Assembly (NCBI GenBank): GCA_023246225.1
Contig: JAHFIV010000001.1
Span: 46-64,045, forward strand
Reading direction: 5' to 3'
Length of the DNA: 64,000 bases
Origin: a bacterium
GTDB taxonomy: Bacteria; Patescibacteriota; Patescibacteriia; SG8-24
The notes beneath the pieces were generated by a model that searched no databases, was not told the origin of the DNA, and saw only the letters and a list, made by a program, of their open reading frames with translations. Position numbers and translations under genes: made by a program. Shown piece after piece: positions 1-64,000 of the stretch (within the stretch, counting starts at the first letter, position 1; each line of letters starts with the position of its first letter).

Positions 1-338
1 TCTATCTCCTTTGGTTTGAATACTATCCATCAATCCCCAAAACCCACCGCTTCACGCTCGGCCAGAGGATCGATGGTATTTTCATTGAAATCATCGAGAT
101 GACCAGCGTGGCCAGTTTTACACCTCGGCAGGAAAAGCTGCCCTACGTACGAGTAGCCATACGAAAATTAGATACAGCGAAAATTCTCCTTCTTGTTCTC
201 TGGGAAACCAAATCGCTTAATAACAAAAAGTATATCGTCTTGTCTGAAAAGCTCGAAGAGATTGGCAAGATGCTCGGAGGATGGCATGGACAGCTCATAA
301 AACAAAGCTCCCCCGAATCTGTTTCGAGGGAGCGATGA
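1..338 (+). CDS. four-helix-bundle protein (TIGR02436-like, 23S rRNA IVS-protein family), 5' partial at window edge
   Basis: Frame is open from nt 3 to the stop at 338. The C-terminal LDTAKILLLVLWETKSLNNKKYIVLSEKLEEIGKMLGGW resembles the conserved C-terminus of four-helix-bundle proteins. The true start lies outside the window. Confidence 0.4.
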   Translation, partial: YLLWFEYYPSIPKTHRFTLGQRIDGIFIEIIEMTSVASFTPRQEKLPYVRVAIRKLDTAKILLLVLWETKSLNNKKYIVLSEKLEEIGKMLGGWHGQLIKQSSPESVSRER

Positions 339-470
339 AGAGACTAGCGAGGATCGCGGGGTTCTGGCCGTCGAACTTGTTGTCGAGCCAGTTGTAGTTC
401 CAGTTCCACCTGTCGCCGTTCCAGTACAGGTAGCGGACGTACAGGTTGCCGTTCGAATCGCGATCTCACG
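338..470 (-). pseudogene. truncated 3' fragment, paralog of gene 837..1421
   Basis: About 125 nt (approx. 340-465) aligns at roughly 85% identity with 840-965, the C-terminal coding end of the 837..1421 gene. There is no upstream coding continuation in the same frame. Confidence 0.4.
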
Positions 471-836
471 TGAAAACGCCGTCCAGTACACTGCCCATCG
501 ACCCTGCTCTCGCAGCTGCTCTCCAGGCTGTATCGTATTCGCGATCTATAATCGCCTAGCGTTTCACGCCAAGTTTCTTCATGTTAAGACTCATATCCGC
601 CGCGCCATTCTAAGCCTTGACCAAAAATGTTCCGAGCAAGAGTGAGTCGGGCTTGGCAGCAAAAAGCCGTGACCTTTTGCATATTCGCCTCACCTACAGG
701 CATGGTATAAAAATTGTTGTAAAAAAGAAACGGGGCCCCGCACAGAAATCGTGCGAGGCCCCAATGTACGGAGCGGAAGGACTAAGGGCCAAGGATCAAA
801 GGGCAAAGGACTACCCAAGGTTCCAAGGCCTAAAGC

Positions 837-1421
837 CTAACTTGCGAGGATCGCGGGGTTCTGGCCGTCGAACTCGTCGTCGAGCCAGCCGTAGTCCCAG
901 TTCCACCCGTCGCCGCGCCAGTACAGGGAGCGGACGCACAGGCTGCCGTTCGAATCGCGATACACCGTATCCCAGAAGAAGTGGTACAGGGTCTCGCCCT
1001 TCTCGTTCTTCTTCCACGAATCCGGGATCAGATGCGTGTTCGCGAGAAGGTGGTCGAGGACGCAGGCGTTGAGCACCGGCTTGCCCTTGAGCTCCTTGCG
1101 GAGGTCGTGGCCGACGATCGTCTTGCCGTTCTTCTGCCTTTTGGAGAAGTACAGGGTGATCTTCGACGGGTCGAACTCGATCTGGCCGCCCTTCGTGTGC
1201 GACTCAACACTCCATCCGTTCGGGATGTACGGCGCGGCGTCGCAGTCGATGAGGCGGCCGGGCCCGGCGGGGATGGCGTCGAACGCCCCCTCGATCAGGC
1301 TCTGCAGTCCTCCGAGCACACGCTCGACGGGGAGCGTCCCCTCGCGGACGCGACGGAAAAGGTCGTTCTGACGGCGAGCCAGGATGCCCAGCTGCTCGTC
1401 CGTGACAACATTGGTCGTCAT
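837..1421 (-). CDS. hypothetical protein in a GC-rich patch
   Basis: A 194-aa ORF in a locally GC-rich segment (over 60%). Opposite-strand ORFs here are Arg-rich low-complexity artefacts. C-terminal WRGDGWNWDYGWLDDEF motif; no family recognised. Confidence 0.5.
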   Translation of the reverse strand: MTTNVVTDEQLGILARRQNDLFRRVREGTLPVERVLGGLQSLIEGAFDAIPAGPGRLIDCDAAPYIPNGWSVESHTKGGQIEFDPSKITLYFSKRQKNGKTIVGHDLRKELKGKPVLNACVLDHLLANTHLIPDSWKKNEKGETLYHFFWDTVYRDSNGSLCVRSLYWRGDGWNWDYGWLDDEFDGQNPAILAS

Positions 1422-1749
1422 GACAAGACTCCTTCTTTGATGCCGCTGGCTTGCTGATAACGGAGGGAATCCCCGTTTCCCAGATTGCTTTTTGTTTGAA
1501 AGCGGCGGCCTAGGGCCAAAAATAGACCTTATTTTGGCTGCAAAACGCTGATTTCAAACGAAAAAGCATGTAAAGGATCAACGAAATACTCTAGCAGAAA
1601 ATAAAGGTAATGTCAAGTTGGTGTAGTAGAATTGATCGGATTTTTTGATCGTCCAAAAAATATAACAAAATCCCAGCATGTGCTGGGACGTTGTTGGCTC
1701 CGGGTCGTGGAGGATGTTAGAACTGCAATCGAGACACAGACAACATACA

Positions 1750-2241
1750 TCAAGATTCCGATTCTCGTTTCAAAATAGTCACAATCTCTTTTTCTGTGTT
1801 TTTAAGAGAAACGTTTGCATCAACCATGATACTGACGATTCCCTGATCCAACACTTTTCTTTGCCATGTGACGTTGTCCATTATCCCGAGGCTTTCATTG
1901 TCTAATGTCGGATCGTTTTTCATTCGCTCTGCATTCCGTTTCAAGAGGATATCGAGTGGGCATTGCAATTGAATAATTTTGAAATCATCTTTCGTCATTG
2001 AGTGCAGCCTTTCATCAGGAAGATATGAAGTGAAGAAGATAACCTTTTCCATCCCGGCTACCGTATCATAAATTTTAGATGAGGATTGATGGCCATTATC
2101 CTCTGGCCACTCACCATCGTTGAGTTTTCTGATTTCCTCATCCATTTCTAAAACAGGAACAGCGAATTGTTGTGACTCTCGAATCAAATTAACCAGTGTT
2201 GTTTTACCAGAGCAAGGAGCTCCCAAGATCAAGAATTTCAT
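1750..2241 (-). CDS. P-loop NTPase (AAA_33 / nucleotide-kinase-like)
   Basis: Walker A GAPCSGKTT directly after the internal Met (MKFLILGAPCSGKTTLVNLI). About 163 aa. The start was trimmed to ATG at 2241. Confidence 0.6.
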   Translation of the reverse strand: MKFLILGAPCSGKTTLVNLIRESQQFAVPVLEMDEEIRKLNDGEWPEDNGHQSSSKIYDTVAGMEKVIFFTSYLPDERLHSMTKDDFKIIQLQCPLDILLKRNAERMKNDPTLDNESLGIMDNVTWQRKVLDQGIVSIMVDANVSLKNTEKEIVTILKRESES

Positions 2242-2329
2242 ACTCTGCAATGATACCAGTCCGAATCCCACTCGTGGTAGTGTCAGCATTCCCAAACTCA
2301 CGATGTCAGATTTGATTTATTGATTCTCC

Positions 2330-3466
2330 GGCGTTCATTCTTTAATTCTATCCTACAAACTATTCAAGCTGAAGTTCAATAAAGCACCAACCGATCGGGA
2401 TACATAATAGATAATTGTGCAATGATCTCCCCCCAGTCTTTAAGTGGCTTTCCTGTCCATTTTTTTGTGATATCCAACTGTGCCAGCCAAAGGTGGTGAC
2501 GCAAGGATTCGTCGCTTGTAAAAATATTCACCGTCTTAATTTCTCGACGGAACTGGCTGTGCAGACTTTCAATGGGATTGGTTGTGTAAATCAATCGTCT
2601 CACAGGCGCACTGTAAGCAAAGTATGGAGCGATTTCAGACCACTCTTTCTCCCAGCGCACCAAAAACGGCTTGAAGTCTGGCCATTTTTCCATCATGTCA
2701 GTAAGACCGACACGCCCCGCCTCCTCAGTTGGAGCGGTGTACACCTCTTTCAAATCGCCACAAAATTTCTCTTTTCGGTGACCCTTAACGAAATGGCCAG
2801 TGCTTCGAATCATGTGATTCACGCACTGCTGTATGGTTGCGTTCGGAAAAACAGCCTTTATGGCCTGTGAGAAACCTTTCAGACCATCGATGCAACAGAT
2901 CAAAATATCTTCGACTCCTCTATTTTTTAAATCAGTGAGAACCTGCATCCAAAACTTTGCGCCTTCAGTATCCGCGATCCATATACCCAAAAGTTCTTTT
3001 TCGCCATCCATGTTCACACCCAAGGCGTGATAGCTGCATTTGGCAACAGTTTTGCCACTCTCGCGCACGGAGCAACGCATGCCGTCGAGAAAGACGATCG
3101 GATAGACGCGTGCAAGTGGTCTTGTTACCCACTCATGCATTTGTGGAAGCGTTTCCTCTATTGCATGTCCAATTTGCGTGCGCGAAGCGTCAATCCCATC
3201 TGCTTTTAAAATCTGCTGGATTCCTCCAGTGGTCATGCCTTTGGTTTTCAACGCGAGTATCTTTGCCTCAATACCATTTTTAGATAACGCCAAGCGGCTC
3301 CCGACCTCTTTTTCAATCATGGACCCCAAATCGACACTAAAATGTTCTTTCATGAACACTGACATCTCTTCTGCCGTTTTGATACCCTGCATTCTTTCCT
3401 GTGTTGCGATCGATAAAGATTCCATAGATGTTTTTATGGTGATGTTAGTAGTCTCGTTGTCGAGTG
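2330..3466. mobile_element. IS256-family insertion sequence, approximate extent; terminal inverted repeats not resolved
   Basis: Single transposase ORF. The ends could not be defined by eye. The 41-nt gap to the adjacent ParB-like gene limits the right flank. Confidence 0.4.
2376..3425 (-). CDS. IS256-family (Mutator-type) transposase
   Basis: Transposase_mut hallmarks: DDE region and the characteristic C-terminal YTTNPIESLHSQFRR motif. 349 aa. Confidence 0.9.
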   Translation of the reverse strand: MESLSIATQERMQGIKTAEEMSVFMKEHFSVDLGSMIEKEVGSRLALSKNGIEAKILALKTKGMTTGGIQQILKADGIDASRTQIGHAIEETLPQMHEWVTRPLARVYPIVFLDGMRCSVRESGKTVAKCSYHALGVNMDGEKELLGIWIADTEGAKFWMQVLTDLKNRGVEDILICCIDGLKGFSQAIKAVFPNATIQQCVNHMIRSTGHFVKGHRKEKFCGDLKEVYTAPTEEAGRVGLTDMMEKWPDFKPFLVRWEKEWSEIAPYFAYSAPVRRLIYTTNPIESLHSQFRREIKTVNIFTSDESLRHHLWLAQLDITKKWTGKPLKDWGEIIAQLSIMYPDRLVLY

Positions 3467-4330
3467 TTAGGAAAAGCTGTGATCAAGAAGTTTTTTCAGC
3501 TCAGTGAGCAGTACTTTTTCATTGGAGGAGAAGTGCGTTTTCTCCTTACCTTTCAATTTTTGGATTACTTGCTCGATGCACAAAGAAAATCCTGACTGAA
3601 TGGTGTTTTGTTCAAGCGCCTTGACCGTCATGTCAGGGTCGGACAAAAACTCATAAATATGAGCGCTATTTGCGGTCGCTCGCAAAAAGATACGGCCCAC
3701 CGTCCTGAAATCCTTCGCGCTCCTGATTACGCTGTGACTCACCCGTTCGAAAAGCGTCTGAATGATTTGGTTGATCGTAAAATCTTTTATCGGACGCAGC
3801 TTTGGTTTGAGTTTAACGAATTCGACACGATAGCTCTCAGACAGACCGTACTGATCCATGAGCATTTTATAATCATCTTTTTCTTTTCCAAGATTCAATG
3901 AATTGCTGACAAGCGTAGTTGAGATGAAGAGAGAGTCGGCTAATTCCTTATTTGATGAGTAGCCGGCCGCCGCCTTGATCCTCAAAATCGCTTCCGCACG
4001 CTCCAATGGTTTCCAGGGGCGGCGGTTGTTTTGTATCTCGAAGCGCACGCGCTCAAGTTCTCCAGGCCTAAGAGCTGAGTAAATTCGACAGGGAATATTC
4101 TGCACGCCCAACTCTTTCGCGCAACGATAACGCCGATGGCCGTCGATGATGGTGTATTTCCCTTCGGAAGTCTTCGCGATAGCGAGAGGTTGTTGGATAC
4201 CCAATGTTCTCAAAGAAACGAGGAGACGGTTCTTCTCCCCATCCGTGTTGAAGCTTGTTCTTGGCTGATGCTCATCTTCTTGGATTGTGCTGAGCGGTAA
4301 CTCTCGAAATTCGATGTCGGTGTCTATCAT
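3467..4330 (-). CDS. ParB/Srx-like N-terminal domain protein (partition or nuclease-like)
   Basis: ParBc signature KYTIIDGHRRYRCAKELG. 287 aa. Lies only 41 nt from the IS256 transposase start. Confidence 0.7.
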   Translation of the reverse strand: MIDTDIEFRELPLSTIQEDEHQPRTSFNTDGEKNRLLVSLRTLGIQQPLAIAKTSEGKYTIIDGHRRYRCAKELGVQNIPCRIYSALRPGELERVRFEIQNNRRPWKPLERAEAILRIKAAAGYSSNKELADSLFISTTLVSNSLNLGKEKDDYKMLMDQYGLSESYRVEFVKLKPKLRPIKDFTINQIIQTLFERVSHSVIRSAKDFRTVGRIFLRATANSAHIYEFLSDPDMTVKALEQNTIQSGFSLCIEQVIQKLKGKEKTHFSSNEKVLLTELKKLLDHSFS

Positions 4331-4797
4331 AAAAAAATTTATTTATTGCGGGGCGTACCTTGGCACAAGCAAAAAAAATCGTCAAATATAAGACGGTTCT
4401 ATCAGTGCACGCGCCGCGATATGTTCACTGAACCTATTTCGCTCCTCCCCAGGCTCGCAACGTATATTAGGGAGCGCAATCGTCCCTAATTGGCGCAATT
4501 ATGAAAATTTGGTAGTAATTTTTTGCTAAAGATAAACAAGAAACGACGCTTCGCGGAAAAAATGGTGGCTTTACAATTGAGTCCACTTCCCTGCTCACTG
4601 CGACTTGAAGGGTCCTTGCACAAAAGATCTCTTGGCAGCTATCACCTCGACCGTGTTCTCTGCAAAAAGAAAACTCCCCACCGTGTTTTACGGTAGGGAG
4701 TTGAAGAAGTCGCGACGATCATGGTCTGCATTGAGAACGATGGAGATACGCGCGAGTGCACGTCGGAAGCACTTACTCGACCACGCGAGCCCCGCGC

Positions 4798-5238
4798 TTA
4801 CGGTCGTTTGGCGCGACGCTGGAGAGAACTGCCACCGATGAGGAGCCAAAGTTGGTTCCGCAAATCGGCCCACGTCGCCGGTCCCTCGCCAAAGACTTCT
4901 CGGATGGACCGGTTGCCCACGGGCTCGAAGTTGACGAGATCGACATCGTCAGCGTTGAAGGACCCGGTTTCGAACGCGGGTTCTTGATCGACGAGTTTTG
5001 GCATCGTCGACGCCGGACTGGGTGTGCCAGGTTGGTGCTCGTCGATTCGGACGCCGTTCCTTACAAGGAATTCCCACAGGCGGGAATCCACGAAATCGGC
5101 ATCGATGTCCTCGGCACCAAATACCTCTGCGAGCGTGCACGCGAGGACGGAGTCAAACGTCACGATGTACCGGGCTCCGAAACCCGTGAGGATGGGATTG
5201 CCCGCCGTGTGGTCCACGCTGATCGACTTCTCTGCCAT
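4798..5238 (-). CDS. hypothetical protein in a GC-rich patch
   Basis: Chosen over the overlapping plus-strand 224-aa ORF, which is Arg/Gly-rich. Same strand as the downstream genes. Local GC about 60% within the AT-rich block. Confidence 0.3.
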   Translation of the reverse strand: MAEKSISVDHTAGNPILTGFGARYIVTFDSVLACTLAEVFGAEDIDADFVDSRLWEFLVRNGVRIDEHQPGTPSPASTMPKLVDQEPAFETGSFNADDVDLVNFEPVGNRSIREVFGEGPATWADLRNQLWLLIGGSSLQRRAKRP

Positions 5239-5454
5239 TGGAGTCTTCCTTCTTGGGGATGGTCTGACATCTTCAACGCCTCCTCCCCCGGAAAGACCCC
5301 TCGTGTCGAGAGCGGAGGTTCCGGCGAGGGGGGCGGGGCGATGCTTATGTGGGAGGTACGGGGTTGCGGCGGGTGGACGAGATGGCGGCGAGCGTGTCGA
5401 CCGTTCCTTGTCGGTAGCCTTGCCGCCTGACTCTCCTACTTCGTGCAGGGAACC

Positions 5455-5940
5455 TTACAACAACGTAAGACTTGCCGCAAATTCCTCAAAACTTGGTTCT
5501 AGCGCCATGCTTTCTAGATGCATGGAGGATAGTTCGTACACGTTCCCATCCTTAAAAAAGATTAGAAAGTTTAAGAGTAAAAATATTCTTTCCTCACCTA
5601 GCTGAAGAGCATTTCTGATCACAAATTTGATCGCTGGAATGTCGAGGAAAGAAATAAATTCTTTACTGAGTAATTCGTTATCTCCTTTATTCATCGTTCC
5701 CACAACCATTTCTTCTAATCTCACCTGTGTATTGTAGGCAAGGTTATAGTCAGCTTCCTTTTGAGCATCGTACCGGTGACAATTTATGGAATAAAATACG
5801 AGACCGCCTGATGCTGTAGCTCTATAGGTAATACTGCTTCCCGGAGAATCGCTTTCTTCAATAAGCGTCTCTGTCCTTGTTGGTTCTTCTGGAAAATCCA
5901 CTTCAAAATCTGCCTCTTCCGAAACAATATGATATTTCAT
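5455..5940 (-). CDS. hypothetical protein, one copy of a novel paralogous domain (FEVDFP ... PxFEEFxxSF)
   Basis: Shares an N-terminal E(A/E)xFEVDFPEEP motif and a C-terminal (E/D)P(S/N)F(E/A)EF(A/K/T)(A/S)S(L/F) motif with 5937..6968 and 8527..9537. Overlaps the upstream gene by 4 nt. Confidence 0.6.
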   Translation of the reverse strand: MKYHIVSEEADFEVDFPEEPTRTETLIEESDSPGSSITYRATASGGLVFYSINCHRYDAQKEADYNLAYNTQVRLEEMVVGTMNKGDNELLSKEFISFLDIPAIKFVIRNALQLGEERIFLLLNFLIFFKDGNVYELSSMHLESMALEPSFEEFAASLTLL

Positions 5941-6968
5941 AAGCTTTTTTTTCTAAAAACAAAACTCGCCGTAAACTCCGCAAAGTTTGGCTCTGGAGTA
6001 TCTACGGGATACGTCACCGTCAATGTATAAGCATGGAGGTCCTTAAAAAAATTTGTGATTCTGCTGATATAAAAAAATTTCTCCGCGCCTACCGTCACAG
6101 AAAATTTAATTGCGAAGTTGACTGCTGGATAGCCAAGAAAGGAAATGTATTCTGCACTAAGTAGTTCAGAATCCTGGTACTGACTCAACATCCCCGTTAC
6201 CAACCCCACTAACCTTGCCTCCATGTTGTATGCAAGATCATATGCTACGGCTTTTTCATCGTCAAAGCTGTTGTACACGACGGAAAAAGTCGCTTGGTCG
6301 CGAATTGCTTCATAAAAAATTACGACACCTGAGGCAGTGATCCCTTCCTCGTGCTTTTCTGTCTTCTTTGGTTCTTCTGGGAAATCCACTTCAAATCCAG
6401 CCTCTTCACACACGAAGTGAAACTTCGAAAGAATTTTTTCTCTAAACTTGAAACTTGATTTAAACTCCTCAAAAGTCGGCTTCGCAGGAGCACGGAGTGG
6501 GTAAGTAATAGAGATCAGGTATGAATCCCGACCGTTAAAGAAAAAAGTGATTTTATATATCGTTGTATCAGATCTTAGTTCAGCATCGAGTGCCTGATGA
6601 CCAAGAAAGGAAGTGAAGCCTGAGTTCACCAATCGAGAACCCGCGCAGTCTCTCACTAGTGCTTTCAATGTATCTTCTAGAACTGCCTTCATGTTATACC
6701 GTGGATCACGCTCGTCGACATGCGCGCTCTCAAAACTGTAGTGCATTATAGAATAAAAAGAATCACCGAGCCCCGCTGTATACGAGATAGTCTTTGACCA
6801 ACCGCTTTCTGGATCTTCTTGTTTCTCTTCCTCCTTCCTAACTACGGAAGGAAAGTCCACTTCAAACCAAGAATCTTCGGCGATGTAATGGTGGCAACGT
6901 TCTTCTTCCTCGAGAACTTCCGGTGCGGGAGAGTTTTTACTGTTAAAAAATGATAAAAACTTTTTCAT
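5937..6968 (-). CDS. hypothetical protein with three tandem copies of the same novel domain
   Basis: Three repeats of roughly 110 aa, each starting xFEVDFPxxP and ending TPExNFxEFxxSFxF. The start was trimmed to ATG at 6968 (MKKFLSFF). The upstream extension would overlap the lipoprotein gene. Confidence 0.6.
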   Translation of the reverse strand: MKKFLSFFNSKNSPAPEVLEEEERCHHYIAEDSWFEVDFPSVVRKEEEKQEDPESGWSKTISYTAGLGDSFYSIMHYSFESAHVDERDPRYNMKAVLEDTLKALVRDCAGSRLVNSGFTSFLGHQALDAELRSDTTIYKITFFFNGRDSYLISITYPLRAPAKPTFEEFKSSFKFREKILSKFHFVCEEAGFEVDFPEEPKKTEKHEEGITASGVVIFYEAIRDQATFSVVYNSFDDEKAVAYDLAYNMEARLVGLVTGMLSQYQDSELLSAEYISFLGYPAVNFAIKFSVTVGAEKFFYISRITNFFKDLHAYTLTVTYPVDTPEPNFAEFTASFVFRKKSL

Positions 6969-7125
6969 AAGTCGTGATCTGCGTATTTTATTTTTATCTC
7001 GGTAATACGTGTATTCATGAAATTCGCGTTTATTTATGTTCTCCAAAAACTCGCGTGCATAGATGACTTTGGTTGATACTTCCACCAGGCATCTTGTTTT
7101 ATATACAGCACCCGTAGTGGCCACT

Positions 7126-7815
7126 CTAACCGTCACATGCGCATCCTGGAGGTTGATGACAAGTGTAGCTTCGACTGATACAGGAATTACCGCATGCTTT
7201 TCCTTTCGAGCATGTTTTGCAACAATAATTCTTTGGTGCTGGTCTAGGTGATGTTGAGGTTGTGGTAGGAACCGTGATTTTTTCCGCCACGTCCGGTAAT
7301 ACATTTATTCCGGGCAATTCCTGATTGAGTCGATAATTTCTTGAGGGAAACAGCAATGATGAAAGCCCATCATCACCTAGACCACCGAACCGATCAACTA
7401 CTCCTATGCATGGCCGCGAGTTAGTGATGTCCTCGTATAGATCTTCGGAAATCCGATATTCTCCAGTTTCCGAAACCGGGAAGTGTGTGTAACGTGTCTT
7501 TTCATAAGTGTAGAGATTCCCTTTCAAAGTCGAATAGCGCCTAAAAATAAGCGTGTTGCAATAATCAAACAGTCCGTTCGCACCCTGTGGATTCAACTGT
7601 TGAGTGTACCCTGAGCCATTCTCAACCTCTTTCAGTTGGCAATCTTTAAAAATAGATGGTAGCTCAGCCCATTCAAGCGGCAGTACACATTGCCGAACTG
7701 CAACTACTGGTGTCGTTGACGGTTGTAGTGAAGCGACTTCTTGACATCCGGCACCGATTAATATCAATGAAGTAACGATTAGGACAAACGTAGAATTAAT
7801 TTTTACATGCAGCAT
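7126..7815 (-). CDS. lipoprotein with Cys-rich C-terminal tail
   Basis: Signal peptide plus lipobox LIGAGC. The C-terminus NYCCKTCSKGKACGNSCISRSYTCHQPPGCACDG has 10 Cys in 34 aa. Confidence 0.6.
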   Translation of the reverse strand: MLHVKINSTFVLIVTSLILIGAGCQEVASLQPSTTPVVAVRQCVLPLEWAELPSIFKDCQLKEVENGSGYTQQLNPQGANGLFDYCNTLIFRRYSTLKGNLYTYEKTRYTHFPVSETGEYRISEDLYEDITNSRPCIGVVDRFGGLGDDGLSSLLFPSRNYRLNQELPGINVLPDVAEKITVPTTTSTSPRPAPKNYCCKTCSKGKACGNSCISRSYTCHQPPGCACDG

Positions 7816-7915
7816 AGTCAGCTTCTAGCCAATAAAATTTGCGCGTTCGTTAACGAGGAAACGCGAGTGACCACTGTTCCCTTACCATTTTACACCCGTG
7901 TCCCGTGTGGATGGG

Positions 7916-8530
7916 TTAATGTTGCCCGCTGATAACCAACAAATTTTCACTAAAAATAAATAACTCATGCTTCGCACTCTCAATTATTTCGTCTGCACGG
8001 CTTGAATCTTTTTTATTCCTCATATCAAGCATCTTCTCGTGCAACGCAACCATCTTTGGCAACAGATCATCATAATACTGTTTCTGATATTTTTCACCAA
8101 AATATTCCTTGAGAAATAACGGGTTTAATAAGTTTGTTTCATTCCACTGAGAAACAGATGTCATGTACTCCCTCCAAGTTTGATCTAGAGTAGACCTGGT
8201 CTCTCCAGCAACAAAATTTAGATAATATTTTTCTGAAAAATACACTCTACGTTGACCGACTACCGTGAAAGCATTAATAAAATTATACCTATTTTTGGTC
8301 AAGGTACTCAGATTCGTATAACGTTGCTGAATTTCTTGTTGTTTACTTTCAACGTAATAATTACCGATAAAAAGAGTAATCGAAAGCAAAATTAAACTCG
8401 AAAAAAAATTGTATAAATTTTCTTTGGTTGGCAAATTCTTACTATTTCGATTAATCCACTCAGAAAGATTTAATGATTTTCTAATTCGACCATTAATCAT
8501 GAGTGTCCTAATAAAAATTAGGAATCTCAC
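7916..8530 (-). CDS. hypothetical membrane-anchored protein
   Basis: An N-terminal hydrophobic segment. Overlaps the upstream gene by 4 nt (coupled). Confidence 0.45.
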   Translation of the reverse strand: MRFLIFIRTLMINGRIRKSLNLSEWINRNSKNLPTKENLYNFFSSLILLSITLFIGNYYVESKQQEIQQRYTNLSTLTKNRYNFINAFTVVGQRRVYFSEKYYLNFVAGETRSTLDQTWREYMTSVSQWNETNLLNPLFLKEYFGEKYQKQYYDDLLPKMVALHEKMLDMRNKKDSSRADEIIESAKHELFIFSENLLVISGQH

Positions 8531-9537
8531 CTTAACTTGAAACTCGACTTGAATCCCTCGAGATCTGGCTTCGAAGAAGCTCCGTTCGAATATTCAACTG
8601 CCACGAAATATGCATCTCTACCATAAAAGAAAAAAGTTCCTTCAACAGTTTTTTGATTAGAATCAACTGCAAAATCAATGGCTTGATGACCTAAGAAAAA
8701 AGAAAAATTTGAGCTTATTAACTTTGAACCCTTAATCCCATTGACCATTCCATTGACCGAACCTTCAAGTCCCGATTTTACATTATAAGTAGGCGACTTC
8801 TCGTCTATGCCTGGATCATCAAAACTGTAATGCATCACATAATAAATTGAATCGCCTTTATCCGCTTCATAAGTTACATAATTAGTTCCCAACTCCCCCG
8901 GCATCCCCTCACGATGTTCTTGTCTTGTTGGAGCAGTTGGAAAGTCTGCCTCAAAGCCTGAATCTATAGAAGTGTAATGATATCCAAGTTCTTTTTGCGA
9001 TAAATCATTGACCTTATCTGAAGATATTTTTTGGTAATCATGGACCCCAACCATCATCCAGACGAAAACCGCTCCGAGCAAAATAACAAAAATTGCTGTT
9101 ACGATCGCGAAAGTTTTCCAATACTTTTTGTCAGCAACCTTCCTTATTTTCTTTAATTCTTCGTCTGTATGATGGACCGGAAGTTTTTCTGGTGGCGCAA
9201 TTTTTCCAAGAATAATCTTGAGTGGTCTTGTGAGCGCTGGATAAAACCAAAACCAACTAAATGGAGCAAAAAAGACCGACCAAAAAGCTTGCGCCTTGGT
9301 TACGAGTCGGGTCAACTTGATCACCCGCATGCACTCAGTAACAAAAAATACCAATAAACCGAGATACACAAGCGACAGAAGCCCATATATCCCATCGTTG
9401 ATTCGGCCGATCAAACTTTTAATAATTATCAACGAAACAAAAACCGATACAAATAAAAATTGTATATCAATAAGAAGTTTTTGTGCCTCTTTAGTACTCT
9501 TAATATCGGTTGCCGCGAGGTATTCTTCTTTGGTCAT
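8527..9537 (-). CDS. polytopic membrane protein with a C-terminal copy of the novel FEADFP domain
   Basis: N-terminal half has at least 4 TM segments. C-terminal GFEADFPTAP...DLEGFKSSFKLR is homologous to the repeats in 5937..6968. Confidence 0.6.
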   Translation of the reverse strand: MTKEEYLAATDIKSTKEAQKLLIDIQFLFVSVFVSLIIIKSLIGRINDGIYGLLSLVYLGLLVFFVTECMRVIKLTRLVTKAQAFWSVFFAPFSWFWFYPALTRPLKIILGKIAPPEKLPVHHTDEELKKIRKVADKKYWKTFAIVTAIFVILLGAVFVWMMVGVHDYQKISSDKVNDLSQKELGYHYTSIDSGFEADFPTAPTRQEHREGMPGELGTNYVTYEADKGDSIYYVMHYSFDDPGIDEKSPTYNVKSGLEGSVNGMVNGIKGSKLISSNFSFFLGHQAIDFAVDSNQKTVEGTFFFYGRDAYFVAVEYSNGASSKPDLEGFKSSFKLR

Positions 9538-9563
9538 AATTATTTTTAATTTCTACTATGCCG

Positions 9564-11675
9564 CTAGTCGAGAATTCCTATCGGAATCTTTTCCAAATCA
9601 CTAGTTGTAATTCCCAGCCCAAGGGTGCGCATGAGATTGTATGCGTCTCCTGGCTTACCCATGAAATACCGCTTGCCGTTTGCTGGGTTCACATACCACG
9701 CGTCACCTGCATGTTCGACTTGTAATAATATTTTTCCACTCATTCTTTCAATTAATTTTTTGTCGCCAACTTTAAGATCATCATTAGCTGGTATTTTTGT
9801 AAGATCCTTGTCAGAAATACCTAGCGCGAAAGTTCTCATTAAACCAAACGCTGCCGACCCGTCTTTCATGTAATACCTTTTTCCATCATCCGGATTTACG
9901 TACCAAGCTTCACCATGAGATTCGACATCTAATAAGATTTTACCCCTAACATTCGCAGCTAGGCCTGGATCATAAATGGAAAAACCATAAAATGGCATTT
10001 GATTGTGGGATACGTACCATTGGAGCCCATACCAAACGTAATTATTCGAACCGAGAGGTTCAATGGCGCTCAATTCCTGTCTACTAATTTGGACAGTCAA
10101 GGCGTCGATGGCATGAAAAAGATTCGCGTCTGCATTTATCCAATTATCACCACCTTCTTGAATCGAACTAAAATTATACTCTTGCCCATTTCGAGGGTCG
10201 ATGTAGCAACCAAGGGCACAGCCCACATCTGTGGATTGACCCGCCGCCCCATCTTTAAAAACCGTTAAAAATTGACCCCACACGGTCCGAGGTTTTTTTA
10301 TGTAGTCCGAGTAAAAAATGCCAGTATTCGCGTTGAATCCATTCCATTCGCCATTAAAAAGACCTGACATGCGTTCAGCAAAATCACGCAACGACATCTT
10401 TTGGTCATAGACTAAATAACGAACCCCATCTTTCGGACTAAGCCACCAAATCGCGCCGCCCTGTTTAAGAAAAAGGCCGGAATATTTTTGCTTTATTTGT
10501 TGATTCGTTATTCTGTAGATGGATTTTTCTTTTTGATAAATTTGATTTAATCGTCCCAACTGCATAGGGGCAGGAGGTGCGACGATCGCATCGGAAATAT
10601 TCCCGACTGTATCCTGTAATTTAATAATGAAGTATTGCTTCGTCTGGTCAGTTAGTAAGAATTGTTCAGGAATAACCACTTTCGTAAGCCCCTCCTGAAC
10701 GACCAATTTTTTTCCGTCAACCGCCGGATCAGCTATTGGACTTGACCCAAAATAATAAAATATTCTCTTGACCGCACTATCCTCAACAATTTTAGTTAAC
10801 GGTATAGTATATCGAATACGACTTTGTTTCGAAGCGTCATCATTAATAACCTGATAATCGATGTCGAACCATTTTAAAAATGGTGGACTTGTGTCCGACT
10901 GTAATGCTCTCTGAGGTTTTTCAACTACTACAGGTTGCTGCGGAATTGTCTGTGAATAATTTTGTCCTAGTATTCCCAATAACCATTGCTTGATGCTGTT
11001 TACAGACAAAAGGTATCCAAGCGAATTTAATGTGCCAGCAATCACCATCGAAGGGATGCCCACGAATTCGCCTTTTGAGTTGTACGCGGCACCGCCGGAA
11101 TTTCCATGTTCAATCGCGGCAGTTGTTTTTAAATAGTTTTTTGTCCCATCGCTACTACTGCCAAATCCACTAAAATCTCCGGAAGAATAAGTGATCGTAT
11201 TTCCGCCGATCCCCGGGAAGCCAACGACTTCTATTTTTTCACCAAATTGTAGGGAGGCGGAATTGCTGTTCCAAATATTTATGCTAGGAAAAACTCTATT
11301 ATCCGTATTTTTGATATAAAGAATCGCGGCATCAAGCCCTTTTTCGTTGGTGAAATATTTTGTCTCGGCAACATTTCGACTTACTTCAGTACCAAAATTT
11401 GGCTCCTCTTCTGGACTAGAAGTAAATCCAATAAAACAAGCCCGAAGAGTTCCGCCATGCTCATCGGTTACGACGTGCTTATTTGTCAAAATGACTCCCT
11501 TGGAGTCAATAATTGTTCCTGTTCCGCTAAACCAATTGCCGTAGTTGTCGGGACAAACGATCTTAACAGCGGCACTAAGCTGACTCTTGGTAACAGCCCA
11601 TGCCGGAAAAACAAAAAATAAAAGTCCCAGCAGACTAAGTAAAGATGTGCTGATTAATAAAGATGGTTTTCTCAT
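9564..11675 (-). CDS. secreted trypsin-like (S1) serine protease with two C-terminal tandem repeats
   Basis: Signal peptide (MRKPSLLISTSLLSLLGLLFFVFPAWA). His region TNKHVV and Ser region GNSGGAAYN. Two roughly 51-aa repeats (KILLxVExxGxAWYVNPxxGKRYxM...LMRTxxLGI) at the C-terminus. Confidence 0.75.
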   Translation of the reverse strand: MRKPSLLISTSLLSLLGLLFFVFPAWAVTKSQLSAAVKIVCPDNYGNWFSGTGTIIDSKGVILTNKHVVTDEHGGTLRACFIGFTSSPEEEPNFGTEVSRNVAETKYFTNEKGLDAAILYIKNTDNRVFPSINIWNSNSASLQFGEKIEVVGFPGIGGNTITYSSGDFSGFGSSSDGTKNYLKTTAAIEHGNSGGAAYNSKGEFVGIPSMVIAGTLNSLGYLLSVNSIKQWLLGILGQNYSQTIPQQPVVVEKPQRALQSDTSPPFLKWFDIDYQVINDDASKQSRIRYTIPLTKIVEDSAVKRIFYYFGSSPIADPAVDGKKLVVQEGLTKVVIPEQFLLTDQTKQYFIIKLQDTVGNISDAIVAPPAPMQLGRLNQIYQKEKSIYRITNQQIKQKYSGLFLKQGGAIWWLSPKDGVRYLVYDQKMSLRDFAERMSGLFNGEWNGFNANTGIFYSDYIKKPRTVWGQFLTVFKDGAAGQSTDVGCALGCYIDPRNGQEYNFSSIQEGGDNWINADANLFHAIDALTVQISRQELSAIEPLGSNNYVWYGLQWYVSHNQMPFYGFSIYDPGLAANVRGKILLDVESHGEAWYVNPDDGKRYYMKDGSAAFGLMRTFALGISDKDLTKIPANDDLKVGDKKLIERMSGKILLQVEHAGDAWYVNPANGKRYFMGKPGDAYNLMRTLGLGITTSDLEKIPIGILD

Positions 11676-12000
11676 AAAAAATCCGTGTTGTTGTTTGGAA
11701 AAAGTAAAAACGGGCCACACATCTCACGTCCGTCTTTTGATAAAAATAAAAAGCGACACCCGGTGGTGTCTAGACCCAAGCCAAGCACGGATAGTGCGAG
11801 GTTTGTTTACCGGATGCCGCTTATTGCGCGCTATCCGGAAATAGGCAAAAATTGCCCTGTTTAGCTTGGTTCTAGACGAAGGAAGTATACCGTTAAGTGT
11901 TTAAAAAGGAAAAAACGCCATTTTTTACGAGTACGCGCCACGATGACTTGAAACGTTTTATTTTTTAGGCTAAATTTCTCTATGCAAGAAATGCTCAACT

Positions 12001-12882
12001 ATGACTAACGTTGATGAAGTTCGGACATCAAAAAGGATCCTCAAAATCCTTGCCGAATACGCCGATGGCTCGTCCAGGGTAAAAAATCTGACCGAAGAAC
12101 CTTTCAAATTGACCGCGATACCACCAGACTCCAAGACAACAATTCAAACACACTATTTTTTACCATCCAATGAATTTGATGGTCTAGAATTTTCCGTTAT
12201 TCAACAACGGCTAGGCCTCTCATTTAATGCCCTAAAGGAGGAACTTCTAAATTTTCTCAAGCTTGGTTTCGTACACATTTTTAGAAAAAGTTCGCGTAAT
12301 GATTTTTTAAACAGAATTTTTTCTCAAACGACCACACCGTCTTCTCGGACACTTACTTTAACAAATTGGAATTCGCCACAAAATTATCTCGTTTCAATAA
12401 CCGACGAGGGACGAAAAAATCTCAAAACTATACTTCGTCAACCGAATAAGCAAATACAGACCGAGAAGATAAAAAATGAGGTAACAAAAAAATATGACGT
12501 TGAAGAAGTCTATCGTATTAAGTTTAAGGATTTTAAAAATGTGGAAAAACAATCTTTTTTCCAATACGGTGAAAAAATTGCTCCTCTTCCTAGATACACA
12601 ATCCGAGCCAGAAGCCGTAGCATTCAACGATTGGTTGCGAAATTTCTGTATACGGGAACAAACTTAAAAAAGATTTCCTGTGAATGGGACGAGATCGAAG
12701 AATTTCTAACCGAAAACGGTATAGGACCGGTGGGTGGCGCAAAATCTGAAGGGTGGGGAGAGCACAAAAAAATACAAAAAATGATTCGAGATGCAATCAG
12801 GGCAATAAACAAAAAAACTAAAGAATGTTTTGGATTTAAAATCCTAAAACACTCTCGTGGTTTGATTATCAAATCAAAATAA
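12001..12882 (+). CDS. hypothetical protein (island cargo)
   Basis: A 293-aa ORF that is AT-rich and Lys-rich. Followed by a hairpin with a T-run. Confidence 0.5.
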   Translation: MTNVDEVRTSKRILKILAEYADGSSRVKNLTEEPFKLTAIPPDSKTTIQTHYFLPSNEFDGLEFSVIQQRLGLSFNALKEELLNFLKLGFVHIFRKSSRNDFLNRIFSQTTTPSSRTLTLTNWNSPQNYLVSITDEGRKNLKTILRQPNKQIQTEKIKNEVTKKYDVEEVYRIKFKDFKNVEKQSFFQYGEKIAPLPRYTIRARSRSIQRLVAKFLYTGTNLKKISCEWDEIEEFLTENGIGPVGGAKSEGWGEHKKIQKMIRDAIRAINKKTKECFGFKILKHSRGLIIKSK

Positions 12883-12943
12883 TTATTTCCTAAAAGTGAG
12901 TCACATTTCAAAAAGGTGAGTCACGCTCAGTCACATCCCCAAA

Positions 12944-12976
12944 GAGTAGTCTGCATTACGCAGGCTACTTTTTTAT
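12944..12976 (+). terminator. intrinsic terminator-like hairpin with T-run
   Basis: GAGTAGTCTGCATTACGCAGGCTACT followed by TTTTTTA. Preceded by direct repeats GTGAGTCAC x2. Confidence 0.45.
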
Positions 12977-13139
12977 TTACCCCGCCGAATCTAAAAAGCT
13001 CATCTAACAATATGTCCCCACAAAAATCTTCCCCAAACGCAACAGGACCGCCCGTTAAGGCGATCCTGTACGAAACGCAAGACTCTCTAAAAGCCACGTT
13101 TATAATTTTATTTTAACCTTATTACTTAACTAAAGCAAT

Positions 13140-13514
13140 ATGATCGTAAGCGCCCCAACATACAGCATTTGTCCTACCGGTCGATACAACCTATGTATTA
13201 TTGGCAACCCTGAAGAAATAAAAAATCCATTCGATCCAAACAAAAAACTTATTGAGATTCAATTCGAGGCTAAGTCTGTCGATGGGCAAAAATTCACCGT
13301 GTCTCTCCGGTGCAGTCCAGTGCTGCATCCGAAAGGGCATCTATTGCCTTTGGTGGAGGCTATTCTTGGTCGTCAGCTCACCATTCAAGAGCAGCTTCGT
13401 TTCGATCTCGACTCCATCAATGGCTGTGTTGTGAGTGGAGAGGTCACCCACCAGGCCTCGACTCGAGGAAACGTGTATCCCAAAGTAGGTAATTTCAAAA
13501 AAGCTGCTAGCTAA
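13140..13514 (+). CDS. hypothetical protein
   Basis: A 124-aa ORF immediately upstream of the primase gene. Confidence 0.4.
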   Translation: MIVSAPTYSICPTGRYNLCIIGNPEEIKNPFDPNKKLIEIQFEAKSVDGQKFTVSLRCSPVLHPKGHLLPLVEAILGRQLTIQEQLRFDLDSINGCVVSGEVTHQASTRGNVYPKVGNFKKAAS

Positions 13515-13522
13515 TCGTTCAT

Positions 13523-15820
13523 ATGACGGACAGTACAATACTAGCCGCAGCTCTCGAATACCGAAAAATGGGCTGGAGTGTAATCCCTGTTCGACTTTCT
13601 TTTGAGGAAGGAAGAACAGACAAGGCGCAGAAAAAACCTCTTATTGATTGGAAAGACCACCAAACACGCATCGCGAGCGAAGATGAGTTAAAAACCTGGT
13701 GGAAAAAATGGCCCGAAGCACAGATTGGTGTGGTGACAGGAAAAATTTCTGGACTCGTTGTTCTTGACGTTGACCCAGGTGCAACCATTGAAAAGATCAA
13801 TGAATTACGGATCCCTCCCACTCCGACCGTGAAAACACCGAGAGGCTTTCACTATTACCTGAAATACCCTGGAAGCCCGATGAAAAATGCGACTGATCTT
13901 TTTGGCAGAAATTCTCATATTGACCTTCGTGCTGATGGTGGGTTCGCAGTCATTCCGCCTTCTGTATATCCAGATGGAAGAACGTATGAGTGGGCTATTC
14001 ATCCTGACGCGGAGGATCTTGCCGCGGTGCCTGCCATCTTGCTTCTGAGTCAGGCGAGCGATAAAAATGGAACATTAAAATCCATCGCGAACGGTGTCAC
14101 TGAGGGTTCGCGTAATGATTCGGCAGCGAAATTCATTGGAGCGGTGATTTCACGCGCTCCTCAAGCTGAGTGGAAAAATGTTGGCTGGCAGGAGGCTGTT
14201 CGGTGGAATATGACTAATTCTCCACCACTCCCTAAAGAGGAGTTAGAACAGGTTTTTAGCAGTATCACCGCGCGAGAGGCCGCAAGGATTAAGTTTCCTG
14301 TAGAGGAAACTGAAGAAAATGTTCCATCGAAAGCAAGAAATTCTGAATCAGGAGCGGACAATCTCCTTGGAATCGCCAAAAGGAAAGGTGTTGACCTTTT
14401 CCATAATGAAACAGGAGAACCGTACGCTCGTATCCCTATCCACGACCATTTCGAGATCTGGCCTTGTAAGCACAGTCAGATGCAACGGTGGCTGTCATAT
14501 CTGTTTTATGAAAACACTGGATCCGCACCAAAAACAGATGTATTAACGCAAACCGTCAACATGCTGGAATCCATGGCCTCTTATGATGGAGAAAGGCGCA
14601 AGCTTCATAACCGTGTGGCTTGGTATGAAGGATCCTTTTGGTATGACCTTACGGATGCGGACTGGCGCGTGGTGAGAATAGATGGAAATGGCTGGGAGAT
14701 CGTTGCGGCACCTCCTATATTGTTTCAGCGATACGCGCATCAGCAACCACAGGTCGAGCCACAATCAGGCATGGACACAAAGAAAATTCTGGAGTTCGTA
14801 AACATTACGAATGAAGCTGATCAAATTCTGTTTCTGGTTTTCTTGATCTCCTGTTTCATTTCAGGATTTCCACATCCCATCCTCGTTCCCAATGGACAGC
14901 GCGGGTCGGCAAAGAGCACACTATTCCGACTCATCAGAAAAATTGTTGATCCGTCTATTCCTGAACTTCTGTCGCTTCCAAAAAGACCTGAGGAGCTCGT
15001 ACAACTTCTCTCACATCACTGGTTAGCGCCCTTCGATAATGTGACTGCGATCAATGATGCAACTTCCGACGCTCTTTGTCGCGCGATCACCGGTGATGGG
15101 TTCAGTAAGCGTCGCTTATATTCTGACGATGAGGACGTGATCTATGAATTCCTTCGCTGCCTCGGTCTCAATGCGATCAACAACATGGTCACAAAGCCAG
15201 ACCTTCTCGAGCGCTCGCTTCTCATTAATCTTGAAAGAATTCCAAATGAAAACCGCAGGGAAGAAAAGGTTTTTTGGGATGACTTTGCAAAAGCGAGACC
15301 GATGATCTTGGGTGGTATCTTCGACCTCCTAAGCCGCACCATACCCTTACATGAGTCCTTGGTGCTCAACGAGCTTCCCAGGATGGCTGACTTCACCCGC
15401 TGGGGCTGTGCTATCAGTGAGGCTTTGGGGTACGGCAAGGAGAAATTTCTTGATGCCTACAAACTGAACATCGCTGCACAAACGGAAGAAGCGATCAGGG
15501 AAAACCCAGTGGCAGACGCGCTCGTTCTCTTCATGGAAACACAGAAAGTTGTATGGAACGGTACCGCAAGTGTTTTGTTGGAAAAATTAAAAGAGGTTGC
15601 CGCAGGACAAGGGACAGACATGGATGACCGAGGTTGGCCGAAGGGAGCGAATGTTCTCTCCAAAAAACTGAAAGAACTAAAAACAACGCTCGTGGAAAAG
15701 GGCATACATATGTTCCAAGCAGGAAGAGAAATCACTCTCTATAAAAGTGATCTAAAAATGGACACGGGCGCGAGCGAGAAATCAGAGCCGGAATTCCCCA
15801 CCGAGACCTTTTTCAGGTGA
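13523..15820 (+). CDS. bifunctional DNA primase/polymerase (Prim-Pol N-domain) fused to a phage/plasmid P4-type primase C-terminal P-loop domain
   Basis: N-terminal Prim-Pol motifs: GWSVIPV, LVVLDVDP and FAVIPPSVYPDGRTYEW. Central D5_N-like region. Walker-A-like GQRGSAKST. Confidence 0.8.
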   Translation: MTDSTILAAALEYRKMGWSVIPVRLSFEEGRTDKAQKKPLIDWKDHQTRIASEDELKTWWKKWPEAQIGVVTGKISGLVVLDVDPGATIEKINELRIPPTPTVKTPRGFHYYLKYPGSPMKNATDLFGRNSHIDLRADGGFAVIPPSVYPDGRTYEWAIHPDAEDLAAVPAILLLSQASDKNGTLKSIANGVTEGSRNDSAAKFIGAVISRAPQAEWKNVGWQEAVRWNMTNSPPLPKEELEQVFSSITAREAARIKFPVEETEENVPSKARNSESGADNLLGIAKRKGVDLFHNETGEPYARIPIHDHFEIWPCKHSQMQRWLSYLFYENTGSAPKTDVLTQTVNMLESMASYDGERRKLHNRVAWYEGSFWYDLTDADWRVVRIDGNGWEIVAAPPILFQRYAHQQPQVEPQSGMDTKKILEFVNITNEADQILFLVFLISCFISGFPHPILVPNGQRGSAKSTLFRLIRKIVDPSIPELLSLPKRPEELVQLLSHHWLAPFDNVTAINDATSDALCRAITGDGFSKRRLYSDDEDVIYEFLRCLGLNAINNMVTKPDLLERSLLINLERIPNENRREEKVFWDDFAKARPMILGGIFDLLSRTIPLHESLVLNELPRMADFTRWGCAISEALGYGKEKFLDAYKLNIAAQTEEAIRENPVADALVLFMETQKVVWNGTASVLLEKLKEVAAGQGTDMDDRGWPKGANVLSKKLKELKTTLVEKGIHMFQAGREITLYKSDLKMDTGASEKSEPEFPTETFFR

Positions 15821-16256
15821 AAAAATCTAAAAACGATAGAACGATAGAAACGATCTTTTTATAGCCTTTGAAGATTAAAAGAGGGTTAAGAAGAGGGTAG
15901 TAGAGAGGTATAGAGATAGAAAAATCATCGTTTTGATCGTCCTATCGTCATGGAAAGGTTCTTCCGACTGAAAACTTGATTCAAATCAACCTCCTAAAGT
16001 TGAGTAAGAACTCATTCCAAGGCGAACCTCAGCCAAATAACAAAGATTACAAGATTCATATCTTAGTTTAATAGGTTTAAAACCTATGATTAGGACAACG
16101 CACCGTGCGCGACTAGACAAAAGACTAATTAATTGATTTTTAATCAATTTTAAACCATCAAAATAATCTGTTAAAGTAAGCAACGTTGACCAGAAGCGGT
16201 CAGATGACACCACTTGTTATCACCGCTCTCCAGCCGTTGCACTTTAACAACTTAAT

Positions 16257-16499
16257 ATGACCACCGATTCCACAAAAAATAACGATACGAGTATCCATGA
16301 GTATCTCAATGTGAAAGAGTTTGCTGCCGCTTTAAGACTTTCTGTAACCAGTTGTTACCGTCTTGTGCAACAAAGGCTCATTCCTTTCCATCGCTTACGA
16401 GGAGGACTCAGATTTCATCAAAAGGATGTCGATGCTTACTTCAAAGCATGCCGCGTGGAGTCGGTGACGAGGAAAGATTATGAGTGCAAGAAGGAATAA
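16257..16499 (+). CDS. excisionase/AlpA-like HTH DNA-binding protein
   Basis: An 80-aa ORF with an HTH (LNVKEFAAALRLSVTSCYRLVQQRLIPFHRL). Overlaps the integrase start. Confidence 0.6.
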   Translation: MTTDSTKNNDTSIHEYLNVKEFAAALRLSVTSCYRLVQQRLIPFHRLRGGLRFHQKDVDAYFKACRVESVTRKDYECKKE

Positions 16500-17595
16500 G
16501 AATAGAAATTCTTGGTCGGTCGATTTCCAAATCGATGGAATTCGTTACCGTCAACGAAGCCCTGAGAATACCGGGGCCGGTGCTAAGGCATACGAAGCCG
16601 TATTGCGACAAAGATTGGCGCGGGGTGAATCGATTCATGCGAAACCAGCACCAGTTGCTCAGGAGGTGAAGACCTTCGAAGTCTTTTGTAAGGAGTGGTT
16701 CAATACGTACGTGCTCACGAACAGCTCACCAAAAGAACGAGTGCGCAAAGAGTCTGCCCTGCGGGTGCACATCATTCCATTCTTTGGGGCTCGAAAACTC
16801 ACAATGATCACTAATCGCGCCATAGAAGAGTTCAAGGCTTCCCTCCAAAAGCAGGGTCTCGCACCGAACAGTGTAAATAACACCCTAAATGTTCTTACGC
16901 GATGTCTGCGGTCAGCAGTTGAATGGGGTGAGCTTGGTGTGCTGCCAAACGTCAAAAGAATGAAGGTCCCTCCTACTAAATTTGATTTTCTCTCCCCCGA
17001 AGAGACCGATCGACTCTTTGCTGCAACAAAAAAAGATATGCCTTGGCATCTCATGCTCATGATCGCCGCAAGAACAGGTATGAGATTCGGAGAAATTATT
17101 GTACTGGAGTGGGGAGATGTTGATTTTGAGCGGCGAACAATCACCATTCAACGCTCTCTTAGTAATCGAGTAATCACTGCACCAAAGAACAACAAAAAAA
17201 GATTTGTACCTATCGCTCCAGACCTCTTTCCCGTCTTGTGGGAGTATCGGCAACAGAGTGGGTTGGTACTCCCTGGACCACAGGGCGACTACTTAACTCA
17301 TTCAATGGGGAGAACGGCGCTCGAGAAGTATCGACGGAATGCGGCGATAAGAAAGATCGGGTGGCACACGCTTCGCCATTCCTTCGCGTCACAATTAGTC
17401 TCCAGAGGAGTTTCATTGCGGATTGTCCAGGAACTTCTTGGACATTCAGATATGCGGGTTACACTTCGTTATGCGCACCTCGCACCCTCTAGCCTGAGAC
17501 AAGCGATCAATCTCCTGACGTTGCCCGAGGTAGAAGAAGAAATGTCTACCGGCTGTCAACGCAACATCCTTGAAGACAAAAAATCATTACAATAG
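16480..17595 (+). CDS. tyrosine-type site-specific integrase
   Basis: C-terminal catalytic region HTLRHSFASQLVSRGVSLRIVQELLGHSDMRVTLRYAHL, covering the R...HxxR...Y motif arrangement. N-terminal SAM-like domain. Confidence 0.9.
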   Translation: MSARRNKNRNSWSVDFQIDGIRYRQRSPENTGAGAKAYEAVLRQRLARGESIHAKPAPVAQEVKTFEVFCKEWFNTYVLTNSSPKERVRKESALRVHIIPFFGARKLTMITNRAIEEFKASLQKQGLAPNSVNNTLNVLTRCLRSAVEWGELGVLPNVKRMKVPPTKFDFLSPEETDRLFAATKKDMPWHLMLMIAARTGMRFGEIIVLEWGDVDFERRTITIQRSLSNRVITAPKNNKKRFVPIAPDLFPVLWEYRQQSGLVLPGPQGDYLTHSMGRTALEKYRRNAAIRKIGWHTLRHSFASQLVSRGVSLRIVQELLGHSDMRVTLRYAHLAPSSLRQAINLLTLPEVEEEMSTGCQRNILEDKKSLQ

Positions 17596-17660
17596 CACCT
17601 CCTCTCACCGCCAGTTTCTTGCAAAAATAAGGCTAAAAATGTAGTATGGCGATACAACGT

Positions 17661-17748
17661 GGAGGGGTGGCCGAGAGGTTTAAGGCAACAGTCTTGAAAA
17701 CTGTCGTTCTGAAAGGAACCGTGAGTTCGAATCTCACCCCCTCCGCCA
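17661..17748 (+). tRNA. tRNA-Ser(TGA): tRNA-Ser (anticodon TGA)
   Basis: Manually folded cloverleaf: acceptor stem GGAGGGG/CCCCTCC, anticodon loop CTTGAAA, long variable arm, T-loop GTTCGAATC, discriminator G, encoded CCA. 88 nt. Confidence 0.85.
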
Positions 17749-17775
17749 CGACAATTTCTTATCGGTGTCATCCTT

Positions 17776-18381
17776 ATGAGGAAAATCATCACCACAACAT
17801 TTGTAACCTTGGACGGCGTTATGCAAGCTCCCGGTAGCTCCAAGGAAGATACCGCTGAAGGATTCAAGTATGGAGGTTGGCAGCAGCAGTCTGGCTGGGC
17901 GGATGACATAACGGGTAAGATCATCGAGGAGTTTATGACCATTCCTTTTGAGATGCTCTTAGGAAGGCTCACCTATGAGATATTTGCCGGGTACTGGCCC
18001 CATCATCCAGAAATTGAACTCATAGCAAAGCCGTTCAACGGCACGAAGAAATATGTTGTCTCACATAAACCCTTTAAACTTTCCTGGAACAATTCTGTGC
18101 TCATTACGGGAGACGTGGTGGCAGAAATAAAAAAACTTAAAACTTTAAATGGTCCCGATCTGTGGGTGTGGGGTAGCGGCAACCTCATTCAAACGCTCCT
18201 GCAGCACAACCTTATAGACCAAATGCACATTTGGACACATCCCCTCACTATCGGCACCGGCAAGAAATTATTCGCCGAAGGAACACAACCGGAGCGCCTT
18301 AAACTAGTTGACTCAAAAATCTCCACAACGGGTGTCATAATTGCAACGTACGAGCCGGCAGGGCCGCTGAAAAAAGGATAA
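17776..18381 (+). CDS. RibD C-terminal domain / dihydrofolate-reductase-family protein (YyaP-like)
   Basis: The N-terminal MRKIITTTFVTLDGVMQAPG...GGW is typical of the bacterial bifunctional deaminase-reductase C-terminal family. Confidence 0.7.
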   Translation: MRKIITTTFVTLDGVMQAPGSSKEDTAEGFKYGGWQQQSGWADDITGKIIEEFMTIPFEMLLGRLTYEIFAGYWPHHPEIELIAKPFNGTKKYVVSHKPFKLSWNNSVLITGDVVAEIKKLKTLNGPDLWVWGSGNLIQTLLQHNLIDQMHIWTHPLTIGTGKKLFAEGTQPERLKLVDSKISTTGVIIATYEPAGPLKKG

Positions 18382-18780
18382 TTCTGAAATAAAAATGCCG
18401 CAAAAGAAAAACTTGAAATCGTTCTTGGTTTTGGGAGCAATCCCCGCCGTTTTATAATATTTCCTATCGGAGACTGAAGCGGCGAAGCAAAACCAAGAAT
18501 TTCCTTTCCATTTTTTGTCGGCTCCCCCCACACCCCCCGCCGAATTAAATCAGAAAGGAAGGAAAATTTTTGGGTTTTGCCCGCGCGAGTCCGCGAGCGC
18601 GGCAGAGGCGCAATCGGAGCGTACGATCCAATCTAAAGCCACCACGCACTCGGAGCGTGCGATTAGTAGCGAGACTATTTAAGGACGAGACTCACACGCC
18701 TCAAATCCGCCCATCCGTCAGACCCCCAAAAAAGCCCTAACATATACAGAAGTCTGGGGTACTGAACTACCCCGCACCGC

Positions 18781-18823
18781 AAAGAAACAGCCGTCACCTC
18801 CTCGGGGTGACGGCTGTTTCTTT
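18781..18823 (-). terminator. strong hairpin terminator directly after the XRE gene stop
   Basis: 18-bp perfect stem AAAGAAACAGCCGTCACC / GGTGACGGCTGTTTCTTT with a 7-nt loop. The stop codon of 18830..19036 is 7 nt away. Confidence 0.55.
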
Positions 18824-18829
18824 GTCGTA

Positions 18830-19036
18830 TTACTCCTTTTTGTATTCTAAAATATCTCCTGGCTGACACTCCAAAGCTTTGCAAATCGCCTCCAACGTTG
18901 AGAAACGAACAGCTTTTGCTTTTCCATTTTTCAAAACGGAAATGTTGGCCATTGTAATACCGACTTTCTCCGCAAGTTCAGTGACGCTCATCTTCCGCTT
19001 TGCCAACATGACGTCGATGGTAATAGTAATCGCCAT
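18830..19036 (-). CDS. XRE-family (Cro/C1-type) HTH transcriptional regulator
   Basis: A 68-aa protein with HTH MSVTELAEKVGITMANISVLKNGKAKAVRFSTLEAICKAL. Confidence 0.8.
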   Translation of the reverse strand: MAITITIDVMLAKRKMSVTELAEKVGITMANISVLKNGKAKAVRFSTLEAICKALECQPGDILEYKKE

Positions 19037-19046
19037 AGTGGTTTGC

Positions 19047-19526
19047 TTATACCGTTAAGTCGTTCTCAGACTTTATATCCACTGCACTTTGTAAAGTTTT
19101 TTCAAACACAGCCGCGACAGTTGCGACAACGATAGAGACAAAGGAAATGAGAACACCCATAAAAACACCACCCGCAATGTCATCGCCGGGACGAACTATA
19201 AACAGGTAGGCTTCGAGCGGTGCGATAAAACCAACGATAATTATCGCGCAGTATTTTATAGTTCGCAAAGCTTTCACAGAACGTGGTGAGAATACTTTAT
19301 TTTGCCCGATGTATCCGAGCAACTTGCATGCTTGATAGAGCGCCGCAAAAAAAGGAATGGATCCGATATACACATACGCCAAGAATGGATCTTTAAAATA
19401 CATCTCGAAGAGCGTGGCGTGCGCGTTCCTTCCCTCAATGTGGGGTTCCCAAAGCAGAAGGGCAAAAGCACCGATACCCAGAGCCACGATTACTATCTGC
19501 AGAAATATCGTTGAGCTTCGTTTCAT
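19047..19526 (-). CDS. DUF2975-like membrane protein (usual partner of XRE HTH regulators)
   Basis: A 4-TM small protein. A gene pair with the downstream XRE regulator on the same strand, 10 nt apart. Confidence 0.6.
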   Translation of the reverse strand: MKRSSTIFLQIVIVALGIGAFALLLWEPHIEGRNAHATLFEMYFKDPFLAYVYIGSIPFFAALYQACKLLGYIGQNKVFSPRSVKALRTIKYCAIIIVGFIAPLEAYLFIVRPGDDIAGGVFMGVLISFVSIVVATVAAVFEKTLQSAVDIKSENDLTV

Positions 19527-19614
19527 AAAAAGTTTTTCAAGATGAGTAGTACTTTCATAGTAATTTCTTGTTTATCGTTTGTCAATATGTATTTATCGTT
19601 CTACATAATGGCAA

Positions 19615-19645
19615 GCCACAAAAAGACCGGCCAAGAAGGCCGGTT
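19615..19645 (-). terminator. intrinsic terminator-like hairpin
   Basis: GACCGGCC-AAGAA-GGCCGGT stem with a T-run on the minus strand. Follows the stop of 19659..20027. Confidence 0.4.
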
Positions 19646-19658
19646 ATACCATCGTAAA

Positions 19659-20027
19659 TCAGCGTGCGTGCGGATTTCGCGGTGGTGGAACAACGATGTC
19701 AAACTCGATCGCATCGTGCGTCACCGAGACTTTTTCCAACTCGTGAAGGACTTTTGGTAGCCACACGTCCCTGAGCTTCGCACACGTCGGTACGCGCAGT
19801 GCTTTGACCGCCGCGTTGTACTCGGCGAGAGAATCATCGCTCTCATCAACGCCTCCCCGCAACCCATCGAGTCGTGATTTCACCCTCTTGCGAATTTCTG
19901 CGAAAGAAATTTTTACTCGCACGGAATTTTTTCCATCACAACGCGCAATCGTTCGATGCTGAGTGATGATCCCGTTGAGCGACTCGTAAACAGCATCGGC
20001 GATAAGTTTTTCCGCGGACGCGTTCAT
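19659..20027 (-). CDS. hypothetical protein
   Basis: A 122-aa ORF with no recognisable motif. Confidence 0.4.
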   Translation of the reverse strand: MNASAEKLIADAVYESLNGIITQHRTIARCDGKNSVRVKISFAEIRKRVKSRLDGLRGGVDESDDSLAEYNAAVKALRVPTCAKLRDVWLPKVLHELEKVSVTHDAIEFDIVVPPPRNPHAR

Positions 20028-20147
20028 TTTTCCTCCTCATGCTCATGCACAACAACAAGTGTACTCGATGAATGATAAAGGAACGGGCACTTTAGTCAAC
20101 ATTTCCAAGGTGGATAAAACGGAATATCCGTCTGCTATACTAACGCC

Positions 20148-21935
20148 ATGATCAAGCGCATTCCAAAAAAGACGATCGCAAAAAATGAGGAGCGCCAAAA
20201 CTACCCGCTCCCGCAGCTCATGCGCGACCTCTGGAGCCATCTTTCACCGTACAAAGGTGAGCTCGCTTTCGCGACAACGATGCGTCTCATCGGGGACATC
20301 GCGCAGCTCTGGCCATGGTACGCCGTGAGCAAGGGAATCACGTCGCTCACGGCATGGCACACCGGTGATCCAACGCTACCTATCTTCCTGTGGTTCGCTT
20401 CATGGGCCGCCGCTGTACTGTTACGCCAAATCACGGTGTTCTTCGCCAAGACGAACGGATTCATGGTAGGAGAACGTGCCGCGCTCGACGTGCGTACGCG
20501 CAGCATGGAACGACTCCTCGCGCTCGACATCGCGTGGCATGAAAAAGAAAACGCCGGCAACAAAATGCAGCGCATCACGAGCGCGGCTGATGGTGTGTAT
20601 CGTTACGTACGCGCTTGGATCGGTAACATTATCGAAATTATCGTCTCGCTCATCGGGATACTCGTGATTATCGCCACAGTTGATTCTTTTATTTCGTTGT
20701 CTGCGCTCGGATTTCTCTGCATATACACTCCGCTCGCCATGCATTTCCGACGTGGCAGTAGCAGTGCTGCACGCGCGGTGAATGCGGAAATGGAAAAAGT
20801 ATCCGGCGCAATGTTTGAGTCGCTCAACAACGTACGCACAGCAAAGGTACTCTCCATGGCACCAGCGCTCCTACGCATCATCGGCGACTACACGAAAGGA
20901 ACCGTCAAAAAAATTCGTGTACGCTTGAATTCATTCCAGTTCGCAAACCTTTGTCTCAGCCTGCTTTCTATCGTCTTCAAACTCTGCGCATTGCTCTACA
21001 TTGTAAATGGCGTGATGCACGGGCGATACGAAACCGGATTCATCTTGCTCTTTCATGGATACTTCAACCGCCTCACTGACGCCGCAACTGAACTTTCTGA
21101 CGTGAGTCAAGATTTGGAAGTGGCGCGCCATGCGATCGGTCGACTCGCGGAGATGAACCGCACTCCTGTGATCGATCCGGGTACAAAATCGTATCCAAAA
21201 AATTGGAAAATTATTTCGCTTAAAAACGTCAGCTACTCCTACGCTGGCCAACAAGTTCTCCGAAATATCTCATTCAACATACGACGAGGAGAACGTGTTG
21301 GTCTCGTTGGTCTTTCTGGCGCCGGAAAATCGACGCTTTTTAAATTACTACTCAAAGAATTAGAAGACTATCAAGGAGATATAGTAGTGGATGGTTTACC
21401 ATTACGAGAAATTCGCAAACGAGATTGGTATCGCCACGCTGCGGTCGTGCTGCAAGAAACTGAGGTGTTCAACTTTCCCTTGCGTCAAAATGTAACGATC
21501 GCCGCAGAAAATGGTGGGCGCGATCGTGCACGTCTGAAACGCGCGCTCGACATCGCGCACGTCACTGACTTTCTCAGCAAATTACCAAAAGGTGTCGAAA
21601 CAGTGATCGGTGAAAAAGGAGTAAAACTCTCCGGGGGAGAACGTCAACGTGTTGGTATAGCACGCGCAGTGTTCAAACGACCGGACGTACTCTTTCTCGA
21701 TGAGGCAACTTCACATCTCGATCTTGAATCGGAAGAACGGATCCGCGACTCACTCCACGTCTTTTTCCGCGATGTCACCGCCGTGGTGATCGCTCACCGA
21801 CTCACCACTATCAAAGAAATGGATCGCATTTTCGTGCTGGAAAATGGACGTCTCATCGAGCAAGGTACGTTCGCGGAGTTGTATAACGCGCACGGCAGAT
21901 TCCATGATTTATGGGAAATGCAAAAGCTTGGGTAA
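20148..21935 (+). CDS. ABC transporter, fused permease/ATP-binding (type I exporter, MsbA-like)
   Basis: N-terminal 6-TM domain. NBD with Walker A GLSGAGKST, signature LSGGERQR and Walker B VLFLDEATSHLD. Confidence 0.9.
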   Translation: MIKRIPKKTIAKNEERQNYPLPQLMRDLWSHLSPYKGELAFATTMRLIGDIAQLWPWYAVSKGITSLTAWHTGDPTLPIFLWFASWAAAVLLRQITVFFAKTNGFMVGERAALDVRTRSMERLLALDIAWHEKENAGNKMQRITSAADGVYRYVRAWIGNIIEIIVSLIGILVIIATVDSFISLSALGFLCIYTPLAMHFRRGSSSAARAVNAEMEKVSGAMFESLNNVRTAKVLSMAPALLRIIGDYTKGTVKKIRVRLNSFQFANLCLSLLSIVFKLCALLYIVNGVMHGRYETGFILLFHGYFNRLTDAATELSDVSQDLEVARHAIGRLAEMNRTPVIDPGTKSYPKNWKIISLKNVSYSYAGQQVLRNISFNIRRGERVGLVGLSGAGKSTLFKLLLKELEDYQGDIVVDGLPLREIRKRDWYRHAAVVLQETEVFNFPLRQNVTIAAENGGRDRARLKRALDIAHVTDFLSKLPKGVETVIGEKGVKLSGGERQRVGIARAVFKRPDVLFLDEATSHLDLESEERIRDSLHVFFRDVTAVVIAHRLTTIKEMDRIFVLENGRLIEQGTFAELYNAHGRFHDLWEMQKLG

Positions 21936-22209
21936 TGTCTCAATAAAAAATGCGGACGGTGATCAGTTCAACGTCCGCGCACTGCTCAGAATACCCTTTC
22001 CCGCCGCGTCCGTTGCTTTCGCAACGCGCACATACACTTTTTCTCGCCGGGAGCCGAAGCTGCGGGCGGAAACTGACATGTGCGACCAGGCTGCAGCCTG
22101 GAGACTGAATGATGGAAGATCTCCTCCATTTAAGGAGGATACCCGCCAGAATCTTGCGACAACCGCGGTTGCGCAAGAAACCAAGGGATCAAATGAACTC
22201 GCTGAGACC

Positions 22210-22587
22210 CTACTCTGTATCGGGGTCTTTGTCAAGCATCAGAGACTCGTCTCCTGGGAGACCGGTGCCCCACAAATTCGCCGCGTCGACATTTGCGCCC
22301 GTACGGATCGCATTCATGACGCTTGAATCCGAAAGATCCGCTTCGGTGAGATCGGCATCGGTCAGATCTACGTCGCACAGGTTCGCACACGAAAGGTCTG
22401 CCTGACGCAGCTTCGCTTTGCAAAACTTTGCTCCGCGCAAATCTGCCCCACTCAGATCAACTCCACGCAAATCCAGCGAAGAAAAATCGACACCGCGCAA
22501 ATCGATCGCAGCGCCACTGTTTTTCTGACGCCAAAGATTCCACTCCGCAACAGACCGACGCAGACGCGCTTCTTGTTCTTTGTGCAC
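22210..22587 (-). CDS. pentapeptide-repeat protein
   Basis: Consecutive A(D/N)Lxx repeats (VDFSSLDLRGVDLSGADLRGAKFCKAKLRQADLSCANLCDVDLTDADLTEADLS). Confidence 0.75.
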   Translation of the reverse strand: MHKEQEARLRRSVAEWNLWRQKNSGAAIDLRGVDFSSLDLRGVDLSGADLRGAKFCKAKLRQADLSCANLCDVDLTDADLTEADLSDSSVMNAIRTGANVDAANLWGTGLPGDESLMLDKDPDTE

Positions 22588-22778
22588 TAGACGAGCTCCT
22601 TGTTCTTCCAGACGAAATTGTCTGGAATAGTCGAGTAGACGACGCTCTTAAAAAGAGCGAAGAAATGAATATAGCATCAGATCGTTTCTCTGTCAATCAT
22701 CCCCCACTTGCCGAGACAAGTGCCATAGTACCTGTCCCTCTCTCTGGTGCCAGGCATCGGAGGGACAGGTATGGTTGA

Positions 22779-23174
22779 TCAACTTTTTGATTGCACACTG
22801 AAGCGGTACATCCCCATACCGCAGGTGCCTTGGAGCGTACCGGGTTTGAGATCTCCTACCGCAACATCGGTCGTCCCTGATGACGGCAAACTCTGAGTGA
22901 TGCCGAGACTCGGGATACGAATTGTCGACGTGCAGTCGAACGTGCCGTTCGTTTCAAAACGCAACACCGTCGGAATTCCCGTTTTTGCTTCGCTCATTCC
23001 TGGCTGATAACCGCCTTTTACTTTGATTCGTACCACCTGCGTGCCGTTTTCCATCGTCACGTTTGCACCGCTCGTTGGTGACGCTTGCACCTTAGCGCCG
23101 TCTCCGCGCAACAACACCCACGCACCGAGCGCGAGTACGATCACTATGGCAAATCCTGCGAGAGCTGATTTCAT
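22779..23174 (-). CDS. membrane-anchored cupredoxin-like / copper-binding protein
   Basis: N-terminal TM anchor followed by a beta-rich domain ending TCGMGMYRF. Sits in the copper cluster. Start taken at the internal ATG (MKSALAG). Confidence 0.45.
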   Translation of the reverse strand: MKSALAGFAIVIVLALGAWVLLRGDGAKVQASPTSGANVTMENGTQVVRIKVKGGYQPGMSEAKTGIPTVLRFETNGTFDCTSTIRIPSLGITQSLPSSGTTDVAVGDLKPGTLQGTCGMGMYRFSVQSKS

Positions 23175-23184
23175 ATATTTTTGA

Positions 23185-24216
23185 TTAAAAATTGAAGAGC
23201 GGAGGAAGATATCCTGCCGCAACAAGACTGTTCGTGATGTTGAAGAGCGCAAACAAGATAACGATCAATCCTGCGGTCTTGAAGAACACACCTTTGCGCG
23301 CACTTTTCTCCACGCTGAACGAACTGAAACTGATAAGCGCAAGAACTGGCAACGTGCCGAGCGCGAATGAAAGCATCGTCAGTCCTCCTTTCAGAAAACT
23401 TCCAGTCGAGAGCGTGTAAATCTGCATGGATTGCGTGAAACCACACGGGAGAAAAAACGTCGCGATGCCGACGAGTAGTGGCGTCAGCCGATGGTTCATC
23501 TTATGAAGACTTGTGACTCGTCGCGAGACGAACTTCGGCATCGATATCTGCCATCGTTTCGTCCAATCAAAAACATCGAGAAGGTTGACCCCGAGCACGA
23601 GCATAACAAAACCGATCACGAGACCAAGGATCAATGATGCAACGCCGCGCAGTTGGAACGCTGATCCAACCGCACCGATCACCCCTCCGAGCAAAAAAAA
23701 CGAAACGATTCTCCCGCCATGAAAGAGAAGTTGCGGCCTCACCTTGTCACCTTCTTTTGCGAACGTCGCAGAGAGAGAAAGCAGGAGTCCGCCAACAACC
23801 GCCATGCACGTGGAAAGCGAAGCGATGATACCGATGACAAACGCTGTGCCGTAGGAGACTTTTGTTGCGGTCACAAGATTGACCAGACCGATCTTCTGCA
23901 ATGCAAGGAAGATGATAACAAAGGCGAATGTGATCGGAACGGCATACTTGAAGTCGCTCCAATTCTTTTTTTGTATCGGCTTGTCGACCGATAGTGCGTA
24001 TCCGTTTTTTTCGAGAACACGCGTAAGTTCCTCTGCGATCTGCGCCGGTGATCTCTCGCCGAAATTACCGGTCACCTCTATGGTGTTCGTCGCTAAACTT
24101 GATTTCGCAAACATCACATGGGGAAGATCCTGCAGTTCACTCTCTGTCATCAAAATGCAGGCGTTGCAATGCATGCCCGTCACATGAAAAGTAACGGTTT
24201 TATTTTTTTCTTCCAT
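23185..24216 (-). CDS. HMA-domain protein fused to a CcdA/DsbD-like (or TauE-like) polytopic membrane domain
   Basis: N-terminal heavy-metal-associated motif GMHCNAC. At least 6 TM segments, with paired TM cysteines (STCMAV and FLPCGF). Confidence 0.65.
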   Translation of the reverse strand: MEEKNKTVTFHVTGMHCNACILMTESELQDLPHVMFAKSSLATNTIEVTGNFGERSPAQIAEELTRVLEKNGYALSVDKPIQKKNWSDFKYAVPITFAFVIIFLALQKIGLVNLVTATKVSYGTAFVIGIIASLSTCMAVVGGLLLSLSATFAKEGDKVRPQLLFHGGRIVSFFLLGGVIGAVGSAFQLRGVASLILGLVIGFVMLVLGVNLLDVFDWTKRWQISMPKFVSRRVTSLHKMNHRLTPLLVGIATFFLPCGFTQSMQIYTLSTGSFLKGGLTMLSFALGTLPVLALISFSSFSVEKSARKGVFFKTAGLIVILFALFNITNSLVAAGYLPPLFNF

Positions 24217-24221
24217 AGAAT

Positions 24222-26489
24222 CTACAACGACTTCGTTTTAAGTCGAAGCGAATTGCCGACAACCGATACGCTTGAGAACGCCATCGCGAGCCCGGCGAAG
24301 GCGGGATTCAGCAGCCAACCAAATATCGGGTAGAACAGCCCCGCAGCAAGTGGAATACCGATGATGTTATAGATGAACGCCCAAAACAAATTCTGTTTAA
24401 TGCCACGCATCGTTATTTTGGAAAGCTTGATCGCTTTCACGAGCTTAGAAATATCACCATGAAGAAGAGTGACGCCAGCAGATTCTATCGCGACGTCCGT
24501 TCCGGTCGCCATCGCGATGCCGACATCCGCCTGCGCGAGCGCTGGCGCATCGTTCACGCCGTCCCCTGCCATCGCAACAACATGGCCACCTGACTGAAGC
24601 GTCTTAATCTTTTCGAGCTTCCCTTCGGGTAGCACCCCAGCGACCACTTCATCGATACCGACCTGCTCTGCGATGTACTTCGCTGTGTTGTGATCGTCAC
24701 CGGTGAGCATCACCACAGTGATGCCGAGTTTGTGGAGCCGAGAGATCGCTTCTTTGGCTTCGGGTTTGATCGCATCAGCCACAAAAAATACGCCGAGCAA
24801 AGCATCTTTCGATGCGAGCATCACCGGTGTTTTTCCTTCTCGCGTCTCGCGCTCAAGAGCTGCGGTATCGAATGTGCGCCCGAGCGATGTCATCAATTTT
24901 ACATTCCCGGCGTAATATTCGTGTCCATCGATCATCCCTCGCAATCCTTGTCCTTTTATCGCTTCAAAATTTTCGACAGGTCGCAGCGACAGTCGCTTGT
25001 TCTCGGAATATTTCACAATGGCGTTCGCGATCGGATGTTCAGATTTTTTTTCGAGCGAGGCGAGAATTGCAACAAGTTCGTCATCGCTCTTCTTCGACAA
25101 GTTGCGGATGGAAATCAATTCGGGATTGCCTTTCGTGATCGTCCCTGTCTTGTCGACAACGACCGTATCAACCTTGTGCAACTTTTCCAAAATCGCCGCA
25201 TCTTTAATAAGAATGCCTTCCTTTGCGCCCTTGCCCACACCAACGATGATCGCGGTCGGCGTCGCAAGACCGAGCGCGCACGGACAAGCGATAACGAGCA
25301 CGCCGACAAAGGAGACGAGGCCACTCGATAACGCTTGGGAAAAACCGAGGTATCTCGTTCCGATGATCAGCCAGAATGCGAGCGTGGCAAAAGCAACAGC
25401 GAGCACTGTCGGCACGAATATCGAGGAGATCTTGTCTGCGAGGGCCTGAATCGGCGCCTTGCTCCCCTGCGCTTCTTCGACCATCTTGATGATACGCGCA
25501 AGCATCGTCTCTGCGCCGACCTTCGTCGCTTTGAACATGAAAGCGCCGCTGGTGTTCATCGTTCCAGAAATCACGAAATCACCAACAGATTTTTTTACCG
25601 GCATCGGCTCACCAGTGACGACAGCCTCGTCCACATACGACGATCCTTCTGTGACTGTGCCGTCGACAGGGATGCGGCCCGCAGGTTTCACAACGATGAC
25701 ATCGCCATGAACAACTTGCTCGACGGGGATCGCAATTTCTTTTCCGTCGCGCACAACCACCGCGATTTTTTCCTGCAAATTCAGCAACTTCTCGATCGCA
25801 TCGCCCGTTTTTATTTTTGAACGAGCCTCAAGATATTTACCGAGCGAAATAAATGCGATCACTACGATCGTCACATCATAATACACATGCGCCGTGTTGA
25901 TGAACGGTTTGAGTGCGTCCTCGAACGCGTTCACGATGAAACTATACAGGTACGCCGCCGACGTACCGATGCCGATGAGTGTGTCCATGTTCGCTTTGCC
26001 GTAGCGGAGAAAACGATACACGCCGAGCAGATACGGTTTTCCCACGACGAACAACGCGTACGTCGCCATGAGTGGCATCAGGTGATGGAAAAATTCGCTC
26101 CAAAAATAAGGAATCGCAGGAAGCGCACCGAGCTGCGCCACGATTTCCCATGTCATGATGACGATACTGATCGCGGCGAGCGGCATAATCGACAAAACTT
26201 TCGTGCGCATGCCTGCAACTTCCATCATTTTCTCGCGCTTTGATTGATCCACACCCGCGTGCATGGAATGATCTTGTGAAAGTATGAATGAGTACCCGAG
26301 CGGTTCGATTTTTTTTGATATCTGCTGCGGATGTATCTTTGCAGCATCAAACGAAATCTTTGCGGTTTCGGTGCCGTAGTTTACCTCTGCTGAATTCACC
26401 CCGTCCGTTTTTTTGAGCGTCTTCTCGATGATGCCTGCGCAAGAAGCGCAGTGCATGCCCTTGACCTTGTAGGTCGCTGAACTGTCCAT
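24222..26489 (-). CDS. copA: copper-translocating P1B-type ATPase
   Basis: N-terminal HMA GMHCASCAG. TM CPC motif (ACPCALGLATP). Phosphorylation site DKTGTIT. Hinge GDGVNDAPAL. Confidence 0.95.
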   Translation of the reverse strand: MDSSATYKVKGMHCASCAGIIEKTLKKTDGVNSAEVNYGTETAKISFDAAKIHPQQISKKIEPLGYSFILSQDHSMHAGVDQSKREKMMEVAGMRTKVLSIMPLAAISIVIMTWEIVAQLGALPAIPYFWSEFFHHLMPLMATYALFVVGKPYLLGVYRFLRYGKANMDTLIGIGTSAAYLYSFIVNAFEDALKPFINTAHVYYDVTIVVIAFISLGKYLEARSKIKTGDAIEKLLNLQEKIAVVVRDGKEIAIPVEQVVHGDVIVVKPAGRIPVDGTVTEGSSYVDEAVVTGEPMPVKKSVGDFVISGTMNTSGAFMFKATKVGAETMLARIIKMVEEAQGSKAPIQALADKISSIFVPTVLAVAFATLAFWLIIGTRYLGFSQALSSGLVSFVGVLVIACPCALGLATPTAIIVGVGKGAKEGILIKDAAILEKLHKVDTVVVDKTGTITKGNPELISIRNLSKKSDDELVAILASLEKKSEHPIANAIVKYSENKRLSLRPVENFEAIKGQGLRGMIDGHEYYAGNVKLMTSLGRTFDTAALERETREGKTPVMLASKDALLGVFFVADAIKPEAKEAISRLHKLGITVVMLTGDDHNTAKYIAEQVGIDEVVAGVLPEGKLEKIKTLQSGGHVVAMAGDGVNDAPALAQADVGIAMATGTDVAIESAGVTLLHGDISKLVKAIKLSKITMRGIKQNLFWAFIYNIIGIPLAAGLFYPIFGWLLNPAFAGLAMAFSSVSVVGNSLRLKTKSL

Positions 26490-26546
26490 ATCATGGTCTC
26501 TGGTAATTATAAAAACCGAACAAAATCGCGCGCGATTCGATTCGGT

Positions 26547-26916
26547 TTAATTACGCAAAATGACGGTCGATAAATTTTTGTGACGAAGAAATTTTCCTAT
26601 ACCCTCTCGCAAACGTCTTCGCGGATCATCAATCGATGCGTCACACAAAAAAATCTGAGAGAGAAAAATAACAAAAGAAAAAAACAGGGCAATAGACTCG
26701 ATCGCGACCATGGTTGCCGCAGGCGACACCGATCTCACGCAATGATCCAGGCAATTAGTGTCGCTGCCGTGCGACATCGGTAAAGAACTGCACGCGTCCC
26801 CCATACATTGTCCCATCCCCATGTCAGTGCCAGGCATACCAAAAAATGCCATGCCCGCAAAAGAGAGGGTCATGAGAAGCAATGAGGCGAATACCGTGTA
26901 GGAAATAAGTCGACGC
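26547..26916 (-). CDS. small Met/His/Cys-rich membrane-anchored protein (putative copper-binding)
   Basis: MPGTDMGMGQCMGDACSSLPMSHGSDTNCLDHC region rich in Met/Cys/His. Immediately upstream of copA on the same strand. Confidence 0.4.
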
Positions 26917-26967
26917 ATATCTACATTCACTATAGCAGATTTCAAAAAATAAACCTTGCATGCTCTC

Positions 26968-27250
26968 TTTGTCATTCCAGCTTCCTTCTATTGTCATTCC
27001 GGACCCCTCTTCTTGTCATTCCGGCCTCCGAGCCGGAATCCATGCGAACAAAATAACCAAACAAATTTTGTTTGATCTTTTTTTACGTTCTGGATTCCGG
27101 GTCACGGCCCGGAATGACAAAAAAGAAGGGTCGGAATGACAAAAGAATGATGGCGGAATCCAGAATAAAAAAAGGCCAAACGAAAATTGTTTGGCTTTAC
27201 GGTTCTGGGTCCTGAATCCCCCGGACCTGATCCGGGGTCAGGATGACAAT
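26968..27250. repeat. MITE-like palindromic repeat cluster R1 (TGTCATTCCGG family)
   Basis: Three 22-nt tandem units starting TGTCATTCC, then hairpin modules (CCGGCCTCCGAGCCGG; CCAAAC-N-GTTTGG with a T-run; TTCTGGATTCCGGGTCACGGCCCGGAATGACAA). Shared with loci R2-R5. Confidence 0.8.
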
Positions 27251-27259
27251 AGTGAGCTA

Positions 27260-27622
27260 CTACTTCGTGCTGCGTGCCTCGTCGACGCAGCGCTGGTAGT
27301 CGCTCCTCGCCTCGACGCAGTCGGTGGCGAGTCCACCTTCGCAGATCGAGGTTCCTGAGGCGCACGCAGTGACGCGCTTGAGCGTACTCGTGCACGCGTT
27401 CGTGAGCTTCTGGATGCCGAGGCACTCACGCACGCAGTCATCGTTCACGAGCGCGAGCTCGCAGCGTCGACGCGCGATGCAGTACGACACGCACGGATCC
27501 TCCTCGAGCGCCTGACCGGCGAGCGACGGCGAGTTGGAGCACGCAGAGAGTGAAACACCGATGGAGACGACGATGGCGCCAGCGATGCAAAGACCGATAT
27601 GATCGACGAATGACCTTCTCAT
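27260..27622 (-). CDS. small Cys-rich lipoprotein
   Basis: Signal peptide plus lipobox LSAC. 10 Cys in 120 aa. A GAGG motif 5 nt upstream of the ATG. Confidence 0.5.
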   Translation of the reverse strand: MRRSFVDHIGLCIAGAIVVSIGVSLSACSNSPSLAGQALEEDPCVSYCIARRRCELALVNDDCVRECLGIQKLTNACTSTLKRVTACASGTSICEGGLATDCVEARSDYQRCVDEARSTK

Positions 27623-27654
27623 TTTTCCTCATTTCTCCAGAACATTCTGGGGTT

Positions 27655-27816
27655 GGGACCTCTGGAAAAGTATATTCCGAAGCTGAAAACGAGGGATTTT
27701 TTCCGATCCGTATCGGGGACACGCCACAAACGATATGGAGTATCGTTGAGGACGCGGCACTGATACGGGCGGAAAAAATAACCGTTTTCTGCCGGAAGAG
27801 ACTTTTTCAGCGGTCC
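27655..27816. ncRNA. conserved ~163-nt structured intergenic element, copy E1
   Basis: About 80% identical to 61931..62093, with compensatory changes in three stems. Bounded by GGGACC...GGTCC. Confidence 0.45.
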
Positions 27817-27927
27817 AGATACTTATACCTGATCCATAAGTATTTGCAACACCGCGCCTTATGCGCGCCGTTCTCAATACCAGATAGAAACAACATATGC
27901 TAAAATCTACACTTAGAACCTTCCCCT

Positions 27928-28494
27928 ATGAAAAAAGTCTTTATCGTCCATGGCTTAGGGAGCAGCCCGAACGGCGGTTGGCGTCCTTGGCTTATGGGTG
28001 AACTCAAAAAACATCACGTCTACGCGTGCGCGCTTGCAATGCCCACTCCCGATGAACCGGTTTGTGCTGAGTGGGTCGAGGAGATCGCGAGACATGTAGA
28101 AAAAAATGCGAATGATGAAATTTTTCTTGTCGGGCACAGCCTCGGTGTTTCTGCGATCCTGCGCTATCTAGAAACTGCGCCAGAAAAAATTCGTGTGTCT
28201 GGTGTCGTACTTGTATCTGGACGCTGCACTTCTCATCCGAATAAAAAATTGGCCAATTTTTTTGAACCAGCTTTTCATTTTGCAACGATCGCTTCTCGAG
28301 CGCGTTCGTTTACTATCATTCACGGCGATGACGACCAGGTCGTTTCTTTCGATAACGCCGAAATACTCTCACGGGAGTTGCACGCAGAGCTTATCGTGAT
28401 ACCGAAAGGTGGACATCTGAACGGTGGAAGCGGTTGGCAAACGCTCCCCGCGTGTCTCGATACGCTCATGAAAATGATTGGCTCATCCTCTTAG
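27928..28494 (+). CDS. alpha/beta serine hydrolase, RBBP9/YdeN family
   Basis: Nucleophile elbow GHSLG plus a C-terminal HGDDDQVVS and GGHL arrangement typical of the family. 188 aa. Confidence 0.8.
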   Translation: MKKVFIVHGLGSSPNGGWRPWLMGELKKHHVYACALAMPTPDEPVCAEWVEEIARHVEKNANDEIFLVGHSLGVSAILRYLETAPEKIRVSGVVLVSGRCTSHPNKKLANFFEPAFHFATIASRARSFTIIHGDDDQVVSFDNAEILSRELHAELIVIPKGGHLNGGSGWQTLPACLDTLMKMIGSSS

Positions 28495-29226
28495 GAGCGT
28501 AATCCCCCACACACTTCCTGCTCCCGATTTTTTTAAAATTCTTGCGCATTCTTGTAATGTTGCTGACGATGTCGCCACGTCATCGATCAGAACGTAACGA
28601 CCGCCCTCGCGCACACGAGAAGTGACGTGAAAAATGCCGACCACGTTCTCGGTTCTTGCGCGACGATCTTGAATCGCCGCTTGCGACTGCCGACCATGAC
28701 TTCGACGTAAGAGATTCATCGCAACCGACGCATGCATCACTTTTCCAAACGACCGCGCAAGCGCTTCTGATTGATTGAACCCGCGCGTGGCACGACGAAA
28801 AAAAGCGAGCGGCACCGGAATAATTTTTGCGTCCTGCGCAACGATACCCATGAGTGCTCGGTGGCGCTCAATAAACAGAGAAAAAATTGTCTGCAATGTT
28901 CGTCCTGCAGCTTCGACCCTTTCGTACTTCCACAGCTGCAATAAACGCCGTAGCGTTCGATCGCTGTACGGTGCAACAGAGAGAAGACCGTCGAGTGGTG
29001 CCGCGCGACACTTGCGCGCATCACACGCAACACCGAGCGGGGTCGCTGTTCCGCAGAGCGCGCAAGCAAAAAGCCCCTTTCGGGGGCTTTTCAATTCTTC
29101 GAAACATTCGCTGCAGAGCACCTCGCCTTCTTTTTCACACGCGACGCAGTGATGAGGAAATAACGCGCGAAAAAAGAGATCGATCACGCCGGGTTTCACT
29201 TCCACGTTGCGGAATTCACCTTCCAT
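28483..29226 (-). CDS. comFC: ComF-family protein (competence protein ComFC-like, phosphoribosyltransferase domain)
   Basis: N-terminal 4-Cys zinc-finger (CVACEKEGEVLCSEC ... CALCG). C-terminal PRTase motif VLIDDVATSSATL. Confidence 0.8.
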   Translation of the reverse strand: MEGEFRNVEVKPGVIDLFFRALFPHHCVACEKEGEVLCSECFEELKSPRKGLFACALCGTATPLGVACDARKCRAAPLDGLLSVAPYSDRTLRRLLQLWKYERVEAAGRTLQTIFSLFIERHRALMGIVAQDAKIIPVPLAFFRRATRGFNQSEALARSFGKVMHASVAMNLLRRSHGRQSQAAIQDRRARTENVVGIFHVTSRVREGGRYVLIDDVATSSATLQECARILKKSGAGSVWGITLLRG

Positions 29227-29816
29227 ACTCCATCTTCTTTCACAAAAGCGATATCAACATCCTGATACTTCACCGTACCGTTCGGTGTGTTCCCCACAAA
29301 CTCCTGCCGTTGTGTCTTCACACTGATCTCCGCTCGACCATCCGCATCTGCAAACGCGGTTGTTGTCGTATTGATTGCGCGAGTGGTGATGCCGTAGTGC
29401 TCCTTCGCGGGCGGCTTACCTTGCTCTTTTGCGATGTAGGCGTCGGTGCGGCCGATCATGCCAGAGCTCATAAATACTTTCAAGGCCACCAAATTTGCGA
29501 AGTCGTTGTCAAGATTTGAGTAGCTACCATAACGTTCCGCAAACGCTGCGGCGAGTCGACCGAGGTTTGCTTCAGCGGCGGGTTTTGGAGCCTGAGTCGT
29601 CACGGGATGCGTCACTGGAGCCGGTGCAGTATTCACCGAGGTGGTCGTACCAGTGTTCAACAAAAAAGTATTAGGCGTGCCGCTCGTCGCGTTCACCGCT
29701 TGGTTCGTTGCGGGAGTCGACGTGGTGTGCCGACCCAAAAACAACAACAACAGTAACAAAAGTACGAGGATGATCGCGGCGATAATAATTTTTGTGCGGC
29801 GAGGCATGGGAGACAA
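29196..29816 (-). CDS. bitopic membrane-anchored protein (VirB8-like placement)
   Basis: N-terminal TM anchor (IIIAAIILVLLLLLLLFLG), Thr/Pro-rich linker, globular C-terminal domain. Immediately downstream of VirB4. Confidence 0.4.
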   Translation of the reverse strand: MSPMPRRTKIIIAAIILVLLLLLLLFLGRHTTSTPATNQAVNATSGTPNTFLLNTGTTTSVNTAPAPVTHPVTTQAPKPAAEANLGRLAAAFAERYGSYSNLDNDFANLVALKVFMSSGMIGRTDAYIAKEQGKPPAKEHYGITTRAINTTTTAFADADGRAEISVKTQRQEFVGNTPNGTVKYQDVDIAFVKEDGVWKVNSATWK

Positions 29817-31712
29817 TTATTTTTCCAATGACGCTTCGTACTCCTTCTTCGCAGCTTCGATTTCAAGAAGTTGTTGTGGATTTGTAGTGACTACTTGATC
29901 TTCTGCATATGATGCCACCACCTTGATCGCCGCGTGTTTGTTTCCCGCAAAGAAAATTCCTTCACCGACGCCACACTCAAGTAACAAATACTTTTCACCT
30001 TCTGTGAGCAAAAACGTTTTTGCGATATTATCGATCGCCGCCGGTGATTGCTTGAGCAGTAACTGCATGGCGGAGTTCGTCACAATCGCCTGACCGTACG
30101 TATTGCGAAGGAAGTCGTTCACGTCCTGCGTGATCGTCGTGACACCGAGATAATATTTTCGACAACGCTTCACGAGTGCAAAGATGAACTTCGCAGAGTC
30201 CTCGTTTTGCATCAGCCACCACGCTTCGTCAATAACTAAGATACGTTTCTTTCGTTCAGACCGAACGGTGTTCCAGATGTAGTTCACGATCGCATAAATA
30301 CCGAGAGGGCGTAGCTCATCTTCAAGGTCACGCACAGAAAAAGTAACGAGTGTATTCTTCATCGCGACAGTGGTTGGCGAATTGAACAACCCCGCAAACG
30401 TTCCTTCTGTGAACTTTTTAAGGCGAATAACGAGATCTTTTGTGCCTTCCATACCCTCGAGCACATCCACGAAATCTTGAATGATCGGTGGTTCAACTGT
30501 TGCGAGATCAGAGTCAGGAGTAATATCTTTTTTTGCGTACGTTTCAAGAAGCGCACGATCAAGAATGGAATCCTCTTGCGCTGTGACAGCACCGAGCATG
30601 ATACGCAGCAATCCTTTCACGGTGATCACCGCGCTACGAATAATGTCCTCTGTCGTGACCTGCTCTCCTATCGCTCGTGGCAAATCAAACGGATTAATCT
30701 TCGCTTCTGAAGCGAGCGATACATTGATGTACGTTCCACCAACCGCATCAGAAAGATGTTTGTATTCCATTTCTGGGTCGATCACGATCACTTCGGTGCC
30801 GAGCATGAGCGAGCGAAGAATTTCTAGCTTCACTGTGTAGGATTTTCCTGCGCCCGATGTTGCAAACACGATGTAATTCGCATTTTGCATCGAAAACCTA
30901 TCAAACAAAATCAAACTGTTATTGTGACGATTCACTCCGAACAGCACACCGTTATCTGAAGTGAGATCTGCAGAAATAAAAGGAAACGACGATGCGACCG
31001 GCGAGGAGTTCATGTTGAACGTGATCATTAGCTCGTCATTTCCTTGAGGAACTGTCGAGTTAAAACCTTGCTCAGACTGATAAAATACTCGCTTCGTGTA
31101 AATCAACTTCCCACCGAACAATGATTCGACTTCTTCGGACAGTCGGTCTAGTTCTTTTTTGTCTTTCGCGTACACGGTGACGTACAACGCGAACTGGAAA
31201 AAATGCTCAGTCCCCTGCGAAAGCGAGTCGCGCAATTCTTCGATGTCGCGAAGTGCGGTTTCTCGAATCGGATCGCGCGGCGAGCCCTTCTCGTTATCAG
31301 AAAGAATCTGCGCTTCAAGCGTACCGACTTTTTTCTTGAGTTGTTTCAAAATGACTTCCGGTTTCACTGGATAGAAAAACATCGCAATATCCAGCGGATA
31401 GTTCAAGTTGACGATCGGTGCGAACCAACCGAGTGAGATGTAACGCGGATACGTCACCACAAAAATCGTTCGCACGTAACTTTCGTTCAACACTAAATAG
31501 GTCGGCTCGATTTTAAAACCTGCAGGCGCGACGATATCTTTAATGGAGACAACGCCCTTGCGATAAATCCGTTCCTCTTCGAGCAGTTCTTTTTCTTTTG
31601 CAAGTGTTGCAGTTTCTACGACTCGTTTTTGTGCCGTTCCTGAAAGTTTCCGCGGTGTTTGCGGAACGTTCACTGGTTCGAGTGATCCAATTTTTCCTGG
31701 TTCAAATGCCAT
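29817..31712 (-). CDS. VirB4/TrbE/CagE-family type IV secretion ATPase (ATPase portion)
   Basis: Walker A GAGKSYTVK and Walker B ILVIDEAWW. Conserved C-terminal TQDVNDF region. 631 aa. Confidence 0.9.
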   Translation of the reverse strand: MAFEPGKIGSLEPVNVPQTPRKLSGTAQKRVVETATLAKEKELLEEERIYRKGVVSIKDIVAPAGFKIEPTYLVLNESYVRTIFVVTYPRYISLGWFAPIVNLNYPLDIAMFFYPVKPEVILKQLKKKVGTLEAQILSDNEKGSPRDPIRETALRDIEELRDSLSQGTEHFFQFALYVTVYAKDKKELDRLSEEVESLFGGKLIYTKRVFYQSEQGFNSTVPQGNDELMITFNMNSSPVASSFPFISADLTSDNGVLFGVNRHNNSLILFDRFSMQNANYIVFATSGAGKSYTVKLEILRSLMLGTEVIVIDPEMEYKHLSDAVGGTYINVSLASEAKINPFDLPRAIGEQVTTEDIIRSAVITVKGLLRIMLGAVTAQEDSILDRALLETYAKKDITPDSDLATVEPPIIQDFVDVLEGMEGTKDLVIRLKKFTEGTFAGLFNSPTTVAMKNTLVTFSVRDLEDELRPLGIYAIVNYIWNTVRSERKKRILVIDEAWWLMQNEDSAKFIFALVKRCRKYYLGVTTITQDVNDFLRNTYGQAIVTNSAMQLLLKQSPAAIDNIAKTFLLTEGEKYLLLECGVGEGIFFAGNKHAAIKVVASYAEDQVVTTNPQQLLEIEAAKKEYEASLEK

Positions 31713-31713
31713 A

Positions 31714-32418
31714 TTATACCGTGGTGATTTCTTCGGTCACCCGAATTTTGGACTGATCGACCATTTTTTCATTGTCGTACAAATCAGGGTTGTACACGCG
31801 ATAGTACAGCTCGATAAGACTTTGCGTATCGAGTTGCACCGCCTTGAGACCCATGCTCCCGAGCGACCCCTGGATGTGGTCGACGCGCGTCTGAAGATCG
31901 TTCTTACGCTGACGAAATCGTGACTCCGCGAGTCGTACAGACAAGGCTGGAGTAAACGCTTCTGACAAGCGAGAAAAAAATCCTTTTGCTTTGTCGGAGA
32001 GTGGGTTGTATGGCACCACCACAAAAAATTGTTTCTGCATGATCTGTCCGAGGGTCACCAGTTCTTGCACGAAACTTCGGTAGTCCGCGATCTGAAATCG
32101 TAACAATTCGTTCGTTTGATTTTTTTGAGATTCCTTTAAGCGCTCGAGATACGTATCGATATTCAATTTTCGTGATTGGATGACGATCTGCAGTGGAAAT
32201 TCGAGTGCATTTAAAAAACCGATGTACGCAGAAATAATCGCGTTCTGCTCATCCTCTGATTTGAGTGCGAAGTTGATGCTCGCAACGAGAAGCACTGCGC
32301 GCATCGTGCCATCTTTCATAATGACGACATCTTCTTTGATTTCGTTGATATCCAAATACCGCTGGGTCGCCGGACCCGGCTTTGCTCCTGCGAGTTTTTT
32401 GGATTGCATTTCTGGCAT
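31714..32418 (-). CDS. VirB4 N-terminal domain encoded as a separate ORF (split VirB4)
   Basis: VLLVASINFALKSEDEQNAIISAYIGFLNALEFPLQIVIQSRKLNID resembles the N-terminal domain of Gram-positive VirB4 (PrgJ/TcpF-like). Its stop TAA is followed after 1 nt by the ATG of the VirB4 ATPase ORF. Confidence 0.55.
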   Translation of the reverse strand: MPEMQSKKLAGAKPGPATQRYLDINEIKEDVVIMKDGTMRAVLLVASINFALKSEDEQNAIISAYIGFLNALEFPLQIVIQSRKLNIDTYLERLKESQKNQTNELLRFQIADYRSFVQELVTLGQIMQKQFFVVVPYNPLSDKAKGFFSRLSEAFTPALSVRLAESRFRQRKNDLQTRVDHIQGSLGSMGLKAVQLDTQSLIELYYRVYNPDLYDNEKMVDQSKIRVTEEITTV

Positions 32419-32496
32419 ACGTTTGAACTATGGATCCCGGATCGGCCGTCGCCGCGCGACGCCCGCCCGGGATGACGCGCGCAAAGGAAATGCGCG

Positions 32497-32928
32497 TCAA
32501 TCAGCGTCAGGGTTGTACACACCACCAGTGTTCACCACAAGAGAAAGTTCGGTGAGTTTCGTTGCGGCGAGCGGTTCTTTTCTAATACGCACCACTGGCG
32601 GAGCCGGCGGTGGCGCTTTGATGATCTCACGCAACTCACTGTCGGTGTACTCTTTGTCCCACAATCGAAGGCTCGGGCGGCGCACGGTCTGCACCAGATT
32701 CAAACAAAAAAAATGAAACGGCTGACCGTTCACGCGCAAAAAAGCAAAAATTCCACCAATCATAATGGTTGGAATACCTGTTGCGAGAAACGCAGTGAAA
32801 TCGAAAAGTTTATATTCAATGAACATGACAAACGACGTGGCGAGCATCAAAAGAAACTGTCGAACGGTGAGTGGTCCGAGGATTTTATCCTCCACATCGA
32901 TGAACTGCGGGACAGTGAACTTGTTCAT
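32497..32928 (-). CDS. PrgI/VirB3-like small membrane protein
   Basis: The N-terminus FIDVEDKILGPLTVRQFLLML plus 2 TM segments is typical of PrgI-family proteins that precede VirB4 in Gram-positive-type T4SS. Confidence 0.55.
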   Translation of the reverse strand: MNKFTVPQFIDVEDKILGPLTVRQFLLMLATSFVMFIEYKLFDFTAFLATGIPTIMIGGIFAFLRVNGQPFHFFCLNLVQTVRRPSLRLWDKEYTDSELREIIKAPPPAPPVVRIRKEPLAATKLTELSLVVNTGGVYNPDAD

Positions 32929-32964
32929 ACGCTACATGTAGCATACCACAATCTACACCTCTTT

Positions 32965-33888
32965 TCATCCGAAGCGCACCGTGCGATTAAGCTCCATTAT
33001 CGCTGCGAATTCGTCCTTATTCAGCGCCGGTTCACGCTTTTTTTCGAGCTCGGCGATAACATCGAGAATCGGCTTACCTTCGAGACCACCACGAAGCATG
33101 GAGAGGTAGAGTTTGTTCACCTCGCTGTCCTGCCACGCTTTTATCCCCTGCGTTTTTATTTCGAAACCAAGATCATCGAGCAAATCGATCTTATCTTTAA
33201 TCTTGAGCGTGGCTTCGCGAGGATCTTTAGAGAGTCTACGAAAATCTTTGAGCGTGAGTGCGCGGAGTTCTTCGACTGGACCGGTTAGTCGCGGAGTAAA
33301 TTTTACGTCGGAGATCGTTTGCGCTGGTGGTGTTACTGTTGGCGCGGCTGCCGGTGTCGCGCGGGGCACGGGCGCGCTTGCTACTGGTTTCGGCGCAACA
33401 GGTTGCGGTTCATTTTTTGCGATCGGAGCAACAGGTAAATTCGGTGGTGCTGGTGCTTTTTCTTGCGGGGCAGCGGGTGACGTTACTGCGATAACGCGCG
33501 GTTCTGCAGGCGGCGTTTCTGATAGCGATTTTTGTGGCGTGGTTTGTGCAGCGCCACTTACTTTCGTCACCAATTTTGCAAACGCGCTATCGTTCGCTGC
33601 TTTTTCTTTTTGTTGCTGCTCGTCGGCTTCGTTCATCATCTTCGCTGTACGCACTGCGACATACTCCGCTTTTTCATTTGCGACACGACGCACATCTTTT
33701 GCGTGATACGCCGCATTTTTTTCTTTAAAAACCACCATCGCTTTCTCGGCGTCTGCGTCACTCACCCCCATTCCCCCACTTGCGATCGGCATAGTAAGTT
33801 TCGACGTCGTTTCCAGGACGTCACGGAGATCGCGAAAATACATCGACACAAGCATACGAAAGCGACGCCGCTCATCATCATCTTTCAC
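32965..33888 (-). CDS. hypothetical protein with long Pro/Ala-rich linker (T4SS-like cluster)
   Basis: A 307-aa ORF. The annotated start is GTG, overlapping the upstream stop by 1 nt; an alternative ATG lies 11 codons downstream. Confidence 0.5.
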   Translation of the reverse strand: MKDDDERRRFRMLVSMYFRDLRDVLETTSKLTMPIASGGMGVSDADAEKAMVVFKEKNAAYHAKDVRRVANEKAEYVAVRTAKMMNEADEQQQKEKAANDSAFAKLVTKVSGAAQTTPQKSLSETPPAEPRVIAVTSPAAPQEKAPAPPNLPVAPIAKNEPQPVAPKPVASAPVPRATPAAAPTVTPPAQTISDVKFTPRLTGPVEELRALTLKDFRRLSKDPREATLKIKDKIDLLDDLGFEIKTQGIKAWQDSEVNKLYLSMLRGGLEGKPILDVIAELEKKREPALNKDEFAAIMELNRTVRFG

Positions 33889-35126
33889 TACGATTCCAGA
33901 TGCGGCGATCGCTTCGTCTGCGGCGGTATCGTATGGGGTTGCTGATGGGACGATTTTTTTTCTGGATTCCGGCTCGGGGGCAGGAATGACAGAAGATAGA
34001 GGGGTAGGGGTGATTGAAGAAGTGGATGGCGGAATGACAACGGTTTTGGTCCTGGTGCGGGGGCAGGAATAACAGATGGAGGTGTTACGGGTTTTGGTGG
34101 TGGTACGGCTTTTTTTTCTGGATTCCGGCTCGGAGGCCGGAATGACATGTTCCGGGTCAAGCCTGGAATGACAAGAGAAGTGGTAGCCGGAATGACAGAA
34201 GTGACAGACGGAACGACAGGAGCAGGAGAGGCTGGGATGACAGAAGAAAGAGCAGGCAGAGTGACAGGAGATGGGGGCGTTGCTGGTTGCGGTGGTTTTG
34301 GTGGTGGTACAACCACTGGTTTTTTCACTTCTTCTTTTACGATTCTGGATTCCGGCTCGGAGGCCGGAATGACAATAGACGAAGGGGTTGGCGAGGCTGC
34401 GAGGCTTACTTTTCGCCCAAATCGGCCGGCGAGTTCCTTGGTTTTCTGCAGGAACCTCTCTTTTGTTTGGCGCTCTCGCTCTTCTCGCTCCTTTGCATTT
34501 TTTATCGCTTCCTCTTTGAGCGCAGGTAACTTTGGAGCGGCTTCGTGCAGTAACGCGATAACCGCAGCGCTCTGTTCGGGAGAAAATTCAGACCCCCCGG
34601 TTTTCACCGGCTTCTCAAGCATCTCCTTCGTTGCATTTTCATCATGAATACCTTTCAACTGTGCGGTCACGATCGTCTCAAACCGACGACGCAGCACGTG
34701 ATCACTCGGCGCGTATCCGCTTTTCTCCACAATCCCCCGTGCCATCACCTCGATCGGATCGACCGCGGGAGGTAGCGGCGGAAGAAATTCATCAGCGTGC
34801 AGATCTTTGTAAATCTTTTGCTGCTCTTCAAGAAGCTCTGTAGCATCAGCGAGCACATCAGCGAACGCATCACCTTGCACATCGAGCGCTTTTTCAAAAG
34901 GTATCCCTGCGTTGTCCTCAAGCCAGCTCGCAAGATCATCATCAGAAATTTTTCCGAGCGCAATCATGCGCACACCGCTCAAAAATTCGTTTGTCTGTAC
35001 GGGAGTGAGCTCGTGTCGCACCGCGATCTCGTCAAATTTTTTCTGTCGCTCAGACGCAGCGAAAAAGGTCTCCAGCTCCGGGAGTACCCACTCGTCCTCC
35101 TTGAACGTGAAGACCGGTTCGGTCAT
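33888..35126 (-). CDS. hypothetical acidic protein whose C-terminal ~140 aa are encoded by palindromic repeat cluster R2
   Basis: Continuous ORF. Residues after about 245 read VIPASEPES / SFRPPSRNPEKK, the translation of GTCATTCCGGCCTCCGAGCCGGAATCC-type repeats. Confidence 0.5.
   Translation of the reverse strand: MTEPVFTFKEDEWVLPELETFFAASERQKKFDEIAVRHELTPVQTNEFLSGVRMIALGKISDDDLASWLEDNAGIPFEKALDVQGDAFADVLADATELLEEQQKIYKDLHADEFLPPLPPAVDPIEVMARGIVEKSGYAPSDHVLRRRFETIVTAQLKGIHDENATKEMLEKPVKTGGSEFSPEQSAAVIALLHEAAPKLPALKEEAIKNAKEREERERQTKERFLQKTKELAGRFGRKVSLAASPTPSSIVIPASEPESRIVKEEVKKPVVVPPPKPPQPATPPSPVTLPALSSVIPASPAPVVPSVTSVIPATTSLVIPGLTRNMSFRPPSRNPEKKAVPPPKPVTPPSVIPAPAPGPKPLSFRHPLLQSPLPLYLLSFLPPSRNPEKKSSHQQPHTIPPQTKRSPHLES
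33958..34376. repeat. MITE-like palindromic repeat cluster R2, located inside a reading frame
   Basis: At least four TTCTGGATTCCGGCTCGGAGGCCGGAATGACA-type units within the 33888..35126 ORF. Confidence 0.8.
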
Positions 35127-35141
35127 AAAATACTACGGACC

Positions 35142-37787
35142 TCATTCTATCGAGTTTTTTATTTCAGCAATTTGTGCTGCCAGCTCTCCAATCTGCTTTT
35201 CCATTGTAGCATCCAGCGCGCTCGAATTCTTCATCGCGGTAATTTTTCTGAGATTATTTTTTAATACTTTGAGTTTTGCTATGGCTTGCTCTGAAAGCGT
35301 GCCGGAAGGACCACTTTCAAGAGTATCGATCGCTGTTAATGTTTTGTTGGCACCCTTACGAGCTGCTGCAAACTTTTCATCGGGCGATAGCGGCGCCATC
35401 GATCTTCCAAATTCATTTTCAGCATTACCAAAGCTGGTCCTTCCGCGTTCGATTGCTTTATTCATCGCATTACGTTCCGCTGGTGAGAGATTGCCTCGCT
35501 GAATAGCTTGTGCTAAACCCTCCGCTGCAGAAGCAAGACGATTCGCTGCGGCGATAGGACTCGTTGCAGACTGTACCGCAGCTAGCTCTTCGGCGATCTT
35601 GCCGGTTCCATCTCCACCCATGTCCGCATATTGTTTTGCAAGATCTGCCGCTTGTTTTTTAACGGTATCAAGATCAACGCCGGCACTAGCGCCACCAGAA
35701 TCTTCCTCATGCGCACGTGCTAATTGCTCCGTGTCCGCAAGAAGTTTTGTGGCGTTGGGATCTTTTGCCAACATTTTTTCATTGCGTTCTTGATCGACCG
35801 TTGCCCGCTCAATAGGGTTGGTCGCCACTCTATTTAACTCATCAATCTTCTTCTCGTTCTCAACACCTCCTGCCTCTTCAAGCATCTTAAGAATTTTTTG
35901 TTGATCCTTATCTGAATATTTCTCAAATTGATTCGCGTCAATATTTTTCAGGTATGTACTCTGAAATTCTCCTTTCCTTTCAAGCGCGGCGAGTTGTTTT
36001 TCTGGTCCAGCCCTCCGGAACCAACTTGCCGCCTTGTCGGCATTTTCAAATGCCGCGTCCTGATTTCCGCCCGCAGCGAGCGCTTTGTCAAATTGCTTCA
36101 CCGTATCTTTATCTTTTTCAGTATAGGCAAGAATTGGCTTGCCCTCCTCATCCTTTTTTACATTTCCGTTTTCATCTTTCACCTCAACCCGAACAATACC
36201 CATAACGTCTTTGAGAAGTTTTGCCTTGCCTTCTGGCCCAAGATTTTTCATTGAATCCGCACCTCGTTCAGCGTTCACAAGCATCGCTGCTTGGCGGTCA
36301 ACTTTTGAAGCTTTCTCGTCGCGTATGGTCTTCTCGTTCTCTTGCGTACTCTTGGTGTTTTCCTTCGCCTTTTCGGCAGCCAACCTATCAACCGCAGCCC
36401 GACGCTTTGCAGGGTCCGAAATATTAGCAATGTCACGCTTCTTTTCACGCGCTTCGGTAAATTTTTTGTCCATTCCTATAAATCTTCCAAACCCGGATTC
36501 CGTGAGCTTTTGTTTGTAGCCACGACCCATCGAAGCGAGACTTTGACGTTCGCCTGTCACTGGATCTTTTGCGCTAAGTATTCCCGCATTCGCTGCAGCA
36601 CCGCCCGCGAACTTCCCGAGACTCACTGCTCCTCTTTTGAGTTTCTGTGCGACTTTCTGTGCCATGCCTCCGCTTTCCGCGGCCATTTGCGATGACATTT
36701 TATATCCTGCCGCGAGCAAGACGATCATCACAATGAAACTTTTCACTTGATTGAAATCGCCAAATTGCGTGACGCCTGCGCTGAATGTTTCTGCCGCGCT
36801 TTGCGATGAGGTGAACCCGCTATCTAACTGATTTCCTGAAGCGACAAGGAGCGCGAGCCAAAGCACAAACGCCATGATCGGACCGAAGACGACTTGCCCG
36901 GTAAATTTTTTCCACCACTCTGCGTAGTATCCTGACGCAGCTTTTGTCGGCACCGCGCGAAGAAAAAACGCGAGTGGTGAGAGCACGATCAGCAGCCACA
37001 GAGTGACGATGCGTGCGATCAGTGAAAGCGACAGGACGATCAAAATTCCGCACGATACCGCAAGCGCGATCACTGCGAGTACGGAGGATATAACGATGCC
37101 GAGTGAAAACTTGAGGGGGTCAGATTCACCTATCGCTTTAAGCGTATCTTTGAGTGCAGATGCTGACGGCGAAAGAAGTTGAGTAAGATGCAAACCGTTC
37201 GCAAAGTTTCCACCTGCCGCTTCTTTGAAACCGTAGACGAACGTGAGCATCACCACCTGACCGAAGTCGATCAGCACTCCGCAGATCGTTCTCGTGAAGT
37301 TCACGAGCACCGCCATGATCAGCAGGCTCGAAAGGTTTTTATTTTTATAGCTGTACTGATCGACGCCGAGCATCGTGCCGAATGCGATGAGTAGCAGCAC
37401 CAAAATAAAAAACATGTTGGTGACATCGCGCACGATCGTCCAACCGTTCGTGACCACGGCTGCGTTCACGAAGTCGTTATACTGCGCAACGCTCACGAGA
37501 ATGCTCACGAGTCCGAGCATTAGTTGCCCAAGTACCATCACGATCACTTGGAGGATGTTCGCTATCAGGAGGAGGACGAAGCTGCCCATGAAGTTTCCTC
37601 CTGCAGCTGCTGCTCCGGACTTTACAGCGGCGTAGCCCGCCGCAGCAACAACAACCGGACCAAGAGCCTGTACCGGCCGTGCAGCAATAAACAAGAAAAC
37701 AAAAGAAAAACACGCGCACACGACATGCCGTCTGTTATCGCTTATCCAGCGAAAAAATTTTGCGGACTTTTCCCTCAAAAAAGGCAT
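35142..37787 (-). CDS. VirB6/TrbL-like polytopic membrane protein with ~500-aa charged coiled-coil C-terminal extension
   Basis: N-terminal signal. At least 7 TM segments in the first ~380 aa. Lies between the giant surface protein and the VirB3/VirB4 genes. No certain sequence signature. Confidence 0.5.
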   Translation of the reverse strand: MPFLREKSAKFFRWISDNRRHVVCACFSFVFLFIAARPVQALGPVVVAAAGYAAVKSGAAAAGGNFMGSFVLLLIANILQVIVMVLGQLMLGLVSILVSVAQYNDFVNAAVVTNGWTIVRDVTNMFFILVLLLIAFGTMLGVDQYSYKNKNLSSLLIMAVLVNFTRTICGVLIDFGQVVMLTFVYGFKEAAGGNFANGLHLTQLLSPSASALKDTLKAIGESDPLKFSLGIVISSVLAVIALAVSCGILIVLSLSLIARIVTLWLLIVLSPLAFFLRAVPTKAASGYYAEWWKKFTGQVVFGPIMAFVLWLALLVASGNQLDSGFTSSQSAAETFSAGVTQFGDFNQVKSFIVMIVLLAAGYKMSSQMAAESGGMAQKVAQKLKRGAVSLGKFAGGAAANAGILSAKDPVTGERQSLASMGRGYKQKLTESGFGRFIGMDKKFTEAREKKRDIANISDPAKRRAAVDRLAAEKAKENTKSTQENEKTIRDEKASKVDRQAAMLVNAERGADSMKNLGPEGKAKLLKDVMGIVRVEVKDENGNVKKDEEGKPILAYTEKDKDTVKQFDKALAAGGNQDAAFENADKAASWFRRAGPEKQLAALERKGEFQSTYLKNIDANQFEKYSDKDQQKILKMLEEAGGVENEKKIDELNRVATNPIERATVDQERNEKMLAKDPNATKLLADTEQLARAHEEDSGGASAGVDLDTVKKQAADLAKQYADMGGDGTGKIAEELAAVQSATSPIAAANRLASAAEGLAQAIQRGNLSPAERNAMNKAIERGRTSFGNAENEFGRSMAPLSPDEKFAAARKGANKTLTAIDTLESGPSGTLSEQAIAKLKVLKNNLRKITAMKNSSALDATMEKQIGELAAQIAEIKNSIE

Positions 37788-37868
37788 TGCAATGGGGGGA
37801 CGACTATACGCTTATAGTAGCACAAATCTCGACGGGGATGAATATGCTGTCTTCTCGGCCCTCTCCTC

Positions 37869-38087
37869 TGTCATTCCGGCCTCCGAGCCGGAATCCAGAA
37901 AAATTAAAAAGACCAAACGGAAATCGTTTGGCTTTACGGTTCTGGATTCCGGGTCACGGCCCGGAATGACAATAAAGGAGGCCGGAATGAAAGAGGGGTG
38001 GCTGGGTTCCACTCAACAAAAAGACCAAACGATTTCCGTTTGGTCTTTTTTACGTTTCTGGATTCCGGGTCAAGCCCGGAATGACAA
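37869..38087. repeat. MITE-like palindromic repeat cluster R3 (two adjacent elements) between the giant gene and the VirB6-like gene
   Basis: Starts TGTCATTCCGGCC and ends CCCGGAATGACAA. Contains two AAAAAGACCAAACG-N5-CGTTTGG-T-run bidirectional terminator-like hairpins. Confidence 0.8.
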
Positions 38088-38099
38088 AGCGAGAAAAAC

Positions 38100-41000
38100 C
38101 TATGGCAGTGGGGGGTACACCTCGATCGTTCCTGCGAAACTTGTCCAGGGGTTAGTCTTGTCGGGCGGAATCTGCACGCATTCATCCGCAGCACCGGTGT
38201 TGTTCATGCAAAGATTACCGAGGCCTCCGTTTCCAGGACATGTTCCGTTACACGTCTGCCAGTTATCCATAATCTGCACGCGTGGTTTAAACACACAGGC
38301 GGTGTGTGCATTGTTCACGCAATCGGTAACGATACCTTTGCTCTTGTCGCACTCCTGTTTATCAGCGATGAGTTTGGCAAGTTTTTCCTTACTGCACGTA
38401 TACGTATGCGTCTCCTCAAAAAACTCGCTCTGGCACTGTTTTCCACCACCCCATCCGAGCGCAGGATCATCACAAATCTTCTTACTGCTCCCCCCACCAA
38501 GGTTGATGCTGCCACGGCGGTTCTTGTACCAACCGGTCAACTCAAGAATTTCCAAATTATCACCCCAATCAACGATCTTATGCCGAATTGGCATGTGATC
38601 TCTATCGGCATACGCGTAGTACGTGAGCGTTGCTTTTAACTTACCGCTGTGCGACGCAACCGGCACCGCAGCCATAATTTTATTCACCGTGAGACCCGCT
38701 GGTCCTTCCTGACAATTCCTACTCCCGAAACAGAAACTGTAATCAACGGCAACTACCTTCGGTGCGTTGTGTTCCGTCGCATATCTCTCACGGAAATCCC
38801 AACCGCCGTCACCACCAAGCGCGCGCGCCGTCACGTCAACTTTTGCCAGATCGCCGTTTGCCAAACGGTACGCATCGTAGGACCAACGCGGCTCGTAATC
38901 GGCGCCGCGAGGAACAGTGACGGAAGGATCGGAGGGATTATTCCATAAAGGAGACCCTTGTCGCCACTCATACACATTAAACGCAGCGGCAAAGTACTGA
39001 CTGAGGTGCAACGCGCCGAGTGCGCGCGCGCCGAAACCTGCATTCCTCCACCCTGCATCTGGCGCACCCTTCCCTTTATCGCTGCCGCAATCACCGATGC
39101 ACGCGTATGGCGTCCCTGAAGCTGTAGATCCCGCGTTGAATATGAACTGCCTCTCATTCGGCTTATCTTTTTTCGGTCGAACGTCCACATGCGTGAACAC
39201 ACTGCCTCCCTCCGAGTCGTACACCGGCAAAATTCGGTTCCACACCTTGTTGATCTTCTCATCATCAGGAGCAGCAGGATTGAGACTAAACAAAATGCGA
39301 CCATTCTTTGGATCTGGTGAAAAATCTTCGATCGGTTGGGCGATCGCGCCGTAGGGAATCATTGGAAGCTGGGTCACTCCCACTGCGTTGTGTTGTTGTA
39401 TGTCCGTACCTGCGTTAGAGAATCGATCAGACTTATGATCTTTTTGATACGGCGGCGCGTCAAGATACGCATTCGCGAGCCGATCGGTCCATGCATAATT
39501 TTTAAAATCACTATCGAGCCCACGCGAAACATCGTTCACAAACGCGATCTCTTGGCACCAATCGCGAAGTTCGACATACACCGTTGCGAGGGTATTGGGG
39601 CAATAATCCTTGCTCCCGATAGCCTCTATGGCCTTGAGGAGAGCAGCGCCGATACAAGCCGTGGGATTAAAAAATGGATTAGGAGCAAGAGGAGTGGGCG
39701 GGGTACAGACGCCACCTACGAACGCCTCTGAAAGCTGGGCGCAATGTACTTCATTATTACAACTCACCGTCGCAAACCCTGCGAGCTTACGGTCAACAAA
39801 GTGCGCCCTAATACCGAGCACTGCAAGGTTCATGCAACCACCATCTGCCAACGGCTCGTCGATATCTGTTGTATGAGAATCATTCACCCCCAGCCCCGCA
39901 AATGGACAACTCGTTGAGGCAATAATTTCATGGTTACCTTTGATACTCTCGTCAAAATATTGACCGTTGTCTGGCCCTGGTTCACCTGAAGATTTATTTG
40001 GATAACGGATACAAATGGTCCACTGATTCTTTTCCGTAAGATAGAAATCGAATTTTCTTCCTGAGGCAACCGTACTCTTAAAGTATCCGGCATTTCCAAA
40101 AACATGGATACCGGCGATCTCATCCTCAAACAGATCTCTCTGCGGAAATTTATAAAGATTAGGCTTTGGAGGTGGCGTCGTGTGTACTGGGTACGGTATC
40201 CACTTCGCGTTTACCTTTCCATCATCCAAACCAAGAAGATCCCCAATACCAATTTTACACCCCACAGCTGCATAACATTCATTACTCCACCACCCCCAAC
40301 CGGGCAACCGAGGCACATCGGCCGGTATCGAACCGATCTGATCTTCAATTTTCATTGAATAACTAAGTATCCCAGGTGTACCAACGCGAGTACCTTGCGC
40401 AACCTGGCAATACAAAAGGTTGCCGGAGTTGACATACCCTGCCTCTTCGTTTTGGTTACCGAGGTCGCTCCCTCCGGAGAGCTGATCTTGAGGGAGCCAC
40501 AAGTTGCACGTATGCCGATCGGGGTTTGCGTTCACAAACCGACCAAAATCAGGATCGAGACAGAACCCGTACCAGCCCTTCGCTGTCACGTCTTTTGTCC
40601 AGCGCGAACACACGCCACCCTCGCTACTTACACATGGATCTGTTGCAGCATCCGTTGGCACTGGCCTTGCGCTCGGCACGCAAGTTTTCCCATCATTCGG
40701 TCCACCAACGCATACTCCTTTGTCCTCACCATGAATCCCCGGTGCAAGACGCGGATCGTGCAGCGAAACGTAGCGGACGGTAGTGCCGTTCACGCCATAC
40801 CCAAGCTTGCGATATGAACAATCACACGCATTTTCTTTGGTGCAGATGTTTGCGTTACCAAATCCCGACTTAATTTCCTTCGGAAGGCCGGTGTCATTAT
40901 CATACTTCACCACCACGCTCGGCGGGAAAGGCGCGTCATCTTCAGGATACCCTCGGCAAGAGGGTGCGTTAATGAAGTCGCTACGAAGCGGTCCGCCTTT

Positions 41001-44000
41001 CATGTCATACATGCACAGATTCGCGATGCATTTTCCTTGTGCCTGCGATCCTGCCGGACAATCGTACGTCCCACTGCACCCAAGACTGAGTTTACAATCC
41101 GCATCACTGCGACACTGCCGATTGTTGGTACTGAGCATCGCACCGACGCGCTGCGTTGCCGAGATCGACGCGTTGCAAATACCATCCGAACCGCACTGCG
41201 CGCTCGTATCACACGGCTTGAGTTGTGCGCTGTCGAGCGACGACTCACAGAATCCCACGAATTTTTTTCCACAGCGGAACCCCCACGAGAGCGGATCGCT
41301 CCCTGGCGGGTTGCACGTGCCGTCCGACCAGCACAGTGTATCGTTGAGCGTCCCTGTTTTCTTGTCCGCACATCGTCCCATGCGGAAATCGACCGGAAGC
41401 GCATACTGCGCCGGATACTGGCCGGGAATAGTAAACCCTGAATACTCCACTCCCTTGTAAGTGATGTCGCGCTGCGCATACAGATCCGCGGTGACGCGTT
41501 TTACATTCTCTACTTTTTCAGGACGCTCCACCCAATTACTGCATTCCTGCGACTCACCGAACGTGCGCTGTTCATCGCATGCATCAAATCCGGAACACCT
41601 ATACTTGTATCGTCCGGTTGCCTCATCAGAAACCGCGTCCGTGGATCTACACGTGAGCCACTCTGCACATTCGCGATCCGCACCCACTTTAATAACGATG
41701 TTCGCGTCATTTTTTGTGACGTCGCGCCCCGCGGGACTCACACCCTTCTCTGACAGATCACATTTTTCTTCTTTTCTCTTGTCACAATCGGTGTCCGCCC
41801 CGCATGCAGTCGTGTGCCCACCGTCCACGGAGAAGCACCGACCTTCACAGAACGGACTTCGCGGATCGAGATTGCAGTTGAGCGGGTTCACCTTGCCACC
41901 GTTCACTGTTTTTTCGCTAAGGAAATACGTCGCAGCAGACGCGAACAACCTTGAGGGGTCGCTAGTTTTAGTAAACAACACACACCCTTCTTTGAGCGAA
42001 GCGGAGCCCCCGCACGACGTGAGGTCCAACTTGTTGTTCATGATGTAGTAGTACGGCTTTCCTTTTGGATGCACCTTCGATGTCGCGGCGGGATCAATAA
42101 ATTCTTCGCAACGATCGTACTGCGGATCGCACTGCCCCACCCAACCTTGATACCCACACGTGGTATTGCCGCGCGCAACTCTGCATACTTGCGTCGTGAT
42201 CGGCGGATTCGTGCATCCGCACGTGGACGTCGACGCGTCCCATCCGATCGTGGTCGGTCCGCACGTCAAACCGTCCGGCAGCTGGCAGAGCGCGTCGGCA
42301 TTTTTATACAAATTGTAGAATTCACCGTTCTGCAACAACTCTGGATAGCACGGAATATCTTTTCCTGCAGCGCTCGCCCGGAACCAACCGTAGCTCGCAG
42401 TGCCGCTAATGTTTACTCCTTCTTTATATTGGCACGTGCGATCGAACGGCTCTTTGAAATAATACTTTCCGTCGATCGCAGTGAACTCTTCGCAAGAAAT
42501 CGCCGGTTGCGTACACAAAGTTTGCCCGTACTGCGCGGGATCATCTTTGAGCGCTTTGACGTTCCAATTTCCTGGCACGCCGTTTTCAAACGAGAGCGTG
42601 CAGGTGCTCAGTCCTTTTGCGACCGTACAGTTTGCGTTAAATATCGGTCCGCATGTGCATCCCGACGCATCGTCGCACTTGCCCGCAACGATCCCCGCTC
42701 CGACGTTCGGGAGCGTGCACTCGCGTTCGTAAGTGATCTGCGGATTCGCGACGCTCTTGCAACCGATCGCTGTCGCCGCGCAAAGATTCTCACTGCGCGC
42801 AACGAGGAACCGACGATCGTCCGCAGAAACGTTTACGCGATCAGGATGCGAAGATTGCGGAGTGTTGTCGTCCCATCCATCGAGTTTGAACTGGCATGCG
42901 TTCTCTCCGATCGCGACGCGGCAGATATCCGCGATATCCGGAACGTTATCGGTGTACCAAGGATGGCGCACGTTGTAGTCGCACTTACAGTTCGACGCTT
43001 CATCTGCGACAACCGCGCAATCTTTCGCGCCTTTCGCGACAATACAAGAATTGATGCCATCGTTACATGCGCACGACGCTCCCAAACATGTGGCACCTCC
43101 CGCGAGCGTGCATTTTCCACATGTACGCGGCTCCGGCGTTGCTCGTTTATCAACGAGCTGACACACCGCGTTATACGATTCCTCGTACGGTGTCTGCACG
43201 TTGTTTTGTGTGAACGAGTACGCCTGACAACCGACCGCTTTGTCGCGACACAACTGTGCGAACGATCGCAGATATGCTTTTTTATTTGCACTGTTCGTGT
43301 ACTCCTTACACCCCAACATCTCTTGTGGCGACGGCACGCCAGCGAGCGTTTGGTCGCACGCTGCGGGCGTGTTCCACGAATCGCGAACGACGTACAAATT
43401 TTCTGGAACTTCTTTTACGATAACGTTATCGATGTACGCTTCGCCAACACCGGATTTGGCGAACACGAGGCTCGTCGGCGCAGTGCCCCACAGAGGATCG
43501 ACCGCGCTCACCGGACCGAGTGAATACTGTTTCCAGTCCGCTCCGAGCGTAAGCGTCGGCGCAGACGTTGTGGTGTCGGCATCACTAAAATGCAGACTGA
43601 GCGGCTTATCTGGCGCTGTCGTCCCTTTCTTTGCAACAACACAATCGGATTTCATTTTTTCGACAAGACACACGAGCCCTGTAGGCGAGACGCATCCGCA
43701 ACCCGCGTCCTGATCGCACACCGTTTTGTTTGTACACGTGACATCTTCTGCGCCATCTTCAAAGCCGATGTCGAGCGTGCCGCTTCCCCGCGCCCAGAAC
43801 GTGAGTGTATAGCTGCGACCCGCAGCGACCGTACCGCCAACTTCTTTTGTCGCGGTCACGGATCCTGGAGCGAACTTCAACGAGTGTCCGCCGACAATCA
43901 CGGATTCTGATGACTGCTTCACATCCTTGCTCATCCACGCATCGACACCAGCCTCAAACGTGTCGCGCACAATACTCCGCACGTTGCTCGACGCGTTTCC

Positions 44001-47000
44001 TTTATATGGTCGGCAACCGTTGTACGCCTTACCGCAGTTCTGACTCGCTGTGACGTCTGCGTTGTAAATACACTGGCCCTTATCAGCGATCCACTGACCG
44101 TTTGATTTTTTACAATCATTTTCAGTTGCGGTGGTGATGCGATACTGGTGACATTCCGCGGTGAGGACGATCGTCTTTGATAATTTGCGGAAGTGGCGGT
44201 TGCCGTCGGCGTCATAAAATTCTCGGCAATCCAGATCACCACTATCGATATCTGCGCGACTGCACAAACCGTCGGTGGAACCGGCAGGAAGATCAGTGCT
44301 CACACTCGCGCAGTTGAGAGCGTTATCATCAAGCCGCGTACACGGTGCAACACCGGCGTTCTTGCACGTAGCCGGATCTGCGCACTCATCTGCAGCCTTT
44401 CCTTCTCCGATCTCTGTCATACTACACGCGCCGCACACGCCTGCAGCGCAGCACGTCTCTTCGTGCGCGACCGTGGTGTCACCACCCGCCGCGTCAGTCA
44501 CCTTCTTAAAGTTCCATACTTTCAACTGATATCCTGCAGTGTCTGAACCTTCCCAGCTATAGAACACTGTTTTCGGATCGGTCGACGGCTTTTGACACAA
44601 ACGAAGTTTCGAAAAGTACGCGACTTTTTCGTTCTCAACGTTGGTGAATTCAGAACAACCCGACTCCGCTTGCGTACACTGCTTCGCGGTCGTCGGAATA
44701 AAATACACAGGGAATTTTTCTGTATCAAATTCCGTTGCTTCTTGCTTGAAAATGTCATATCCCGCGCACTGCGCCGGACACGCGTCTTGCGGACCGGTCA
44801 CTGCAGGAAGTGAAGGATCGCCGTTCGTTGGTGTGAACCGATCACACCCGACTTCTTGCTCGCGACACACGCCTGCGAACGATGCACACTCTGGGCGGTC
44901 GGTCTCGTCACCTGTGCAACCAAGAAACGCGGGAGGAATTTTCGCGTCCACCATAGTGTTTGCCGAACCATACCCCTCGTGGAACGGCGTCAAACTCCCC
45001 TGCTCGAACTGCACTTCATCAACGTAGTCACCACCGCCGATCTCAAGCAAACCGTGCACCACTTTCTTTGGCAGCTTCGTGTCATCAACAACGAGCGTGC
45101 ATGACGCGCGGACTTCATCTGCGTTGCTCGTAAACGCGAAACGTAATACACCCGGCGCGTCAACTTTGCAGAAGTCGCTCGTCGGTGTTACCGGATTGCC
45201 GTTCTTATCTTGATACGCAGTGTTCGAAATAATCGCACCTGCCGGAAGCACGATCACGTTTCCGTTCAGATCGGTGAACGTCATTTGCATCGTCCCACTC
45301 GCTGAAGAAGCGCCGCTAAGGAACGTCGCTGAGAGGGTGTATGTGGTGTTTCCTTTTACCGGGACGCTGTCCTGGATGACGCGATCGGTGTACGCACATT
45401 CGGTCTGTCCTTTTATAACCTTACAAGTGTAATCGCCATCTTTGCAGGTGCACCCGGCATCGTTTGTACATACCGCAATCGTACAAGATTTTGGCGCGGA
45501 CCCCGTGAGACCCTGTATCTTCATCGCACTCGAGCCGCTCTTTATATTTGCCGCGGTCGTGGTTAAGACACCGCTGCTTGCAGATGCAGGAACCGCACCG
45601 AATGGCGCCCAATATTTCGCATGGTCAGGCGTGCCGTCACCATCGCCGTCCTCCAACTCTTCAAATCCCCCGTTTCGCACGAGGTTCAAAGATTGTCCGG
45701 TCGCGAGCGGAACGAGCGCAGAGCATCCGTTGTCTGTCGCCGAACACGTTTGCGCATTCTTATTAAAGTATCGCTGCGGCTGCACACGCCAATCATCGGC
45801 GACGTTCTGATCATCTCCCATCGTTGATGCGCAAGAATCCTGCCCCTTTGCAACGCGACACGTGCTGAGGTAGCAGCTACACCCGCCAGCGCTCGCGCAT
45901 TTCGCTTCGAGCGTGCACACGCTGCCATCATCGACTTTGCAAAGCGTTTTTCCGTTCGCGACGACGCAGCCGTCATTCCCTGACGCGTTGCCGGCGAGAC
46001 AACCTTTTTCAAGCGGACAAGTGTCGACGCACACGCTCCCGGGACAATCTGCATCCTTCGTACACTGCGTGCCGGCGTTCGCGCCTGCTTTGCAGAAATT
46101 TTTCTTCTGCGCAGAGATGGCGTTGGTTTGCAGCGAATACGCAAGACAACCGACGTTGTCAGCGTTACACACATCGACATCGATCGTGTTGACCAAGAAA
46201 TTTTCTGTGCCGCCCGTGCGAGTTTTGAGCGTTCGACAACTACTATAGTAGGCAGGACACTGCTCACCCTGGAATCGCCACACATTCCGCTCTTTCTGAC
46301 AGTACCCCCATCCACCGACGCACTTCCCGAAATCGTCCTGACGTAAACACGTCGGCGAATCAACACACACCTCTGCACGCGAGGACGTTTCGCTTGTCAC
46401 AAGCGTCGGTCCAAACGCTGTCGCGCGGCATTGCGTTGGTGGAACTTTGAGAACCCAGTCAGGATCGATCAGATGACACCACGGATGAGCCGAGTCGATC
46501 GTGCCGTTCGCGTTGCAATCATTAAAATGCGCGACAACCTCGCCGAGTGTCACTGGCGTCGCACCGACTTTGCTCGCGGCGATCTCCCAGCCGATCGAAA
46601 TGATACGCGCGGCACGAAGCTGTTTGAGGTTGCTCTCACAGTACGCGTACGTGTAGCAAAACGGATCGGTGTCGCGCTGTTTCTCTGTGGCAGGGAACAT
46701 CCGCCAATCGCTATGAAGCATCCCTCGCTTCAGCGCTTCTCTCACAGAGAGCGGTGTCGCATCGCCGATGCGAACAATGTCAGCAAACTGCTGGTCCATG
46801 ACGCAGTTGTTCGGGGCAGGATTCGACGGCGGGCAGGTCGTAAAATTGGTAAGCGGATCGTACTCCCCCGCTTCGTGCGTGGTAAGTGGGACGATTCTTG
46901 ACTGCTGAATCACCGCGGAGGCTGTTGCGCCCGGTTGTTGCACGATCCCTTCTGGACTAAGAATGATGTCGGGTTGTACAGAAAGCAGTTCTCCTGTGGA

Positions 47001-47942
47001 GAGCAGACCGCTCACCAGTTTATTCCACAATCGTGCGGTAAGTGTCGAGACAAACGTATTTGTCGCAGTAAGAACGACGGACTTCACCGCTCCTTTTGCG
47101 ATACTACCGGTCGTCGCCATTCTCGTACCGTCGAGTTGAGAGGCTTCACCATTTTTTGAACGACGGAATTCTTCTTGCGTCACTGCGCCTGGAGATTTTA
47201 TGCGACCAGAAACAGGATCTTTAATCGGAGAGAATCCTCCGCTCGACGCATTGGCGAGTCTCTCAACAACGCTGTCTCGCTGCGCGTTGCTGATAATATC
47301 TTGCTTGATGCCGAGCGCGGCGATGGAGACGCTGAGCGGACTCTGTCCCAATGAAAATTGGGGTTTTAATTTATTCAAAATCTCTCCTGTTGAAAATGAG
47401 GTAGCTATCGAATCCCAATTTTTAATCAGCTGATCGAAATTACACTTTGGCGGACTAGGAACGATCTCTTTCATGAAGCTGAGCTGCAACGCCAGCCCCG
47501 AAAGTCCTGGATCGCAAAGAAAATTGTTGCCGAACAACCCTTGCGAAAGGGAACCGACACTTTCACCGATCGCCCCTTGCCATGCTTGTCGGAAACCGTC
47601 CTTAAATCCCTTACTGTCCCAACACGCCACCTGACCAGGACAATCAGAGGTCAACGCTTTTGCTGCTTGATACGCGAGTTGCTGCGTAAAATAATTTGTA
47701 CCGTTAACGACCGCGATCACCGCTGACTCAACCAAAAGATGTTCGATCTTGTCGCTAGCAGCATTACCTGCAACTAAAGAAGTTAGCGGCGCATCCGCAA
47801 CAGGAAGCACGGCGAGCGCCGGCTTCGGCACAGTGAGCGTCGTTATCGTCACAACGCCCGCAACAAACATCGCGAGAAGCGCGCTGAGTTTCAGCGTTCT
47901 CTTTGTTGTGTGCGATTTTTCCGATCGCGGTTGTGGTTTCAT
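38100..47942 (-). CDS. giant (3280 aa) secreted/anchored Cys-rich surface protein with CBM-like modules
   Basis: Uninterrupted 9.8-kb ORF with N-terminal signal/anchor. Repeated Cys module C-x-C-x(4-7)-C-x-VAKG-x(2-3)-C at least 6 times. NGGFE and RDTFEAG segments resemble CBM4/9-type starts. Its ATG overlaps the upstream stop. Confidence 0.85.
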   Translation of the reverse strand: MKPQPRSEKSHTTKRTLKLSALLAMFVAGVVTITTLTVPKPALAVLPVADAPLTSLVAGNAASDKIEHLLVESAVIAVVNGTNYFTQQLAYQAAKALTSDCPGQVACWDSKGFKDGFRQAWQGAIGESVGSLSQGLFGNNFLCDPGLSGLALQLSFMKEIVPSPPKCNFDQLIKNWDSIATSFSTGEILNKLKPQFSLGQSPLSVSIAALGIKQDIISNAQRDSVVERLANASSGGFSPIKDPVSGRIKSPGAVTQEEFRRSKNGEASQLDGTRMATTGSIAKGAVKSVVLTATNTFVSTLTARLWNKLVSGLLSTGELLSVQPDIILSPEGIVQQPGATASAVIQQSRIVPLTTHEAGEYDPLTNFTTCPPSNPAPNNCVMDQQFADIVRIGDATPLSVREALKRGMLHSDWRMFPATEKQRDTDPFCYTYAYCESNLKQLRAARIISIGWEIAASKVGATPVTLGEVVAHFNDCNANGTIDSAHPWCHLIDPDWVLKVPPTQCRATAFGPTLVTSETSSRAEVCVDSPTCLRQDDFGKCVGGWGYCQKERNVWRFQGEQCPAYYSSCRTLKTRTGGTENFLVNTIDVDVCNADNVGCLAYSLQTNAISAQKKNFCKAGANAGTQCTKDADCPGSVCVDTCPLEKGCLAGNASGNDGCVVANGKTLCKVDDGSVCTLEAKCASAGGCSCYLSTCRVAKGQDSCASTMGDDQNVADDWRVQPQRYFNKNAQTCSATDNGCSALVPLATGQSLNLVRNGGFEELEDGDGDGTPDHAKYWAPFGAVPASASSGVLTTTAANIKSGSSAMKIQGLTGSAPKSCTIAVCTNDAGCTCKDGDYTCKVIKGQTECAYTDRVIQDSVPVKGNTTYTLSATFLSGASSASGTMQMTFTDLNGNVIVLPAGAIISNTAYQDKNGNPVTPTSDFCKVDAPGVLRFAFTSNADEVRASCTLVVDDTKLPKKVVHGLLEIGGGDYVDEVQFEQGSLTPFHEGYGSANTMVDAKIPPAFLGCTGDETDRPECASFAGVCREQEVGCDRFTPTNGDPSLPAVTGPQDACPAQCAGYDIFKQEATEFDTEKFPVYFIPTTAKQCTQAESGCSEFTNVENEKVAYFSKLRLCQKPSTDPKTVFYSWEGSDTAGYQLKVWNFKKVTDAAGGDTTVAHEETCCAAGVCGACSMTEIGEGKAADECADPATCKNAGVAPCTRLDDNALNCASVSTDLPAGSTDGLCSRADIDSGDLDCREFYDADGNRHFRKLSKTIVLTAECHQYRITTATENDCKKSNGQWIADKGQCIYNADVTASQNCGKAYNGCRPYKGNASSNVRSIVRDTFEAGVDAWMSKDVKQSSESVIVGGHSLKFAPGSVTATKEVGGTVAAGRSYTLTFWARGSGTLDIGFEDGAEDVTCTNKTVCDQDAGCGCVSPTGLVCLVEKMKSDCVVAKKGTTAPDKPLSLHFSDADTTTSAPTLTLGADWKQYSLGPVSAVDPLWGTAPTSLVFAKSGVGEAYIDNVIVKEVPENLYVVRDSWNTPAACDQTLAGVPSPQEMLGCKEYTNSANKKAYLRSFAQLCRDKAVGCQAYSFTQNNVQTPYEESYNAVCQLVDKRATPEPRTCGKCTLAGGATCLGASCACNDGINSCIVAKGAKDCAVVADEASNCKCDYNVRHPWYTDNVPDIADICRVAIGENACQFKLDGWDDNTPQSSHPDRVNVSADDRRFLVARSENLCAATAIGCKSVANPQITYERECTLPNVGAGIVAGKCDDASGCTCGPIFNANCTVAKGLSTCTLSFENGVPGNWNVKALKDDPAQYGQTLCTQPAISCEEFTAIDGKYYFKEPFDRTCQYKEGVNISGTASYGWFRASAAGKDIPCYPELLQNGEFYNLYKNADALCQLPDGLTCGPTTIGWDASTSTCGCTNPPITTQVCRVARGNTTCGYQGWVGQCDPQYDRCEEFIDPAATSKVHPKGKPYYYIMNNKLDLTSCGGSASLKEGCVLFTKTSDPSRLFASAATYFLSEKTVNGGKVNPLNCNLDPRSPFCEGRCFSVDGGHTTACGADTDCDKRKEEKCDLSEKGVSPAGRDVTKNDANIVIKVGADRECAEWLTCRSTDAVSDEATGRYKYRCSGFDACDEQRTFGESQECSNWVERPEKVENVKRVTADLYAQRDITYKGVEYSGFTIPGQYPAQYALPVDFRMGRCADKKTGTLNDTLCWSDGTCNPPGSDPLSWGFRCGKKFVGFCESSLDSAQLKPCDTSAQCGSDGICNASISATQRVGAMLSTNNRQCRSDADCKLSLGCSGTYDCPAGSQAQGKCIANLCMYDMKGGPLRSDFINAPSCRGYPEDDAPFPPSVVVKYDNDTGLPKEIKSGFGNANICTKENACDCSYRKLGYGVNGTTVRYVSLHDPRLAPGIHGEDKGVCVGGPNDGKTCVPSARPVPTDAATDPCVSSEGGVCSRWTKDVTAKGWYGFCLDPDFGRFVNANPDRHTCNLWLPQDQLSGGSDLGNQNEEAGYVNSGNLLYCQVAQGTRVGTPGILSYSMKIEDQIGSIPADVPRLPGWGWWSNECYAAVGCKIGIGDLLGLDDGKVNAKWIPYPVHTTPPPKPNLYKFPQRDLFEDEIAGIHVFGNAGYFKSTVASGRKFDFYLTEKNQWTICIRYPNKSSGEPGPDNGQYFDESIKGNHEIIASTSCPFAGLGVNDSHTTDIDEPLADGGCMNLAVLGIRAHFVDRKLAGFATVSCNNEVHCAQLSEAFVGGVCTPPTPLAPNPFFNPTACIGAALLKAIEAIGSKDYCPNTLATVYVELRDWCQEIAFVNDVSRGLDSDFKNYAWTDRLANAYLDAPPYQKDHKSDRFSNAGTDIQQHNAVGVTQLPMIPYGAIAQPIEDFSPDPKNGRILFSLNPAAPDDEKINKVWNRILPVYDSEGGSVFTHVDVRPKKDKPNERQFIFNAGSTASGTPYACIGDCGSDKGKGAPDAGWRNAGFGARALGALHLSQYFAAAFNVYEWRQGSPLWNNPSDPSVTVPRGADYEPRWSYDAYRLANGDLAKVDVTARALGGDGGWDFRERYATEHNAPKVVAVDYSFCFGSRNCQEGPAGLTVNKIMAAVPVASHSGKLKATLTYYAYADRDHMPIRHKIVDWGDNLEILELTGWYKNRRGSINLGGGSSKKICDDPALGWGGGKQCQSEFFEETHTYTCSKEKLAKLIADKQECDKSKGIVTDCVNNAHTACVFKPRVQIMDNWQTCNGTCPGNGGLGNLCMNNTGAADECVQIPPDKTNPWTSFAGTIEVYPPLP

Positions 47943-48625
47943 TATTTTGTCGGCGACGGCGCGGGTGGCGCAGTCGACATTGATGCAGCGATCTCTACAA
48001 GAGTGTCTTCAACTAACTTTCGCAGCGTCGCATCATCAGCCTTTGCAAGCGCATCTTCAGGAATTCCCAACTCGGTAATAAATGATCGCAATTCTACCGA
48101 ACTCATCGCGTCGAGTTTTGTGGTGATTTTTTCTTTTGTGAGCAGTGTCGGGTCACCGAAGGTTGTGATGATCGCCTGCATCGATCGTTCTTGTGCAGTT
48201 GCTGTTGGCGCGGGTGCAGGCGGTTGTTCTGTCGCCGGTGCAGCGTTCGTACTTGCTGTGCCACTCACCACAACTTGTCGACATATTTTTCCTTTCGGAC
48301 AATTCGGATCGGCGCCGGCGGCAACCTCTGTGCCATCGTTCGTACCATCAGAGTCTGAGTCCGCAAGAAAAGGGCTGGTGTGAAAAACGTACAGCTCGTC
48401 GTAATCAGAGAGCCCGTCTTTATCAGTATCTTCTGTCTTCAGTCGATCCATCTGCTCTTGCTCCAACTCATCTGAGCTTTTGTACGTAATCGGCTTGCGA
48501 ACAAAAGGAACCCAGATCGATCTCTTGATTTGCGCATACGCTAAAACCGCTGTCGTGATGCCGATGAGCAAGAAAACGACGAGCGCGATTTTTTCATGCG
48601 ATTTCGATGGAGATGTTTGAGTCAC
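47942..48625 (-). CDS. membrane-anchored protein with thrombospondin-type-3-like Ca-binding repeats
   Basis: TM anchor KIALVVFLLIGITTAVLAYA. DTDKDGLSDYDE and DSDSDGTNDGTE match the DxDxDGxxDxxE motif. Start taken as GTG at 48625; the ORF is open to 48745 but that would overlap rsmA. Confidence 0.5.
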   Translation of the reverse strand: MTQTSPSKSHEKIALVVFLLIGITTAVLAYAQIKRSIWVPFVRKPITYKSSDELEQEQMDRLKTEDTDKDGLSDYDELYVFHTSPFLADSDSDGTNDGTEVAAGADPNCPKGKICRQVVVSGTASTNAAPATEQPPAPAPTATAQERSMQAIITTFGDPTLLTKEKITTKLDAMSSVELRSFITELGIPEDALAKADDATLRKLVEDTLVEIAASMSTAPPAPSPTK

Positions 48626-48699
48626 ATGATAAAGAGACCTCAGAGGTTCCCTTATGAAAAGTATACCATGCGAATAAGGGGTGGTCGACCTTACTGTGT

Positions 48700-49548
48700 C
48701 TACCGTTTTTTCGCTGGTCGCAACGCGTTTGAAAGCGCAGCCCACTCGACGACAGAAAGTTCCTCCGGACGAGCGGACGGTAAAATTTTTGCCTCAACGA
48801 AGGCGGTTTCTAAGGCTGACGGGATCGTTGTGGTGGATTTCAGGCTGTTGCGAAGTTGTTTGCGACGCTCTCTGAACGCTTGCCGAACGATCTCGAAGTA
48901 ACGAATCGCGGTTGTCTCTCCAAAAAATTTCTGCAACTCTTCGTCGCTGCGTCGACTCATGTGGATAACCGCCGAAGCAACTTTTGGTGGCGGAAAAAAC
49001 GCTCCAGCCGCAACATTTTTCACTCGCTCCACACGCGCAAGCGTTTGCATAAACACCGCGAGCGAACTCATGTCGCCAGGTTTTGCGAGAATGCGATCAG
49101 CGACTTCTTTTTGCACCATCACCGTGATCGACGTCGGTGCCGGAGATTCGAGAAGAAGTTTTTGCAGTATCGCCGAAGTGATCGCATAAGGAAGATTCGC
49201 GATCACGACGTAGTGGTCGCGCGCAAATATGGAATTGGCTACAGAAAATGCGAGCGCATCACCTTCAACAAGATGAAAATTTTTGTACGAACCAAAACGC
49301 TCGCGAAGCACGGTGCAAAGTTTTTTATCGATTTCAATCGCGAGAACTTCTGCGCCGCAGCGAAGAAGTTCTGCGGTAAGAATTCCCGGACCAGGACCGA
49401 TCTCAAAAACCCGTGTCCCCTTTTGCACGCCTGCGGCGTCTACCATCCCCGCAACAACTTTTTCATCCAACAAAAAATGCTGGCTTCGATCTTTGAGAGG
49501 ACGGATGCCGAGCGGTTCGAGAAGTTGACGAAGCTCTGTCGGGGTCAT
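48700..49548 (-). CDS. rsmA: 16S rRNA (adenine1518/1519-N6)-dimethyltransferase
   Basis: SAM-binding motif region and IANLPY motif. Start ATG at 49548 (MTPTELRQLLE) overlaps the upstream stop (ATGA). Confidence 0.9.
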   Translation of the reverse strand: MTPTELRQLLEPLGIRPLKDRSQHFLLDEKVVAGMVDAAGVQKGTRVFEIGPGPGILTAELLRCGAEVLAIEIDKKLCTVLRERFGSYKNFHLVEGDALAFSVANSIFARDHYVVIANLPYAITSAILQKLLLESPAPTSITVMVQKEVADRILAKPGDMSSLAVFMQTLARVERVKNVAAGAFFPPPKVASAVIHMSRRSDEELQKFFGETTAIRYFEIVRQAFRERRKQLRNSLKSTTTIPSALETAFVEAKILPSARPEELSVVEWAALSNALRPAKKR

Positions 49549-50726
49549 GACTGTGGGATCTTCCGCGGCATCAATGCATACAACGCCGTAAATGCACCGG
49601 CGAGAACGAACACCGTGGGCCATGCGTTCGGAAATTTCCAAAGAATCATTGCGGCGCTTGTAGCAGCGATAATTTTCCCGAGCGCGAGCGCCATCTCAAA
49701 ATGAATCACCGTTTCCATCACCACTCCCTCGCGCGCATCATCGTAAATAGTAGAAAGCAACGGCACGTTCAACATATTTTTTGAAATACGATAGAACGTA
49801 TCCATCAAAAATACGCCGGGCGCTCCCGATACGATCGGTCGAAGCACCCATGAAGCGACAGAATACAGTACGCCGCTACGGAGTATGCCGCTCCGCTCCC
49901 CTTCATCACTCATGCGACCAACGTATAAAATTACCAAAACGTTTATGAACATCGCGAGAGAGACGATCATGCCGAGCGAGGCGAAGTTTGCGATGATCGT
50001 TATCATAAAAATTGGCCACACGACAAGCGTGATCAATTCTTCGCCAAACCCCAAGAACGCAAGCGTTCGGCGTCGCGCACTTTTTTTGAACGGACGAATT
50101 AATGCGGAAAAATATTTGAATTCCTGTGGCACGTACAGCTCCGGCGTACGAAGAAGAGGGACATTAGAGAGCAAAATCAAAGCAGCAACGATAAGAAGCA
50201 GAACTTTGAACCCAAAAAATACCACGATAAAACCACCGAACGTCGGCGCAAGGATCGATGCGAGACCGACCACGGCCGCCATGTTTGAAACCTCCCGCCC
50301 CCGCTCCTGCTTTGAGCTCCATGTCGCAAAATTCGCATGATATCCCGGCCAATAAAGAATTTTTTGCATCACGAGTGACAGGAGTGCGATACCGATAAAC
50401 GCGTTATTCCATGGAATGGCGTAGAGCGAGATGTACCACAGCACGAGGAACGGCGAACTAAACAGCATCGTGTGCTCGTATCCGTGCCGCCGACAAATCC
50501 GACCGCCGAGCGGGAGAAGAAAAAAATATAATACGTACAACGCCGCGTTAAAAAGAAGAATTTGCGGAACAGAAAATCCGATCGAATGCAGATAGATCGG
50601 TTCAAACAAACTTACCGAACCGGTCGCGAAACTGAGCATGCCGCTCGCAATAAAAAGTTCTTTCACTTCTTGCGAAGGGTGCGGAGCGAAATAATGTTCG
50701 ATGTAGTGTCTGATGTGGCCGATCAT
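49545..50726 (-). CDS. MFS transporter
   Basis: 12 predicted TM segments in 393 aa. Confidence 0.7.
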   Translation of the reverse strand: MIGHIRHYIEHYFAPHPSQEVKELFIASGMLSFATGSVSLFEPIYLHSIGFSVPQILLFNAALYVLYFFLLPLGGRICRRHGYEHTMLFSSPFLVLWYISLYAIPWNNAFIGIALLSLVMQKILYWPGYHANFATWSSKQERGREVSNMAAVVGLASILAPTFGGFIVVFFGFKVLLLIVAALILLSNVPLLRTPELYVPQEFKYFSALIRPFKKSARRRTLAFLGFGEELITLVVWPIFMITIIANFASLGMIVSLAMFINVLVILYVGRMSDEGERSGILRSGVLYSVASWVLRPIVSGAPGVFLMDTFYRISKNMLNVPLLSTIYDDAREGVVMETVIHFEMALALGKIIAATSAAMILWKFPNAWPTVFVLAGAFTALYALMPRKIPQS

Positions 50727-51301
50727 ACTCTTAATACTTCTATTGTATCGTTTTTTACACGAACGATCGTGGATGCGCGTCGCTTGGGTAACACTCCTGC
50801 GTTTAAAAAAAGATCTGGTGTACGATCGCGCCCTGCGAATGACCGCGCAATACCGCGAGAATTATACACCGCTGATTCACCAGAGATGTTCGCGGAAGTT
50901 GAAGTAACGAGTCCACCTGCAGCGTGCGCGATTGCGCGCGCCCATGCAGAAGACGGCACACGTACCGCACCAGTTTTCCTTCCTTTTTTAAATGATAACA
51001 CGAGAGTGAGCGGTCCGGGCCAATATCGGAGCGCGAGCGCGCGTGCTTTTCCACGCAACGTAAACATTTTTTCTACCGCCTGCCACGATGACGCAATAAA
51101 CGGAAGCGGTTTTCGTCTGGATCGCTCTTTAATGGCATACACGCACCGCACCGCTTTTGGATTCGATGGGTCTGCGGCGAGACCGTAGGAAGTTTCGGTG
51201 GGAAAAACGACTACGCCGCCGCCGCGCAGTACGTCAGTCGCTTCTTTAAGCGCACGTTTTGACACGCGAGTACGCGCGATCTTGATCGTTCGCATGGTCA
51301 T
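50723..51301 (-). CDS. tsaC: L-threonylcarbamoyladenylate synthase (YrdC/Sua5 family)
   Basis: VVVFPTETSYGLAAD motif. Start uncertain by 2 codons. Confidence 0.8.
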   Translation of the reverse strand: MTMRTIKIARTRVSKRALKEATDVLRGGGVVVFPTETSYGLAADPSNPKAVRCVYAIKERSRRKPLPFIASSWQAVEKMFTLRGKARALALRYWPGPLTLVLSFKKGRKTGAVRVPSSAWARAIAHAAGGLVTSTSANISGESAVYNSRGIARSFAGRDRTPDLFLNAGVLPKRRASTIVRVKNDTIEVLRV

Positions 51302-52227
51302 GAAGAGTTCGCGCGGAACCAAGCAACCGTCCGCTTGATCCCCTCCTCAAGACCCACACGCGGTCGCCACCCCAGACCTTTTTTTGCAGCAGTGCAGTCG
51401 AGTGCGGCGCGTCGCTCTTCACCGGGATTCGCAGGGCCATGCGCAGGACGAATGCGGCCGCCGAGTGCTGCACGAATCAACGCATCGACACGATTCACCG
51501 ACACCTCCTTGGCCGTGCCGATGTTGAACGCGCCGTGCACACCGTTCTTCATTGCAAGAATGTTCGCTTCGATAACATCATCAACGTACACAAAGTCTCG
51601 CGTTTGTTTGCCATCACCAAAAATTGTTGGGCGCACGCCCCGCAGCATTTTCTGGATAAAAATTCCGATGACGCCAGCTTCGCCTTTTAAGCCCTGACGC
51701 GGACCGTATACGTTCGCATACCGCAAAGCGACATACTTAATGCCGTAATTATGGCATGCGGCGTGCAGGTATAACTCAAAAGCGAACTTTGCGACACCAT
51801 ACGGCGACATCGGCATGCAAGGAACGTTCTCCGGTGTCGGTCGAATGTTCAACCCATGATAGATCGCTCCGCCCGAAGAAGAAAAAATAATTTTTTTCAC
51901 GCCCGACCGCACGCAAGCCTCAAGAATGCGAAGCGAGCCGTGAATGTTTGTTTCTGCATCACTGATCGGATCCTCAACCGATTTACGCACATCGATCTGT
52001 GCCGCGAGATGAAACACGAGTGCCGGTTTCTCACGAAGAAAAATCTTTGCGATGCGTGGGTCGCGGATGCTCATGCAAACAAATTTTGCTCCCTTCGGCA
52101 CAAACTCCCGCCGACCCGTGGAAAGATCATCGATCACCACAACATGGCACCGTTCTTTAAGAAGTCGCTGTACGAGCTGGGAGCCGATGAAGCCGGCGCC
52201 ACCGGTGACAATGACTGTTTGACGCAT
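51298..52227 (-). CDS. NAD-dependent epimerase/dehydratase (UDP-glucose 4-epimerase-like SDR)
   Basis: N-terminal TGGAGFIGS Rossmann motif. Catalytic YxxxK region (YGVAKFAFE). Confidence 0.85.
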   Translation of the reverse strand: MRQTVIVTGGAGFIGSQLVQRLLKERCHVVVIDDLSTGRREFVPKGAKFVCMSIRDPRIAKIFLREKPALVFHLAAQIDVRKSVEDPISDAETNIHGSLRILEACVRSGVKKIIFSSSGGAIYHGLNIRPTPENVPCMPMSPYGVAKFAFELYLHAACHNYGIKYVALRYANVYGPRQGLKGEAGVIGIFIQKMLRGVRPTIFGDGKQTRDFVYVDDVIEANILAMKNGVHGAFNIGTAKEVSVNRVDALIRAALGGRIRPAHGPANPGEERRAALDCTAAKKGLGWRPRVGLEEGIKRTVAWFRANSS

Positions 52228-52245
52228 AGGAAGGCGAGTTTAATA

Positions 52246-52320
52246 AGGTTGAGAGGTTTAGAGGTGTAAAGGTTAAGAGGTTTAGAGGGCCGGATCTTTT
52301 AACCTTACACCTCTAAACCT
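52246..52320. promoter_or_regulatory. ~75-nt imperfect inverted repeat with tandem GAGGTTTAGAG units between prfB and the epimerase gene
   Basis: GAGGTTTAGAGGTGTAAAGGTTAAG pairs with CTTTTAACCTTACACCTCTAAACCTC. No T-run. Confidence 0.4.
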
Positions 52321-52329
52321 CTACACCTT

Positions 52330-53437
52330 TTATCCCTTCTTCCCGGCATTCTGTCGCAGATATGCTTCGACAAATTGATCGAGGTCGCCATCGAGAACTT
52401 CCTGGGTGTTCTGCGTTTCGTACTTTGTGCGATGATCTTTCACCATCTGGTACGGATGGATCACGTACGAACGAATCTGATTCCCCCACTCCGCGCTCGT
52501 GAATTCGCCGCGCAGTTTCTTTTTTTCTTCTGCGCGTTCTTCGAGATACACCTTGTGCAACTTCGCACGCAAAATGCGCATCGCGGTTTCTTTATTCTGT
52601 GTTTGTGAACGCTCGTTCTGACAGGTAACGACGATGCCGGTCACGAGGTGTGTGATGCGCACCGCAGAATACGTCGTCTGTACACCTTGGCCACCGTGAC
52701 CGCCAGCGAGATATGTATCGATGCGCAAATCCTGCGGAAGAATTTTTACTTCTTCGATGTCACCGAGTTCGGGGAGAACTTCGAGTAGCGCGAACGATGT
52801 TTGGCGAAGTTGATCTGCATTGAACGGCGAGAGACGCACGAGTCGATGCACGCCCGCTTCGGCTTTGAGAAAACCGTATGCGTAACGACCTTCAACAGAA
52901 AACGTTGCGCTTTTGATCCCCGCTTCATTTCCTCGCGACTCGTCGAGCAGTTTCACCTTCCAACCTTTGCGCTCAGCATAACGAAAATACATACGCATCA
53001 GCATCTCCGCCCAATCCTGTGCATCGGTTCCTCCCGCGCCGGCGTGAATCGCAAGGATCGCGTCGTTCTCATCGAACTTATCGCCCATCAGCGTCGCAAA
53101 TTCGAGCTTTGCAAACTTCTGCAGCAACTCCTCCAATTGTTTTTTTGCATCGGCTTCCGCGGTCGTGTCATTTTCATCTTCCGCAAGACGCGCAAAATCT
53201 AAAAGTTCATCGGTGTCTGCGCGCAACTGATCCCACTCACTGTAATATGATTTGATATCTGCGAGTCGACGGCTCACGCGCTGCGCATGTTCCTGATTTT
53301 TCCAAAAATCTGGCTGCTGCGTTTCCCACTCGGTTGCGTCGATGTCCGCCTTGGTTTTTGCGAGGTCAAAGTAACCCCCAAGTATCGGAGATCCGGCCGC
53401 GGAGATTCTCGATATCCTGGAGGTGTGGCTTTATCAT
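52330..53437 (-). CDS. prfB: peptide chain release factor 2, requires programmed +1 frameshift
   Basis: SPF and GGQ motifs. Frame 0 (ATG at 53437) ends ...GLL-TGA at 53366. The +1 frame continues FDLAKTKADI... to 52330. Confidence 0.85.
53366..53381 (-). promoter_or_regulatory. RF2 autoregulatory +1 frameshift site
   Basis: Minus strand reads TGGGGGTTACTTTGACC: SD-like GGGGG, then TTA CTT TGA C. Confidence 0.85.
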
Positions 53438-53775
53438 AACGTTATCTTTTGTGCGTACTTGCCGACGAGCGGAAGTTCCCACTTCACGCCCTGGAGTGTG
53501 CGCACGACGGCGATGATTGAAACGATGAACATTGTGAAACTCAGGACTGCACCGACCCATGCGTGAAGAAATCCGAAACTGAGTATGACATCGATTGCGA
53601 ACAGCACGATCCCTTGCCGAACGTGATACTTACAAAACTCACTATCCTTCCTGACGAGCATCGGGATGAGAAAAAGAATGCCGAGATACGCGAGCGCGGC
53701 GAGAATGCGCTCTTCGGTATCCTTTTTTGGCGCTGGCGGTGTCGATTGATGAAGAGTCTCTTCCATATATGCCAT
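53434..53775 (-). CDS. small DUF4870-like membrane protein
   Basis: AALAYLGILFLIPMLVRKDSEFCKYHVRQGIVLF motif with 2-3 TM segments. Start trimmed to ATG 53775, because the upstream extension runs into repeat R4. Stop overlaps the prfB ATG (ATGA). Confidence 0.55.
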   Translation of the reverse strand: MAYMEETLHQSTPPAPKKDTEERILAALAYLGILFLIPMLVRKDSEFCKYHVRQGIVLFAIDVILSFGFLHAWVGAVLSFTMFIVSIIAVVRTLQGVKWELPLVGKYAQKITL

Positions 53776-53814
53776 GCTACAGCGGTACGCCGTTTCTTTC
53801 AACGGACCACCCAT

Positions 53815-53960
53815 TGTCATTCCGGCCCGCCTTTTTGTCATTCCAGCCTCCTCTTCTTGTCATTCCGGGCCGTGACCCGGAATCCAGAACCGTAAAGCCA
53901 AACGATTTCCGTTTGGCCTTTTTATTTTTCTGGATTCCGGCTCGGAGGCCGGAATGACAA
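53815..53960. repeat. MITE-like palindromic repeat cluster R4
   Basis: Three 22-nt TGTCATTCC units, then CGGGCCGTGACCCGGAATCCAGAA, a CCAAACG-N5-CGTTTGG hairpin, and TTCTGGATTCCGGCTCGGAGGCCGGAATGACAA. Confidence 0.8.
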
Positions 53961-53965
53961 AATAA

Positions 53966-53996
53966 TGAAAAAGAGGCCCGTGCAGGGCCTCAAAAA
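53966..53996 (-). terminator. intrinsic terminator after the small-paralog/groEL transcription unit
   Basis: GAGGCCC-GTGCA-GGGCCTC stem followed by a T-run on the minus strand. Confidence 0.55.
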
Positions 53997-53997
53997 T

Positions 53998-54345
53998 TCA
54001 ATCGTCAGGGCCGCAATTGCCCATGTGTCGTCCGAGCATCACCATCGCGTTGTGATCTCTTGTGGCTTGCTCGCGCGTGGCGATCAGCACCTCGCGCATC
54101 TCAGCGATAATCAACCTCATCATCGCCGGTCTCGGACGCGAAACGCCGAGCGCATAACGTGCAAATGACGTTCCTCCGACCTCGGTCTTTTCCACGAGCA
54201 TGCTCATGAAACGCTCGCCACGACCGAGCAGCATCGCCTGCATGAGTGCGGATCGCACCAACTCATCGAATGGTGGGCTCGCGCCGTCCCAATCTTTCAT
54301 GTGAACGATCAGCATGTTGAAGTTGCACTCCACGTTTCTTTCCAT
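53998..54345 (-). CDS. small putative HTH protein, paralog C of a tandem trio
   Basis: Shares the N-terminal KDWDGASPPFDELVRSAL motif and an ALGVS HTH-like segment with 54364..54657. Confidence 0.5.
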   Translation of the reverse strand: MERNVECNFNMLIVHMKDWDGASPPFDELVRSALMQAMLLGRGERFMSMLVEKTEVGGTSFARYALGVSRPRPAMMRLIIAEMREVLIATREQATRDHNAMVMLGRHMGNCGPDD

Positions 54346-54363
54346 GGTGGACTCCTCGACTCG

Positions 54364-54657
54364 CTACGTTGTCTTGTTGCTCGACGCTTCTTCGCGCAGA
54401 GCGATAAGCGTCCTACGCACTGTGGCACCGATCCATTGCAGCAGCAACGGATGCGGCTCCGTTTGCTGATGCGCCCAACGGACGATGGTTGGCGACGAAA
54501 CTCCTAAGGCTTCCGCCAAATCGCGAACGAACGAAGCGTCGTTACGAACCAATCTCAAGGCTGAACTGATCACCTCGTGCAAGGGAGGGGTCTTTCCATC
54601 CCAGTGTTCGAGCGACGCGATGAGCGTATCGAGGGGGGTCTCTTCTTCTTTCTTCAT
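54364..54657 (-). CDS. small putative HTH protein, paralog B
   Basis: LEHWDGKTPPLHEVISSAL plus HTH-like DLAEALGVSSPTIVRWA. Confidence 0.5.
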   Translation of the reverse strand: MKKEEETPLDTLIASLEHWDGKTPPLHEVISSALRLVRNDASFVRDLAEALGVSSPTIVRWAHQQTEPHPLLLQWIGATVRRTLIALREEASSNKTT

Positions 54658-54669
54658 TGTGTTCTCCTC

Positions 54670-55032
54670 CTATTCCTCGAAACCGTCGGGTCCGGGGAGA
54701 TCTCGCTTCATCTCGTCGATCAAAGCCTGAAGCCGCTTTTCGACCTCGGCCCTGCATTCGATGACTCGAGCACGGACTGATTCCACAATTTTCGGCTGTG
54801 ATTCCTTGAACCAGCTGTCACCCCGCGCGCATCCGATGATGGTATGTTTCTCGTTCTTGGTATCCTGCGCCACGCCGGTGAGAAAACGGTTCGTCTCCTC
54901 CATCGTCGCTGCGAGAAAAAGACCGGAAGCAACGCACTCAGAGAAGGATGGCTTCTTACCGTTCCAATTCTTGATCGACGAAAGAAAAGTCGTCTCGTCG
55001 GTCTCGATTCTGATTTTGCTCGACTTCTTCAT
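54670..55032 (-). CDS. small protein, paralog A
   Basis: IKNWNGKKPSFSECVASGL N-terminal motif. Start taken at MKKSSKI (ATG 55032); the ORF is open to 55053. Confidence 0.45.
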   Translation of the reverse strand: MKKSSKIRIETDETTFLSSIKNWNGKKPSFSECVASGLFLAATMEETNRFLTGVAQDTKNEKHTIIGCARGDSWFKESQPKIVESVRARVIECRAEVEKRLQALIDEMKRDLPGPDGFEE

Positions 55033-55131
55033 GAAAAGACCTCCTTCACTCATGCTAGGCTAGCATTTCTCGCACATAAGTCAATACAGAAAACGCCCCA
55101 CAGTATTGCGAGGCGTTTTCGTTACTCTTCC

Positions 55132-56784
<1,653 letters not shown>

Positions 56785-56798
56785 TCAAGTGAGGTTCA

Positions 56799-57089
56799 TT
56801 AGGCAAGGACAGCGAGAATGTCGCCTTCCTCCAATATCAATAATGTCTGCCCGTCGATTTTAAATTCATCTGGTGCGTATTTCTTAAACATCACCTTGTC
56901 GCCCGGCTTCACGGTCATCGGTGCGCGCTGTCCGTTCTCAAGCAGCTTACCTGGTCCGGTTGCAACGACCTCCCCCTTCTCCGGTTTTTCTTTCTCTACA
57001 GTGTCAGGAATGATGATCCCCGATTTTGTTGCCTGCTCCTCAGAAAGCGCCTTCACAAGAACGCGGTCGGATAACGGATTCACCTGCAT
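56799..57089 (-). CDS. groS: co-chaperonin GroES
   Basis: A 96-aa Hsp10 with a mobile-loop region. Confidence 0.95.
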   Translation of the reverse strand: MQVNPLSDRVLVKALSEEQATKSGIIIPDTVEKEKPEKGEVVATGPGKLLENGQRAPMTVKPGDKVMFKKYAPDEFKIDGQTLLILEEGDILAVLA

Positions 57090-57111
57090 AAAAACAATAA
57101 AAAAAATTTAC

Positions 57112-57138
57112 TTAGCACTCATGAACATAGAGTGCTAG
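57112..57138 (-). promoter_or_regulatory. CIRCE operator (HrcA binding site) upstream of groES
   Basis: TTAGCACTC-ATGAACATA-GAGTGCTAG, a perfect 9-N9-9 inverted repeat, 23 nt upstream of the groES start. Confidence 0.85.
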
Positions 57139-57203
57139 TACATAGTGAGCTATAAGCGTGATGACTGTCAAGACGCCCGTTTTTAGAGAAACTCACTGTG
57201 GGC

Positions 57204-58535
57204 TCAACGTTTATTCTCCACTGTTTCGAAGTGAAAAAAAGCGGCGCGGAGCAATCCGGCGATCGACCAAAAAAGCAGCTGGCCGAACCAAGAACTCCAC
57301 AAAAAATGATCGAACATCGCAGCGATGAGAAGCGCGATGAACGCAGCGGCATACACAGTGACGCCGGTTGAGACCGTTGCTTTGTGATGCAGTAATCGTC
57401 GGCGGATGATATCGATCGTAAACCATACAAACCCGAGCCAGGCAACAAGACCGAGAACACCGGTTTCAACTGCGATGAGCGCGGGAACATTGTGCACATA
57501 ATCATACAACCACCAGTCGCGCTCGGTTGCAGATTCTCGCGCGAGCGCGATCGGCATCTGTCCGACACCGACACCGGTGAACGTGTGTCGCGCAAAAAGC
57601 GCCAACGCATCTTCGTACTGACTTCCACGCTGTTGAATCGATTGTGTCTCCAATCTTCCTATTGCAGTTGAGCGAGTGCGTAGCGGTTCAGCGTACAAAT
57701 ATCCGATGACGGAAAACGTGACCGTTGTGATCATGAACGCGGGGATCATGATCCGCCGAAAAGTCGGTGCGGCCTCGCTGCCAAAAGCACTGATCGTCAT
57801 CCACACGAATCCTGCAGCGACAGCAAGGAGTGCGCTTCGTGAAAAAGAAAATAACAATCCCATGGTGATGATCGGCATGAGCGCGTAGTACACGAGATGC
57901 TTGCCGTGACCGCGAAATGCGGCGAGACCGATGCAGGTGAGAAGACCGACACCGACATACAAACCAAAAATATTTGGATGCGAAAGTGATCCGTATGCGC
58001 GAAGCCAGCGACCACTGTCGGTCTCGACAACGAAAGCGCCGAGCTGATCAGCAGAATGCATCGCCATGCCGAGCCACTTTGACGCAAAGGCTGATTGGGT
58101 AAAAAATTGATAACCGCCGAGCGCGACCTGAAACACCGCGCCACCAACGAATGCAGTGAGTACTTCTCGTGGATCTGGTCGAAACATGCTGATCGCGAAG
58201 TAGACCGCGACGCCGAGCAACAACGAAAATGCAGCGACCACACCCGCAAGTGCATCGCTCGCCTGCATAGCGGAGAGCGCGGCGAACACCGCAACGATCG
58301 CCGCGCACATCGCTGCCCTGCTTTTAAATGTTTCTAGGAAACCGCGCCATCCGTACGTAAAAAAAACGAGCGAGACAAAAAGTAACGCGACAATTTGCAT
58401 ACCGAAAATACTGACGGTTCCCGGCTCAACAGAATGATCGAGAATTTTTCCGGTATAAAAAATGTACCGCGTGCCGCTCGGCGCAAAGGCGATTAGGGCA
58501 GTAAGCAGCAAAGAGATCAGGTAACGACGTTTCAT
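57204..58535 (-). CDS. O-antigen ligase (Wzy_C) family polytopic membrane protein
   Basis: At least 10 TM segments. A periplasmic loop with SLSHPNIFGLY...SFSRSALLA, typical of the family. Confidence 0.7.
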   Translation of the reverse strand: MKRRYLISLLLTALIAFAPSGTRYIFYTGKILDHSVEPGTVSIFGMQIVALLFVSLVFFTYGWRGFLETFKSRAAMCAAIVAVFAALSAMQASDALAGVVAAFSLLLGVAVYFAISMFRPDPREVLTAFVGGAVFQVALGGYQFFTQSAFASKWLGMAMHSADQLGAFVVETDSGRWLRAYGSLSHPNIFGLYVGVGLLTCIGLAAFRGHGKHLVYYALMPIITMGLLFSFSRSALLAVAAGFVWMTISAFGSEAAPTFRRIMIPAFMITTVTFSVIGYLYAEPLRTRSTAIGRLETQSIQQRGSQYEDALALFARHTFTGVGVGQMPIALARESATERDWWLYDYVHNVPALIAVETGVLGLVAWLGFVWFTIDIIRRRLLHHKATVSTGVTVYAAAFIALLIAAMFDHFLWSSWFGQLLFWSIAGLLRAAFFHFETVENKR

Positions 58536-59509
58536 AAAGATGCGATCTGTTTCTCTTTGATAGGGACCTCTGCAAAAGTCTCTTCCGGCTGAAAATGAGA
58601 GATGCCGAGCTCATGAAGTCGTGCAAAAAATTTCTTTTGAAACTCTTCACGACGATCTACGACATGAAACTTGAGGATGTCGTCTGAGATAACGACGCGG
58701 CTGTCGTGATTTGCGAGTGTGCGGATTTCGGCAGGAAAAAGCCGACGCTGTATTTTTTTTGCGAACGGCTCTGCAGCACGGAGAATGGGTAGAAAAATAC
58801 GGACCCAGCGCAAAGTGTGTGCCGAGCAAGAACGACGCGCAGAAAGCGCGCCGGGAATTCGCTGCTGTACCCAACTATTCTTTGCGAGAAACGCTGCAAA
58901 TACCCCACCAGCATCGTACAGCGGAATAAGTGATGCGATCCAATAGTGGAGATACGCATCTCCCCCACCCACCGCAACACACGAAAGGTCGAGTGCGTTT
59001 TCAGAAACAAAAAAACTCATACACACTTTGTCGGCATGAGAAGCGTGATTCGGTCGATGGCCGAGCAAAGTTAACGCACTCACGACGATAAACCGCGTCA
59101 CCCATAAAAATCCCGGTCGAACGACCACAAAAAGATCGATGTCGCTTTCGGCATCTGCATTGGAAAGCGCCAGACTGTTGCACACCGCAACGAGCCTGAC
59201 GGATGGGATGAAACTCAACCAACGTGAAACACGACGCGCTTTGCTGAATTTTGATTCCGCAAGTCGATACCGCCGCTGCCGTGTGCGAACGATGGAATCC
59301 CTTCCGGCGAGATGCCAGAATCCGTCATGCACCGCGATCTGTTCAGTTACGCCGCGAAGCGCTTCAAGTATGTGTTGAACGGTCGGTTTTTTTTCTTCTG
59401 AGGAAAAACAATACCGATGCCGCTGAAGTTCCATAAGATTCAGCGGGTAATCAAACAAGTCAAAGTATGCAAGCGTTGCAACGAGAGAACGCTGAAGTGC
59501 GGTGTGCAT
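58532..59509 (-). CDS. hypothetical protein with putative nucleotidyltransferase-fold motif
   Basis: CNSLALSNADAESDIDLFVVV fits the GS...DxD Pol-beta-like NTase pattern. Start taken at ATG 59509 rather than TTG 59512. Confidence 0.4.
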   Translation of the reverse strand: MHTALQRSLVATLAYFDLFDYPLNLMELQRHRYCFSSEEKKPTVQHILEALRGVTEQIAVHDGFWHLAGRDSIVRTRQRRYRLAESKFSKARRVSRWLSFIPSVRLVAVCNSLALSNADAESDIDLFVVVRPGFLWVTRFIVVSALTLLGHRPNHASHADKVCMSFFVSENALDLSCVAVGGGDAYLHYWIASLIPLYDAGGVFAAFLAKNSWVQQRIPGALSARRSCSAHTLRWVRIFLPILRAAEPFAKKIQRRLFPAEIRTLANHDSRVVISDDILKFHVVDRREEFQKKFFARLHELGISHFQPEETFAEVPIKEKQIASL

Positions 59510-59510
59510 C

Positions 59511-59558
59511 AAAAAAGGTGATGAGTGAGCAGCTTACTGTCACTTTATCACCTTTTTT
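59511..59558 (-). terminator. bidirectional terminator-like hairpin between the PRC-barrel gene and the NTase-like gene
   Basis: AAAAAAGGTGAT ... ATCACCTTTTTT with a 24-nt loop. Confidence 0.45.
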
Positions 59559-59592
59559 GATTACCCGTGGACTCTTAGGGAGCCTAAGGAAT

Positions 59593-59913
59593 CTAATTTT
59601 CAACTTCCATGTGGCTTGCGGTACCGCCTGCGGTCTCTACGAGACTTTTCGGAATAATCGCCGCCGCAACGCGCTCGTGCACAGCCGAATCTTCAACTAC
59701 CATCTTTTCAGTATCGATCGATACGACTTGAGAATGGTGAATCAACAAATCATCGGGGAGTAGAGCAGAAAGTAATCTAGATTTTGACACGACATATTGT
59801 TCGACCGCATGCGTGTCGGTATCGAGAACGAATCCCGCGAGCTTCCCTAGCTTCTCGCCACTTTTTTTCGTCACGACTGGGATGTTGCGGAGATCTTCGT
59901 ATCGAACTTTCAT
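59593..59913 (-). CDS. PRC-barrel-like small protein (YlmC/YmxH-like)
   Basis: VVTKKSGEKLGKLAGFVLDTDTHAVEQYVV pattern. Start trimmed to MKVRYEDL. Confidence 0.45.
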   Translation of the reverse strand: MKVRYEDLRNIPVVTKKSGEKLGKLAGFVLDTDTHAVEQYVVSKSRLLSALLPDDLLIHHSQVVSIDTEKMVVEDSAVHERVAAAIIPKSLVETAGGTASHMEVEN

Positions 59914-59915
59914 AA

Positions 59916-60650
59916 TTATTTTGTGCTCGACACCGTTTTTTTCTTGAAAAAAACGTATTGCTGAAAGACGGTGAGCAAATTCATCACGAACCAATACAGC
60001 GCGAGGCCGCCAGGAAGTTTCCAACCAAGAACGACGGTGAGCACCGGCATCATGTACACCATCTGTTTATTCATAACCGCAAGCATTTCCTCATCCTTTG
60101 CTCCAGGTGTTCCTTTTGGTTGGGGACGAGACACCATCATCTTTGCTTGCACATACTGGGTTGCGCCTGCGCAAAGTGCGAGCATAATGTTCGGTTTCGC
60201 GAGATCGATCACACCGAACAACGCAGGGTGAATCACGCCCGGGTGCGGAACAAAGGAATACAAATATTCGAATCCCCCTGATTTTAAACTATCTGACAAC
60301 GCGCGATACAAACCGATGAATACGGGGAGTTGAATCAACACCGGAAGACAGGACGCTGCAGGATTAACTTTCTCCTCCGAATACAACGCCATCGTGGCTT
60401 TCGCAAGCTCCTCCTGCTGATCCTTCGCTGGATATTTTTTCTTTAGTTCATTGATCTTTGGCTGAAGATCAGCCAAAGCTTTTTGGGAACGAAGTGCGCT
60501 CGCTGAAAGTGGCCACATGACCAGCTTCACGATAACGGTAAGCAAAATAATGGCGATGCCGATGTCCTTACCAGGCACGATATCGTACAAACCGATAAGC
60601 AAGTTGAAAATCGGATCGAAAACGATTGCGTGAAAAAGGGCTGAGATCAT
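59916..60650 (-). CDS. yidC: membrane protein insertase YidC (short, Gram-positive/Oxa1-like form)
   Basis: A 244-aa protein with 5 TM segments. Conserved segments IVKLVMWPL and NPAASCLPVLIQLPVFIGLYRAL. Confidence 0.9.
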   Translation of the reverse strand: MISALFHAIVFDPIFNLLIGLYDIVPGKDIGIAIILLTVIVKLVMWPLSASALRSQKALADLQPKINELKKKYPAKDQQEELAKATMALYSEEKVNPAASCLPVLIQLPVFIGLYRALSDSLKSGGFEYLYSFVPHPGVIHPALFGVIDLAKPNIMLALCAGATQYVQAKMMVSRPQPKGTPGAKDEEMLAVMNKQMVYMMPVLTVVLGWKLPGGLALYWFVMNLLTVFQQYVFFKKKTVSSTK

Positions 60651-60665
60651 AACGCGTAGTGACGA

Positions 60666-61898
60666 TTATTCCTCCTTAGACGGTTCCGTTTCGGTAATTG
60701 TGACCACTTCTTCGGGGATACCCTCCGCGATCGCCGGCGCATCTGCAGGAGCGTTCGCTTCGCGAATATTGATCCGCCATCCGGTCAAACGCGATGCAAG
60801 ACGAACGTTCTGTCCACCCTTACCGATCGCGAGCGATAGTTGATCTTCCGGCACCATGACGTCCGCGACTCGCGCGTTTTCATCGAGAGTGATCTGTGTC
60901 ACTTTTGCTGGCGAAAGCGCGTTCGTGATAAACCGCGTCGCATCTTCATCAAACTGAATGATGTCGATCTTCTCGCCGCCAAGTTCGCTGATCACCGTCT
61001 GAATGCGCGTGCCGCGTTGACCGATGCACGAGCCGATCGGATCGACGTTCTCTTGCGTAGAAGACACCGCAACCTTAGAACGAGAACCTGCCTCGCGAGC
61101 GATCATATGAATGTTCACGATTCCACCTGCCACTTCAGGAATTTCCAACATGAACAATTTCTTTACGATCTCTGGATGTGCGCGTGACACCACAACCTCA
61201 GGACCTTTTGTGGTCATGCGTACGTCGGTCACAAAAACCTTCACGCGATCTCCTGATGCGTATCGCTCCGTCGGAATCTGTTCTTCTGGCGGGAGCACGG
61301 CGGTTGTGCGACCGAGATCGATCAACACCATCTTACCATCACGACGCTGCACGGTCGCGTTGATCAGTTCCTTTTCGCGATCCTTGAATTCGTTAAACAA
61401 TTTATTGCGTTCCGCTTCACGAATTTTTTGAATGATCACCTGCTTGGCGGTTTGCGCAGCCATGCGACCGAAAGCAGACGGCACTTCAAGTTTCGTTTTA
61501 ATCTCCTCGCCGATCTCCGCATCCTTCTTCAGCGACTCTCGCGCTGCGGTGACCATGATCTCTGTTTTTGGATTGAACTTTTTTTCTTCCTCGCCTTCCG
61601 CGACACCAGTTTCCTGGCGGCGAGGTCGTTCGTCGCGCATGTTGCGTACGATCTCCGGTTCATTCCCCTCGAGAAGTTCCGTTGGTAACTCCTGATCTTC
61701 TACAACAGTTTTAATATCAAATACTTCAAATTCTCCACTTTCTGGATCGAATGCGACTTTCAAATTCTGATTTTTGGTACCGAAATCTTTTCGGTATGCC
61801 GCAGCGAGTGCGGCTTCGATCGTTTCGATGACCGACTCTGCCGGAATATTTTTTTCCTCGCTAATTTGTGTGATCGCTTGGAGTAATGGTGACGACAT
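60666..61898 (-). CDS. nusA: transcription termination/antitermination factor NusA
   Basis: N-terminal NusA domain, an S1 domain, and two KH domains (GSCIGQRGTRIQ; GKGGQNVRLASRLTGW). Confidence 0.95.
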   Translation of the reverse strand: MSSPLLQAITQISEEKNIPAESVIETIEAALAAAYRKDFGTKNQNLKVAFDPESGEFEVFDIKTVVEDQELPTELLEGNEPEIVRNMRDERPRRQETGVAEGEEEKKFNPKTEIMVTAARESLKKDAEIGEEIKTKLEVPSAFGRMAAQTAKQVIIQKIREAERNKLFNEFKDREKELINATVQRRDGKMVLIDLGRTTAVLPPEEQIPTERYASGDRVKVFVTDVRMTTKGPEVVVSRAHPEIVKKLFMLEIPEVAGGIVNIHMIAREAGSRSKVAVSSTQENVDPIGSCIGQRGTRIQTVISELGGEKIDIIQFDEDATRFITNALSPAKVTQITLDENARVADVMVPEDQLSLAIGKGGQNVRLASRLTGWRINIREANAPADAPAIAEGIPEEVVTITETEPSKEE

Positions 61899-61930
61899 AA
61901 GTTGTTCTTACGATTTAATTGTCCTCCTAA

Positions 61931-62093
61931 GGAACCTCTGAGAAACTATATTCCGAAGCGGGAAACGAGATATTTTTTCTGTCCCGCTTTGATGACGCGC
62001 CACAGACGATGCAGAGCATCGTCGAGGACGCGGCGTCGAAGTGGGCGGGAAAAATAGCCGTTTCTCGCCGGAAGAGAGTTTTGAGGAGGTTCC
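61931..62093. ncRNA. conserved ~163-nt structured intergenic element, copy E2
   Basis: Aligns with 27655..27816. Bounded by GGAACC...GGTTCC. About 35 nt upstream of the nusA start on the minus strand. Confidence 0.45.
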
Positions 62094-62208
62094 TAAATGG
62101 CTGCCTTTTCGATTTTAAGGCAGAAAAAAGACCAGTTTCATTCAGAAACTAGTCATTAACCGAAGTATACATGACAGTGGTCGCTTTGGCAAGGCCACGT
62201 CGGTCGTG

Positions 62209-62778
62209 TCAGTTTCTCAGATCCACCCGAGCGATGCGCGACCCGAAACGAGACATCAGTCGCGTGAGATGCGTATCGGCAAGAAATGGCGTCTCAGAGA
62301 GGCGCTCACGCTCCTCGCGAAGAAACGCTTCCACTTCGCCGACCGATGCCGCTCCGAGAAGCAGGAAATCACGCACGCCCCGTGCGAGCGCGGTGATGTC
62401 ATCATCAGAGAGCGCGATGAAGTACGCAACGACGGTCTCGCGACTCATCGTGTGCGCGTTCACAAGCGGCGGCGATCCACCGCCGTCGTTCTGCACCACT
62501 CGGATATACGCGTCTAAATACGCGTCTTGAAGGAGCGAAAGCAGTCTAGTGTACCGTTTAAATTGCGCGATGTCTGTGGTGACGCGCTCACGCTCACGCT
62601 TGAGTTCGGGGTCACGCCACGCACGAAATCGTGCGGGGATGCCTCGACACCAGGCGACGATGTGCTGCACGAATGCAACCTTCGCCTGCCACCCGGTCAC
62701 CGTGACACCGATCAGCAAAAGAACACCGATGACCACGAGCAGTGCGGCCTTCACGTAGACGAGAAAGAGATCATCCAT
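62209..62778 (-). CDS. hypothetical membrane-anchored protein
   Basis: A 189-aa ORF with an N-terminal TM anchor. Confidence 0.45.
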   Translation of the reverse strand: MDDLFLVYVKAALLVVIGVLLLIGVTVTGWQAKVAFVQHIVAWCRGIPARFRAWRDPELKRERERVTTDIAQFKRYTRLLSLLQDAYLDAYIRVVQNDGGGSPPLVNAHTMSRETVVAYFIALSDDDITALARGVRDFLLLGAASVGEVEAFLREERERLSETPFLADTHLTRLMSRFGSRIARVDLRN

Positions 62779-62830
62779 TATGTACTCCCTATAGCGCTAT
62801 ATCGAACATCATCATAAAAATCGTTCTTTG

Positions 62831-63199
62831 TCAATCTTCGTCGCCAACAGCTGACCGAATGTGGGTAATGCACGGAGACTCGTTCACGAACACCTCGATA
62901 GCAACGACATCGATACGAAATCGCGCACGCGGGCGGTGTGTGGAGGAAAGATACGCAAAAGCGACCGCACGAAGATGCGCACGTTTGGTACGCGTGACCG
63001 ATTCTTCTGGCGTACCAAATCGCGCAGAGCGTCGCGTTTTCACTTCTACAAAAACGACCTCATCACCATCCATGGCAATGAGGTCGATCTCTCCGGCACG
63101 AGTGCGGAAACGTCGAGCGATGATCTTGAGTCCCGATGCGCGGAGAAATTTTTCCGCGAGACGTTCTCCTGCGAGTCCAAGTACATCTTTGGAGTTCAT
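62831..63199 (-). CDS. yraN: YraN-family (UPF0102) endonuclease
   Basis: GEIDLIAMDGDEVVFVEVKTRRS core motif. 122 aa. Confidence 0.8.
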   Translation of the reverse strand: MNSKDVLGLAGERLAEKFLRASGLKIIARRFRTRAGEIDLIAMDGDEVVFVEVKTRRSARFGTPEESVTRTKRAHLRAVAFAYLSSTHRPRARFRIDVVAIEVFVNESPCITHIRSAVGDED

Positions 63200-63621
63200 C
63201 GTTTCTTGGGGAGATATTTTTCAAGCTGCAGACGCTCTTCAATAGACAACCGCAGCGCGGGATAGTCACGCACAATAAATAACGCGACGCGTCCGAGCCA
63301 CACAACAAACAAAAAGAGGGTGCACAGGAACCACAGTCGCATTTGGAAAAAAGGCACTTGTTCGTAGCTCACAAATAATGCGAGAAGACCGAGTGCGCCT
63401 GTCCAAAAAAGTAAACGTGCAAAACGTTTGAGAATATCTGTGCGAAGCGAATCTTTTTTTCTCAAAACATGCGCGGTGATACGAAGCGCGATAGCGGCAA
63501 CGATAAAAAAACCAAAAAACGTCAAAATTTGACTCACGAGCGATGGTCCAAGCGGAACGGGGTTGGGATTGAACCAGTAGTGAACATTAAGGAAGGCGGA
63601 ATATCCACGAAGAAAACCCAT
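63196..63621 (-). CDS. hypothetical polytopic membrane protein
   Basis: A 141-aa ORF with 4 TM segments. Overlaps yraN by 4 nt. Confidence 0.45.
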   Translation of the reverse strand: MGFLRGYSAFLNVHYWFNPNPVPLGPSLVSQILTFFGFFIVAAIALRITAHVLRKKDSLRTDILKRFARLLFWTGALGLLALFVSYEQVPFFQMRLWFLCTLFLFVVWLGRVALFIVRDYPALRLSIEERLQLEKYLPKKR

Positions 63622-63710
63622 AGCAAGCGTACGGAGTGATACCCTTTAATCTGCACATGGTAAAAGAGCGGCGCGAAAAAGGCAAGTTATTACATTTCGA
63701 ACAACCACTT

Positions 63711-63915
63711 TGTCATTCCGGCCCCATCTCTGTCATTCCTCTCTTCTGTTGTCATTCCGGGCCGTAACCCGGTCCTTTTCCTTGTCATTCCGGGCCGTGA
63801 CCCGGAATCCACGTAACAAAGTAACCAAACAGTTTTTGTTTGGTCTTTTTTTACGTTCTGGATTCCGGCTCGGGGGCCGGAATGACATGTTCCGGCTCGG
63901 AGGCCGGAATGACAA
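63711..63915. repeat. MITE-like palindromic repeat cluster R5
   Basis: Four tandem TGTCATTCC units, CGGGCCGTGACCCGGAATCC, a CCAAACAG-N-TGTTTGG hairpin with a T-run, and a TTCTGGATTCCGGCTCGGGGGCCGGAATGACA terminal palindrome. Confidence 0.8.
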
Positions 63916-64000
63916 AAGAGGAGGTGTAAAACGACAAAGGAGGGGTCGCGCAAAGGTTTTATTTCACGTACACGAGTCCGTAATGATACGGCCCCGGCGT

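Follow-up and report, generated by a model that had tools for sequence, protein, structure and literature searches.

Within the 64-kb stretch of DNA that was analysed (the window), three consecutive small open reading frames lie on the minus strand between the chaperonin genes and the gene for release factor RF2. ORF1 (54670–55032, minus strand) is the most diverged paralog. ORF2 (54364–54657, minus strand; 97 residues), preceded by the SD site GGAGG, carries the clearest helix-turn-helix (HTH) of the trio, at residues 41–62, and ORF3 (53998–54345, minus strand; 115 residues; SD site GAGGAG) belongs to type A, the subtype commonest among relatives. The spacers are 12 nt between ORF1 and ORF2 and 18 nt between ORF2 and ORF3. 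An alternative start at 55053 would give ORF1 a product of 127 residues; the start is likely the ATG at 55032, which yields 120 residues, because the SD site GGAGG at 55040–55044 sits 7 nt upstream of this ATG, relatives are called with 120 residues and L006, the closest relative outside the near-identical strains, lacks the upstream ATG.

On the same strand, 78–99 nt upstream of ORF1, ends groEL (55132–56778, minus strand; 548 residues), whose orthologs carry PF00118 and whose product is 87–89% identical to GroEL of L010 and L009. It is preceded by groES (56799–57089, minus strand; 96 residues), the L002/L009 ortholog of which carries PF00166 (Cpn10). Upstream of groES is the sole CIRCE inverted repeat in the window, CTAGCACTC-N9-GAGTGCTAA (57112–57138), with 1 mismatch to the consensus and 0 such sites expected by chance. 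On the other side of the trio, a cluster of REP/MITE-like dispersed repeats (TTGTCATTCCGGNC; 53814–53962) is arranged as nested inverted copies around a second hairpin at 53894–53920. The conserved downstream neighbour is a gene for a DUF4870/MamF_MmsF-like membrane protein (53434–53841, minus strand), which has its own promoter-like element and whose stop codon overlaps the start of prfB (ATGA). The prfB gene (52330–53436, minus strand) encodes RF2 and contains the canonical +1 frameshift site CTT TGA C near 53362–53368.

In the preliminary description of this DNA, no terminator was seen between groEL and the trio, and the three genes were taken to be co-transcribed with the HrcA/CIRCE-controlled groESL operon; neither point holds. 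An intrinsic-terminator-like hairpin (55083–55120, minus strand) begins 12 nt past the groEL stop, with a 14-bp stem (55107–55120 paired with 55089–55102), the 4-nt loop ATAC, a folding energy of −22.1 kcal/mol and the U-rich tail UGUAUU; it escaped a simple terminator scan and was detected by folding. A hairpin with a U-run also follows groEL in the eight relatives whose groEL–family spacer was folded. At L006–L010, L012 and L015 a GC-rich hairpin and T-run are succeeded by a TTGACx-type box, the stem sequences differing from one another while the structure is kept.

Located 3' of the hairpin is a promoter-like element (55057–55084, minus strand), called by eye and below the threshold of the promoter scan, which consists of a −35 box TTGACT (55079–55084), a 16-nt spacer and a −10 box TAGCCT (55057–55062); L006 has TTGACA-16-TAACCT in the matching place. 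Overlapping the −10 box is a perfect 15-bp palindrome, ATGCTAG-G-CTAGCAT (ATGCTAGGCTAGCAT; 55052–55066), which occurs once in the window, where about 1.2 such patterns with up to 3 mismatches are expected by chance. In the L006 promoter the inverted repeat is shorter (CTAA-CC-TTAG), its changes being paired between the two arms; past this closest relative the palindrome shows no clear conservation, and no operator shared across the promoters of the divergent relatives could be defined by eye. The palindrome is a candidate autoregulatory operator.

The unit closes, as had been described, with an intrinsic terminator after ORF3 (53964–53991, minus strand; GAGGCCC-TGCAC-GGGCCTC and a T-run, stem at 53973–53991), and the last family gene has a terminator behind it at every locus checked, including L007–L010 and L013–L015. 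Since a terminator and a promoter precede the trio, a terminator ends it and CIRCE is found only before groES, the trio is most likely an insulated three-gene operon, separate from the groESL heat-shock transcript, with some read-through from groEL being possible.

The three products are paralogous, as originally proposed: nearly full-length BLASTP alignments give E 2e-17 and 32% identity for ORF2/ORF3, E 1e-8 for ORF1/ORF3 and E 5e-8 for ORF1/ORF2. They have in common an N-terminal block, W-[DN]-G-x-x-P-x-[FL]-x-E, which reads WNGKKPSFSE in ORF1, WDGKTPPLHE in ORF2 and WDGASPPFDE in ORF3. The block was first written as W(D/N)G(K/A)xPP(F/L)xE; it is real in all three proteins, but ORF1 reads ‘PS’, not ‘PP’. 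An ALGVS segment had also been put forward as the common HTH core of two of the ORFs, and this equivalence dissolves on alignment. ORF2 LAEALGVSSPTIVRW aligns with ORF3 LVEKTEVGGTSFARY, ORF3 YALGVSRPRP aligns with ORF2 WAHQQTEPHP, and the supposed common core is 19 residues out of register. All three proteins are slightly acidic (pI 6.0–6.6), and a search of the window with the family HMM brings up no paralogs beyond these three.

The family profile, run exhaustively with HMMER against 1.84 billion representatives, collects 36 clusters at E≤1e-3. The small proteins of the family are about 85–165 residues long, mostly 95–150, and 32 align well with the trio of the window; four clusters (P0006, P0013, P0016 and P0031) are long multi-stretch proteins. 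ORF1 matches the family HMM at E 4.6e-33, P0007 being a representative relative. A word-indexed homolog search with ORF2 alone as query returned near-identical relatives only, and the profile search reached further. The full family alignment is devoid of any conserved stretch of 7–10 columns. Two additional ORFs, of 168 residues at L014 and 114 residues at L016, look like very divergent members by eye, are negative with the family HMM and are left unassigned.

At curated thresholds, no member of the trio matches Pfam, NCBIfam, PHROGs or PADLOC. ORF2 reaches 14.5 bits against HTH_3, for which the cut-off is 23, its sub-threshold HTH matches falling at residues 44–65, and ORF1 and ORF3 give no HTH match in the Pfam and NCBIfam scans. 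Across the family, HTH_3 is matched at E≤0.1 by 7 of 35 members (best E 1.8e-5) and Phage_CI_repr by one, and the family profile retrieves P0013 and P0031, which are tandem HTH_3 repeat proteins. Against the PDB, profile positions 43–84 match the XRE-type protein 3bs3_A at E 3.1e-4. In hhalign, the family was compared with an XRE alignment of 434 Cro and cI, P22 c2, SinR and the HTH_3 repeat units of P0013 and P0031; the match has a probability of 92.4% and E 5.2e-7 over 39 columns, in a test that is not fully independent because the P0013/P0031 units were retrieved by the family profile itself. The matched columns span helix 2, the turn, helix 3, ‘GxxxP’ and helix 4. The early suggestion of an HTH-containing, putative DNA-binding family is upheld by these profiles, and the match to a known superfamily lowers its novelty.

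Structure prediction, which had been named as a check, gave confident AF2 models for ORF3 (pLDDT 92.5) and ORF2 (pLDDT 92.2) with one shared five-helix topology, in which the WDG loop lies between a short first helix and three further helices and a long C-terminal helix closes the chain. In ORF3 the helices comprise residues 9–17, 26–39, 43–54, 58–66 and 73–109. In Foldseek searches with the two models the highest-ranking matches are nearly all XRE regulators, with weak E-values of 0.4–5, among them ClgR, a mycobacterial XRE protein, DdrO, 3bs3, C.Kpn2I, P22 c2 and SinR. The conserved residues lie in the core and turns (W19, G21, P24, F26, W/Y64, A65, G67 and P71), with W19, F26 and P71 each at least 90% conserved family-wide. 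The ‘RWAxGxSxP’ turn of the XRE-like core is kept throughout the family, the recognition-helix positions are variable, and the long C-terminal helix often ends in an acidic tail. Of the three HTH segments, that of ORF1 departs most from the canonical pattern. We conclude that helices 2–4 and the start of helix 5 probably form a diverged XRE/Cro-C1-type HTH core, and that the N-terminal helix with the W-D-G-x-x-P-x-F loop and the C-terminal helix of about 35 residues are family-specific additions.

The trio consists of real genes and not of spurious ORFs, because relatives carry them, ORF1 is under selection, the family comprises many homologous clusters and the AF2 models are confident. The same genes are present in the near-identical strains L001–L005 and in L006, at 86% DNA identity. 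Between the window and L006, ORF1 differs at 61 positions, of which 39 are third codon positions, and has a dN/dS of 0.17; for ORF2 the value is about 0.47, from few substitutions. The GC content of the trio is that of its surroundings.

Family members occupy one chromosomal slot in 11 independent loci, after groES–groEL or before DUF4870–prfB and usually both, in the order Wzy_C – groES – groEL – [family] – DUF4870 – prfB – epimerase – Sua5, which contig ends truncate in most of the 11. The gene-order comparison with relatives that had been called for therefore finds the adjacency to groEL conserved: groEL precedes the family at every locus with upstream flank, and the DUF4870 gene follows it except at L016 and L017, where the contigs end or diverge downstream. 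At L016 a divergent member comes after groEL with a 195-residue gene in between, and DUF4870–prfB is not seen in the 2-kb contig. The groEL–family spacer is about 250 nt at L006 and L008, where repeats are inserted, and about 400 nt at L018. GroEL is 87–89% identical across the family-bearing genomes, and family members are only 20–45% identical. Adjacency to groEL is nevertheless weak evidence of a functional link, because the relatives are close and the whole neighbourhood is syntenic.

A triplication had initially been described, and it does not extend to a conserved trio, since copy number ranges from 1 to 3 per locus and subtypes differ between genomes. A single type-A copy is present at L010, L012, L015 and L018, types B and C at L009, types A, B and C at L007, L008 and L013, and at least types A and B at L017; the window combines two subtypes of its own with type A (ORF3). 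At L008, L010, L012, L015 and L017 a gene for a two-TM protein of 65–70 residues lies just ahead of the type-A gene, whose start it overlaps; this small gene is absent from the window locus. A locus search with the type-A alignment returned 3 loci in genomes and 1 in metagenomes, and in this type-A subset search no viral relative was found among 2.9 million viral contigs. The one placed relative, L012, is the MAG nzgw371, classified as Patescibacteria; ABY1; SG8-24 (PMC12455944). Two family-bearing TPA MAG records are titled ‘uncultured Gammaproteobacteria’, at odds with the Patescibacteria classification of L012.

With some reserve, we consider it probable that the trio is an autonomous operon of autoregulated, dimeric XRE-type DNA-binding regulators and constitutes an accessory locus outside the CIRCE/HrcA transcript. 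A unit made up of promoter, ORF1, ORF2, ORF3 and terminator would have been inserted, with groESL on one side and the DUF4870–prfB operon on the other, in a groundwater-type Patescibacteria genome related to class ABY1, order SG8-24. In its products, the WDG loop and the N-terminal helix are predicted to pack onto the HTH core and, to judge from the fold, the proteins would pair into homo- or heterodimers through the long C-terminal helix and in this state bind DNA operators, the mode of binding of ClgR-, SinR- and C-protein-type XRE regulators. Repression would act at least on the promoter of the trio itself, via the palindrome over the −10 box, and the variable recognition helices may confer different operator specificities on the paralogs. 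The array as a whole would then be a fast-evolving, copy-number-variable accessory regulatory locus.

The HTH fold need not mean that all, or indeed any, of the paralogs bind DNA, and one or more could be protein-binding antagonists or partners; such a reading is unlikely, while deserving some weight. The slightly acidic pI and the acidic C-terminal tails agree with it, as do the poorly canonical HTH of ORF1 and the long C-terminal helix, through which tandem paralogs could heterodimerise. In five loci the two-TM protein is, moreover, translationally coupled to the type-A gene. On these grounds the partnership could be a SinI/SinR-like pairing with an anti-repressor, or the proteins could be cytoplasmic partners of the small membrane proteins of the relatives, options to which we likewise give a minor share of credence. 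Against this stand the conservation of the XRE-like core, including its ‘RWAxGxSxP’ turn, and the window itself, in which no partner is identifiable and the TM gene is absent.

Membership of the trio in the groES–groEL transcript as its distal genes, with HrcA/CIRCE heat-shock control and a role as stress-coupled regulators, is rather improbable. It would suit the position of the genes on the same strand so shortly downstream of groEL, the presence of groEL beside the family wherever the flank of a relative is long enough, even at the divergent L016, and the fact that terminators are rarely 100% efficient. A strong hairpin and U-run nevertheless separate the genes both here and in eight relatives, with a stem sequence that differs between them; a −35/−10 element lies 3' of the hairpin; and CIRCE stands before groES only. 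Spacers of about 250 nt (L006, L008) and 400 nt (L018) are unlike an operon junction, and with relatives so close that the order from Wzy_C to Sua5 is wholly kept, adjacency alone says little.

Starting from the autonomous operon, one may ask whether its regulators act on their neighbours. It is doubtful that the array adds, on top of HrcA/CIRCE, a second layer of control over proteostasis or envelope stress that is specific to Patescibacteria. In such a scheme the XRE-like paralogs would tune the promoters of the flanking groESL and/or DUF4870–prfB operons, which seems a long shot, and stress would be sensed via the WDG module, the long helix or the relatives’ small membrane proteins, for which we hold equally slim expectations. 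Were this so, function and not mere inheritance would explain why the family stays linked to groEL even where its members are down to 20% identical. The trio might help to control the chaperonin or RF2, but this is unsupported.

It is very unlikely that a mobile element, such as a prophage immunity, toxin–antitoxin or defence module, left the array behind as a remnant or carries it as cargo. XRE repressors, often in tandem, are typical of such elements, and the variable copy number and content, the flanking REP/MITE-like repeats and the weak PHROG and PADLOC HTH matches of ORF2 are in keeping with an origin of this kind. The chromosomal position is constant in 11 loci, however, no integrase, toxin or phage gene lies nearby, the GC content is that of the surroundings, the type-A search found no relative in the 2.9 million viral contigs, and the PADLOC and PHROG matches are to generic HTHs only, at E>0.003. 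The idea that the ORFs are spurious and non-coding, prompted by their having no annotated family or name in any source, has next to no probability and is ruled out by SD sites on all three, the dN/dS of 0.17 for ORF1, the 36 homologous clusters and a pLDDT of 92.

In Patescibacteria (CPR), whose genomes are tiny, few transcription factors can be recognised and most small proteins lack annotation. A lineage-specific family from this group now has a name and a predicted fold, an XRE-type HTH with a WDG N-terminal extension, and is described as a variable, probably independently transcribed array in a fixed chromosomal slot, with a concrete candidate promoter and operator. The analysis also corrects the appealing assumption of co-transcription with a heat-shock operon, and the interest of the locus is modest because this, its striking element, fails. 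Regulation of groESL or prfB by the trio, if it occurred, would make the locus a matter of real interest in CPR physiology; as matters stand, the lineage is poorly charted but the kind of protein is ordinary.

Among known systems, HrcA/CIRCE heat-shock control is represented next door, in the CIRCE element of the groESL operon; the trio itself is without CIRCE, is shielded by a terminator and shows no similarity to HrcA. An anti-sigma-like family, raised in the preliminary description, was rejected: no sigma gene is adjacent, the neighbours examined being Wzy_C, groES, groEL, DUF4870, prfB and the epimerase gene, and the trio contains neither a zinc (Cys/His) motif nor a TM segment, the AF2 models being those of soluble, all-helical proteins. 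XRE-type antitoxins (HigA/MqsA/Xre-RES) were likewise set aside, with no toxin family among the neighbours and only a generic HTH in PADLOC, at E 0.0036.

SinR/SinI and SlrR/SlrA of Bacillus each pair an XRE repressor with an adjacent, paralogous helical antagonist. The resemblance lies in adjacent paralogs with a common helical multimerisation segment, and SinR is among the fold matches; all three trio proteins, in contrast, keep a full HTH-like core, and the sequence kinship is at the level of the XRE superfamily only. ClgR is an actinobacterial XRE regulator of clp, lon and chaperone genes and is a precedent for a link between XRE proteins and protein quality control. Together with the mycobacterial XRE protein 5woq, ClgR (PDB 3f51/3f52) is the best Foldseek match of both models, with a probability of up to 0.82 yet an E-value of only 0.4–0.8 and 16–32% identity, and it too combines a small XRE HTH with a C-terminal helix behind it. 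It belongs to another phylum, is without the N-terminal WDG element and is not among the matches of the family profile to the PDB at E≤10. ClgR is thus the nearest structural analogue, and membership of the ClgR family is not supported.

The broadest comparison is with XRE/Cro-C1 proteins (HTH_3 clan; 3bs3, P22 c2, 434 Cro), with which the core of helix 2, turn, helix 3, ‘W-x-x-G-x-x-x-P’ and helix 4 aligns by profile. The trio differs in scoring below the curated Pfam thresholds, in the conserved N-terminal helix and W-D-G-x-x-P-x-F loop added ahead of the core, in a last helix of about 35 residues and in the restriction of its family to one Patescibacteria clade and one locus. On its profile matches, the trio family is best described as a lineage-restricted, unmodelled branch of the well-known XRE HTH superfamily.

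Among the three tandem HTH paralogs (ORF1, ORF2 and ORF3) that lie on the minus strand between groEL and DUF4870-prfB (53998–55053), ORF2 is the most variable between strains, sharing 86–87% amino-acid identity compared with 98–100% for ORF1 and ORF3. In strains with 97–99% identity to the window, an insertion of ~135 nt separates ORF1 from ORF2 (1066–1210 in the near-identical strain L001 versus 54658–54669 in the window). It gives ORF2 an extended N-terminus, rich in lysine and arginine, and a length of 142 aa. Relative to L006, a related locus with 86% DNA identity, the dS of ORF2 is 0.14, far below that of ORF1 (0.62), and this difference between neighbouring paralogs suggests recombination inside the array.

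In five related loci, the first gene past the groEL terminator and promoter encodes a two-TM protein of 65–70 aa (L008, 1575–1787; L010, 7798–7996; L012, ~7796–7996; L015, 608–805; L017, 655–867), and in each the type A HTH gene (the subtype to which ORF3 belongs) follows with its start overlapping the stop of the two-TM gene. The window lacks an equivalent of the two-TM gene. A second small TM ORF is located between the type A and type B genes in L008 and L013. The TPA MAG records of L010 and L011, which contain this locus, bear the title ‘uncultured Gammaproteobacteria bacterium’, whilst the syntenic MAG nzgw371 (L012) has been assigned to Patescibacteria; ABY1; SG8-24. The Gammaproteobacteria titles therefore appear to be incorrect.

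Next to family members in L014 and L016 lie ORFs of 168 aa (105–611) and 114 aa (1548–1892), respectively, which by eye resemble very divergent members without the WDG motif. A search with the family HMM that covered L014 did not detect the 168 aa ORF at E≤1. Elsewhere in the window, a giant minus-strand ORF of 3280 aa (38100–47942) has a syntenic counterpart of 3133 aa in L007, with a faint CBM_4_9 match.

A REP/MITE-like dispersed repeat with the core TTGTCATTCCGGNC is present in 25 copies, against 2.3 expected (≤2 mismatches), arranged as inverted groups clustered at five sites in the window (~26969–27142, ~33979–34375, ~37868–38087, 53814–53962 and ~63710–63915). At 53814–53962, repeat copies flank a bidirectional terminator hairpin on both sides; they also overlap the DUF4870 ORF (53434–53841, minus strand) at its annotated 5' end. 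Unlike in the window, the REP/MITE-like element in L006 (~760–900) is placed between groEL and ORF1.

At its other end, the DUF4870 stop overlaps the ATG of ORF0 of prfB (ATGA), implying that DUF4870 and RF2 are translationally coupled. Within 53355–53440 (minus strand), ORF0 comprises 25 codons and precedes the programmed +1 frameshift site of prfB, which is of the canonical form (GGG TTA CTT TGA C).
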